Positions 1 to 7,865 of a DNA stretch of 7,865 nt are shown piece by piece; positions within the stretch are counted from its first letter, which is position 1; each line of letters opens with the position of its first letter. The stretch lies in the IMG/VR virus record IMGVR_UViG_2690316115_000018. One strand, written 5' to 3'. A program made the position numbers and the translations under genes. This DNA comes from a virus (taxonomy: Duplodnaviria > Heunggongvirae > Uroviricota > Caudoviricetes). Under the pieces are notes generated by a model, which saw nothing but the letters and a program-made list of their open reading frames with translations, had not been told where the DNA came from and ran no database searches.

Positions 1-330
1 GATAACAGAGGGCGTTGCAGCGGGGTTGTCACTTAAGCGTATGGTCAACCTGACAACCCGGTGTCCTCAACGGGGAAGGAATAACCCCTCCATACTTACC
101 GCCGCGCCATTTCGCGGATTGCCACAACCGGAAGCGCACGGTCGACGAAAATTTAACGACAGGCTATCTATGAACCAGCTACCTCGCCGTGCGCTTTCGC
201 GTTATGGTCTGACTTTTCAGAGAAATATCCTTTCAGTAAACTGTCAGTGCCGGATGTTCACCCGTGTCCGGCGCACGCACTCCACTTCACCCGTGGAGAA
301 CTCCTTAATTACCAACCCTCAGGAGGGTGA

Positions 331-564
331 ATGTTAAAATCAACTCTTATTGCTAAATGCCTTTATCAAAATCGCATGGTAAGCAGCATTTCAATAGGCG
401 AGTCTGCAGTTAAAAGTATTTTCGAAGAGTACTTTCCCGGGCATGATTTTAATAAATGGAATACCAAATTACCGCCAGCAGTTTCAACGCGTATTCTGAA
501 AGCAACCGAAAGAGCAAGTACAATTCGCGTTAACTATTTCATTAAAGATTTGTGGGATCTTTGA
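331..564 (+). CDS. hypothetical small protein (77 aa), AT-rich, convergent with early-left operon
   Basis: ATG at 331 preceded by AGGAGG (317-322) about 8 nt upstream; low-GC composition; 3' end overlaps the 3' end of minus-strand ORF 542..949 by 23 nt; no recognisable domain. Confidence 0.45.
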   Translation: MLKSTLIAKCLYQNRMVSSISIGESAVKSIFEEYFPGHDFNKWNTKLPPAVSTRILKATERASTIRVNYFIKDLWDL

Positions 565-949
565 TATCCACAGAGCCTAAAGTATGTGCATATGGATGTG
601 CTATTATGCGCCCTCGCAGATTTGCATCATTTTCTAAATTCACTGAACGAAACAGGGCATCAACAAGGCTCTGTACAATGCAAAGGCAATCGAAGACTGT
701 CGCCGTTTCTGTTTTGATTGATGAAAGAACATGGCCATTCACGCAAACAGAAATTACCCGTTTATTAACATCGCTTTCCTGCTTTTGATTATCAGAACCA
801 TATAGCCCAGAAAAAGCATTGCGCACATTACGAACCATATTATCGATGGTTTCTTTTTCTGCGGTACTAAGGTCAAGAGTAGCCAGTTGTGAACGAACTA
901 TATTCGATGCCATTTCCTGTAATGGCGTTGGTAAATCTTTAAATTCCAT
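542..949 (-). CDS. hypothetical protein (135 aa), distal gene of early-left operon
   Basis: ORF track; GAGG-type RBS upstream of ATG on minus strand (caacgaggctaatATG); AT-rich; only 22 nt downstream of the preceding minus-strand gene, so probably co-transcribed; no recognisable domain. Confidence 0.55.
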   Translation of the reverse strand: MEFKDLPTPLQEMASNIVRSQLATLDLSTAEKETIDNMVRNVRNAFSGLYGSDNQKQESDVNKRVISVCVNGHVLSSIKTETATVFDCLCIVQSLVDALFRSVNLENDANLRGRIIAHPYAHTLGSVDIKDPTNL

Positions 950-971
950 TATTAGCCTCGTTGGTTAGCTA

Positions 972-1190
972 TTAACGTGGGTATGTAATCATTCTGGCAA
1001 TGCTTAATGCCGCTGCTTTTTCCAGATTGGTGATATCCTGCTCCAGAGCGGACAGATTTTCAGCCTGCTTAGCCCTGGCTTCATTGGCCCATTTCAGGTC
1101 CTGCACCGCCTTAATTTTCTGGTGCATCCACTCATAAAGTTCATCATCGGTATAGTCTGGCGCGATGATGACGGGGTCTCGTTTCTGCAT
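972..1190 (-). CDS. hypothetical protein (72 aa), charged, coiled-coil-like
   Basis: ORF track; strong RBS on minus strand (AAGGAG, 6 nt, ATG); sits in early-left operon between the 118-aa and 135-aa genes. Confidence 0.55.
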   Translation of the reverse strand: MQKRDPVIIAPDYTDDELYEWMHQKIKAVQDLKWANEARAKQAENLSALEQDITNLEKAAALSIARMITYPR

Positions 1191-1262
1191 GTCGGCTCCT
1201 TGTGGTTAGCGTTGCCTGCTTTTTAACCACGTCAGGCGAGGTGGTATCCTCTGAGGGGTCTG

Positions 1263-1619
1263 TTACTCGAGAGGAAATTGGTTATGAATACAATCAAGTT
1301 TTCTTGCCCAGAATGTGGTGGCTAAGTCTTTGACACATCCTTTAAGCCGCAGGGCTCTGACAGTTTCGCGGGAGCCATCTGCAAAAATTGTGGTCACCTT
1401 GTAACTGAAGATGAGTCCTCGCAGTTCGATGACGAAATCGTTGACAATATCTTCGGTGCACTCACCAGAGACTTTCTGAAGTAAAGGCGCATACCGCTTA
1501 GTTACCGCTCTGATAACTCTTACCTGTCCGGCAATGGCGCTGATATCAATATAAAGCGCCATCGCTGTTTCTTTGCTGATCCCTGGACGCCTTCCATTCT
1601 GATGTTTGACTTCGCCCAC
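1263..1619 (-). CDS. hypothetical protein (118 aa), first gene downstream of pL-like promoter; GTG start
   Basis: ORF track; start codon is GTG (plus cac 1617-1619) with GAGGA about 7 nt upstream; alternative internal ATG exists (Met20); no recognisable domain, not N-like. Confidence 0.4.
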   Translation of the reverse strand: MGEVKHQNGRRPGISKETAMALYIDISAIAGQVRVIRAVTKRYAPLLQKVSGECTEDIVNDFVIELRGLIFSYKVTTIFADGSRETVRALRLKGCVKDLATTFWARKLDCIHNQFPLE

Positions 1620-1708
1620 TGAGAAATCCTCTGCTTCCCCTTAACGCCGGGTAGCGGAACTGTTTGCTGAGAACACCGTGCGGTGTCTTGATGAGTAGAA
1701 TTTAGAAT

Positions 1709-1738
1709 AGCCTAAGAGTTATGGTCAAGCTTTTTGTG
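1709..1738 (-). promoter_or_regulatory. pL-like early-left promoter (-35 TTGACC, 18-nt spacer, -10 TAAAAT on minus strand)
   Basis: minus-strand hexamers read directly from sequence (rc of plus 1733-1738 and 1709-1714); located in the 207-bp gap between the repressor gene and the first early-left gene; overlapped by an operator-like inverted repeat. Confidence 0.4.
1711..1726. promoter_or_regulatory. operator-like inverted repeat TTTAG-N6-CTAAG (OL-type)
   Basis: same half-site architecture (TTAG-N6-CTAA) as the two inverted repeats in the dicA-dicC intergenic region; overlaps the putative pL -10 and spacer. Confidence 0.4.
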
Positions 1739-1826
1739 TAGAAAAACCTAAGCTTCTTGATGTAAAAAACACAAGTATTTGAAAGTTTGTGCTTTTTATT
1801 ACAGAGAGTTGCGAAAAAAAGGGGGG

Positions 1827-2234
1827 TTATTTATTTGCGCTTCTTTTGCGAGCTTTGAGTAGTTCTTCAAAAAGTTTGTTGAAATTCTCAACTCGAGCAC
1901 GCATCTCTGACAACAGAGCCTTTTGCTCTGACTCAGGCAGTGCGTCGAACAGTTGAAGCAACTCTTTTTGATCTTCTGTCAGATTGACTGGCTGATTATC
2001 TGGGATCGGTTCGCCTGGTTGCTTATCTTCATCTCCAAAAAGAAGCCAAGTCGGCGAGCACTGAAGCGCCTGGCTCAGTGCGAATAATCTCTTCCCCGCT
2101 GGCTGTGTTTCATCTCTTTCCCATTGAGAAATTGTTACGTGAGCCACTTTGACCAGCTTACCTAATGCGGCCTGAGACAGTTTTAATTTTTTTCGCCTGT
2201 ATAAGAGGCGAGCACCGAAGGTTTCGTTTTTCAT
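1827..2234 (-). CDS. dicA: DicA-like XRE-family HTH repressor (prophage immunity repressor, no S24 peptidase domain)
   Basis: 135 aa; N-terminal HTH (LKLSQAALGKLVKVAHVTISQWERDETQP); motifs FALSQALQCSPTWLLFGDEDKQP and NFNKLFEELLKARKR match my recollection of E. coli K-12 DicA; divergent from a Cro-like gene across an operator-rich spacer. Confidence 0.85.
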   Translation of the reverse strand: MKNETFGARLLYRRKKLKLSQAALGKLVKVAHVTISQWERDETQPAGKRLFALSQALQCSPTWLLFGDEDKQPGEPIPDNQPVNLTEDQKELLQLFDALPESEQKALLSEMRARVENFNKLFEELLKARKRSANK

Positions 2235-2250
2235 ATTAGGTAATTCTAAT
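2235..2250. promoter_or_regulatory. operator-like inverted repeat ATTAG-N6-CTAAT adjacent to dicA start
   Basis: perfect 5-bp arms with 6-bp spacer read directly from sequence; same half-site as 2285-2302 and 1711-1726. Confidence 0.5.
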
Positions 2251-2255
2251 TTTTC

Positions 2256-2284
2256 TTGACTTAGGTTTCTCTACGATCTAGTTT
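2256..2284 (+). promoter_or_regulatory. PR-like promoter for the cro-like gene (-35 TTGACT 2256-2261, 17-nt spacer, -10 TAGTTT 2279-2284)
   Basis: hexamers read from sequence; operator half-site CTTAGG (2260-2265) overlaps the -35 and the full operator 2285-2302 abuts the -10. Confidence 0.45.
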
Positions 2285-2302
2285 CCTTAGGAAAATCTAA
2301 GG
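2285..2302. promoter_or_regulatory. operator-like inverted repeat CCTTAG-N6-CTAAGG
   Basis: perfect 6-bp arms, 6-bp spacer; lies between the PR-like -10 and the cro-like RBS. Confidence 0.5.
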
Positions 2303-2310
2303 GGTTCGAT

Positions 2311-2538
2311 ATGTTGAAAATTGATGCTATAGCGTTTTTTGGCAGCAAAACAAAGCTTGCCAATGTCGCAGGAGTTAGGCTGGCAAGCGTTGCTGCATGG
2401 GGGGAACTGGTTCCTGAAGGTCGCGCGATGCGCCTGCAAGAGGCATCCGGCGGGGAACTTCAGTACGACCCCAAAGTTTATGACGAATATCGTAAGGCAA
2501 AGCGGGCGGGGCGGTTGAACAATGAAAATCACCACTGA
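2311..2538 (+). CDS. dicC: DicC / P22-Cro-like small DNA-binding regulator (YdaS family)
   Basis: 75 aa; RBS AAGGGG about 7 nt upstream; C-terminal LVPEGRAMRLQEASGGELQYDPKVY resembles P22 Cro (VIPEKDAYRLEIVTAGALKYQ) and my recollection of K-12 DicC; divergent from dicA-like repressor. Confidence 0.85.
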   Translation: MLKIDAIAFFGSKTKLANVAGVRLASVAAWGELVPEGRAMRLQEASGGELQYDPKVYDEYRKAKRAGRLNNENHH

Positions 2539-3073
2539 ACAGGTTTGTGAGGCTCTGGATACCTGGGTATGCCGACCAGGAATGACACAGGAGCAGGCGA
2601 CGATATTAATCACGGAAGCATTCTGGGCTCTGAAAGAACGCCCGAACATCGATGTTCAACGCGTCACGTTTAATGATGGCGAGGTTGATCAACGGGCGCT
2701 GGGCGTTAACCGGGTGAAGATATTCGAACGCTGGAAAGCTATCGACACCAGAGATAAGCGTGACAAATTCACGGCGCTGATTCCGGCAATTATGGAGGCT
2801 ATCCGGATCAGCGATTTCAGATTGTATTGTGAAATTACTGACGGAAAAAGCATTACGTACATGATCGCCGGGTTAAACAAAGAATATGGCGATGTGGTGG
2901 AGTCCGGGCTGCTTTTTGCGGATCCAGTTGTTGTGGAACGTGAGACTGACGAGCTTATAGAAAAAGCTATTGCTTTCAAGCACGCGTATCGTCAGCAATA
3001 CCAATATTACTTTGCAGATAAACAAATGTCTGCCAGGGGTTCGTATGAGTATCGATGCACTACGATGGGCTAA
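2522..3073 (+). CDS. YdaT/CII-like protein (183 aa) in the cII position
   Basis: ORF track; overlaps cro-like stop by 17 nt; position (cro, this gene, replication genes) and weak motif similarity (MKI..E.., IPAI) to my recollection of Rac YdaT; assignment tentative. Confidence 0.55.
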   Translation: MKITTEQVCEALDTWVCRPGMTQEQATILITEAFWALKERPNIDVQRVTFNDGEVDQRALGVNRVKIFERWKAIDTRDKRDKFTALIPAIMEAIRISDFRLYCEITDGKSITYMIAGLNKEYGDVVESGLLFADPVVVERETDELIEKAIAFKHAYRQQYQYYFADKQMSARGSYEYRCTTMG

Positions 3074-4085
3074 AAAGGTGAAAACCGGCAGTTCATCCAG
3101 TAAGTCAGTATTGACCTGGCTTGCTGATATGTGCGGTGCCGATTTGTGTGCATACCCGTCTGTATCTGCACTGGCAGAAGTAACGGAACTGAACAAAAAG
3201 ACTGTGCAGGACAGCTTACGACACCTGATGGAGATTGGGTTAATTGTTGATACCGGTGAGAGAAAAGGCAGAACAAAGCAAATTGTGGTGTACCGACTTA
3301 TCGGTGTAGAAGAAAGTGTTGCCGAGCCTGAATACACCCAAAAACGGGAGTCTTTAAAGGTGGGTAAAATTGGTGCTGTTAATAAAAACAGTACCGAAAA
3401 TGGTTATGTTTCAGCACAAAACAGACCCAAAAACAGAACTCTTAGCTGCATGGAAAATAACCAAAGACACCCAAATTTTCCATCAAAGACACCCAAAAAC
3501 GGATCACGGAACCCAAAGGAACCCAAAGATCTAAACCCCACACATAACGCACGCGAGAGTGCTCCGACCAGTGAGCAGGAAGTTTTGTCGTTACAGGCAG
3601 CCCCCCCTGTATTCCTGTATGGCCTGAGCGAACCCATCGGAAAATTCCCGATGAGCGATAGCTGGTATCCGTCACGGGATTTTCGACGACGGGCTGCGTT
3701 GTGGGGGATGGCTTTGCCGGAGACAGAATTTACACCTGCTGAACTTGCCGCCTTCCGGGACTACTGGGCAGCGGAGGGGAAAGTGTTTACGCAGATTCAG
3801 TGGGAGCAGAAATTCGCCCGTCACGTAAATCACGTCAGGGCGCAGGTTAAACCAGTCAGCAAAGGGGTAAACCATGCAGCAGCACCAGGTGGCACCGCAT
3901 CACGGGCAGTTCAGGAAATTCGGGCAGCACGTGAGCAGTGGGAACGTGAAAACGGATTTATCAGCGACGGAAACGGCCTGGAAGCTGTGGGAACTCATGG
4001 GGGTGGTTTATTCGAACCGCTGGATCCAGAAGAACGGGGCCGCACCTTCGAAGCTCTGGATTGCACAGATTGGCGCGATGACTGA
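3045..4085 (+). CDS. replication initiator: N-terminal HTH (O-like) fused to a DnaT-like C-terminal domain
   Basis: ATG 3045 with AGGGG 5 nt upstream (longer ORF-track start 2970 lacks RBS); N-terminus is replication-protein-type HTH; C-terminal segment IGKFPMSDSWYPSRDFRRRAALWGMALPETEFTPAELAAFRDYWAAEGKVFTQIQWEQKFAR aligns by eye with my recollection of E. coli DnaT ([61 protein letters not shown]); central low-complexity linker coincides with iteron-like repeats. Confidence 0.8.
   Translation: MSIDALRWAKKVKTGSSSSKSVLTWLADMCGADLCAYPSVSALAEVTELNKKTVQDSLRHLMEIGLIVDTGERKGRTKQIVVYRLIGVEESVAEPEYTQKRESLKVGKIGAVNKNSTENGYVSAQNRPKNRTLSCMENNQRHPNFPSKTPKNGSRNPKEPKDLNPTHNARESAPTSEQEVLSLQAAPPVFLYGLSEPIGKFPMSDSWYPSRDFRRRAALWGMALPETEFTPAELAAFRDYWAAEGKVFTQIQWEQKFARHVNHVRAQVKPVSKGVNHAAAPGGTASRAVQEIRAAREQWERENGFISDGNGLEAVGTHGGGLFEPLDPEERGRTFEALDCTDWRDD
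3424..3540. repeat. iteron-like direct repeats (ACCCAAA core) inside the initiator gene, candidate replication origin
   Basis: GACCCAAAAAC (3424-3434), AAAGACACCCAAA twice (3463-3475, 3485-3497), tandem GGAACCCAAAG (3508-3518, 3518-3528); encodes the linker between the two initiator domains, the position oriLambda occupies in lambda O. Confidence 0.5.
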
Positions 4086-4539
4086 GCAGCAAATCCGGCA
4101 GGTCTGCCGCCAGTGCATGGACCGCTGCCGGGCGGGTGAAACATGGCCTCCGGACCTGGCTGAGTTTGTGGCACTGATTTCGAAAAGCGGAGCCAATCCA
4201 TTCGGTCTGACGGTGGATGCTGTGATGGAGGAGTACCGCCGCTGGCGCAATGAGTCCTGGCGATACGACGGAAGTGATAAGTACCCGTGGTCTCAGCCTG
4301 TGCTGTATCACATTTGCCTCGAGATGCGTTCAAAGGGGATTGAGCGCCAGATGACCGAAGGGGAATTAAAACGGCTTGCAGAACGGCAACTGACGAAATG
4401 GGCAAAGCATGTTAGTAACGGCCTGAGCGTTCCGCCAGTCCGGCGACAACTGGCGGCCCCCAAACGCCCGTCGGGGCCAACGCCAATTGAGTTGCTGAAA
4501 CAGGAATATGAACGCCGGAAAGCGGCTGGTTTTGTTTGA
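3874..4539 (+). CDS. lambda-P-like replication protein (helicase loader); start uncertain
   Basis: motifs ETWPPDLAEFVALI and YPWSQPVLYHICLEMR parallel my recollection of lambda P (PSPGQFVAWCREEA, YPWKSNAHYWLVTNLYQNMR); ATG 3874 has AGGGG 6 nt upstream; alternative starts GTG 3946, ATG 3997, ATG 4078; every start overlaps the initiator gene in another frame. Confidence 0.7.
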   Translation: MQQHQVAPHHGQFRKFGQHVSSGNVKTDLSATETAWKLWELMGVVYSNRWIQKNGAAPSKLWIAQIGAMTEQQIRQVCRQCMDRCRAGETWPPDLAEFVALISKSGANPFGLTVDAVMEEYRRWRNESWRYDGSDKYPWSQPVLYHICLEMRSKGIERQMTEGELKRLAERQLTKWAKHVSNGLSVPPVRRQLAAPKRPSGPTPIELLKQEYERRKAAGFV

Positions 4540-4572
4540 GTTGAGAAGTGATTTTTTACCGGGAGGAAATTT

Positions 4573-5307
4573 ATGGAGACTGTTTTTGACGCACTGAAAG
4601 CGATGGGAAAAGCCACGTCGGTAGAGCTGGCTGCGCGACTTGATATCAGTCGTGAAGAAGTACTGAACGAGCTGTGGGAACTGAAAAAGGCTGGCTTCGT
4701 TGATAAAAGCGTATACACCTGGCGTGTGGCTGATAACAACGTTCAGCAGGAACAGCCAGCGCCAGAAGAAACCACCACGGCAACAGAAGCGAAAATCTCA
4801 GAGTGCGATTTAACCGCGACGATTGAACAACGCGGACCACAAACGGCGGATGAACTGGCTACGCTGTTCGGTACAACATCCCGCAAAGTTGCTTCAACGC
4901 TGGCAATGGCAATCAGCAAAGGTCGTCTGATTCGCGTAAACCAGAACGGTAAAATTCGTTACTGCATACCAGGTGATAATTTACCAGCAGAGCCGAAAGT
5001 TGAATCGGTAGCGGAAACCGATGGTAAAGCCTTTCCTCAGCCAGCCGGTGTTGCGTTACCGGTACAGAAAGATGCAACACAGGAAGATATTAAAACAGAA
5101 ACTGTGGCGGACATTGTGCAGTCGCTGCCATCGTTTACTGCAACGCGAGAAGATGATTTGATTTTGCCATCGCTGCATATGGCAAATCGCGAACTGCGTA
5201 GGGCGAAGAATCATGTCCAGAAGTGGGAGCGAGTCTGCGCCGCGCTGCGGGAGCTGAACAAGCACCGGGATATGGTTGCCGGGATTTGTCGGAAGTCCGG
5301 GCAATGA
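4573..5307 (+). CDS. hypothetical phage protein, winged-helix-like N-terminus (possibly DUF1627-type)
   Basis: 244 aa; GGGAGG RBS 6 nt upstream of ATG; N-terminal 60 aa and a second segment ([31 protein letters not shown]) look like wHTH units; family name is recollection only. Confidence 0.65.
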
Positions 5308-5468
5308 GCGGATGGTGCAGGCCTGAAATCATGATACTAACAATGAAGGTAAAATGCATCGGCAGTCTGATTGGTCGTAGTGAGGCGGCGGTCAGGATGA
5401 AAGCCCAGGTTAAGGGAATAAGCCTGATTCTGCGGGGTGATTTTCACCAGTCAACAAAATATCCGTAG
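5304..5468 (+). CDS. small ORF (54 aa) with ATGA start/stop overlap to upstream gene
   Basis: ATG 5304-5306 overlaps TGA 5305-5307 of the preceding gene; no recognisable domain; may instead be the first fragment of the frameshifted remnant that follows. Confidence 0.3.
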
Positions 5469-5915
5469 CGCGATAACGGTCAAAAATTATGGCGCTGACA
5501 CTTTTGTGCCACTGGAGATGACTGTACCTAAGTTCAGGGGAGAAGAACACGTCCGGTGGGATGGTCGGGCCAGATTTAAAGGGCAGGTCATGGCTCCAGC
5601 CTGTACGCTGGCAATGGAGGCTGCCTGGCGGGAAATTGATATGGGAACCACGCCACTCAGGGATTTACTGCCGGTCCAGAGAATAAATTCCTGTTACGGT
5701 TACACCACTGTGATCTTGCAAGTGCAGGAAAGTAGGTCTACACGGTAACGCGAGTGCGTGTAACTTTTGATGTCATTCCCGTAGAAACACCGGACAAATT
5801 TTCGCTGACAGGTCATGCAGAAGGTATAAATCTGCAGATTATGGACAATTACGGATATCCGGCAAGAGCCGGAAAAAGCATGCCGCCTCTAATTCTCAGT
5901 GGAAGATGGACTTGA
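5437..5915 (+). pseudogene. possible frameshifted gene remnant (open frames 5437-5748 and 5736-5915)
   Basis: GC-normal region whose open reading switches frame twice (frame of 5304, then frame of 5437, then frame of 5769); no good RBS for the 103-aa ORF (GTG start); no family recognised. Confidence 0.25.
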
Positions 5916-5974
5916 TTATACTCATTGCATTGTCAGAAATAGTTATCCATTAAAGGCTGGCTATTCCAAACAGG

Positions 5975-6002
5975 ATGTTGATTACAAAAATGTAATCAAC
6001 AT
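5975..6002. promoter_or_regulatory. 28-bp palindrome ATGTTGATTACA-aaaa-TGTAATCAACAT upstream of the binding-protein gene
   Basis: perfect 12-bp arms read directly; AT-rich region 165 bp upstream of the ATG; a TATAAT hexamer lies at 6029-6034. Confidence 0.4.
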
Positions 6003-6166
6003 GTAAGGTTTATACTCTTCAATATGCGTATAATTTTCCTTATTTTGTTGACTTTAAATAACAAGCTATGCACGAGGTAAAGTCGGATAAGTTTATCTGG
6101 ATGTAATATATATTATTTGTAGTGTTTATAACTTTATTTCATGATAACCAATAAAAGGAGTTTTTT

Positions 6167-6925
6167 ATGAGGAGCATAATGGCAGGTTTTTTAATATTCC
6201 TGTCTTCTGCTGCTTATGCTGATATCAATCTGTATGGTCCTGGTGGCCCGCATACAGCCTTGCTTGATGCAGCCAAACTTTATGCCGAAAAAACAGGTAT
6301 TATAGTGAACGTTCATTACGGCCCACAGAACAAATGGAATGAAGATGCCAAAAAAAATGCAGATATCTTGTTTGGCGCATCAGAACAATCTGCTCTGGCT
6401 ATCATTCGGGACCATAAAGACAGCTTCAGTGAAAAAGATATTCAGCCTCTTTATCTGCGAAAAAGTATTTTACTGGTAAAGAAAGGTAATCCTAAAAATA
6501 TCCGGAGTATTGACGACCTGACCAGACCTGGGATTGGCGTAATTGTTAATGATGGTGGTGGTACCAGTAATACATCAGGCACTGGCGTCTGGGAAGATAT
6601 TGCCGGACGTAAAGGGAATATAGAAACTGTCGCCGCAATCCGAAAAAATATTATTTTATATGCGCCCAATAGCGGAACTGCACGTAAGGCTCTTGAGAAT
6701 CAGCCTGGAGCAGATGTCTGGATAACCTGGGCTGACTGGGCAGCCAGTAATCCAGAAATTGGTGATGTCGTGGAAATAGCGCCAGACTACGTGATATGGC
6801 GTGATATGAACATTACAGTACGTCAGGATGCAAATGATGAAACCCGTCGATTTGCAGAATGGCTACAAACCGATGAAGCGGCGCCTGCATTCAAAAAATA
6901 TGGCTGGACCAGGAAAGGCACTTGA
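6167..6925 (+). CDS. secreted orphan periplasmic solute-binding protein, ModA-like (PBP type 2) fold; prophage moron
   Basis: 252 aa; AAGGAG 6 nt upstream of ATG; Sec signal peptide MRSIMAGFLIFLSSAAYA with AYA-D cleavage motif, no lipobox Cys; C-terminal FAEWLQTDEAAPAFKKYGWTRKG parallels my recollection of ModA (FYDYLKGPQAAEIFKRYGFTIK); low-GC gene with AT-rich upstream region; no permease or ATPase genes nearby. Confidence 0.75.
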   Translation: MRSIMAGFLIFLSSAAYADINLYGPGGPHTALLDAAKLYAEKTGIIVNVHYGPQNKWNEDAKKNADILFGASEQSALAIIRDHKDSFSEKDIQPLYLRKSILLVKKGNPKNIRSIDDLTRPGIGVIVNDGGGTSNTSGTGVWEDIAGRKGNIETVAAIRKNIILYAPNSGTARKALENQPGADVWITWADWAASNPEIGDVVEIAPDYVIWRDMNITVRQDANDETRRFAEWLQTDEAAPAFKKYGWTRKGT

Positions 6926-6928
6926 CAT

Positions 6929-6957
6929 CCTCGTCCTTCAGGACGTGGATTCTTTTT
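6929..6957 (+). terminator. putative rho-independent terminator after the binding-protein gene
   Basis: hairpin CCTCGTCC-ttca-GGACGTGG (one mismatch) followed by ATTCTTTTT, 4 nt after the TGA stop. Confidence 0.45.
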
Positions 6958-7044
6958 CCGGATGCCGCGCCAGCGGCATGTAGGGGCAGCTCACAAAACG
7001 GAAAAAATTGTACGCTAAGCCTCGCCAGGTGAACTGAATTCATT

Positions 7045-7068
7045 CCGATATGGGAATTCCCATATCGG
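7045..7068. promoter_or_regulatory. perfect 24-bp palindrome CCGATATGGGAATTCCCATATCGG upstream of the hok promoter
   Basis: reverse complement identical to itself; ends 12 bp upstream of the putative hok -35; function unknown. Confidence 0.4.
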
Positions 7069-7079
7069 GCGAAAACGGT

Positions 7080-7107
7080 TTGCTGTAACGGCAGAGTTAA
7101 GTAGGAT
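7080..7107 (+). promoter_or_regulatory. putative hok mRNA promoter (-35 TTGCTG, 16-nt spacer, -10 TAGGAT)
   Basis: hexamers read from sequence; places the transcript start at about 7111-7116, where the sequence GGTGCTTGAGGCTATCTGCCTC resembles the 5' end of plasmid R1 hok mRNA as I recall it. Confidence 0.45.
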
Positions 7108-7110
7108 TGC

Positions 7111-7260
7111 TGCGGGTGCTTGAGGCTATCTGCCTCGGGCATGAACACCAACGGCAGATAGATAAAAGCCCCACCCGACTATAAATCGAAGTGAGGCCCC
7201 TATATGCTCGTCACATATAGATTGCCTCTTACGGACCGAAAGGTCAAGGAGAAGCAGGCT
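7111..7260 (+). promoter_or_regulatory. hok mRNA 5' leader with tac-like hairpin and 5'/3' fold-back element
   Basis: hairpin GAGGC-tatct-GCCTC (7122-7136); alternative pairing CTATCTGCC (7125-7133) with GGCAGATAG (7155-7163); 5' end TGCGGGTGCTTGAG (7111-7124) is complementary to 3' CTCAACGCACCCGCA (7467-7481). Confidence 0.5.
7155..7215 (-). ncRNA. putative Sok-like antisense RNA (approximate bounds)
   Basis: by analogy to the sokC/mokC arrangement; minus-strand -35 TTGACC (rc of plus 7242-7247) overlaps the hok SD region, but the -10 at 17-nt spacing (CAATCT) is weak, and no clear terminator was found; existence not demonstrated. Confidence 0.3.
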
Positions 7261-7416
7261 ATGAAGCAGCAAAAGGCGATGTTAATCGCCCTGATCGTCA
7301 TCTGTTTAACCGTCATAGTGACGGCACTGGTAACGAGGAAAGACCTCTGCGAGGTACGAATCCGAACCGGCCAGACGGAGGTCGCTGTCTTCACAGCTTA
7401 CGAACCTGAGGAGTAA
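7204..7416 (+). CDS. Mok-like reading frame (in-frame N-terminal extension of Hok, 70 aa)
   Basis: ATG 7204 in frame with hok; extension MLVTYRLPLTDRKVKEKQA resembles my recollection of K-12 MokC (MLNTCRVPLTDRKVKEKRA). Confidence 0.5.
   Translation: MLVTYRLPLTDRKVKEKQAMKQQKAMLIALIVICLTVIVTALVTRKDLCEVRIRTGQTEVAVFTAYEPEE
7261..7416 (+). CDS. hokD: Hok-family type I toxin, HokD(RelF)-like, 51 aa membrane peptide
   Basis: MKQQKAMLIALIVICLTVIVTALVTRKDLCEVRIRTGQTEVAVFTAYEPEE matches my recollection of E. coli HokD and is close to HokC/Gef; AAGGAG 9 nt upstream; single transmembrane helix. Confidence 0.9.
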   Translation: MKQQKAMLIALIVICLTVIVTALVTRKDLCEVRIRTGQTEVAVFTAYEPEE

Positions 7417-7485
7417 GAGACCAGGCGGGGGAGAAATCCCTCGCCACCTCTGATGTGTCAGGCATCCTCAACGCACCCGCACTTA

Positions 7486-7517
7486 ACCCGCTTCGGCGGG
7501 TTTTTGTTTTTATTTTC
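7486..7517 (+). terminator. rho-independent terminator of hok mRNA
   Basis: hairpin ACCCGC-ttcg-GCGGGT followed by TTTTTGTTTTTATTTT. Confidence 0.75.
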
Positions 7518-7636
7518 AACGCGTTTGAAGTTCCGGACGGCGCCGGAATAGAATCAAAAATACTTAAGTAGCGCGCAGGGAGAAGAGGGATGGACCCCGA
7601 ACAGGGGAGTGCTATTTATCTGGAAGGATTCTGTTG

Positions 7637-7798
7637 ATGAGAATCGAAGAATTACGTGAAATTTTTAGTGAAGATGGCCTCTATACTGTGCGCGTTGAGA
7701 AGGGCGCTATTGTCAGCCACTGCCGTATTAAATGTTTACAGTCTCAACAAAGGAAGAGTGAACCGCCCCGGGAATCCTGGAGAGTGTTTTATCTGTGA
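7637..7798 (+). CDS. hypothetical small protein (53 aa)
   Basis: manually translated (below the ORF-track length cutoff): MRIEELREIFSEDGLYTVRVEKGAIVSHCRIKCLQSQQRKSEPPRESWRVFYL; GGAAGGA RBS 8 nt upstream; ATG overlaps the stop of a 15-codon upstream ORF (7590-7637) in a TGATG arrangement. Confidence 0.35.
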   Translation: MRIEELREIFSEDGLYTVRVEKGAIVSHCRIKCLQSQQRKSEPPRESWRVFYL

Positions 7799-7865
7799 AC
7801 TCAGGCTGCCAGATCATCGTTTCCGATGGAAGCATAATAAGCTTTTTCTGCTTCTGCCGGAGGAG

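Follow-up and report, generated by a model that had tools for sequence, protein, structure and literature searches.

A two-gene AT-rich cassette with convergent, overlapping genes in the dicBF-type early-left operon of an Escherichia coli lambdoid prophage: a candidate effector–neutralizer pair

The window analyzed here, a stretch of 7,865 nucleotides, belongs to a prophage integrated at ompW, with 100% identity to O145:H28 PPompW. Toward its left end it codes for four small proteins: one of 77 aa on the plus strand (331..564; hereafter gene A) and three on the minus strand, of 135 aa (542-949), 72 aa (972-1190; ydfC) and 118 aa (1263-1619). Their Shine–Dalgarno (SD) sequences are AGGAGG, GAGG, AAGGAG and GAGGA, respectively; the minus-strand genes are separated by gaps of 72 nt (first gene to ydfC) and 22 nt (ydfC to the 135-aa gene), and gene A runs convergently to them, sharing a 23-nt 3′ overlap (542..564) with the 135-aa gene. 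In all these particulars of reading frames, ribosome-binding sites and spacing, the first-pass annotation of the sequence was right. These genes are real, and they constitute the promoter-proximal end of a Qin-type dicBF early-left operon in an E. coli lambdoid prophage, with the order dicA, promoter, 118/99-aa gene, ydfC, 135-aa gene, leader, DicF, dicB and ydfD. The repressor (1827..2234, minus strand) is of the DicA type (NCBIfam PRK09706 DicA, 241.6 bits against a cut-off of 101, aligned over 1-135 of 135 positions) and the divergent gene codes for DicC (167.6 bits, cut-off 130). Between dicA and the first gene (1620..1826, minus strand), a motif scan points to a pL/dicBp-like promoter, TTGACC-18-TAAATT at 1728->1699 on the minus strand, and to putative operator half-sites: of the five copies of CCTAAG in the window, four lie around dicA, two to each side (1711 and 1747; in mirrored positions, 2260 and 2286), a count that is not significant by itself. 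On the other side lies the conserved, GC-rich leader of the dicBF transcript (1..317, minus strand, 53.6% GC), which is nearly invariant across the phages 813R8, Tritos and Evi. An Rfam scan of window positions 1-2300 returned no family match; DicF itself starts 5 nt to the left of position 1, just outside the window, where it is found on the minus strand at 8945-8996 of the identical genomic locus L001 (window coordinate = L001 coordinate - 9000) with an Rfam score of 75 bits (gathering score 48). Downstream of it, again outside the window, RefSeq annotates dicB and a DUF1482 gene (ydfD). The DicA-like repressor, the pL-like promoter and the immunity-proximal early-left slot had been correctly read from the sequence; DicB went unseen in that reading because the window ends short of DicF and dicB.

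The described Qin operon, ydfA-ydfB-ydfC-dicF-dicB-ydfD, is under DicA/DicC repression and has a long untranslated stretch 3′ of ydfC (PMC5069750). The operon studied here shares with it the divergent DicA/DicC regulators, ydfC, the conserved leader, and DicF, dicB and ydfD (DUF1482) downstream, and like it adjoins genes for an exonuclease, xis and int. It differs in that one unrelated 118/99-aa gene substitutes for ydfA and ydfB, and in that ydfC and the leader are separated by a 634-bp inserted cassette with the A and 135-aa genes. The genes ydfA (DUF1391) and ydfB, found in Tritos, PhiR42_1 and the locus L008, are not the first genes here. Unlike the cryptic Qin, the prophage looks complete, judged by annotation; there are some pseudogenes near the region, such as a frameshifted fimbrial gene. 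The earlier notion that the four genes form a single unrecognizable system is not supported: what lies here is a version of the Qin dicBF operon already described (PMC5069750), and one of the four genes is YdfC. We hold this anatomy, namely the operon identity, the gene order and the inserted cassette, with high confidence. Expression of dicBF is toxic, and induction of the Qin operon with dicF and dicB deleted causes no toxicity (PMC5069750); as the Qin operon has no cassette, this deletion result is uninformative on gene A or its partner.

All four proteins match PHROG families of no assigned function (E = 1e-39 to 1e-67), whereas Pfam and NCBIfam scans of them gave only noise, PADLOC-DB v2 returned zero families at E <= 1, and single-sequence and profile searches of the PDB found no relative. 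A literature search for these proteins and their PHROG families by identifier yielded no mention. None of them has a Pfam or PHROG annotation as N, Kil, CIII, Rex or SieB, which agrees with the first-pass view that they are neither these (CIII was not in its list) nor DicB; Kil (in Evi) and DicB (here) are separate genes further left. The description of the genes as unrecognizable hence stands with respect to Pfam, NCBIfam, PADLOC and PDB relatives and fails in that the 72-aa gene is YdfC and all four have PHROG families.

The first gene of the operon (1263..1619, minus strand; phrog_21318) codes for 118 aa if read from the GTG at 1619 or for 99 aa from the ATG at 1562, the start given in RefSeq. 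The longer form is plausible, if unsettled, because the GTG has the better SD (GAGGA) and homologues possess 10-13 additional N-terminal residues. The family is rare, with only 11 representatives among 1.84 billion proteins; its members are 85-103 aa long. A weak resemblance between the 99-aa protein and the B1 domain of Protein L, seen in Pfam and the PDB, was rejected as chance, true members of the family having no Pfam domain at all, and so were its matches to repeat proteins (Protein L, HYR and ankyrin repeat proteins). The next gene (972..1190, minus strand; phrog_1744, E = 9.1e-39) is annotated in RefSeq as ‘protein YdfC’ (WP_001171903), for which the literature describes no native function. 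Both genes lie outside the AT-rich insertion, and their GC content (45.7% and 48.4%) is similar to that of dicA (45.1%).

The insertion (318..951), 634 bp at 39.1% GC with the A and 135-aa genes, is cleanly absent from the phages 813R8 and Tritos, in which ...ACCAACC directly abuts TTAGC..., and its edge falls at the ribosome-binding site of A. In phage Evi, the cassette stands alongside a different repressor and Kil instead of DicB; an allelic patch at about 860-930, in the N-terminal part of the 135-aa protein, differs from Evi. The exact edges with respect to the cassette-less phages, the 39% GC and the different surroundings in Evi together establish 318-951 as a separately acquired two-gene unit, and of the four genes only this pair behaves as a unit. 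Accordingly, the initial suggestion of an AT-rich, separately acquired cassette holds for the 77-aa and 135-aa genes with edges at 318 and 951, and does not extend to YdfC and the first gene. Of 5426 complete E. coli genomes, 659 (~12%) carry the cassette, among them O157:H7, O145, O26 and O111 STEC. Many closely related prophages lack it, and the slot varies among relatives. The two genes, or their homologues, are also seen in prophages of Klebsiella, Serratia, Proteus, Dickeya, Xenorhabdus and Photorhabdus.

Gene A (phrog_10348, E = 1.1e-47) has 33 homologues, nearly all of 77 aa and 55-72% identical, in Klebsiella, Serratia, Dickeya, Xenorhabdus, Morganella, Yersinia and Salmonella; their alignment displays 27 invariant columns. 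A scan for A in a collection of genome contigs found only four loci, as this collection holds one genome per species. AlphaFold2 predicts a compact five-helix protein (pLDDT 97.3, pTM 0.87), for which a fold search against the PDB, one of the checks proposed at the outset, retrieved no structural relative and no HTH-like match.

The 135-aa protein is composite. Its first 55 residues (785..949, minus strand) form a two-helix module, the N domain, which matches the first ~55 positions of phrog_6937, 2151, 9419 and 33007 and is common to proteins with at least six unrelated C-termini (122, 124/126, 129, 133/137, 135, 201 and 208/212 aa). Residues 62-135 (542..766, minus strand; ~74 aa, phrog_23433), here termed the B domain, align with stand-alone proteins of 77-80 aa in other genera that are encoded convergently to A. 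Eight columns of B are invariant, with the motif VNG..T..A..D...LE..AN..G.T..H. Its AlphaFold2 model, of low confidence (pLDDT 48), comprises a beta-hairpin, a long helix and a disordered tail that is nonetheless conserved in sequence. B occurs in fusions with the N domain, with a Zn-ribbon and, in the loci L100 and L102, with a YdfC-like domain. It is also found without an intact A, in L148, L155, L157, L023 and the 201-aa proteins; in L148 a homologue of the first gene directly follows the stand-alone B gene. In Photorhabdus, A is frameshifted and B intact.

The last seven codons of B are antisense to the final codons of A. Each intact A is paired with a convergent B, with an overlap of exactly 23 nt, in ~90 loci that are dominated by near-identical E. 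coli copies and amount to 29 distinct pair sequences, with 15 non-E. coli lineages. The overlap and the pairing are kept across genera and flanks down to 57% identity for A and about 30-40% for B; a more distant A (35% identity) also runs convergently to B, but the overlap differs. The Serratia, Klebsiella and Dickeya pairs occupy an early-left position downstream of an S24-type repressor, which they follow immediately in four of the six loci shown, and their flanking genes differ. Among the loci examined we saw no A without B, while the reverse does occur. Between loci, the sequence distances of A are correlated with those of B (Mantel r = 0.82, p ~ 2e-4), B being the more divergent (mean distance 0.47 vs 0.27). 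Strict pairing and co-varying distances are, however, partly expected without any functional link, because overlapping genes are co-inherited whatever they do. The 23 nt are near-palindromic, and folding of the overlap RNA against shuffles showed no significant structure (z -1.15 to +1.0).

Together, these observations lead us to propose, with a probability of about 0.3-0.35, that A and B act as an antagonistic effector–neutralizer pair whose logic may resemble that of toxin–antitoxin (T–A) or self-immunity systems. An asymmetry of the effector/antidote type is suggested by the absence of A without B, the orphaned copies of B, the frameshifted A of Photorhabdus and the faster divergence of B. 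The stable, compact A would be the effector, and B, as its cognate neighbor, would furnish a fast-evolving, partly disordered binding or neutralizing domain, made within the immediate-early transcript once the operon promoter is derepressed. Convergent transcription might add reciprocal control. In E. coli, B would be tethered to a common N domain that can also carry alternative C-terminal domains, each matched with a convergent partner of its own, and YdfC and the 118/99-aa protein, as recurrent neighbors, are perhaps accessory parts. That the architecture may be general is indicated by another module of this slot, in which a C-terminal ‘ext’ domain is paired with a 63/69-aa protein (phrog_2605) and the arrangement is equally convergent (38 of 38 loci). 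Several points tell against the proposed pair: neither A nor B matches a toxin, antitoxin or defense family (Pfam, NCBIfam, PADLOC, PDB), the overlap alone gives co-inheritance, the convergent rather than co-transcribed layout is atypical of type II T–A systems, and the sample consists mostly of near-identical E. coli copies. Moreover, in E. coli no sigma-70 consensus promoter over the threshold was detected upstream of A in the ~830 nt scanned (L001 from 8500), and the cassette starts at the A ribosome-binding site. As for the defense or host-takeover role that had been envisaged for these genes, it is one that we only infer.

Several known systems offer partial parallels to the proposed effector–neutralizer pair. 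Like type II T–A systems, of which a bona fide example (PaaR2-PaaA2-ParE2) sits with its PaaA2/ParE genes in the equivalent operon of L007, A and B are two small adjacent prophage genes in strict pairing, A being well folded and more conserved and B faster-evolving, partly disordered and sometimes orphaned; unlike them, they are convergent with a 23-nt 3′ overlap rather than bicistronic, belong to no toxin or antitoxin family, and the toxicity of A is putative. The type I T–A loci txpA/RatA and bsrG/SR4 have convergent transcripts with a 3′ overlap and reside in prophages, as does the pair, but here both A and B are conserved proteins, with neither a hydrophobic toxin peptide nor a structured overlap RNA. 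Polymorphic toxin/immunity cassettes combine a conserved N-terminal module with a swappable C-terminal domain and a cognate neighbor gene. This recalls the N domain with its at least six alternative C-termini, in which the domain nearest the C-terminus changes in step with the small gene beside it; yet A and B are tiny, phage-encoded and free of secretion or delivery domains, the neighbor is convergent, and outside E. coli B stands alone without the N domain. Finally, the exclusion systems SieB–Esc (P22/lambda) and BstA–aba (PMC8585504) occupy the same immunity-proximal slot, and the likeness we propose is that of an effector present in the lysogen with an antidote supplied by the early expression of the resident phage. 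They have no sequence or structural similarity to A/B; SieB resides in the membrane, BstA is large and associated with DNA, and the A/B antidote would be a separate protein domain instead of the internal translation product or DNA element of SieB–Esc and BstA–aba.

An alternative that we regard as nearly as probable is that the 118/99-aa protein, YdfC, the 135-aa protein and A are unlinked early proteins with independent host-modulating or housekeeping roles, like Kil, DicB and YdfD, and that A and B travel together only through their overlap. The characterized DicF, DicB and YdfD each act singly on host targets, the slot is highly mosaic with freely shuffled domains, overlapping genes are hard to split by recombination, and B is seen with other partners or none; but such a view has to contend with the retention of the pairing and of the exact overlap where A is down to 57% and B to about 30-40% identity, in different genera and flanking contexts, with the 35%-identity A that remains convergent to B despite a different overlap, with the one-sided occurrence of B alone and never A, and with the second, unrelated module of matching architecture. 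We consider it unlikely that the cassette is primarily a transcriptional gate, in which transcription of A toward the operon promoter would run into leaky operon transcripts, or shut them off, ahead of the toxic distal genes dicF/dicB (PMC5069750) or kil, the proteins being secondary. A does always lie between the promoter-proximal gene(s) and the remainder of the early-left operon, and outside E. coli it is preceded by a conserved promoter-like sequence, TTCACC-N16-TGgTATCTT, read by eye, and by two hairpins (83% of cells paired vs about 45% in slid controls), with a terminator-like site in Klebsiella after antisense passage through A. Against such a gate, A and B are conserved as proteins, as the 27 invariant columns, near-constant length and pLDDT of A attest, the E. 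coli cassette has neither that promoter-like motif nor a consensus promoter, and the overlap is free of significant RNA structure.

The adjoining immunity region and the small size of the proteins, typical of such roles, could instead point to regulation of the lysis–lysogeny decision, with A as a small antirepressor or a modulator of the switch, inhibited by the early-expressed B; the predicted beta-hairpin and helix core of B could dimerize or bind DNA, and a palindromic motif is present in the region upstream of A outside E. coli. However, unrelated repressors accompany the module (non-cleavable DicA-type here, S24/LexA-like in L006 and L015-L020, and another in Evi), which makes a repressor-specific partner unlikely, many closely related prophages do without the cassette, and A has no HTH-like structural match, so that we judge such a role quite improbable. 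Least credible, and already disfavored, is the idea of functionless, decaying remnants or annotation artifacts, to which the nearby pseudogenes, the lack of a detected promoter for A and the ambiguous start of the first gene might lend some color: the open reading frames are intact with strong ribosome-binding sites in hundreds of genomes, are conserved across genera, and the cassette is borne by inducible or sequenced phages, as in the Evi and PPompW records.

Returning to the effector–neutralizer reading, a bolder extension of it, which we put forward as no better than a rather unlikely conjecture, is that A/B founds a hitherto undescribed class of convergent, 3′-overlapping effector and early-antidote cassettes in the first early-left slot of Enterobacterales lambdoid prophages. 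Here, the antidotes would plug into the N domain or YdfC in E. coli, the cassettes would exclude other phages while the resident prophage immunizes itself on induction, and A would have a new fold and act on a new target in the host or in phages. Most E. coli genomes contain the dicBF operon, which is the source of a regulatory sRNA, a cell-division inhibitor and a block to phage entry, and the position between ydfC and the DicF leader emerges as an exchange site for small two-gene cassettes. If A and B are not an effector/antidote pair, the region would provide a well-delimited case of lambdoid mosaicism; if they are, it would hold a compact new prophage exclusion or addiction module and a new fold.

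The four genes downstream of the repressor belong to a recognizable variant of the dicBF operon known from prophage Qin, which comprises ydfA, ydfB and ydfC, all of unknown function, a long untranslated leader with DicF, and then dicB and ydfD (PMC5069750). A lambdoid prophage adjoining ompW in O145:H28, O26, O103 and O111 strains of E. coli matches window positions 1-2300 at 100% identity, as do deposited "PPompW" phage records, and 4344 of the 5426 complete E. coli genomes contain some portion of this stretch. In the annotated comparison locus L001 (window coordinates are L001 coordinates minus 9000), the genes on the minus strand run dicA, a 99-aa hypothetical gene, ydfC and a 135-aa hypothetical gene with a convergent 77-aa gene (A), followed by a gap of ~570 nt, dicB, a DUF1482 gene (ydfD), an exonuclease, xis and int. 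A full-length Rfam match to the DicF sRNA (75 bits; L001 8945-8996, minus strand) begins 5 nt outside the left end of the window, and window 1-317 corresponds to the conserved GC-rich leader of the DicF/dicB/ydfD transcript. Some phage records place a plus-strand CDS in this leader (window ORF 26-337), whose Arg-rich, low-complexity translation looks spurious. Given this gene order and the DicF match, the 72-aa gene is not unrecognizable, as the first-pass annotation had it, but is ydfC; the four genes are nevertheless uncharacterized, YdfC still being without known function in a 2026 preprint. DicB, which blocks phage entry that depends on ManYZ (PMC6832061), had been excluded only because the window ends short of its gene, which lies just outside, beyond DicF.

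The open reading frames and the overlap described earlier are all present: A (331-564, plus strand, 77 aa) meets the 135-aa gene (542-949, minus) tail-to-tail over 23 nt (542-564), and ydfC (972-1190, minus, 72 aa) and the first gene of the operon (1263-1619, minus, 118 aa from a GTG start) follow, all four with acceptable to strong Shine-Dalgarno sequences. The promoter scan places a promoter-like site on the minus strand at 1728->1699. The proposed DicA-like repressor is indeed DicA (1827-2234, minus, 241.6 bits), with dicC (167.6 bits) divergent from it and four of the five CCTAAG sites in the window flanking dicA. The gene after dicC (2522-3073) is labeled "toxin YdaT family" in Pfam and RefSeq; its product fits far better into the PHROG family of CII-like transcriptional activators (E = 4.5e-40 vs 3e-05 for YdaT), so that the toxin label is probably misleading. 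Further right, the window holds a hok/sok type I toxin-antitoxin locus (7114-7416; Rfam sok 103.9 bits, hokD in RefSeq), an isrK-like match below threshold (7425-7506; 24.9 bits vs a gathering score of 50), and an AT-rich island (5473-6925, 33-41% GC). This island, in which a frameshifted fimbrial pseudogene is joined by paa (6167-6925), a gene for an AcfC-family adhesin, looks like a virulence moron within the early-right region of the prophage.

Of the genes in question, only A and the 135-aa gene act as a discrete acquired module. Aligned against phages 813R8, Tritos and Evi, the window shows a clean 634-bp indel at 318-951, extending from the ribosome-binding site of A to 2 nt short of the ATG of the 135-aa gene. 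In 813R8 and Tritos, which are without the insert, TTACCAACC directly abuts TTAGC, and ydfC ends three bases after the latter; Evi has the insert, and the leader and ydfC are near-invariant across all four. Low GC content is confined to the insert (39.1%, vs 53.6% for the leftmost 317 nt, 48.4% for ydfC and 45.7% for the first gene). Thus, the AT-rich, separately acquired cassette postulated by the first-pass annotation can be given exact boundaries, which leave ydfC and the first gene outside it. The cassette alone occurs in 659 of the 5426 complete E. coli genomes, many O157:H7 strains among them. In Evi, the same genes accompany a different repressor, and Kil stands where DicB would be. The expected variability of this slot across related prophages is borne out both by the absence of the cassette from 813R8 and Tritos and by the first gene, which is modular too: 813R8 and Evi carry it, but in Tritos, PhiR42_1 and Qin-like loci its place is taken by ydfA and ydfB. 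RefSeq starts this gene at ATG 1562 (99 aa); since the GTG has the better Shine-Dalgarno sequence and homologs have 10-13 additional N-terminal residues, the 118-aa reading is plausible, if unsettled. Its family is tiny (11 representatives among 1.84 billion proteins), with true members of 85-103 aa and no domain match.

The 135-aa protein consists of two modules, an N domain (first ~55 residues) and a B domain (last ~74). The former is found almost unchanged ahead of at least six unrelated C-terminal sequences, in proteins of Escherichia or Salmonella prophages that are 122, 124/126, 129, 133/137, 201 or 208/212 aa long. The latter is homologous to stand-alone 77-80-aa proteins (phrog_23433) of other genera, and is also fused C-terminally to a Zn-ribbon (in a 156-aa protein) or to a YdfC-like domain (in proteins of 193 and 203 aa; phrog_1744 E = 5e-10 and phrog_23433 E = 8e-16 in one protein). 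A low-confidence AlphaFold2 model (pLDDT 48) depicts the N domain as two helices and B as a β-hairpin, a long helix and a disordered tail bearing its most conserved motif. Within otherwise ~99%-identical cassettes, a sharply divergent patch at ~860-930 (codons ~7-30) reads TPLQEMASNIVRSQLATLDLSTAE in the window and KEIQTIAATTLGDSLVKIDPAYTK in Evi and most other cassettes. The allele in the window is the one found in N-domain proteins with other C-termini, so its cassette is itself recombinant.

A is a real, conserved protein without recognizable relatives. It matches phrog_10348 end to end, and its 33 clustered homologs, almost all exactly 77 aa long and 55-72% identical, span Klebsiella, Raoultella, Serratia, Dickeya, Xenorhabdus, Morganella, Yersinia and Salmonella, with further ones in Proteus and Photorhabdus; 27 alignment columns are invariant. 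AlphaFold2 very confidently predicts five helices (pLDDT 97.3, pTM 0.87). No relative was detected among solved structures, either by Foldseek against the PDB (nothing below E = 5) or by profile against PDB sequences, and the sole BFVD match is a 49%-identical homolog. The promoter scan recognized no consensus promoter for A in the E. coli locus. In non-E. coli prophages (L018 3932-4006, L021, L092, L097, L099, L017 and others, corresponding to window 262-336), A is preceded by a conserved promoter-like motif read by eye, TTCACC-N16-TGgTATCTT, and by two hairpins, the second covering the Shine-Dalgarno region (83% of cells are paired, slid controls giving ~45%, and compensatory changes are few); CTCCT/AGGAG pairing could serve in its place in E. 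coli. If transcribed, the A mRNA could extend antisense across the full length of the 135-aa gene, as far as a terminator-like hairpin and T-run at 995-1021 (plus strand), within the 3′ end of ydfC. The number of such terminator-like sites is not above that in shuffles.

The association of A with B is strict. Searching with A recovered ~90 loci (29 distinct pair sequences, 15 non-E. coli lineages), and each intact A has a convergent B with an overlap of exactly 23 nt. Serratia, Klebsiella and Dickeya prophages pair A in this manner with a stand-alone B. These pairs lie early-left, on the downstream side of an S24-type cI repressor, which they immediately follow in four of the six loci shown, and their flanking genes are unrelated. 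Searching with B yielded 18 loci, 15 with A; in three of these, A is distant (35% identity) and the overlap longer. L148, L155, L157 and the 201-aa proteins of E. coli have B but no A; in the 201-aa proteins, a 73-residue extension replaces the last 7 residues of B. In Photorhabdus B is intact while A is frameshifted; no A without B was seen in the loci gathered by either search. Pairwise distances of A and B are correlated (Mantel r = 0.82, p ~ 2e-4), with B diverging faster (0.47 vs 0.27). YdfC-like domains adjoin the pair in Proteus and L156/L158, and in L148 (1480-2013) a stand-alone B is followed on the same strand by a 97-aa homolog of the first gene, with no A: a link, in a distant phage, between that gene and the B domain. 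Together with the fusions, these neighborhoods indicate four families that recur as neighbors, with A/B as the core.

Comparable architectures occupy the same slot. Other N-domain proteins each face their own unrelated convergent small gene (63, 69 or 76 aa; phrog_2605, 4274 and 18692), and the junction with its ribosome-binding site, CCAACC followed by CTCAGGAGGGTGAA, is common to three of the four cassette types. Where the partner is phrog_2605 (63/69 aa; L105-L142, e.g., L111 2501-2710, plus, and 2679-3038, minus), the convergent gene ends in the "ext" domain (NIKPT) in 38 of 38 loci, whatever shuffled domain stands N-terminal, with overlaps of 23 or 32 nt. The convergent small gene appears to travel with the C-terminal-most domain. 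The L007 prophage carries a 201-aa N-B-ext variant. Between its repressor and ydfA (2694-3172) it also harbors a PaaA2/ParE pair, inserted together with an HTH regulator specific to that pair, so the same operon collects classical toxin-antitoxin cassettes as well.

We tentatively propose (probability about 0.3-0.35) that A is an effector and B its cognate neutralizing or binding domain, which would be made upon derepression of the operon as part of the immediate-early transcript. This reading draws on the strict pairing, in which A is never alone and B is sometimes orphaned, on the contrast between B, which evolves faster and is partly disordered, and the compact, conserved A, and on the tolerance of B for fusions and its immediate-early position. 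A similar logic holds for toxin-antitoxin pairs, a real example of which resides in this operon in L007, or for prophage exclusion with self-immunity. Against it, overlapping genes are co-inherited whatever their function, no known family is matched, and A would have to be expressed in E. coli without a recognizable promoter. The two could also be unlinked small early proteins joined purely physically, an alternative that we consider nearly as probable.

A gate in which convergent transcription guards against leaky dicF/dicB expression is unlikely, as conservation is at the protein level and the promoter is missing in E. coli. About as unlikely is a pair of lysis-lysogeny regulators, since the module accompanies unrelated repressor types and is absent from close relatives. 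The A/B module is a conserved, convergent, 3′-overlapping pair, and that it comprises non-functional remnants strikes us as very improbable. No account of it turned up in the searchable literature. Its reading as an undescribed accessory system is a hypothesis, the effector-neutralizer proposal included. The A/B module presents a reasonable and cheap target for experiments.

Follow-up and report, generated by a model that had tools for sequence, protein, structure and literature searches.

The window, meaning the whole 7865-bp stretch of DNA analysed here, is the early-right region of a Rac-like lambdoid prophage. Its best matches in the phage database are the 'PPompW' prophages, at 99.8% identity, some of which carry an inserted Stx2a phage. 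The genes follow a Rac-like arrangement: a dicA/racR-like gene, a cro/dicC/ydaS-like gene, a ydaT-like gene, an initiator and a loader (Table 1). Further downstream in the window are a DUF1627 gene, a paa/adfO adhesin gene and a hok/sok module. The feature of interest is a set of short direct repeats inside the initiator gene. An Rfam scan gave no match in the repeat region (the only match was sok at 7114-7263), and promoter and terminator scans of 1700-4700 found nothing exceeding shuffles.

The initiator and its domains

The initiator has an N-terminal winged helix, a linker encoded by the repeats, and a C-terminal DnaT-like domain, for which PF17948 scores 61 bits against a cut-off of 25. 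Current annotation calls the protein only a 'DnaT-like ssDNA-binding domain-containing protein'. AlphaFold2 was used to model residues 1-100 with 100 relatives as input, and the model (pLDDT 92.3, pTM 0.82) is a winged helix with the topology H-H-H-H-E-E that ends near residue 86. The Pfam family HTH_36 (PF13730) matches residues 36-67 of the window protein at 23.5 bits with the 100-residue query and 20.9 bits with the full-length protein, where the cut-off is 25. The same family is found at the N-terminus of all 100 relatives at E<=0.1, with a best value of 5.9e-17.

Foldseek was used to compare the N-domain model with the PDB, and its neighbours are generic winged-helix DNA binders, staphylococcal plasmid initiators among them. 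The staphylococcal RepA_N initiators (PDB 4pql, 4pt7, 4pta and 5kbj) have winged-helix N-domains too, and were considered as a specific structural relative. These proteins of multiresistance plasmids were rejected as such: they match the model only weakly (E about 1e-2, TM about 0.5), no better than MarR/PerR-type regulators do, and only the fold is in common. The idea that the N-domain is homologous to lambda O was also rejected. BLASTP gave no match, and Phage_rep_O (PF04492) reached E=0.049 and 14.6 bits against a cut-off of 28.7, with a match even at that weak level in only 3 of the 100 relatives. The two N-domains have a fold class in common and not a sequence family. Neither the window protein nor its relatives had a Pfam match to a Rep_3/TrfA-type Rep initiator.

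Searches with full-length and representative proteins as queries gave an initiator family of 2274 clusters at 50% identity (E<=1e-3), in which the domain is almost always N-terminal. The rest of the protein and its neighbours vary. Among the 100 HTH_36 relatives the C-terminal part is DnaT in 14 and Phg_2220_C in 7, and the partner gene is lambda-P-like in both the window and phiV10, while LZ35 has a DnaB-like helicase.

Two classes of repeat in the linker-coding DNA

A preliminary description of this DNA had reported five or more direct repeats with an ACCCAAA core in the initiator linker, between the HTH and DnaT-like domains, and on both points it was right. The heptamer occurs six times in the window, on the plus strand only (3336, 3425, 3469, 3491, 3511 and 3521), and the repeats lie in DNA coding for residues 98-162 of 346. 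About 1.15 copies are expected in the window. Six copies were reached in 0 of 200 whole-window dinucleotide shuffles, in 0 of 5000 local dinucleotide shuffles of the A-rich segment 3300-3560 (mean 0.26), and in 0 of 5000 versions of the initiator recoded with synonymous codons (mean 0.72), so the repeats are non-random by all three nulls.

Several details of that description needed adjusting. It had placed the repeats at 3424-3540, which takes in five of the six copies but misses the one upstream at 3336; the true span is about 3331-3532. Its two 13-bp copies are indeed an identical pair, but of a 14-mer, CAAAGACACCCAAA, at 3462-3475 and 3484-3497. Its tandem 11-bp pair is a real repetition of GGAACCCAAA with a period of 10 bp (GGAACC at 3508-3513 and 3518-3523). 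The repeats belong to two classes and not one, and a degenerate copy, ACCGAAAATGG, had been missed.

The first class, type 1, consists of five units with the 11-bp core CC-RAAAAY-GG, spread over 3337-3502 in DNA coding for residues 98-153. An identical 14-mer, ACACCCAAAAACGG, occurs at copy 1 (3334) and copy 5 (3489), where it is read in different frames. A survey of 80 E. coli viral contigs gave 35 variants of the repeat region, in which copies 2 and 3 usually have the perfect core and the other cores are almost invariant. Because most E. coli alleles end copy 3 in ...ACGG, the ...CAG of the window is taken as a derived G-to-A change. There are also natural 66-bp deletion alleles, from which exactly the interval between copy 3 and copy 5 is missing. 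The departures of copies 3 and 4 from the core, the latter with its AAATTT centre, were counted against reading the array as an origin; AAATT-centred variant units are also found in relatives and in lambda iteron 3.

Family-wide, the full type-1 unit is about 24 bp long, AA....CC-RAAAAY-GG....TT. Dyad symmetry exceeds chance at pairs 0/13, -1/14, -3/16, -4/17 and -5/18, and none was seen family-wide at pairs 1/12 and -2/15. Pair -1/14 changes on both sides: 80 units have GC there and 30 have CG (z=8). Within the window, clear CCC...GGG arms are present at copy 1 only. Compared with shuffles, the linker region folds better as a single strand (z=-3.0 in the window, a family mean of z=-3.1, and z<-2 in 45 of 62 loci), as is expected because the units are quasi-palindromes. 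Since the symmetry is discontinuous, the units read as two protein half-sites and not as a hairpin stem. Across loci, the spacings between units peak at 17, 18, 24 and 33 bp.

The second class, type 2, follows the last type-1 copy. Units of the form [AG]GAA[CT]C, chained at 9-15 bp, were found there in 42 of 62 loci, compared with 2 of 1334 background windows, and 24 of the 62 loci have three or more units. The units are read in differing frames across loci. What comes after them is AAAGATCT, with a Dam site in it, in Enterobacterales and Vibrio, and TAAAAATAAAAAA in Acinetobacter relatives, as seen in a check for A+T-rich tracts. From this arrangement we infer that the type-2 repeats may form part of an unwinding element. 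In the window itself, the nearest-neighbour stability profile has no strong A+T-rich tract adjoining the array, and G+C-rich sequence lies on the 3' side of the array. Within the gene, stability is lowest in one 60-mer (Table 1), a modest minimum that comes no higher than the top ~9% of the window. Sites resembling DnaA boxes are not enriched in the window (12 vs 6.6 expected), and the span of the array holds a single one-mismatch site, TTATTAACA, at 3377-3385 on the minus strand.

Table 1. Genes, domains and repeat features of the window discussed in the text
Feature	Position	Strand	Remarks
dicA-like repressor	1827-2234	minus	
cro/dicC-like gene	2311-2538		
ydaT-like gene	2522-3073		
Initiator gene, 346 aa	3045-4085	+	ORF; LC567818 annotation 'phage replication protein'; Pfam DnaT; HTH_36 near threshold
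Winged-helix coding part, aa 1-86, presumed iteron reader	3045-3302	+	AlphaFold2, Foldseek, HTH_36
Type-1 copy 1, core CCCAAAAACGG, unit ~3331-3354, read T-Q-K-R	3337-3347	+	Invariant in 35 E. coli variants
Least stable duplex segment within the gene, weak strand-opening candidate	3351-3410		Between copies 1 and 3, holds copy 2; nearest-neighbour profile
Type-1 copy 2, degenerate core ACCGAAAATGG	3393-3403	+	Perfect ACCGAAAACGG in many E. coli alleles
Type-1 copy 3, core CCCAAAAACAG, read P-K-N	3426-3436	+	Ends ...CAG; most E. coli alleles ...ACGG
Type-1 copy 4, variant core CCCAAATTTTC	3470-3480	+	AAATTT centre
Type-1 copy 5, core CCCAAAAACGG, read T-P-K-N-G	3492-3502	+	
Type-2 repeats, GGAACC(CAAA) x2, 10-bp period, then GATCT	3508-3532	+	Candidate unwinding/second-site element
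Mosaic junction	3525-3529		Downstream 92% identical to Rac-SA53 ydaU; upstream unrelated
DnaT-like domain coding part, aa 201-267	3645-3845	+	Pfam PF17948, E=9e-17
lambda-P-like gene, presumed helicase loader/initiator partner	4117-4539	+	LC567818 CDS; PF06992 on ORF 3874-4539, E=1.3e-16

Conservation of the array and its coupling to the N-domain

The N-terminal 165 residues of the initiator were used as a tblastn query, and homologues with 31-58% identity came from Edwardsiella phage EPP-1, E. coli phiV10, Vibrio H20-like phages, Acinetobacter phages (LZ35) and others. An array with the same core lies just 3' of the winged-helix coding part in all four homologues that were examined (EPP-1, phiV10, Vibrio H20 and Acinetobacter LZ35). 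The comparison was then made over 60 loci fetched from different bacterial species, with 64 distinct loci in the counts, which range over Enterobacterales, Vibrio, Acinetobacter, Marinomonas and Desulfovibrionaceae. The generic core matches 201 times in the 331-nt linker window of these loci and elsewhere only 2 times on the same strand and 7 times on the reverse strand, counts that are phylogenetically non-independent, from species that differ and N-domains as little as 35-55% identical. This corresponds to a density of 9.5 per kb in the linker window against 0.015 in the ~296 kb outside it, a more than 600-fold enrichment. The most repeated 12-mer of each locus has 3-11 copies in the linker window in 61 of 63 loci analysed. 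No second cluster of the core motif was found in the window or in the ~5-kb homologous loci. The preliminary description had named absence of the repeats from close relatives as a result that would count against it; the array is present in nearly all of the 64 distinct homologous loci.

The coupling of the array to the N-domain is visible in the mosaic structure of the gene. E. coli proteins whose N-termini are of other types, DUF1376, T5orf172 and 'replisome organizer' among them, match the C-terminal half of the window protein at 84-92% identity, and the mosaic junction falls right after the type-2 repeats. The Rac-SA53 YdaU protein, which has only the C-half in common and a different N-domain, lacks the CC-RAAAAY-GG array. 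Because the N-domain keeps its array across different C-domains, and because Rac-SA53 ydaU matches only past the type-2 repeats, the winged helix and both repeat classes behave as one exchangeable module. The same modular exchange was described for the O genes of lambdoid phages in classical work.

Variants of the repeat appear to go with variants of the protein. An Acinetobacter subfamily with a 7-aa insertion, 76% identical within itself, has repeats of the form CCCAACAAYGG (CCCAACAATGG and GTCCCAACAAYGGAAC). Since other Acinetobacter members keep the core CCCAAAAACGG, the repeat variant follows the initiator and not the host. The repeats diverge most, as CCCCCGAAC and CCCCCGCCGGAAACGG, at the two Desulfovibrionaceae loci without the near-invariant wing motif DTGERKG.T. 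These cases suggest that repeat variants track initiator subfamilies, with a wing-motif correlation that is confounded by shared ancestry. No one-to-one code was found between recognition-helix residues and core variants, the correlations being at the level of subfamily and wing motif only.

The repeats as a candidate replication origin

We consider it likely, with a probability of roughly three in four, that the repeats at ~3331-3532 are the replication origin of this Rac-like ('PPompW') lambdoid prophage, placed within the linker-coding part of its own initiator. In this proposal the rightward early operon (cro-like, ydaT-like, initiator and P-like genes) would be transcribed through the site. 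The N-terminal winged helix of the initiator would bind the five type-1 units, probably as dimers, with the quasi-palindromic ~24-bp unit and its C/G tracts flanking an A-tract as the target. The nucleoprotein complex would destabilise nearby DNA, which may be either the type-2 GGAACC repeats or the A+T-richer segment between copies 1 and 3. The C-terminal DnaT-like half would then recruit the lambda-P-like loader with host DnaB, and the origin would fire.

The preliminary description had likened the repeats to ori-lambda, and the likeness holds for the position in the gene and for the design of the unit as in the annotated lambda iterons, but not for the initiator, which is outside the lambda O sequence family. 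In ori-lambda, within gene O of lambda and Stx phages, the repeats likewise lie mid-gene between the parts that encode the N- and C-domains. In gene O the annotated lambda iterons (ATCCCTCAAAACGAGGGA) occupy +348..+432, and in the window's initiator family the array occupies +260..+535. The unit has a C-tract, an A-tract and a G-tract in both (TCCCTC-AAAAC-GAGGGA in lambda and (A)CACCC-AAAAAC-GGG(TGT) here). As in lambda, a P-like gene is directly downstream of the initiator, copy number varies among natural alleles, and the N-domain is swapped together with its repeats while the C-half stays conserved. Lambda has 4 iterons and Stx phages have 6, and lambda O contacts distal G residues on both sides of an iteron whose centre bends (PMC7466680).

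The differences from lambda concern both the protein and the DNA. Unlike lambda O, the window initiator has a DnaT-like C-terminal half and an N-domain outside Phage_rep_O. In the window's family the core is shorter than the lambda iteron and only partly symmetrical, the long A+T-rich tract gives way to a second class of 10-13-bp repeats, and the core is near-constant over very divergent initiators and hosts. Taken together, the comparison supports likening the feature to ori-lambda in how it would work, for a different, very large and uncharacterised initiator family.

The layout also resembles that of RK2 oriV/TrfA, F oriS/RepE, R6K/pi and oriC, with an array in one orientation (17-33 bp spacing) followed by short repeats. 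Iteron plasmid origins have short repeated 8-13-mers in the unwinding element beside the array (PMC4081077). They are bound by a winged-helix initiator, and the N-domain in the window is a predicted winged helix. Unlike the iteron plasmids, the window has no two-winged-helix Rep_3 initiator and no DnaA-box enrichment, the putative origin is inside a coding sequence, and the type-2 units of the window (GGAACCCAAA) are not A+T-rich. The Rac module (ydaU-ydaV, oriJ) has the same gene order, and the initiator C-half and P-like gene of the window are 92% identical to Rac-SA53. An active origin, oriJ, has been reported for Rac (PMC3945230). Rac-SA53 YdaU differs from the window initiator in its N-terminal domain and has no CC-RAAAAY-GG array, and its origin specificity must therefore differ.

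Three other explanations of the repeats were weighed. The aligned homologous proteins have P-K-N-G-like repeats in the linker, so a peptide explanation needed testing, in which the repeats would be a by-product of a linker selected in the protein, or of recent tandem duplication, with no role as DNA. The spacings in phiV10 and Vibrio H20 are what it would lead one to expect, being multiples of 3 that give tidy peptide repeats such as NxPKNG. However, 45% of spacings across loci are not multiples of 3, and over the 64 loci the core is read in all three frames (139/35/27). The two minor frames account for 31% of copies and give unrelated peptides, TQKRE-type and VPKTE-type in place of PKNG/PENG/TENG; ACACCCAAAAACGG itself gives TQKR at 3334 and TPKNG at 3489. 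Among 119 full-length cluster representatives, 96 have at least two motif-derived peptides in residues 81-200, and at least two frames are used in 84 and all three in 33. When [PTS][KE]NG peptides were chosen at the protein level and their synonymous sites then scored, these sites were found to be fixed or nearly so: Pro is CCC in 79 of 79 (14% background, p=2e-54), Lys is AAA in 72 of 72 (66%), Glu is GAA in 32 of 32 (59%), Asn is AAC in 100 of 104 (54%) and Thr is ACC in 22 of 23 (30%). A K/E charge reversal, which is an A/G transition in the DNA, is tolerated, and synonymous recoding of the window's gene yields 0.72 ACCCAAA on average against the 6 observed. Because three frames are used and synonymous positions are frozen, the constraint is, as read from the coding sequences, on the repeat DNA and not on the encoded peptide. 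It is thus highly improbable that the repeats come from a peptide or low-complexity linker, a reading effectively refuted by the use of three frames, the fixed codons and the synonymous-recoding test. The odd composition of the linker follows from protein sequence being dictated there by DNA sites in three frames. The repeats exist, are constrained as DNA and are always coupled to the winged-helix domain, whose predicted fold is as given above.

The two remaining explanations accept a role for the nucleic acid and give it another function. The units might be hairpins in a single strand, either for mRNA control through a conserved RAAAAY loop or as an ssDNA primosome or priming signal. The better-than-shuffle folding of the linker region and the co-variation of the arms on both sides fit this, as do the DnaT-like C-terminal domain of the initiator and the placing of all units on the coding strand in one orientation, a strand bias that alone is compatible with a role at the RNA level. 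But at pair 1/12, adjoining the CC/GG clamp, 39% of units are complementary where chance gives 37%, and at pair -2/15 the figure is 26% where chance gives 33%, so most units have no continuous stem. The neighbouring encoded domain is a predicted winged helix of the kind that binds duplex DNA, the DnaT domain is present in 14 of 100 family members where the array is in nearly all, and the lambda iterons, of the same design, are bound as duplex DNA (PMC7466680); hairpins are quite unlikely. It is unlikely, too, that the repeats are winged-helix binding sites for autoregulation, titration or copy control, with the true origin elsewhere in the prophage, though constraint at the DNA level and coupling to the N-domain would fit such sites equally well, iterons have a control function in plasmids as well (PMC4081077), and a strong A+T-rich unwinding tract beside the array is missing from the window. 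What tells against control sites is that the same arrangement is an origin in lambda, the closest analogue, that a conserved second repeat class directly 3' of the array suits an origin better than an operator, and that the window and the ~5-kb loci hold no other cluster of the motif. Reading the repeats as iterons of an origin is supported by every computational test that was able to refute it.

A specialist would expect an origin at this place, and what the analysis adds is the two-part cassette and a conservation that runs through the family, uses three frames and freezes the codons. Searches of the searchable literature found no description of these repeats, which older subscription papers on epsilon15/phiV10 and phage replication modules may mention, and no binding or origin-activity data for any member of the initiator family. 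The cassette consists of CC-RAAAAY-GG quasi-palindromes and then two or three 10-13-bp GAAYC units, and its DNA core hardly differs between Desulfovibrionaceae and Acinetobacter. One tentative and rather doubtful extension is that the winged helix and this cassette are a portable 'origin module' of a very large initiator family, with type 2 as a sequence-specific unwinding element read by the initiator as ssDNA, in the way that TrfA and DnaA read 13-mers or trios. If so, co-resident prophages carrying this module would share origin specificity and could fire, titrate or exclude one another.

Of 5426 complete E. coli genomes, 908 carry the module, O157, O145, O111 and O103 strains among them, at up to four places per genome. 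An origin whose location moves with the N-terminal domain would give a handle on the induction-driven replication of these prophages, and would predict which co-resident prophages have a common origin specificity. The conserved 11-bp core may also provide a simple rule for annotating origins across several thousand clusters of phage and prophage initiators.

Repeat number in initiator alleles

Two natural E. coli initiator alleles, the proteins P0035 and P0037, are 324 aa long and lack exactly 22 aa, or 66 bp, relative to the 346-aa initiator of the window. The gap corresponds to the interval between copies 3 and 5 of the type-1 repeats (window 3425-3491). That exactly this interval is missing argues that the copy number of the putative iterons varies among E. 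coli alleles by recombination between repeats. Among Vibrio H20-like phages the difference is one repeat period, 24 nt of matched sequence.

Two inverted repeats also lie inside the array (table); the ATGGAAAAT/ATTTTCCAT repeat scored z=-3.4 when folded as DNA.

The GATC site and the junction with Rac-SA53

A GATC (Dam) site is found at window 3528-3531, 3' of the type-2 repeats and within the conserved AAAGATCT. The same order, type-2 repeats and then AAAGATCT with its GATC, is seen in enterobacterial and Vibrio relatives (homologous loci L003, L005, L007-L010, L015 and L016). A link of this site to methylation or SeqA is possible. The mosaic junction with Rac-SA53 coincides with the GATC site. 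The Rac-type initiator of that prophage, ydaU (locus L002, 2497-3567), shares its C-terminal half with the window initiator but differs from it in the N-terminal domain, and its linker showed no obvious array of repeats.

Neighbouring genes and spread among E. coli genomes

The ydaT-like gene overlaps the start of the initiator gene (3045) by 29 nt, which suggests translational coupling of the two in an early operon. Further downstream, the paa/adfO adhesin gene appears to have entered the prophage as a moron-type insertion; the flank 5' of it (5915-6146) is the least stable and most A+T-rich DNA in the whole window. The Rfam sok match shares part of its span with an ORF of 70 aa that the record LC567818 annotates as 'gef / phage maintenance protein'.

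Features of the array and its neighbourhood (window coordinates)
Feature	Position	Strand	Evidence or description
Inverted repeat ATGGAAAAT/ATTTTCCAT	one of two inside array (3450-3483 and about 3370-3395)		9-bp stem around degenerate AACCAAAGACACCCAA
Inverted repeat GGTGCTGTT/AACAGTACC	second of the two (3450-3483 and about 3370-3395)		
ydaT-like gene	2522-3073	+	YdaT_toxin E=3e-5
paa/adfO adhesin gene	6167-6925	+	SBP_bac_11 fold, E=5.6e-34
hok/sok-type toxin-antitoxin module	7114-7263 and ORF 7204-7416	+	Rfam sok 103.9 bits

Among E. coli complete genomes, the segment comprising the N-domain and repeats occurs at up to four places in a single genome (O157:H7 PV15-279, for example, has two), and three places are plasmid-borne. 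Since one genome can carry the segment at multiple places, several co-resident prophages may have one origin specificity in common.

What the first reader, a model, noticed from the sequence alone, without database searches (positions are those of the whole stretch)
5900..6925. AT-rich moron encoding a secreted orphan ModA-fold binding protein
A low-GC gene with its own AT-rich upstream region, strong RBS and a typical Sec signal peptide encodes a 252-aa periplasmic substrate-binding-protein-like product, yet no ABC permease or ATPase gene is nearby. An orphan secreted binding protein carried as prophage cargo between replication genes and a hok locus is unusual. It could act as a lysogenic-conversion factor, for example ligand scavenging or interference with phage entry at the envelope; these roles are speculative.
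Basis: partly seen in the sequence, partly recalled or inferred. Interest (0 to 1): 0.65.

Follow-up and report, generated by a model that had tools for sequence, protein, structure and literature searches.

The report
Known E. coli virulence gene paa/adfO
The flagged gene is real and is prophage cargo as described, but it is the long-known virulence-associated gene paa (also called adfO) of EHEC/EPEC, a stand-alone exported binding protein of the AcfC/PEB3 family, so the finding is ordinary.

Summary
ORF 6167-6925 (+) encodes a 252-aa protein with a strong ribosome-binding site and a Sec-type signal peptide (predicted cleavage AYA|DINLYGPGG). Its leader is 27% GC against a backbone of about 49% GC, and no ABC permease or ATPase gene is nearby. 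It lies between lambdoid replication genes and a hok/sok locus.

It is not an unknown orphan. The DNA is 100% identical to a RefSeq locus annotated "paa: AcfC family adhesin Paa". It occurs in 611 of 5426 complete E. coli genomes. It is the published paa/adfO gene (z2053, O-island 57 of O157:H7), and the hok next to it is the published ckf (z2054).

The protein is about 52% identical to the solved structures of C. jejuni PEB3 and V. cholerae AcfC (E about 1e-81, TM 0.95-0.97). ModA is only a distant fold relative (TM about 0.7, 16% identity).

- The portable unit (about 5973-6985: leader, gene, terminator) is shared with IncF plasmids.
- It is fused to a truncated PapH-like fimbrial gene remnant.
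- The whole insert fills a variable slot between the DUF1627 gene and hok.
- Lack of an ABC partner is a trait of the family: 78 of 80 species loci have no ABC ATPase within 1 kb.

The molecular mechanism (adhesin, ligand sensor or transport protein) remains unresolved in the literature. Novelty: already known.

The parts
5277..7096 (+). Cargo block inserted into the lambdoid/Rac-type backbone between the DUF1627 (ydaW-like) gene and the hok/sok locus
   Evidence: Homology to Rac-type phage MN652886 stops at 5276 and resumes at 7097. That phage carries lygF and HP1-5 in the same slot. The whole block 5277-7420 is present in 573 complete E. coli genomes.
5304..5468 (+). Small hypothetical ORF (54 aa) at the left end of the block
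   Evidence: RefSeq CDS WP_001505071.1 in the identical locus. Matches phrog_30109, unknown function, 6.3e-17.
5501..5965 (+). Remnant of a PapH-position fimbrial minor-subunit gene, truncated at both ends and frameshifted (RefSeq pseudogene spans 5473-6006)
   Evidence: 86% identical to an intact fimbrial gene that lies between the major subunit gene and the usher gene of a Pap-like operon in E. coli EC50 (L089 8931-9518). RefSeq note: 'frameshifted; internal stop'. No Pfam hit for the broken frames.
5973..6985 (+). Portable paa unit: AT-rich leader, CDS and terminator
   Evidence: 85-89% identical over exactly this span to IncF plasmids pSTEC388_3 (L002) and E. albertii pEA26_2 (L003). Homology ends on both sides.
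5975..6002 (.). Perfect 12-bp inverted repeat with a 4-nt spacer (ATGTTGATTACA aaaa TGTAATCAACAT) at the left edge of the paa unit; candidate operator or insulating hairpin
   Evidence: Found. Conserved in the plasmid leaders. As RNA it folds at -14.3 kcal/mol, z = -5.5. Its function was not tested.
6029..6034 (+). Candidate -10 hexamer TATAAT of the paa promoter
   Evidence: Invariant in all three aligned leaders. There is no good -35 hexamer, and the consensus scan did not report it, so this is an inference only.
6155..6160 (+). Shine-Dalgarno AAGGAG, 6 nt before the ATG
   Evidence: Conserved in the plasmid leaders.
6167..6925 (+). paa / adfO coding sequence (252 aa plus stop), AcfC/PEB3-family substrate-binding-fold protein
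6167..6220 (+). Sec-type signal peptide (residues 1-18, predicted cleavage AYA|D); no lipobox cysteine
   Evidence: The mature PEB3 crystal chains start at the aligned residue. pLDDT is below 50 for residues 1-15.
6566..6598 (+). Codons for the invariant loop S134-N-T-S-G-T-G-V-W-E-D144, which contains the residues equivalent to the PEB3 ligand-site pair T138/S139 (Paa T136/S137)
   Evidence: Invariant in 15 diverse family members. Numbering checked against the K135E difference between PDB 3fir and 3fjg. The role of T138/S139 comes from Min et al. 2009, recalled from memory; that paper is not held.
6932..6958 (+). Terminator-like hairpin CGTCC-TTCA-GGACG followed by a T-rich tract, 7 nt after the stop codon and inside the portable unit
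   Evidence: Consensus scan. Fold energy -12.9 kcal/mol, z = -2.5. A modest signal.
7114..7416 (+). Adjacent hok/sok type I toxin-antitoxin locus (published as ckf, z2054; RefSeq hokD at 7261-7416; mok frame at 7204-7416); part of the phage backbone, not of the paa unit
   Evidence: Rfam sok 103.9 bits. HOK_GEF 2.9e-23. phrog_251 MokW-like. RefSeq hokD. Literature.

Best explanation
[quoted passage not shown] It sits in an ompW-type lambdoid prophage of attaching-and-effacing or Shiga-toxigenic E. coli. It is a self-contained promoter-gene-terminator cassette of low GC, about 1.0 kb long. The same cassette circulates on IncF plasmids. In this prophage it is fused to a dead PapH-like fimbrial gene fragment, and it fills a variable cargo slot between the DUF1627 gene and hok/sok. 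The product is exported by Sec and cleaved after Ala18. It folds as a two-lobed class-II substrate-binding protein of the AcfC/PEB3/Paa family. The inter-lobe pocket is built from the invariant loops GPGGPH, SNTSGTGVWED and PNSG. By homology with PEB3 and AcfC, I infer that it binds a small anionic ligand such as a phosphorylated C3 acid, a sulfated group or a carboxylate. It has no dedicated ABC transporter, which is normal for this family. In published work, loss of paa or adfO reduces attaching-and-effacing lesions and cell adherence. Shown: the gene's identity, its fold family, its orphan status, its cassette anatomy, and its transcription in a lysogen. Inferred: signal-peptide cleavage, the class of ligand, and whether adherence is promoted directly (as an adhesin) or indirectly (by ligand sensing or uptake). 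The confidence value applies to identity, family and cassette anatomy (near certain) together with the general 'exported ligand-binding protein that promotes colonisation' model. The precise mode of action is left open among the rivals.
For: Identity: 100% DNA identity to E. coli 2013C-4081, where the gene is annotated 'paa: AcfC family adhesin Paa'. It is present in 611 of 5426 complete genomes, at 582 chromosomal and 36 plasmid places. PPompW prophage records annotate it 'porcine attaching-effacing associated protein Paa/adherence factor'. Reviews equate adfO/z2053 with Paa and ckf/z2054 with the adjacent hok, and report reduced HeLa adherence for an adfO mutant. Family: phmmer against PDB gives PEB3 1.2e-81 and AcfC 3.4e-81. 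The AF2 model (pLDDT 89.5) matches 4jb7 and 3fj7 at TM 0.96-0.97 and 52% identity. Pocket loops are invariant across 15 members from 6 or more genera. Orphan status: there are no ABC genes in the annotated locus. An ABC ATPase lies within 1 kb in only 2 of 80 species loci. Cassette: homology boundaries at 5973 and 6985 against plasmids, and at 5276 and 7097 against a Rac-type phage. The GC contrast is and the terminator hairpin. Expression: the EDL933 gene is induced in bovine rumen and rectum contents. Homologue function: AcfC is periplasmic, binds sulfated glycans and mucin, and affects chemotaxis and gut distribution. PEB3 is described as a transport protein for 3-phosphoglycerate.
Against: The primary Paa, AdfO and PEB3 papers (Batisson 2003, Ho 2008, Imamovic 2010, Min 2009, Rangarajan 2007) are not in the held library. 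Their results are therefore cited second-hand or from memory. No ligand has been shown for Paa itself. The homologues carry conflicting functional labels: adhesin, transporter component and chemotaxis protein. The AcfC mutant showed no adhesion defect, so 'adhesin' may be a misnomer. Promoter assignment is weak, because the consensus scan found no promoter inside the leader. Signal-peptide cleavage is predicted, not measured.
Confidence: 0.85

Rival explanations
1. Paa is a genuine surface adhesin. After export, some of it reaches the cell surface and binds host structures directly, such as sulfated glycans or mucin, and this mediates the early attachment that precedes intimin-Tir binding.
For: RefSeq and the literature name it an adhesin. 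paa or adfO mutants adhere less and form fewer A/E lesions. Recombinant AcfC binds heparin, chondroitin sulfate and mucin in ELISA. From memory (Batisson 2003, not held): anti-Paa antibodies reduced A/E lesions.
Against: The protein has no outer-membrane anchor, lipobox, autotransporter domain or fimbrial features. The fold is a soluble periplasmic binding protein. AcfC fractionated to the periplasm, and its deletion did not change adhesion to Caco-2 or HT29-MTX cells. A review notes that the PEB 'adhesins' are probably transport proteins.
Confidence: 0.25
2. Paa is an orphan ligand sensor. When loaded with ligand, it docks on a host-encoded chemoreceptor or another membrane signal transducer. 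This steers EHEC/EPEC towards mucus or host-derived metabolites, and adherence defects follow indirectly.
For: In V. cholerae, acfC lies directly downstream of the chemoreceptor gene acfB (L031), and the AcfC mutant is defective in chemotaxis to mucin. Across 80 species loci, regulators or transducers lie within 1 kb in 19 loci (ECF sigma 9, LysR 5, histidine kinase 4, MCP 1), against an ABC ATPase in 2. The EDL933 gene is co-induced with chemotaxis genes in bovine gut contents.
Against: There is no chemoreceptor or sensor gene next to paa in the prophage or on the plasmids. No E. coli partner is known. The regulatory neighbours occur mostly in the distant environmental subfamily (45-49% identity). 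Gene neighbourhood alone does not prove interaction.
Confidence: 0.2
3. Paa is a nutrient-capture binding protein. It hands phosphorylated or sulfated metabolites to a transporter encoded elsewhere in the genome, and colonisation benefits are metabolic.
For: PEB3 is described as a transporter component for 3-phosphoglycerate and related phosphates, and is required for wild-type chick colonisation. PDB entries show PEB3 with L-phospholactate and AcfC with D-aspartate bound. The PEB3 ligand-site residues are conserved in Paa. One distant member (L053) does sit directly after two ABC permease genes and an ATPase gene.
Against: No cognate permease is known for any characterised member. 78 of 80 loci lack an adjacent ABC ATPase. 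E. coli already takes up phosphoglycerates and sulfate by other systems (general knowledge).
Confidence: 0.2
4. One reading: a prophage-encoded envelope protein that protects the lysogen, for example by blocking entry of other phages or by scavenging oxyanions as ModA does.
For: It is prophage cargo adjacent to a hok/sok addiction module. It shares the fold class of ModA and sulfate-binding proteins.
Against: No PADLOC defence model matches. The same cassette is carried on plasmids, and the family occurs chromosomally in many non-phage contexts. The ModA and sulfate-SBP models score far below their cutoffs: 18.3 against 62.5 bits, and 22.6 against 288 bits. Published phenotypes concern host colonisation.
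Confidence: 0.03

Closest known systems
Paa / AdfO of attaching-effacing and Shiga-toxigenic E. coli (z2053, OI-57 / PPompW prophage)
   Same: It is the same gene. DNA identity is 100% to a RefSeq paa locus and 99.9% to O157:H7, O26, O103, O111 and O145 strains and to PPompW prophage records. The neighbours are the same: DUF1627, fimbrial pseudogene and hokD/ckf.
   Different: Nothing material. The window allele differs by one nucleotide in 1026 from the common O157 allele.
Plasmid-borne paa variants (IncF plasmids of porcine STEC/ETEC-type E. coli, E. albertii, Salmonella)
   Same: The same leader-gene-terminator cassette at 85-89% DNA identity, with proteins 87-92% identical. The gene stands alone there too.
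   Different: The flanks differ: replication, partition and toxin-antitoxin genes of plasmids. There is no fimbrial remnant and no hok immediately downstream.
PEB3 of Campylobacter jejuni (PDB 2hxw, 3fj7, 3fir, 3fjg)
   Same: 52% identity over the whole mature protein, TM 0.95-0.96. The ligand-site Thr-Ser pair and the surrounding loop are identical. It also has a Sec signal peptide, no adjacent ABC genes, and a role in colonisation.
   Different: PEB3 is N-glycosylated at a DFNVS sequon that Paa lacks, and E. coli has no PglB (general knowledge). PEB3 is a chromosomal core gene rather than mobile cargo. Its ligands (3-PG, PEP, phosphate, citrate) have been shown experimentally, which is not the case for Paa.
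AcfC of Vibrio cholerae (PDB 4jb7)
   Same: About 50% identity (the AcfC paper gives 47%), TM 0.97. It is carried on a horizontally acquired element (the TCP island), is periplasmic, and acts as a colonisation factor.
   Different: acfC is co-transcribed with the chemoreceptor gene acfB and regulated by ToxT. paa has no such partner. The AcfC mutant shows a chemotaxis defect rather than an adhesion defect.
ModA and Sbp/CysP/SubI oxyanion-binding proteins of ABC importers
   Same: The same class-II (cluster D) two-lobe fold and Pfam family SBP_bac_11. The anion-binding loops sit at helix N-termini.
   Different: Only 12-19% identity, TM about 0.6-0.73. The equivalog and subfamily models score far below their cutoffs. 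There are no modBC or cysTWA genes nearby.

Membership tests
AcfC/PEB3/Paa family (and the named gene paa/adfO) | Near-identity to the annotated paa/adfO locus | tested here: met
   100% over 1026 nt to NZ_CP027573 paa (WP_053896405.1). 563 records at 99% identity or more. Phage records annotate it as Paa.
AcfC/PEB3/Paa family (and the named gene paa/adfO) | Full-length homology and the same fold as the solved PEB3 and AcfC structures | tested here: met
   phmmer 1.2e-81 and 3.4e-81 over residues 11-248. AF2 model TM 0.95-0.97, rmsd 1.1-1.7 Å, 52% identity.
AcfC/PEB3/Paa family (and the named gene paa/adfO) | Conserved inter-lobe ligand site (PEB3 T138/S139 in the SNTSGTG loop) | tested here: met
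   Paa T136/S137 align with PEB3 T138/S139. The whole loop S134-D144 is invariant in 15 members. The functional role of the two residues is recalled from Min et al. 2009, which is not held.
AcfC/PEB3/Paa family (and the named gene paa/adfO) | N-terminal Sec signal peptide; exported protein | tested here: met
   Sequence features and alignment to the mature N-termini of the crystal constructs. Actual cleavage and localisation cannot be tested here.
AcfC/PEB3/Paa family (and the named gene paa/adfO) | Stand-alone gene without a cognate ABC permease or ATPase | tested here: met
   None in the annotated locus. 78 of 80 species loci have no ABC ATPase within 1 kb.
AcfC/PEB3/Paa family (and the named gene paa/adfO) | Contribution to adherence or colonisation | not testable with these tools
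   Literature only: the adfO mutant adheres less to HeLa cells, and Paa contributes to A/E lesions.
ModA (molybdate ABC transporter substrate-binding protein) | Score above the cutoff of the modA equivalog model | tested here: not met
   TIGR01256 scores 18.3 bits against a cutoff of 62.5. The PRK03537 models score 12-18 bits against cutoffs of 246-470.
ModA (molybdate ABC transporter substrate-binding protein) | Adjacent modB/modC transporter genes | tested here: not met
   No permease or ATPase within 9 kb on either side.
ModA (molybdate ABC transporter substrate-binding protein) | Class-II SBP fold | tested here: met
   Foldseek matches ModA 6nio and 1wod at TMq 0.72-0.73 and 16-17% identity. 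This is similarity of fold class only.
Sulfate/thiosulfate-binding proteins (Sbp/CysP) | Score above the NCBIfam subfamily cutoffs | tested here: not met
   22.6 bits against 288, 21.5 against 155.5, and 19 against 308.
Phage moron (autonomous cargo cassette) | Composition distinct from the phage backbone | tested here: met
   Leader 0.269, CDS 0.44 and GC3 0.35, against a backbone of 0.48-0.50.
Phage moron (autonomous cargo cassette) | Absent from the same position in related phages; slot occupied by other cargo | tested here: met
   Rac-type phage MN652886 has lygF and HP1-5 between ydaW (DUF1627) and mok/hok.
Phage moron (autonomous cargo cassette) | Own terminator | tested here: met
   Hairpin at 6932-6945 followed by a T-tract. 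It lies inside the span conserved with plasmids. Fold z = -2.5, a modest signal.
Phage moron (autonomous cargo cassette) | Own promoter | tested here: inconclusive
   A conserved TATAAT at 6029-6034 and a conserved upstream palindrome. No consensus -35 hexamer, and the scan reported no promoter there.

The most novel reading that the evidence does not exclude
Paa is not an adhesin. It is a mobile, plug-in periplasmic ligand sensor. The prophage- or plasmid-borne orphan binding protein captures a host-derived anionic metabolite, such as a phosphorylated C3 acid or a sulfated mucin fragment. It then docks onto a chromosomally encoded chemoreceptor or sensor of the recipient E. coli, rewiring gut-niche targeting, as AcfC is proposed to do with AcfB. 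The conserved palindrome in its leader would then be the operator through which a host regulator controls it.
Probability: 0.2. Interest if true: 0.55.

Novelty: already known. Interest (0 to 1): 0.15.

Why it matters
paa/adfO is a routine marker in virulence typing of EHEC, EPEC and ETEC, so recognising it keeps a known gene from being reported as a discovery. What is still open is how the protein works. The family carries three incompatible labels: adhesin, transport protein and chemotaxis factor. The comparative results here bear on that question. The ligand pocket is invariant. The gene is almost always orphan. Distant members sit next to regulators rather than ABC genes. The ~1-kb cassette moves between prophages and plasmids. 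Together these results argue for ligand binding rather than direct adhesion, but that is a modest refinement and not a new kind of system.

Tried and rejected
1. Reading the primary papers (Batisson 2003, PMC166039; Ho 2008; Imamovic 2010, PMC2976316; Rangarajan 2007, PMC2206636). None is held, so I relied on reviews and citing papers.
2. A literature search for 'PPompW' combined with 'paa' was badly specified and returned only irrelevant papers. A TnphoA search gave nothing usable on Paa export.
3. The hypothesis that paa is a relic of a broken ABC operon is rejected. There are no ABC genes in the locus, and the family is orphan in 78 of 80 species.
4. ModA or sulfate-binding-protein membership is rejected on model scores.
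5. An anti-phage defence role has no PADLOC hit, and PHROGs gives only 'unknown function'.
6. I looked for direct or inverted repeats as transposition scars at the cassette borders. There is no target-site duplication or IS end, only short chance-level repeats plus two palindromes.
7. The consensus promoter scan found no promoter in the leader.
8. One Pfam call failed because of wrong coordinates, and one BLAST script failed on file names. Both were repeated successfully.
9. Clustering of neighbouring ORFs first returned antisense shadow ORFs of the gene itself. I discarded these as artefacts.
Full report
**Observation**

The window has an ORF at 6167-6925 on the + strand that encodes 252 aa. 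AAGGAG lies at 6155-6160, 6 nt upstream of the ATG. The 200-bp leader is 26.9% GC. The CDS is 44% GC (GC3 35%), and the flanking phage DNA is 48-50% GC.

The N-terminus MRSIMAGFLIFLSSAAYA|DINLYGPGG has the features of a Sec signal peptide: a basic n-region, a hydrophobic core and an A-x-A site. It has no lipobox cysteine. Three further points support it:
- The crystallised mature PEB3 chains begin at the residue that aligns with D19.
- The n-region and cleavage site align across 15 homologues.
- AlphaFold is unconfident only for residues 1-15.

Pfam assigns the protein to SBP_bac_11 (5.6e-34).

Upstream lie a cI-like repressor, YdaT, a DnaT-domain O-like protein, lambda-P-like and DUF1627 genes. 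Downstream lies a hok/sok locus (HOK_GEF 2.9e-23; Rfam sok 103.9 bits against a gathering score of 59). No ABC permease or ATPase gene is annotated within 9 kb on either side. The one correction is that coordinate 5900 falls inside a fimbrial pseudogene remnant, not in the paa leader.

**What it is**

The 1026-bp interval is 100% identical to E. coli 2013C-4081, where the gene is annotated 'paa: AcfC family adhesin Paa' (WP_053896405.1). It is 99.9% identical in O157:H7, O26, O103, O111 and O145 strains. It occurs in 611 of 5426 complete E. coli genomes, at 582 chromosomal and 36 plasmid places. Eleven GenBank phage records (PPompW prophages, some carrying an integrated Stx2a phage) annotate it as 'porcine attaching-effacing associated protein Paa/adherence factor'.

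A review of O157:H7 O-islands identifies adfO (z2053, OI-57) as the Paa homologue. It reports that an adfO mutant adheres poorly to HeLa cells and secretes fewer proteins. It also states that adfO is always found together with ckf (z2054), the hok-family gene next door. I measured it here: 573 of about 603 paa-positive genomes carry the whole 5277-7420 block, including hokD.

RNA-seq of EDL933 shows that the gene (called acfC in that paper) is induced in bovine rumen and rectum contents. So it is expressed in a lysogen.

**Protein family**

phmmer against PDB sequences gives C. jejuni PEB3 at 1.2e-81 and V. cholerae AcfC at 3.4e-81 over essentially the whole protein. An AlphaFold model (mean pLDDT 89.5) superposes on AcfC 4jb7 and PEB3 3fj7/2hxw/3fir at TM 0.95-0.97, with rmsd 1.1-1.7 Å and 52% identity.

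ModA, sulfate-binding proteins and ferric or sugar-phosphate binding proteins form a distant second tier, at TM about 0.6-0.73 and 10-19% identity. The NCBIfam modA and sulfate-SBP models score far below their cutoffs. 'ModA-fold' is therefore correct only as a fold class.

An alignment of 15 members from Escherichia, Salmonella, Yersinia, Raoultella, Edwardsiella, Enterobacter, Aeromonas, Francisella, Vibrio, Helicobacter and Campylobacter shows invariant loops: G24-PGGPH29, S134-NTSGTGVWED144, P167-NSG170 and W185/T187/W188/D190/W191. PEB3 residues T138/S139 are, from my memory of Min et al. 2009 (not held), the pair mutated to abolish ligand binding. They align with Paa T136/S137. The numbering is validated by the K135E difference visible between PDB 3fir and 3fjg. 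The pocket is thus conserved. No ligand has been shown for Paa itself.

**Orphan status is a family trait**

Chromosomal homologues in Edwardsiella, Enterobacter, a V. cholerae TCP island and Campylobacter have no dedicated ABC partner. Where an ABC operon lies nearby, it has its own binding protein.

A scan of one genome per species returned 80 loci at 42-87% identity. They extend to Roseobacter/Paracoccus, Flavobacteria, Desulfobulbaceae, Synechocystis and Endozoicomonas. I searched them with profile seeds taken from annotated ABC genes. An ABC ATPase lies within 1 kb in only 2 of the 80 loci: L029, on the opposite strand, and L053, where the homologue directly follows two permease genes and an ATPase gene. 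By contrast, regulators or signal transducers lie within 1 kb in 19 loci: ECF sigma 9, LysR 5, histidine kinase 4, and the V. cholerae chemoreceptor acfB 1. A Lipoprotein_15 secreted-repeat gene lies within 1 kb in 9 loci, and a SLAC1/TehA-type anion channel gene within 3 kb in 9. The gene is therefore not a fragment of a disrupted transporter operon.

**Anatomy of the insert**

Pairwise BLAST maps the boundaries.
- Homology to a Rac-type phage (MN652886) ends at 5276, the 3' part of the DUF1627/ydaW gene, and resumes at 7097, at sok/mok/hok.
- In that phage the slot holds lygF and five small hypothetical genes instead.

Within the 1.8-kb insert there are four parts:
- a 54-aa hypothetical ORF at 5304-5468 (phrog_30109);
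- a fimbrial remnant at 5501-5965, described below;
- the paa unit at about 5963/5973 to 6980/6985, described below;
- a 110-bp spacer that contains a perfect 24-nt palindrome.

The fimbrial remnant is 86% identical to an intact gene that occupies the PapH position (regulator, major subunit, this gene, usher, chaperone) of a Pap-like operon in avian and human E. coli. It is truncated at both ends, and RefSeq marks it 'frameshifted; internal stop'.

The paa unit is shared at 85-89% identity with IncF plasmids from a porcine STEC strain and from E. albertii, where it again stands alone. It includes the AT-rich leader and a hairpin followed by a T-tract, 7 nt after the stop codon. It thus has the classic moron layout.

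In the leader, a perfect 12-bp inverted repeat (5975-6002) and a TATAAT (6029-6034) are conserved between prophage and plasmids. The consensus promoter scan did not call a promoter there, so the promoter assignment is an inference.

**How it most likely works**

The steps shown here are the gene's identity, the fold family, the conserved pocket, the orphan status, the mobile cassette and transcription in a lysogen.

The steps taken from the literature on this gene and its homologues are:
- reduced adherence and fewer A/E lesions in paa/adfO mutants;
- AcfC is periplasmic, binds sulfated glycans and mucin, and affects chemotaxis and gut distribution but not adhesion;
- PEB3 is regarded as a transport protein for 3-phosphoglycerate and related phosphates, and is needed for chick colonisation;
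- PDB entries show PEB3 with L-phospholactate and AcfC with D-aspartate bound.

My best reading is that Paa is a Sec-exported soluble binding protein for a small anionic host-derived ligand, and that its effect on adherence is probably indirect. The three rivals for the mode of action cannot be separated with these tools. They are a direct adhesin, a sensor that docks on a chemoreceptor or kinase, and a donor to an unlinked transporter.

**Comparison, novelty and verdict**

This is the known gene paa/adfO in its known prophage context next to ckf/hok, so it is 'already known'. These are incremental.

Interest is low (0.15). The most novel reading still open is that Paa is a mobile plug-in ligand sensor that couples to host-encoded signalling proteins. 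I give that a probability of about 0.2, and it would be moderately interesting if true.

Noticed in passing
window 5501-5965 (RefSeq pseudogene 5473-6006): A dead fragment of a PapH-position fimbrial minor-subunit gene is fused directly to the left edge of the paa cassette. It is 86% identical to an intact gene in a Pap-like chaperone-usher operon of avian and human E. coli (L089). This suggests that paa was captured from, or together with, a decayed fimbrial locus.
   Followed up: partly
window 5975-6002 and 6029-6034: A perfect 12-bp inverted repeat (ATGTTGATTACA aaaa TGTAATCAACAT) marks the first bases of the paa unit. It is conserved in the plasmid copies, together with a downstream TATAAT. 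It may be an operator or an insulating hairpin. The regulator is unknown.
   Followed up: partly
window 7045-7068: A perfect 24-nt palindrome CCGATATGGGAA|TTCCCATATCGG (RNA fold -17.9 kcal/mol, z = -4.4). It lies in the 110-bp spacer (6985-7097), which matches neither the plasmid paa unit nor the Rac-type backbone. One half-site (GATATGGGAA) also occurs at 5638-5647, inside the fimbrial remnant.
   Followed up: no
L088 (MN652886) 3520-5296 versus window 5277-7096: The interval between the DUF1627/ydaW gene and mok/hok is a variable cargo slot. A Rac-type phage carries lygF and five small hypothetical genes where this prophage carries the fimbrial remnant and paa.
   Followed up: partly
L054, L059, L062, L063, L071, L081, L083, L086; L060, L064-L067, L073, L075-L078: Distant environmental Paa/AcfC homologues (45-49% identity) have recurrent neighbours. 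In Endozoicomonas, Vibrio and Citrobacter these are a Lipoprotein_15 (PF03640) secreted-repeat gene immediately downstream and an ECF sigma factor. In Roseobacter and Paracoccus they are a LysR regulator and a SLAC1/TehA-type anion channel. This points to an uncharacterised anion-sensing or anion-handling module.
   Followed up: partly
L053 5177-5989 (Thermodesulfobacteriota MAG): This is the only locus where the homologue (42% identity) directly follows two ABC permease genes and an ATPase gene on the same strand. It may be a genuine ABC-coupled member of the family.
   Followed up: no
window 7425-7506: A weak match to the Rfam family isrK (Hfq-binding sRNA; 24.9 bits against a gathering score of 50, E = 0.035), just downstream of hok. 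It is below threshold and may be chance.
   Followed up: no
window 2311-2538: The Cro/CI-family gene opposite the repressor reads as an intact 75-aa ORF in the window, but RefSeq flags it as 'frameshifted' in the identical strain. The prophage may be regulatorily defective.
   Followed up: no
L003 6001-6964 (E. albertii plasmid pEA26_2): The plasmid paa copy has no annotated CDS, and its longest open frame starts about 190 nt into the gene. It is probably a pseudogene copy. E. albertii strains are reported to carry two paa loci.
   Followed up: no
window 6803-6817 (Paa D213-M-N-I-T217): Paa carries a D-x-N-x-T bacterial N-glycosylation sequon at a different position from the PEB3 glycosite (DFNVS). 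This is irrelevant in E. coli, which lacks PglB, but could matter for glyco-engineering.
   Followed up: no

Follow-up and report, generated by a model that had tools for sequence, protein, structure and literature searches.

What is the role of a perfect 28-bp palindrome that lies upstream of an adhesin gene in an EHEC prophage? The window (the whole stretch of viral DNA analysed, 7,865 nucleotides) corresponds to the early region of PPompW, a lambdoid EHEC prophage, in which dicB, dicA/dicC, replication genes and a DUF1627 gene are followed by paa and hokD. The gene downstream of the palindrome, called a binding-protein gene in a preliminary description of this DNA, was identified as paa/adfO. 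This gene encodes an AcfC-family adhesin with a solute-binding fold, and its position in the lambdoid prophage is between the replication genes and hok/sok. The adhesin is a widely distributed adherence factor. The 221 bp located 5′ of paa have been found in 604 of 5426 complete E. coli genomes (~11%), almost always once per genome, and carriers of the paa cassette include O157, O26, O111 and O103 EHEC as well as animal ETEC plasmids. The features of the locus are collected in Table 1.

The palindrome (ATGTTGATTACA-aaaa-TGTAATCAACAT) was detected by sequence reading and with a repeat finder. Its arms, ATGTTGATTACA (5975-5986) and TGTAATCAACAT (5991-6002), are 100% complementary and are separated by a 4-nt AAAA spacer, which reproduces the coordinates and the 12-bp arms reported in the preliminary description. 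The palindrome is real: when the 7865-bp window was shuffled with its dinucleotides preserved, only 2 of 300 trials produced perfect arms of at least 12 bp (loop of at most 10), and for the surrounding AT-rich 321 bp the count was 4 of 2000. The preliminary description had also placed it, correctly, in the promoter region of a moron, which is self-contained, with its own −10 hexamer and terminators, and had noted the consensus TATAAT, which is present and is invariant in 11 of 11 diverged copies. The setting upstream of paa is AT-rich (33% GC). The second short palindrome noted nearer the gene does exist (TAATATATATTA, 6104-6115), but it is not conserved in other lineages, one of which reads TAATATCTATTG.

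Table 1. Features of the paa upstream region, the paa cassette and its left junction (positions of the window)
Feature	Position	Strand	Remarks
Decayed fimbrial-subunit gene fragment	5473..5965	+	85.8% identical to intact plasmid fimbrial gene
Junction between truncated fimbrial gene and left end of paa cassette	5958..5966	.	Homology break
28-bp palindrome	5975..6002	.	12-bp arms and AAAA spacer
Conserved core ATTACAAAAATGTAATCAA	5981..5999	+	Longest near-invariant run 5′ of paa
Half-site 1, TTACA (inverted TGTAA)	5982..5986	-	In 10/11 Escherichia lineages, Providencia (L013) and the Morganellaceae-like contig (L223); TTGCA in E. albertii
Half-site 2, TGTAA	5991..5995	+	Invariant in 13/13 sequences
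Half-site 3, TGTAA	6002..6006	+	GTAA invariant; first base T in 10/13, C in 3/13
Conserved block GTAAGGTTTAT	6003..6013	+	Covers the expected −35 position
Consensus −10 TATAAT of predicted paa promoter	6029..6034	+	Invariant in 11/11
Second palindrome TAATATATATTA	6104..6115	.	Present, not conserved in other lineages
Ribosome-binding region ATAAAAGGA	6151..6159	+	Invariant
paa/adfO	6167..6925	+	AcfC-family adhesin, PF13531
Terminator-like hairpin CGTCCTTCAGGACG followed by T run	6932..6957	+	Terminator scan
GC-rich hairpin ATGCCGCGCCAGCGGCAT	6962..6979	+	Last block common with plasmid cassettes; right boundary ~6990

The palindrome is located 10-15 bp inside the left boundary of a paa cassette of ~1 kb (~5960 to ~6990). 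The cassette consists of an upstream region of ~200 bp, paa, a terminator-like hairpin with a T run and a GC-rich hairpin, and its GC content is 33-41% compared with ~50% in the flanks. Plasmid-borne paa-like genes of E. coli, E. albertii, E. marmotae and Shigella show 72-81% DNA identity with the window over ~5960-~6990. The cassette resembles other phage morons in having its own conserved promoter region, two terminator-like hairpins and a low GC content. It differs from them in that it also occurs on Escherichia virulence plasmids, and a related cassette is chromosomal in Morganellaceae-like bacteria.

On its left side, the Escherichia plasmid cassette adjoins at least five kinds of sequence, which are unrelated to one another left of ~5960. 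The left-hand neighbour is a truncated fimbrial pseudogene in this window, whereas other copies carry a Tn3-family transposase fragment, the 3′ flank of an autotransporter gene or a DUF305/beta-propeller gene pair; in a copy beside IS21, homology begins exactly at CATTACA. All of the independent left junctions fall within ~35 bp left of the palindrome core and none falls inside it. They form a natural 5′-deletion series in which the DNA from the core rightwards has been kept in every surviving copy.

The fimbrial gene fragment contains frameshifts and stops, lacks its last ~12 codons and lies outside the paa cassette, together with which it came into this prophage. The corresponding RefSeq pseudogene extends to a TAA at 6004-6006 and so runs over the palindrome. 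Its 3′ end is an annotation artefact, a read-through of the junction into the paa promoter element, because similarity to the intact genes ends at ~5965, ~12 codons before their stop. This RefSeq “fimbrial protein” pseudogene (5473-6006) represents part of a minor pilin gene of the plasmid type and is truncated at both ends; its relatives are the WP_024008812-type genes (85.8% identical), and sfpH is more distant.

The preliminary description had named a mobile-element terminal repeat as the competing identity of the palindrome. A transposon end, or a recombination site of the Xer/integrase type with an 11-6-11 core, could have moved the paa cassette. Several observations fit such a site: it lies 10-15 bp from the left boundary of the cassette, an 11-6-11 reading of the palindrome is possible, several of the plasmid copies are flanked by IS and Tn3 fragments, and a tyrosine integrase gene is located ~250 bp upstream of the element in Providencia. 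However, the element occurs at a median of one place per genome and is never dispersed (604 genomes), and neither an inverted copy of the left end (near 6925-7000, at the right end of the cassette) nor flanking direct repeats were found. For these reasons, the cassette is not transposon-like and the palindrome is not a terminal repeat. The left junctions, moreover, differ by up to ~30 bp, lying 0-35 bp left of the core and never in the spacer, which does not agree with a recombination core. A scan of viral contigs for ATTACAAAAATGTAAT returned 120 matches, of which 20 represent the same EHEC module; the rest, outside the EHEC prophage, are unrelated chance matches, many of them inside coding sequence. 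A mobile-element origin is thus largely refuted and is given very little probability.

The degree of conservation within Escherichia was determined in an alignment of 11 distinct diverged upstream regions (72-81% identical; 207 columns, from the left boundary to the start codon), in which 48% of the columns are invariant. Strict invariance extends furthest in CAAAAATGTAATCAA (5985-5999, 15 columns; p=0.0017 by column permutation); if near-invariant columns are counted, ATTACAAAAATGTAATCAA, with 19, is the longest run anywhere upstream of paa. The best-conserved 20-bp window covers 5980-5999, with a mean pairwise identity of 0.95. The core is followed by three variable bases (6000-6002), the invariant sequence GTAAGGT (6003-6009) and, later, the invariant TATAAT.

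The conserved run does not coincide with the palindrome. The outer six bases of the left arm (5975-5980) vary freely (ATGTTG, CTGTTG, TTGTTG, CTGTTA, CTGTGC, TTGTAC, CTGGGT and others), and the right arm shows no compensatory substitutions. All 12 arm pairs match in the window, against 10/12 in the two nearest plasmid lineages and 6-8/12 in the remaining ones with a homologous left flank. Only the inner 6+4+6 bp of the dyad are kept, and the right arm is better conserved than the left. The perfect 28-mer is therefore a derived state, specific to the EHEC prophage lineage. The unit that is conserved is a 16-bp palindrome (ATTACA-AAAA-TGTAAT) together with the asymmetric sequence on its right.

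These data also bear on a role of the palindrome in RNA, namely as a hairpin at which read-through phage early transcripts would be terminated or processed upstream of the gene. A hairpin is predicted at −13.8 kcal/mol (z = −3.5). The stem is AT-rich, however, and in most lineages it is only 6 bp long; it is not followed by a U tract, it was not called by the terminator scan, and it has no Rfam match. An RNA-level function is accordingly regarded as highly improbable.

The element extends beyond Escherichia. Two distant paa homologues (67-68% protein identity), one from Providencia alcalifaciens (L013) and the other from a Morganellaceae-like contig (L223), keep it in upstream regions and flanks that are otherwise unalignable with the window. 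The element reads CTTACAAAAATGTAAT-TATTC-TGTAATATT in Providencia and GTTACAAAACTGTAAT-TGTTT-TGTAAGGTT in the contig, compared with ATTACAAAAATGTAAT-CAACA-TGTAAGGTT in the window, and the motif retained across the genera is TTACAAAA(A/C)TGTAAT-N5-TGTAA. Common to all three is TTACA-N4-TGTAAT-N5-TGTAA, a unit in which one TGTAA half-site is inverted and two are direct. The distance from the core to a −10-like hexamer is nearly constant as well (TATAAT after 32 nt in Escherichia, TATACT after 33 nt in Providencia and TACACT after 33 nt in L223). This retention of sequence and spacing amid unalignable DNA is the strongest evidence here that the element may be functional.

The paa homologue of L223 (2501-3265 of the contig) forms a chromosomal islet between queF and ppnN. 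This arrangement suggests a chromosomal insertion carrying the same promoter element, because queF and ppnN (ygdH) are neighbours in E. coli K-12. The element was absent from the other paa homologues of Enterobacterales that were compared (Salmonella, Yersinia, Raoultella, Citrobacter, Edwardsiella and the E. albertii chromosome), which have at least two other promoter types. One of these is common to the E. albertii chromosome, Salmonella and Yersinia; the other, which carries TTTTCGTGATAAC, occurs in Citrobacter, Edwardsiella and Salmonella.

Altogether, at least three unrelated upstream regions are found before AcfC/Paa-family genes in Enterobacterales. Class B is represented by L008, L216 and L218, and class C by L009, L010, L014, L220 and L224. 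In Citrobacter, Edwardsiella, Salmonella and one metagenomic contig, the class C motif TTTTCGTGATAAC precedes the start codon by ~75 bp. In Salmonella L220, a gene for a LuxR/GerE-type regulator lies upstream in divergent orientation.

The preliminary description had interpreted the palindrome as an operator for a dimeric regulator. That it contains the most conserved non-coding stretch of the cassette favours a regulatory site bound by a protein, but the perfect 28-bp dyad is not the conserved unit, and the cross-genus unit is asymmetric, with its one inverted and two direct half-sites. This asymmetry would suit tandem winged-helix proteins such as TcpP or WalR no less than a simple symmetric dimer. 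A dimeric helix-turn-helix regulator could nevertheless occupy half-sites 1 and 2 (ATTACA-AAAA-TGTAAT, with the arms lengthened to 12 bp here), centred at ~−52.5, and repress or activate paa. The site resembles classical symmetric operators (CRP, FNR, Fur, LexA, phage repressors) in its dyad symmetry, its promoter-proximal position and its size of 16-28 bp. The dyad is perfect and statistically unusual in this window, hardly any variation affects the inner 6+4+6 palindrome in 13 sequences, and the stepwise rise of arm pairing towards the lineage of the window (6-8/12, 10/12, 12/12) could reflect selection. Unlike in the classical operators, the symmetry is not conserved beyond 6-bp arms, and the site lacks a consensus match. 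Outer arm pairs are neither conserved nor subject to compensatory change, and the CAA of the right arm and the GTAAGG of the third half-site are conserved without symmetric partners. None of the known palindromic consensuses screened (CRP, FNR, Fur, Zur, LexA, EvgA, GacA/UvrY and TyrR) fits, and no regulator gene travels with the cassette. A symmetric operator is therefore judged unlikely, although it keeps appreciable weight.

The 28-mer may also be functionless as such, its symmetry having arisen over an ordinary promoter through template-switch correction of a quasi-palindrome or by chance near a recombination junction. In agreement with this, the outer six pairs are confined to one lineage and adjoin the junction, the outgroups lack the extended symmetry, and the constrained right arm could have been the template for the variable left arm. 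This explanation covers only positions 5975-5980, however, and not the cross-genus core and third half-site, and it leaves unexplained why every junction spares the core. It is regarded as quite unlikely.

The arrangement of the half-sites relative to the predicted promoter would suit a different kind of site. A TTGACA-like hexamer is absent 16-18 bp 5′ of TATAAT, and no canonical −35/−10 pair was called there by the promoter scan; the absence of a −35 is typical of activator-dependent promoters. If the transcription start is at ~6041, as predicted from TATAAT, the direct repeat would occupy ~−50 to −35 and the centre of the dyad would lie at ~−52.5. Half-sites 2 and 3 constitute a direct repeat, TGTAA-N6-TGTAA (5991-6006), with 11-bp phasing, which occurs once in the window against 0.01 expected.

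The direct-repeat pattern was derived from the sequence first, and the match in the literature was obtained afterwards by literal text search. Among 20 consensus strings screened over 5955-6045, TGTAA-N6-TGTAA was the sole perfect match (10/10 at 5991-6006; 0 of 1000 shuffles as good); the result is that of a screen, not a proof. Matches to the strings for CRP, FNR, Fur, Zur, ModE, LexA, IHF, ArcA, CpxR, PhoP, PhoB, PmrA, KdpE, RstA, OmpR, EvgA, GacA/UvrY, TyrR and ToxR were no better than those of shuffles. CRP (6/10), FNR, Fur (12/19) and ModE (8/10), which the preliminary description had put forward as candidates, thus found no backing in this screen. Its remark on the spacing of an FNR site was correct: TTGAT (5978-5982) and ATCAA (5995-5999) are 12 bp apart, and FNR needs 4 bp. 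The strings for E. coli winged-helix regulators scored 7/10 (CpxR), 9/12 (KdpE), 8/12 (RstA) and 9/12 (PhoP), none above shuffles. In O157, Fur was reported to be without effect on the expression of paa (z2053) as measured by qRT-PCR (PMC4382993).

An architectural site has also been considered, at which IHF or another nucleoid protein bound to AATCAAcatgTAA (5994-6006) would bend the AT-rich promoter; the palindrome would then consist of two opposed IHF-like cores. The sequence at 5994-6006 matches WATCAANNNNTTR at 8 of 9 positions, and an A-tract is located just upstream. All 11 Escherichia copies have AATCAA and TAAGG, and three of the four bases at consensus N positions vary. A match of this quality was, however, obtained in 230 of 1000 shuffles, the TTR triplet reads TAA, and Providencia and L223 lack ATCAA yet have the TGTAA repeats. 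Architectural binding is consequently considered improbable.

TGTAA-N6-TGTAA is the published motif of two regulators, TcpP of V. cholerae (toxT promoter) and the response regulator WalR (PMC4829181, PMC9178039, PMC3472324, PMC11358694). According to a cryo-EM study from 2026, TcpP binds the toxT promoter at −52 to −35 as a tandem pair of protomers that touch RNA polymerase (PMC12802830). The paa element is identical to the TcpP site in pentamer and spacing, and its predicted position is nearly the same, overlapping the −35 region or just 5′ of it, in an AT-rich promoter acquired horizontally. The regulated gene here is homologous to acfC. In V. cholerae, acfC is located on the same pathogenicity island as tcpPH and toxT. 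The resemblance to a TcpP box in front of an acfC-family gene, as read from sequence, is unexpected. The paa site differs from the TcpP site of toxT in having an extra inverted half-site, which makes the palindrome, and in that no ToxR-type site is evident upstream. The 260 bp upstream of V. cholerae acfC contain no such TGTAA box.

The element also resembles the repeats bound by the OmpR-PhoB family (hexamer-N5-hexamer; WalR TGTWAH-N5-TGTWAH, PhoP, KdpE) in its direct repeat with 11-bp phasing and in adjoining a −35-less promoter, an arrangement that is usual for activators touching RNA polymerase there. The half-site of WalR is the same pentamer (PMC3472324). WalR, however, is a Firmicute protein, the consensuses screened for E. 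coli members of the family match the paa site only partially, and the third, inverted half-site of the paa element is unusual for this class.

On the basis of conservation, position and motif, the palindrome is tentatively interpreted as the local form of a conserved candidate transcription-factor site at the upstream end of the paa promoter, namely a tandem winged-helix activator site with one additional inverted half-site. This interpretation is preferred here, at a likelihood that is somewhat short of even. The functional unit would be TTACA-AAAA-TGTAAT-N5-TGTAAG (5982-6007), with one inverted and two direct TGTAA half-sites. Two protomers of a winged-helix protein of the OmpR/PhoB/ToxR superfamily may bind it in tandem, as TcpP does at toxT, and would recruit RNA polymerase to an activator-dependent promoter that has no recognisable −35. 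The promoter is probably silenced by H-NS, and counter-silencing is plausible because of its AT-rich, horizontally acquired setting. The inverted upstream half-site could accommodate an extra protomer or a second regulator. The outer six symmetric pairs are a late acquisition of the EHEC prophage lineage, owed either to selection for a stronger symmetric contact or to palindrome-correcting template switching. Two observations stand against tandem binding: half-site 3 is CGTAA in 3 of 13 sequences, and conservation of the inverted half-site equals that of the direct ones, which purely tandem binding does not explain.

Several sources were examined for the protein that would bind the tandem site. 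Control by the prophage's own repressor was rejected; a similar half-site was not found elsewhere in the window (up to 2 mismatches), in the immunity region or in the rest of the 44-kb prophage. The genes found beside the cassette copies encode assorted AraC/GyrI-like proteins, a DJ-1/AraC protein, a YncE-like beta-propeller, DUF305 and an OspG-like kinase, and none of the regulator genes beside the copies is of the winged-helix type or consistent across copies. Likewise, neither the surroundings of the cassette copies nor the prophage encode a winged-helix (Trans_reg_C) regulator. TcpP and WalR are not known from E. coli, nor TcpP/TcpH from Escherichia or Providencia. The factor would be a host chromosomal protein, since none is encoded in the cassette or prophage. 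The site may act like a TcpP box, but it is not classed as one because Escherichia has no known TcpP and no winged-helix gene lies beside the cassettes or in the prophage. No description of the paa promoter, of the exact core sequence or of a paa regulator was found in the searchable literature.

A more far-reaching version of the tandem-site interpretation, which we regard as doubtful, is that paa/adfO of EHEC, the plasmids and the Morganellaceae relatives is switched on by a ToxR/TcpP-like or OmpR-family winged-helix sensor through the TcpP-identical box. AcfC-family adhesins would then have carried a TcpP-type input from chromosome to plasmid to prophage, linking the moron to the sensing of host envelope or gut signals.

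In itself, the paa element seems to be another conserved candidate factor-binding site in a moron promoter and is of a familiar kind. The analysis narrows the cis-element to ~26 bp, with three half-sites, a natural deletion series and a concrete candidate class of regulator. If the factor is a winged-helix protein that senses host signals, paa would add to the prophage morons that are connected to host sensory circuits; should no protein bind the site, the element would be an ordinary conserved promoter feature.

Several other features were observed around paa. The DUF1627 (YdaW-like) protein encoded just 5′ of the region (4573-5307) shows weak N-terminal matches to winged-helix/HTH families (HTH_20, TrmB and HTH_Crp_2; E ~1e-5 to 1e-4, below the cut-offs). 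Its gene is a common Rac/lambdoid gene that occurs elsewhere without linkage to the paa cassette. Directly after paa, the sok antitoxin RNA of the hokD/ckf locus was recognised by Rfam (103.9 bits, E=2e-23), and a weak isrK-like match (24.9 bits) was below the gathering score; the two matches were placed at 7114-7263 and 7425-7506. Type III effector-like genes, which encode an OspG-like kinase and NleG, adjoin plasmid paa cassettes (L090, 3292-3945; L003, 1195-1842), and the PPompW prophage itself encodes espO, nleG and espM.

Another perfect palindrome, of 24 bp and without a spacer (CCGATATGGGAA|TTCCCATATCGG), is located at 7045-7068, ~120 bp past the paa stop and ~45 bp ahead of the sok/hok locus. 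Its chance probability is as low as that of the palindrome at 5975-6002, and it lies outside the DNA common to the plasmid paa cassettes, which ends at ~6990. The paa upstream region also contains a direct repeat, TGTAAGGTTTATA (6002-6014) and TGTAGTGTTTATA (6118-6130), whose copies are 85% identical and 116 bp apart; the second copy lies ~40 bp 5′ of the paa start codon.

Follow-up and report, generated by a model that had tools for sequence, protein, structure and literature searches.

The perfect 24 bp palindrome between the paa adhesin gene and the hok promoter of this EHEC prophage is an element of neither neighbour and marks a mosaic joint. The stretch that contains it (7029–7068) is probably the last scrap of a lost KilA-N/BstA-like gene. 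This degree of confidence applies to the explanation as a whole, in which the palindrome (7045–7068) is part of a gene remnant, derives from an element selected at the level of DNA that is likely to be a cognate protein-binding site, and is itself probably a fossil. In intact KilA-N genes the corresponding dyad is conserved as DNA, not as peptide.

The window, which is the whole 7,865 nt stretch of DNA that was analysed, is the early-right and nin region of a lambdoid EHEC prophage of the PPompW type. It is 100% identical to the chromosomes of O157:H7 and related strains and to deposited PPompW/Stx2a phage records. The annotation of the identical locus has, in order, cI-like and Cro-like regulators, replication genes, DUF1627, a fimbrial pseudogene, paa, hokD, DUF968, rusA and Q. 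The features surrounding the palindrome are these:

6167–6925, + strand: paa (AcfC-family adhesin Paa), the neighbouring moron, outside the element; RefSeq annotation of the identical locus
6932–6945, + strand: terminator-like hairpin and T-run directly after paa; terminator scan
6994–7028, no strand: joint of about 35 nt from the paa module to the KilA-N remnant; alignment ends on either side
7029–7068, − strand: probable remnant of a KilA-N-domain (BstA-like) gene, about 40 nt, reading ..DMGIPISE(stop)IQ, with the Leu codon TTA changed to the stop codon TGA
7045–7068, no strand: 24 bp perfect palindrome CCGATATGGGAATTCCCATATCGG, of which the 20 nt core GATATGGGAATTCCCATATC is the canonical dyad element of KilA-N genes
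7080–7107, + strand: putative hok promoter, with −35 TTGCTG (7080–7085) and −10 TAGGAT (7102–7107); from the sequence and the leader-model start
7114–7263, + strand: hok mRNA leader and sok region; Rfam RF01794, 103.9 bits, E = 2e-23
7261–7416, + strand: hok (hokD-type) toxin CDS; the overlapping mok frame starts at 7204
7485–7502, + strand: intrinsic terminator of the hok transcript; terminator scan

The hok transcript is placed as starting near 7114, with the −10 and −35 sequences listed, because the match to the sok/hok-leader model begins there.

A remnant of a KilA-N gene

The sequence at 7045–7068 is its own reverse complement, with two 12 nt arms that are 100% complementary and have no spacer between them. 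As single-stranded DNA it has a folding energy of −11 kcal/mol (z = −3.3). Perfect palindromes of 24 bp are expected by chance in the window about 5e-4 times (arithmetic, 7865 × 4^-12), and in 200 dinucleotide-preserving shuffles no copy turned up at up to 3 mismatches, which rules out a chance palindrome. The original prediction was therefore right that the sequence is perfectly self-complementary and unlikely to have arisen by chance. The 12 bp that it gave as the distance to the putative hok −35 also agrees with the 11–12 bp measured from the right edge of the palindrome, the centre of which is near −57. There is a single copy of the sequence within the window, even with up to 3 mismatches allowed, and E. 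coli genomes have it in 1–6 places, those inspected being upstream of hok or within KilA-N genes. A dispersed repeat, such as a REP, MITE or IS end, is ruled out by these copy numbers.

On the minus strand, 7029–7068 matches the codons DMGIPISE(L)IQ of a KilA-N-domain gene. The 18 nt beside the palindrome are identical to E. coli-type KilA-N genes at 12/18 positions (P(≥12) = 2.5e-4), and against 26 KilA-N genes the same 18 nt are identical at a mean of 10/18, compared to a null of 4.5 from random positions. Similarity of the other palindrome flank to KilA-N genes is not significant, therefore the homology is significant on one flank only. In E. coli AR_0015, 23 of the 24 bases of the palindrome sequence are found within an intact 257-codon gene just upstream of hok. 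This CDS, encoded by the minus strand, is flanked by the DUF1627/DUF977 genes and by hok, with 529 nt separating it from the hok leader, and its translation at the palindrome is ..ELSRDMGIPISELIQSFKGG..QGTWVHP. The protein matches Pfam KilA-N (PF04383) at residues 14–112 (E = 4e-27) and, in its C-terminal half, the PADLOC BstA model at residues 119–238 (E = 3e-21), and it has 32% identity to BTP1 BstA (BLASTP, E = 3e-16). Thus the homology extends beyond the palindrome, and an intact homologue exists at the same position and in the same orientation, as for a fragment of a KilA-N gene. This probable origin in a KilA-N gene was missed when the palindrome was read as a hok-associated feature.

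Other prophages carry remnants of different lengths. A longer remnant, DMGIPISRLTQSVKA, abuts an ORF6N gene in one type of prophage (L073) and is 18/27 identical to the gene of L003 by hand count, and a 26 bp version of the palindrome is found in others. In the hok-adjacent remnants the KilA-N homology ends exactly at one edge of the palindrome. An intact gene of the AR_0015 type is present in only 137 of 5426 E. coli genomes. The E. coli nin-region KilA-N protein (L003 1933–2706, compared with L489 712–1635) has a true Pfam KilA-N domain and a BstA-type C-terminal domain, unlike BTP1 BstA, which has a divergent KilA-N-like N-terminus. The E. coli protein looks like a domain-swapped BstA variant that adjoins hok instead of the repressor gene.

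The limits of the modules are indicated by where alignments end. Plasmid-borne paa homologues stop aligning at query position 193–194, which is window position ~6993, and in the hok prophage UC4315, which lacks paa, homology to the window begins at ~7029. The region is therefore a mosaic of a paa module to ~6993, a 35 nt joint, the segment 7029–7068 and a hok module from ~7069. An ancestor prophage would have had a minus-strand KilA-N-domain gene just upstream of hok, as some E. coli prophages still do. Its product would have had a KilA-N DNA-binding domain at the N-terminus and, at the C-terminus, a domain of the BstA abortive-infection family. Module replacements would then have stripped this gene, leaving approximately 40 nt (7029–7068). 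The surviving piece would hold the most conserved DNA feature of the gene family, a 20–24 bp dyad at codons ~60–67 of the KilA-N domain. That the palindrome in the window is still perfect is proposed to be because the loss of the gene was recent.

The dyad within KilA-N genes

At least 120 viral contigs contain the 20-mer GATATGGGNATTCCCATATC, in which N is A or G only, and its flanks there are of many unrelated kinds. A codon-degenerate scan for M-G-I-P-I .. Q-G-T-W gave 39 unique sequences from AT-rich and GC-rich genomes alike, in which the Pro codon is CCC in 39/39 and the second Ile codon is ATA in 39/39. A second sample was anchored on the downstream motif [LFI]A[RQK]W[LCI]S[PAT]xF[AHR] and was therefore blind to the palindrome region. 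It contained the pairings ATG..CCC, ATC/GTC..CCG and CTT..CCA, as well as wholly different and yet perfect stems. Compensatory changes that alter the protein are seen in six peptide and stem pairs from this downstream-anchored sample:

DIGIPIS: GATATCGGAATTCCGATATC
DVGIPTS: GATGTCGGAATTCCGACATC
ETGYPVS: GAAACGGGATATCCCGTTTC
GSLGIPRD: GTCCCTTGGAATTCCAAGGGAC
SSLKIKDE: CATCCTTAAAAATTAAGGATG
AVVHIRTT: CGTCGTGC-ATATTC-GCACGACG

Distant homologues have their own stems at the same place, these being CGATATCG..CGATATCG in cyanophage PaV-LD and CCTCG-GATT-CGAGG in orf11 of Pseudomonas phage D3. The palindrome is also present in KilA-N genes without the BstA domain, including D3 orf11 and cyanophage and Bacteroidota genes. 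The loops of the KilA-N stems are 3 to 6 nt long.

The folding of 62 representatives with less than 80% amino-acid identity was profiled in 36 nt windows. Mean energies of −10 to −11 kcal/mol were reached only at the alignment position of the palindrome, compared to −4 to −8 kcal/mol elsewhere. When synonymous codons were resampled, codon choice was found to stabilise the hairpin in 32 of the 62 representatives (p ≤ 0.05), versus 5 of 62 in each of three control regions. Across 32 representatives and 11 stem pairs, 75.4% of cells are paired, whereas only 34–46% are paired with the partners slid by 1–3 columns. The covariation score is 0.417, versus 0.136 for shuffled alignments (0/500 reach the observed value) and ≤0.141 for slid ones, and all 11 stem pairs show changes on both sides. 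Amino-acid conservation alone is ruled out by the codon counts, the synonymous resampling and the independence of reading frame described below.

An RNA helix formed from one strand would tolerate G.U pairs. Among the non-Watson-Crick cells there are 15 G.T and 19 A.C, with G.T being no commoner than A.C or other mismatches. The symmetry therefore indicates double-stranded DNA, or hairpins on both strands, and a sense-strand RNA helix is unsupported.

The element is not confined to one group of bacteria or to one reading frame. In a survey with one genome per species, the exact 20-mer was found in 115 stretches from species of about ten phyla, with approximately 4 expected by chance (arithmetic). 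The taxa include Cyanobacteria, Bacteroidota, Bacillota, Chloroflexota, Verrucomicrobiota, Patescibacteria, Spirochaetota and Alpha-, Beta- and Gammaproteobacteria. Among intact KilA-N ORFs, its translation is DMGIPIS in frame 0 (46 cases), RYG(N/D)SHI in frame +2 (7) and PIWEFPY in frame +1 (1). The shifted-frame Saprospiraceae proteins are true KilA-N proteins (E ~ 1e-19), yet their domain shares only 32% identity with the E. coli-type domain. An identical 20-mer across phyla and reading frames points to sequence-specific recognition in the main subfamily.

Several individual loci deserve description. In Saprospiraceae and relatives (L502 3341–3360, L529 3989–4008, L568 1378–1397) the 20-mer is at the homologous KilA-N position and is read as ERYGNSHIA. 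At three loci (L526, L542 from Patescibacteria, and L554) it is the centre of a 42 bp perfect palindrome (CATACTCCCGG..CCGGGAGTATG), which in L554 is flanked by A-runs and T-runs in the manner of a bidirectional terminator. The 20-mer also occurs upstream of, or in an N-terminal extension of, an intein-containing terminase large-subunit ORF and in the linker of a Prim-Pol protein in GC-rich phage contigs (L036 3544–3563 and L109 7327–7346, listed together for both). In Okeania (L495 6304–6450, L513) it is 19 nt upstream of an ORF that resembles a KilA-N N-terminus (..DGMWNAS..), in a locus that looks rearranged or truncated. An operator upstream of the KilA-N start was considered for Okeania and dropped, the downstream ORF having only 36 codons.

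It is proposed that in intact genes the symmetry would be selected in the DNA itself, rather than via the protein or as a one-strand RNA helix. The palindrome is, in the most likely mechanism proposed, the cognate site of the KilA-N domain, serving as an auto-operator or self-mark. The protein would bind this site within its own gene, and the site would act as a portable auto-operator or self-recognition element. Against this proposal, a hairpin or cruciform independent of sequence accounts for the wholly different stems of the subfamilies about as well as does a protein site that co-evolves. In addition, the only further copy within ~7 kb of 37 KilA-N loci is a relic upstream of hok in L007, setting aside two 3-mismatch matches taken as chance, and a regulator with extra target sites near its own gene was rejected on this count.

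The nearest parallel is the anti-BstA element aba, a short DNA element in the bstA locus that switches BstA off on its own prophage (Owen et al. 2021, PMC8585504). It works as DNA, not as RNA or peptide, and each BstA variant has its own cognate element; the interaction between aba and BstA was left unresolved (PMC8585504). In BTP1 it is 63 bp long, consisting of 29 bp upstream of bstA and the first 34 bp of the gene, and its function needs terminal CCCGCC direct repeats (PMC8585504). The KilA-N dyad resembles aba in being a DNA-level element, specific to the variant or subfamily, within the gene of a prophage protein that has an N-terminal KilA-N or KilA-N-like domain. In addition, the gene from which the palindrome in the window derives encodes a C-terminal domain of BstA type. 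The elements differ, however, in that the palindrome is 20–24 bp and lies ~180 nt into the ORF within the KilA-N domain, rather than at the 5' end, and in that it also occurs in KilA-N genes without the BstA domain. No CCCGCC direct repeats flank 7045–7068. The sequence of BTP1 bstA was checked for the same palindrome and it is not there, nor is there any palindrome in BTP1 aba. These differences in length, position, repeats and symmetry make the analogy to aba an indirect one.

Other systems place sites within genes. Clerget and Boccard reportedly described, in 1996, that Roi, a DNA-binding protein of the HK022 nin region, binds a site within its own gene. The likeness, which is by analogy only, is that of an accessory gene of a lambdoid nin region encoding a DNA-binding protein with a site in its own coding sequence. 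Roi (L467 1656–2381) is a 241 aa ORF, judged by eye to have a Rha-type N-terminus and a KilA-C/ANT-type C-terminus and not a KilA-N domain; the palindrome was not seen in its sequence. The iterons of the lambda ori lie inside gene O, so that the replication origin is embedded in the gene for the initiator. As in the KilA-N genes, a cis-acting, dyad-symmetric protein site is carried in the coding sequence of that protein, and a site carried within the gene of its reader stays linked to the reader through module exchange. The KilA-N dyad differs in being a single site and not an iteron array, and nothing ties KilA-N genes to replication initiation. Rickettsia palindromic elements are inserted in frame in genes, with palindromic DNA being translated as part of the protein. 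The KilA-N dyad shares with these and with REP and MITE sequences the translation of palindromic DNA within a protein, but it is not dispersed, being at one homologous position in one gene family, is only 20–24 bp, and is kept by covariation and not by insertion.

Stand-alone copies and alternative explanations

Copies of the palindrome outside KilA-N genes drift. Upstream of hok, such orphan copies have a 1 nt arm deletion (L005, L258), four substitutions (L224) or central changes (L002, L045, L058). An anchored scan downstream of a probable DNA-methylase gene, identified from its C-terminal peptide as read by eye, found copies with 1–2 uncompensated stem changes and some relatives without the site. 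Orphan copies gather uncompensated changes at about the rate of their flanks. Because orphan copies drift in this way, the copy in the window is most likely a fossil, and it is probably neutral, young and for that reason still perfect. In the proposed explanation its partner gene would be gone and the site would not be needed by hok.

Stand-alone copies are also very common in the non-coding DNA of many phyla, in many unrelated contexts. There are arrays of two to five different 20–22 bp palindromes with a GGAATTCC-type core, for example GAAACGGGAATTCCCGTTTC, GATATGGGAATTCCCATATC and GTTGCAGGAATTCCCGCAAC, each of which resembles the site of a different KilA-N subfamily. One such array, in an Alcaligenaceae MAG (L521 2530–2705), has five palindromes with this core within 180 bp, upstream of an 806 aa ORF that has no Pfam hit. 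Smaller arrays are found in L579 (4456–4497), L507 (6915–6966), L493 (2934–3087), L593 (1936–1997) and L107 (13857–13910). The arrays and the abundance of stand-alone copies suggest that copies without a gene can be functional, perhaps as decoys. They therefore weigh against the reading as a fossil, and the copy in the window may not be neutral. It is possible, if on balance doubtful, that KilA-N domains in general carry a co-evolving cognate operator in their own coding sequence, that this serves as a BstA-like mark of self and non-self, and that the orphans and arrays are gene-less immunity decoys.

For the window itself, a functional orphan decoy would be a stand-alone palindrome that titrates or switches off the KilA-N/BstA-like protein of a competing prophage, letting this prophage replicate. 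BstA is neutralised by a short cognate DNA element of its own locus, as DNA and also in trans (PMC8585504), and the source gene of the palindrome has the BstA-type domain. The intergenic arrays of several different palindromes of this type fit the same idea. Palindrome-bearing DNA is 7× more widely spread in E. coli than the intact gene (980 versus 137 genomes), which means that most hosts of this prophage are without an evident partner protein. Hitch-hiking with paa and hok in EHEC prophages that are nearly identical can account for this wide distribution, however, and the uncompensated drift of orphan copies and the different sequence, structure and position of the mapped aba also argue against a decoy. 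Such a function is rather unlikely for the copy in the window.

The main alternative to a cognate site for the element in KilA-N genes is a sequence-independent DNA hairpin or cruciform, in which the arms are selected only to pair. It could serve as a signal in replication or recombination, as a target recognised by its structure, or as a hot spot at which mosaic junctions form, with the copy in the window marking such a junction. Unrelated stem sequences occupying the same position, strictly Watson-Crick pairing without strand asymmetry and the varying loop length are all as such a structure would have them, and so is the sharp end of the KilA-N homology at the palindrome edge in the hok-adjacent remnants. 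That junction may be a single ancestral event, however, and retention of the exact 20-mer across phyla and reading frames favours sequence-specific recognition in the main subfamily. This alternative is considered quite improbable.

Relation to hok and paa

The palindrome is absent from the 933W hokW locus and from most hok/sok loci, in which homology to the window starts at ~7072, right after it. A scan anchored on the hok leader found that the hok module begins at (G)ATAAAAACGGTTTGC and is usually preceded by a small ORF ending in ..CRWG and a stop codon, not by the palindrome. The promoter stretch (7080–7107) is kept in hok loci without it. DNA like hok is present in 4721 of 5426 complete E. 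coli genomes, with the whole 661 nt query matched in only 573, and the palindrome region is present in 980. Depending on the prophage, 48, 66 or 529 nt separate the palindrome from the hok leader. In the window the palindrome ends at 7068, which is upstream of the putative −35 and outside the Rfam sok/hok-leader match. An integral hok element is therefore ruled out. Compared to the cis elements of hok/sok (promoters, tac/ucb/fbi, Sok target), the palindrome is only a physical neighbour of a hokD-type locus, being outside the hok transcript and the Rfam model and absent from most hok loci.

The location of the palindrome close upstream of the −35 would suit a dimeric host or phage regulator that binds at about −57 and activates or represses hok. 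With the same promoter and leader found without a palindrome in most loci, and with such variable spacing, this is very improbable. The suggestion of a dimeric regulator site remains plausible to the extent that the palindrome derives from a dyad-symmetric DNA site, but its tie to hok fails, and so does any hok-specific role, since otherwise similar hok loci do not have the palindrome. Likewise, the suggested boundary site of the hok cassette is correct as to location, exactly at the left boundary of the hok module, but this is not a feature of hok, as seen from 933W. The palindrome and 16 nt on its left are present in prophages without paa, such as UC4315, and the shared paa module stops near 6993. 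For these reasons the palindrome cannot be where the paa module ends.

An RNA hairpin that insulates hok from paa read-through, as had been suggested, or that stabilises the 3' end of the paa transcript, is practically negligible as an explanation: a 10 bp stem is possible in RNA and the terminator-like hairpin of paa is weak, but the flanks (GGGCGAAAAC on the + strand, GGAATGAATTC on the − strand) have no T-run after the stem on either strand, the parent gene family tolerates G.U no more than A.C, and the palindrome predates paa at this position. An intrinsic terminator is ruled out by the lack of a T-run and because 7045–7068 is not among the calls of the terminator scan of the window. No Rfam 15 covariance model matched the palindrome, whether in the window, within KilA-N genes or at orphan loci.

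Further features of the region were seen in the course of the comparison. In UC4315 (L002 2860–3050), ~140 nt that are extra relative to 933W, comprising a 34-codon hydrophobic ORF and the palindrome, lie between two copies of GGGTAAAAACG, which looks like insertion or recombination at short repeats. Between paa and the fimbrial pseudogene, at 5975–6002 of the window, there is a second perfect inverted repeat, ATGTTGATTACA-N4-TGTAATCAACAT. Fragments of a fimbrial subunit gene directly upstream of paa (5437–6006), annotated in RefSeq as a frameshifted pseudogene at the identical locus, may mean that paa came in along with a piece of a fimbrial operon. The putative hok −10 is TAGGAT in the window and TAGAAT in most other hok loci, and may make the hok promoter slightly weaker. 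At 7425–7506, where the hok transcript has its 3' end and terminator, there is a weak isrK-like Rfam match, which at 24.9 bits falls short of the gathering score and is probably only a shared terminator shape.

Literature searches with the palindrome sequence, and for KilA-N together with palindrome or inverted repeat, found no description of the element. The dyad in KilA-N genes therefore appears to be unusual and undescribed as far as the literature was searched, while the local feature in the window is ordinary, a gene remnant. For the prophage this means that neither hok nor the paa virulence moron has a hidden regulator in the palindrome, which is a remnant that marks a mosaic joint. For the wider family, a short sequence in the gene for a very common phage DNA-binding domain is conserved as DNA, with compensatory changes that alter the protein and with re-use in other frames. 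This makes it a concrete candidate for what phage KilA-N domains bind and for how BstA-type prophage defence proteins recognise their own phage. If orphan copies do function as decoys, they would amount to an anti-defence device consisting of DNA only, invisible to protein-based annotation, and stand-alone copies would let phages escape KilA-N-based abortive infection.

Follow-up and report, generated by a model that had tools for sequence, protein, structure and literature searches.

At the right-hand end of the window, the whole stretch of 7,865 nucleotides analysed here, a hok toxin gene lies within a set of candidate RNA regulatory elements. It covers the immunity-replication-nin section of a lambda-like prophage, with genes in the order cI-like repressor, cro, a YdaT-like gene, an O-like and a P replication gene, DUF1627, a fimbrial pseudogene, paa, hokD and a rem-like ORF; past the rem-like ORF, the full locus continues with DUF968, RusA and Q. 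The hok locus is located in the early-right (replication-to-Q) region, in a lambda-like prophage of Shiga-toxin-producing E. coli that is of the PPompW type. The gene before hok is paa (6167-6925, + strand), which ends about 190 nt upstream of the proposed hok transcription start, and directly 3′ of paa there is a terminator-like hairpin (6932-6945, extended repeat 6927-6950). No relE-like frame was found ahead of hok in the window, as the initial annotation had remarked, and it is paa that occupies the preceding position.

The toxin gene, named hokD in RefSeq, occupies 7261-7416 on the + strand behind the Shine–Dalgarno (SD) sequence AAGGAG (7246-7251). Its product of 51 aa, MKQQKAMLIALIVICLTVIVTALVTRKDLCEVRIRTGQTEVAVFTAYEPEE, matches the Pfam family HOK_GEF (PF01848) over profile positions 1-42 of 42, with 82.9 bits (cut-off 22) and an E-value of 1e-23. 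Via the 100% identical genome of strain E2865, the protein is WP_000813254.1, the same RefSeq accession as K-12 HokD, and the toxin that had been described as HokD-like is thus identical to HokD of K-12. Residue 47 of HokD is Tyr, while other Hoks have Cys, and its TAC codon sits inside the sequence TACG (7399-7402). TACG is the motif for A-to-I editing by TadA, and K-12 hokD mRNA is edited to Cys (TAC to TGC) at a level of ∼6% (PMC5630033, PMC12214031). TadA editing of Tyr47 to Cys might tune the potency of the HokD toxin.

The open reading frame list also contains mok, a frame of 70 codons (7204-7416, + strand) that extends the N-terminus of hok in frame. The mok ATG at 7204 adds 19 codons to hok and has its own SD, GAGG (7193-7196), which lies 7 nt before the ATG and corresponds to the mok SD motif of R1 (PMC9841398). 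An in-frame extension of 19 codons is also present in the R1-type locus and in K-12 mokC, the stop of which is common with hokC; a Mok-like extension had been suggested earlier for this locus.

As a simple sigma-70 scan of 6900-7650 flagged neither the hok nor the sok promoter and returned a single site at 7525-7554, we used positional conservation as support for both promoters instead. The putative hok promoter (7080-7107, + strand) consists of the -35 box TTGCTG (7080-7085), a 16-nt spacer and the -10 box TAGGAT (7102-7107). In seven aligned loci with otherwise unrelated upstream DNA, the T, A, A and T positions of the -10 box are invariant, and TAGGAT aligns with TATAAT of hokC and TAGGAT of hokB, 7 nt ahead of the conserved 5′ end. 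The hok and sok promoters each match the sigma-70 consensus at only 7 of 12 positions. Weakness of the hok promoter fits with R1, where it is weak too. The initial annotation had proposed that hok has a promoter of its own, with a start near 7111; the promoter is upheld by its conserved position and -10 box, although the match to the consensus is weak, but alignment to R1 and hokC shows that +1 is likely 7114.

Rfam provides a second view of the leader. The family RF01794 ('sok') matches 7114-7263 on the + strand along its entire model (1-157 of 157) with 103.9 bits (gathering score 59, E-value 2e-23), and it is the only Rfam family matched anywhere in the window. Because the matched strand is the sense strand and the match stops at the hok AUG, the family models the leader of the hok mRNA, and a hit to it does not by itself show an antisense gene; we therefore rejected it as evidence for a Sok antisense RNA. 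We also aligned the leader of the window with those of an R1-type hok (a database copy encoding Hok of R1 at 100% identity), K-12 hokC, hokB and hokE, and two more hokD-type copies. Over its entire length, the window leader can be aligned with those of R1-type hok, hokC and hokB. The aligned elements are the -10 box, the 5′ end GGGTGCTTGAGGCT, GGCAGATAGA-AAAGCCCC, the mok ATG, GCCTCTTAC and CAAGGAGAAG-N-ATG, and the 3′ CCTCAACGCACCC also aligns in the loci that are not cut by IS elements. The leader thus resembles that of R1 hok mRNA, as had been noted, and it is untruncated when compared with these loci.

Downstream of the toxin gene, an intrinsic terminator of the hok mRNA is found at 7485-7512 (+ strand), where a stem–loop (7485-7502) with a 7-bp stem including five GC pairs and a 4-nt loop is followed by a T run. 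From the start of the Rfam model, the alignment with R1 and hokC and this terminator, the full-length hok mRNA, a mok–hok bicistron, would run from 7114 to 7512 on the + strand with a length of ∼399 nt. The interval 7080-7517 spans exactly the -35 box through the terminator end.

We folded the full-length RNA and a form trimmed at the 3′ end, and the results given here are thermodynamic predictions. The full-length RNA (7114-7512) has a minimum free energy of -166.3 kcal/mol, with z = -7.5 against shuffles. In its predicted fold, nt 1-12 form the translational activator element tac (GGGUGCUUGAGG, 7114-7125), which pairs with the fold-back inhibitory element fbi (CCUCAA-C-GCACCC, 7466-7478) in 12 bp with one bulged C. 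The fbi element lies 50 nt past the hok stop, with the duplex stretch beginning at stop+49, and a perfect 9-mer complementarity exists between 7111-7119 and 7473-7481, which together account for the long-range pairing of the two transcript ends that had been pointed out before. In the same fold, GCC.CAC of the region around ucb, the anti-SD of mok (AAGCCCC, 7166-7172), is predicted to pair with GUG.AGGC containing the mok SD, with G7168-C7170 involved in this pairing.

The 3′-truncated RNA (7114-7462, with the last 50 nt taken off) folds with z = -5.9. Here, nt 1-8 are predicted to pair with AAGCCCC at 7166-7172 (tac/ucb). The centroid structure also joins the mok SD, as part of GAGGC, to the dcb element GCCUC (7224-7228), with which this SD is paired in the open form. 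The mok AUG is then inside a 7-bp hairpin with the loop CUCGUCA, which is the Sok-target hairpin (7200-7220) and is predicted in both folds. This loop holds a YUNR motif (CUCG), and such a motif is read as a U-turn. A GC-rich 9-bp hairpin at 7424-7445, expected to become the 3′-terminal stem–loop of processed hok mRNA, also appears in both folds, and by analogy with R1 it would protect against 3′ exonucleases (PMC9841398). A closed-to-open rearrangement of the mRNA has been published for R1 (PMC9841398), and the predicted folds of the window reproduce this switch. Folding of the transcript, which had been proposed for 7111-7517, thus gives a closed full-length form and a truncated form that is predicted to open; all of these elements lie on the + strand.

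The predicted helices were compared across related loci. When 27 non-identical leaders, drawn from several genera, were folded to a consensus, the tac/ucb stem, an inner stem and the SD/dcb helix were recovered, with compensatory changes at five pairs. The SD/dcb helix (consensus columns 120-124/158-162) is kept in 25-27 of the 27 leaders, and tac itself is conserved across them, which agrees with the tac-like hairpin recognized originally in the leader. The tac/fbi duplex was tested in an alignment-free manner, by searching for the best partner of each locus's own tac in the 140-180 nt past the stop, in 40 loci (38 genome loci, the window and K-12 hokB). These loci come from Escherichia, Shigella, Kluyvera, Photorhabdus, Pantoea, Citrobacter and related Enterobacteriaceae. 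The start of the fbi duplex falls between stop+45 and stop+56 in 37 of them, which comprise the window, K-12 hokB and 35 of the genome loci. At this usual distance, fbi was not found in the other three, which are two hokC-type loci (L023 and L055) and the R1-type locus, where there is only a shorter tac pairing further downstream of the stop. Compensatory changes within the tac/fbi duplex were observed at position 4 (U:A to C:G in Photorhabdus and Pantoea), position 7 (U:A to C:G in hokB), position 11 (G:C to A:U in Citrobacter) and position 12 (G:C to A:U in Kluyvera, Photorhabdus and hokB). The form of tac/fbi in the window is the commonest one in Escherichia.

The antisense RNA was placed by transfer from annotated K-12 genes. 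The annotations of sokC, sokB and sokE all map by alignment to window positions 7158/7159-7212 on the minus strand, and the corresponding putative Sok (7158-7212) would be ∼55 nt long. In its predicted fold (-21.4 kcal/mol, z = -4.7), a single-stranded tail of 9 nt at the 5′ end precedes a long hairpin, which is followed by a U run; the tail, GACGAGCAU, is complementary to 7204-7212, which covers the mok AUG and the target loop. The putative sok promoter, also assigned by alignment (7219-7247, minus strand), is composed of the -35 box TTGACC (7247-7242), a 17-nt spacer and the -10 box CAATCT (7224-7219), which lies 7 nt before the proposed Sok start. Against the consensus, the -35 box matches at five of six positions and the -10 box at two of six. 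The sok -35 box and the spacing are conserved among the aligned R1-type and K-12 loci, with the promoter reading TTGCGC-17-TATCCT in R1 and TTGACC-17-CACTCT in K-12 sokC. The -10 box of the window is without the leading T of R1 and most other copies, and K-12 sokC shares this form, which is shorter by 1 nt. By homology to an accepted sRNA gene, we infer that Sok, on which the initial annotation had made its reading of a possibly functional system conditional, would be produced from the window. As a separate observation, comparison of the window with L009, L012, L018 and others shows two length variants of the Sok hairpin (window 7173-7192). The short one is that of the window, shared with hokC, R1 and part of the Photorhabdus and Citrobacter copies; the long one, found in many E. 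coli and Kluyvera hokD-type copies, has a 21-nt insertion (CGCGTCCTGCAAGACGC...) and an extra internal hairpin.

To place the locus among known hok systems, we compared it with relBE-hokD of K-12 (relF, Qin prophage). The two have an identical toxin, the 3′ UTR with fbi and the terminator is included in a sequence that is ∼99% identical from window position 7247 on, and both reside in a lambdoid prophage followed by a rem-like gene, DUF968/ydfU and the Q antiterminator. In contrast, the K-12 homology does not reach further upstream than 7247, a point 14 nt from the hok ATG, and K-12 hokD is thus devoid of the hok promoter, tac, ucb, the mok start, Sok and the sok -10 box, whereas the window has the full leader; in addition, relE ends 71 nt before hokD in K-12. 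A search of the 3 kb upstream in K-12, ahead of relB, found no remnants of the leader. The comparison thus agrees with the earlier impression that the arrangement differs from that of K-12, and it supports an autonomous locus with a HokD toxin, unlike relBE-hokD. Judged from these sequences, K-12 hokD is a derived form of the complete locus, truncated or rearranged, and it has been reported that K-12 hokD lost canonical components of the system by rearrangement (PMC12214031).

The closest characterized leader is that of hokC/mokC/sokC (gef), with nucleotide identities, taken from database loci, of 74% for the leader and 84% for the CDS. The SJC33 copy had been aligned lacking its 5′ leader, and we discarded its leader identity of 53.5% as an artefact of this. 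It shares with the window the length of the mok extension, the short Sok hairpin, the -35 box of sok and the shortened sok -10 box. However, hokC is a fixed chromosomal locus beside nhaA and is not prophage-borne, and IS186 truncates it in K-12 at the 3′ end, so that fbi is lost, while fbi of the window is intact. R1 hok/sok (parB) has the same elements in the same order, i.e. a weak hok promoter, tac, ucb, mok SD, in-frame mok, Sok target, dcb, hok, fbi and terminator. Its Sok is likewise antisense to the mok start region, and the switch predicted for the window is the one published for R1 (PMC9841398). The two differ in sequence: leader and CDS share only ∼52% of their nucleotides and the toxins 23 of 51 residues, and the R1 leader has an extra insertion of ∼17 nt in the tac hairpin loop. 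Furthermore, R1 hok/sok is plasmid-borne with proven PSK, whereas the copy in the window is prophage-borne. Among phages, the mEp460-type copies ('MokW'; phages mEp460, HannyBb and Evi) are ∼89% identical over the whole locus, but they carry the 21-nt insertion in the Sok hairpin, as does strain SJC33.

The distribution of the locus was examined in 5426 complete E. coli genomes, and a copy was counted as complete when one place covered at least 80% of 7100-7512, leader included. A match was found in 4721 of these genomes and a complete locus in 3472 (about two thirds), while K-12-type copies cover only 64% of 7100-7512. Per genome, the median is 2 copies and the highest number 10. The sequence over 7080-7520 is 100% identical in 10 deposited PPompW/Stx2a prophage records, where the gene is labelled 'gef: phage maintenance protein'. 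Prophages of the PPompW type are lambda-like and located at ompW in STEC O145:H28, and the paper describing them makes no mention of hok, gef or paa (PMC8112680). Related copies are present in 101 phage records, annotated as gef, Hok or 'MokW', and on phage-like plasmids such as pO111_2. Overall, Hok has been reported in ∼80% of Enterobacteriaceae genomes, with four-fold enrichment in prophages (bioRxiv 10.1101/2025.08.07.668861). The locus is therefore already known, and its exact sequence is deposited and annotated (RefSeq hokD; GenBank gef/MokW). Since the complete form is common and already annotated, the contrast with K-12 is no novelty; rather, relBE-hokD of K-12 is the truncated exception, with its breakpoint at window position 7246/7247. 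A map that places each element of the wild-type hokD locus precisely (tac, ucb, mok, dcb, fbi and Sok) is of modest practical value, and it can be used for work on hokD regulation, on TadA editing of hokD and on the role of Hok in prophages.

The best explanation of these data, to which we assign a probability of about 0.88, is that 7080-7517 is a structurally complete, canonical hokD-type hok/mok/sok type I toxin–antitoxin module in a lambda-like prophage. A complete locus of this type had been claimed by the initial annotation, and the elements that it listed are present where it had placed them, far beyond what chance would give. The poor consensus scores of the two promoters and the sok -10 box short of its leading T count against this reading. 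The mechanism that we propose is taken over from the R1 paradigm, while the elements and folds are those examined in this analysis. The weak promoter (-10 box at 7102-7107) would give a stable mRNA of ∼400 nt, in which fbi (7466-7478) would clamp tac (7114-7125) and ucb (7166-7172) would hide the mok SD (7193-7196), shutting out both ribosomes and Sok. Slow trimming from the 3′ end would take off fbi, upon which tac would capture ucb and dcb (7224-7228) would take up the mok SD, so that the hairpin targeted by Sok (7200-7220) would be presented. The open mRNA would then have one of two fates. Either mok would be translated from the ATG at 7204, with coupled translation of hok (7261-7416) into the 51-aa membrane toxin, or the mRNA would be bound by the short and unstable Sok (about 7212 to 7158) and destroyed. 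The toxin would be made only once the supply of Sok stops. In the prophage, such a module could plausibly serve to keep the element in its host or act as an abortive defence towards other phages. We consider it rather improbable that the lambdoid prophage junction to the left of the hok leader is a hotspot for cargo insertion, at which an intact hok/sok acts as an addiction or abortive-infection anchor that keeps cargo such as paa, the dCTP deaminase and relBE.

The module could be intact in sequence and still be a physiologically silent passenger, like the chromosomal hokA, hokB and hokC, that is kept up by hitch-hiking with the prophage. This is compatible with the main reading, and we regard it as possible but clearly the less probable state of the locus. 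Chromosomal hokA, hokB and hokC are reported, with reference to Pedersen and Gerdes, to give neither PSK nor rifampicin-induced killing (bioRxiv 10.1101/2025.08.07.668861), and because intact chromosomal hok loci failed to be activated in this way, completeness of the sequence does not prove killing activity. Silence would also fit with two promoters that are weak by consensus and with Tyr47 in place of Cys, which could limit toxicity given the low editing level in K-12. On the other hand, the regulatory RNA elements are all kept with zero disabling changes and their helices covary across genera, which argues for selection on the RNA switch, and the HokD peptide is among the literature-characterized toxic controls in an overexpression assay (bioRxiv 10.1101/2025.08.07.668861).

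It is much less probable that the toxin is expressed mainly by read-through from the paa operon, as K-12 hokD is from relBE, with the leader a relic and no control by Sok. The proximity of paa, on the same strand and only 190 nt upstream of the proposed +1, is consistent with such read-through, as is the failure of both promoters to pass the consensus scan. However, the terminator-like hairpin at 6932-6945 stands directly after paa, and a read-through transcript, its extra 5′ sequence included, would still hold the whole switch. Moreover, the hok -10 box and the -35 box, spacing and terminator hairpin of sok are conserved across subfamilies in which the upstream genes differ. A chance resemblance or a spurious ORF is the remotest of the alternatives considered; our analysis found nothing in its support, and it is opposed by the E-values of the Rfam and Pfam matches (2e-23 and 1e-23), the 100% identity to annotated hokD loci and the fold z-scores of -7.5 and -5.9. 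We therefore retain the structurally complete hokD-type module as the reading of 7080-7517.

Several features of the surrounding prophage were noted alongside the module. The paa gene belongs to the AcfC family of adhesins and is a virulence-associated gene of attaching-effacing E. coli; its product matches the Pfam family SBP_bac_11, a periplasmic solute-binding fold, with 118 bits. Between the replication genes and paa sit the DUF1627 gene and the fimbrial-protein gene (∼4573-5307 and ∼5472-6005), both of which the identical RefSeq genome annotates as pseudogenes with a frameshift or an internal stop. To the left of the hok leader (edge at 7085-7095), the cargo is variable in otherwise syntenic lambdoid prophages: it is paa here, an 'anti-phage dCTP deaminase' in SJC33 (L009, 1838-3475) and relBE in K-12 (L002, 2417-2943), where relBE also replaces the hok leader. 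A perfect 24-nt palindrome, CCGATATGGGAATTCCCATATCGG, is located at 7045-7068 between paa and the hok promoter. Among 63 loci it is present only in the identical strain locus, and we rejected it as part of the hok locus, as it lies outside the hokD-type homology, which starts at 7085-7095. Finally, the single site returned by the sigma-70 scan is a promoter-like TTGAAG-18-TAGAAT (7525-7554, + strand) just past the hok terminator, ∼80 nt before the rem-like ORF, which starts at 7634 and runs off the window.
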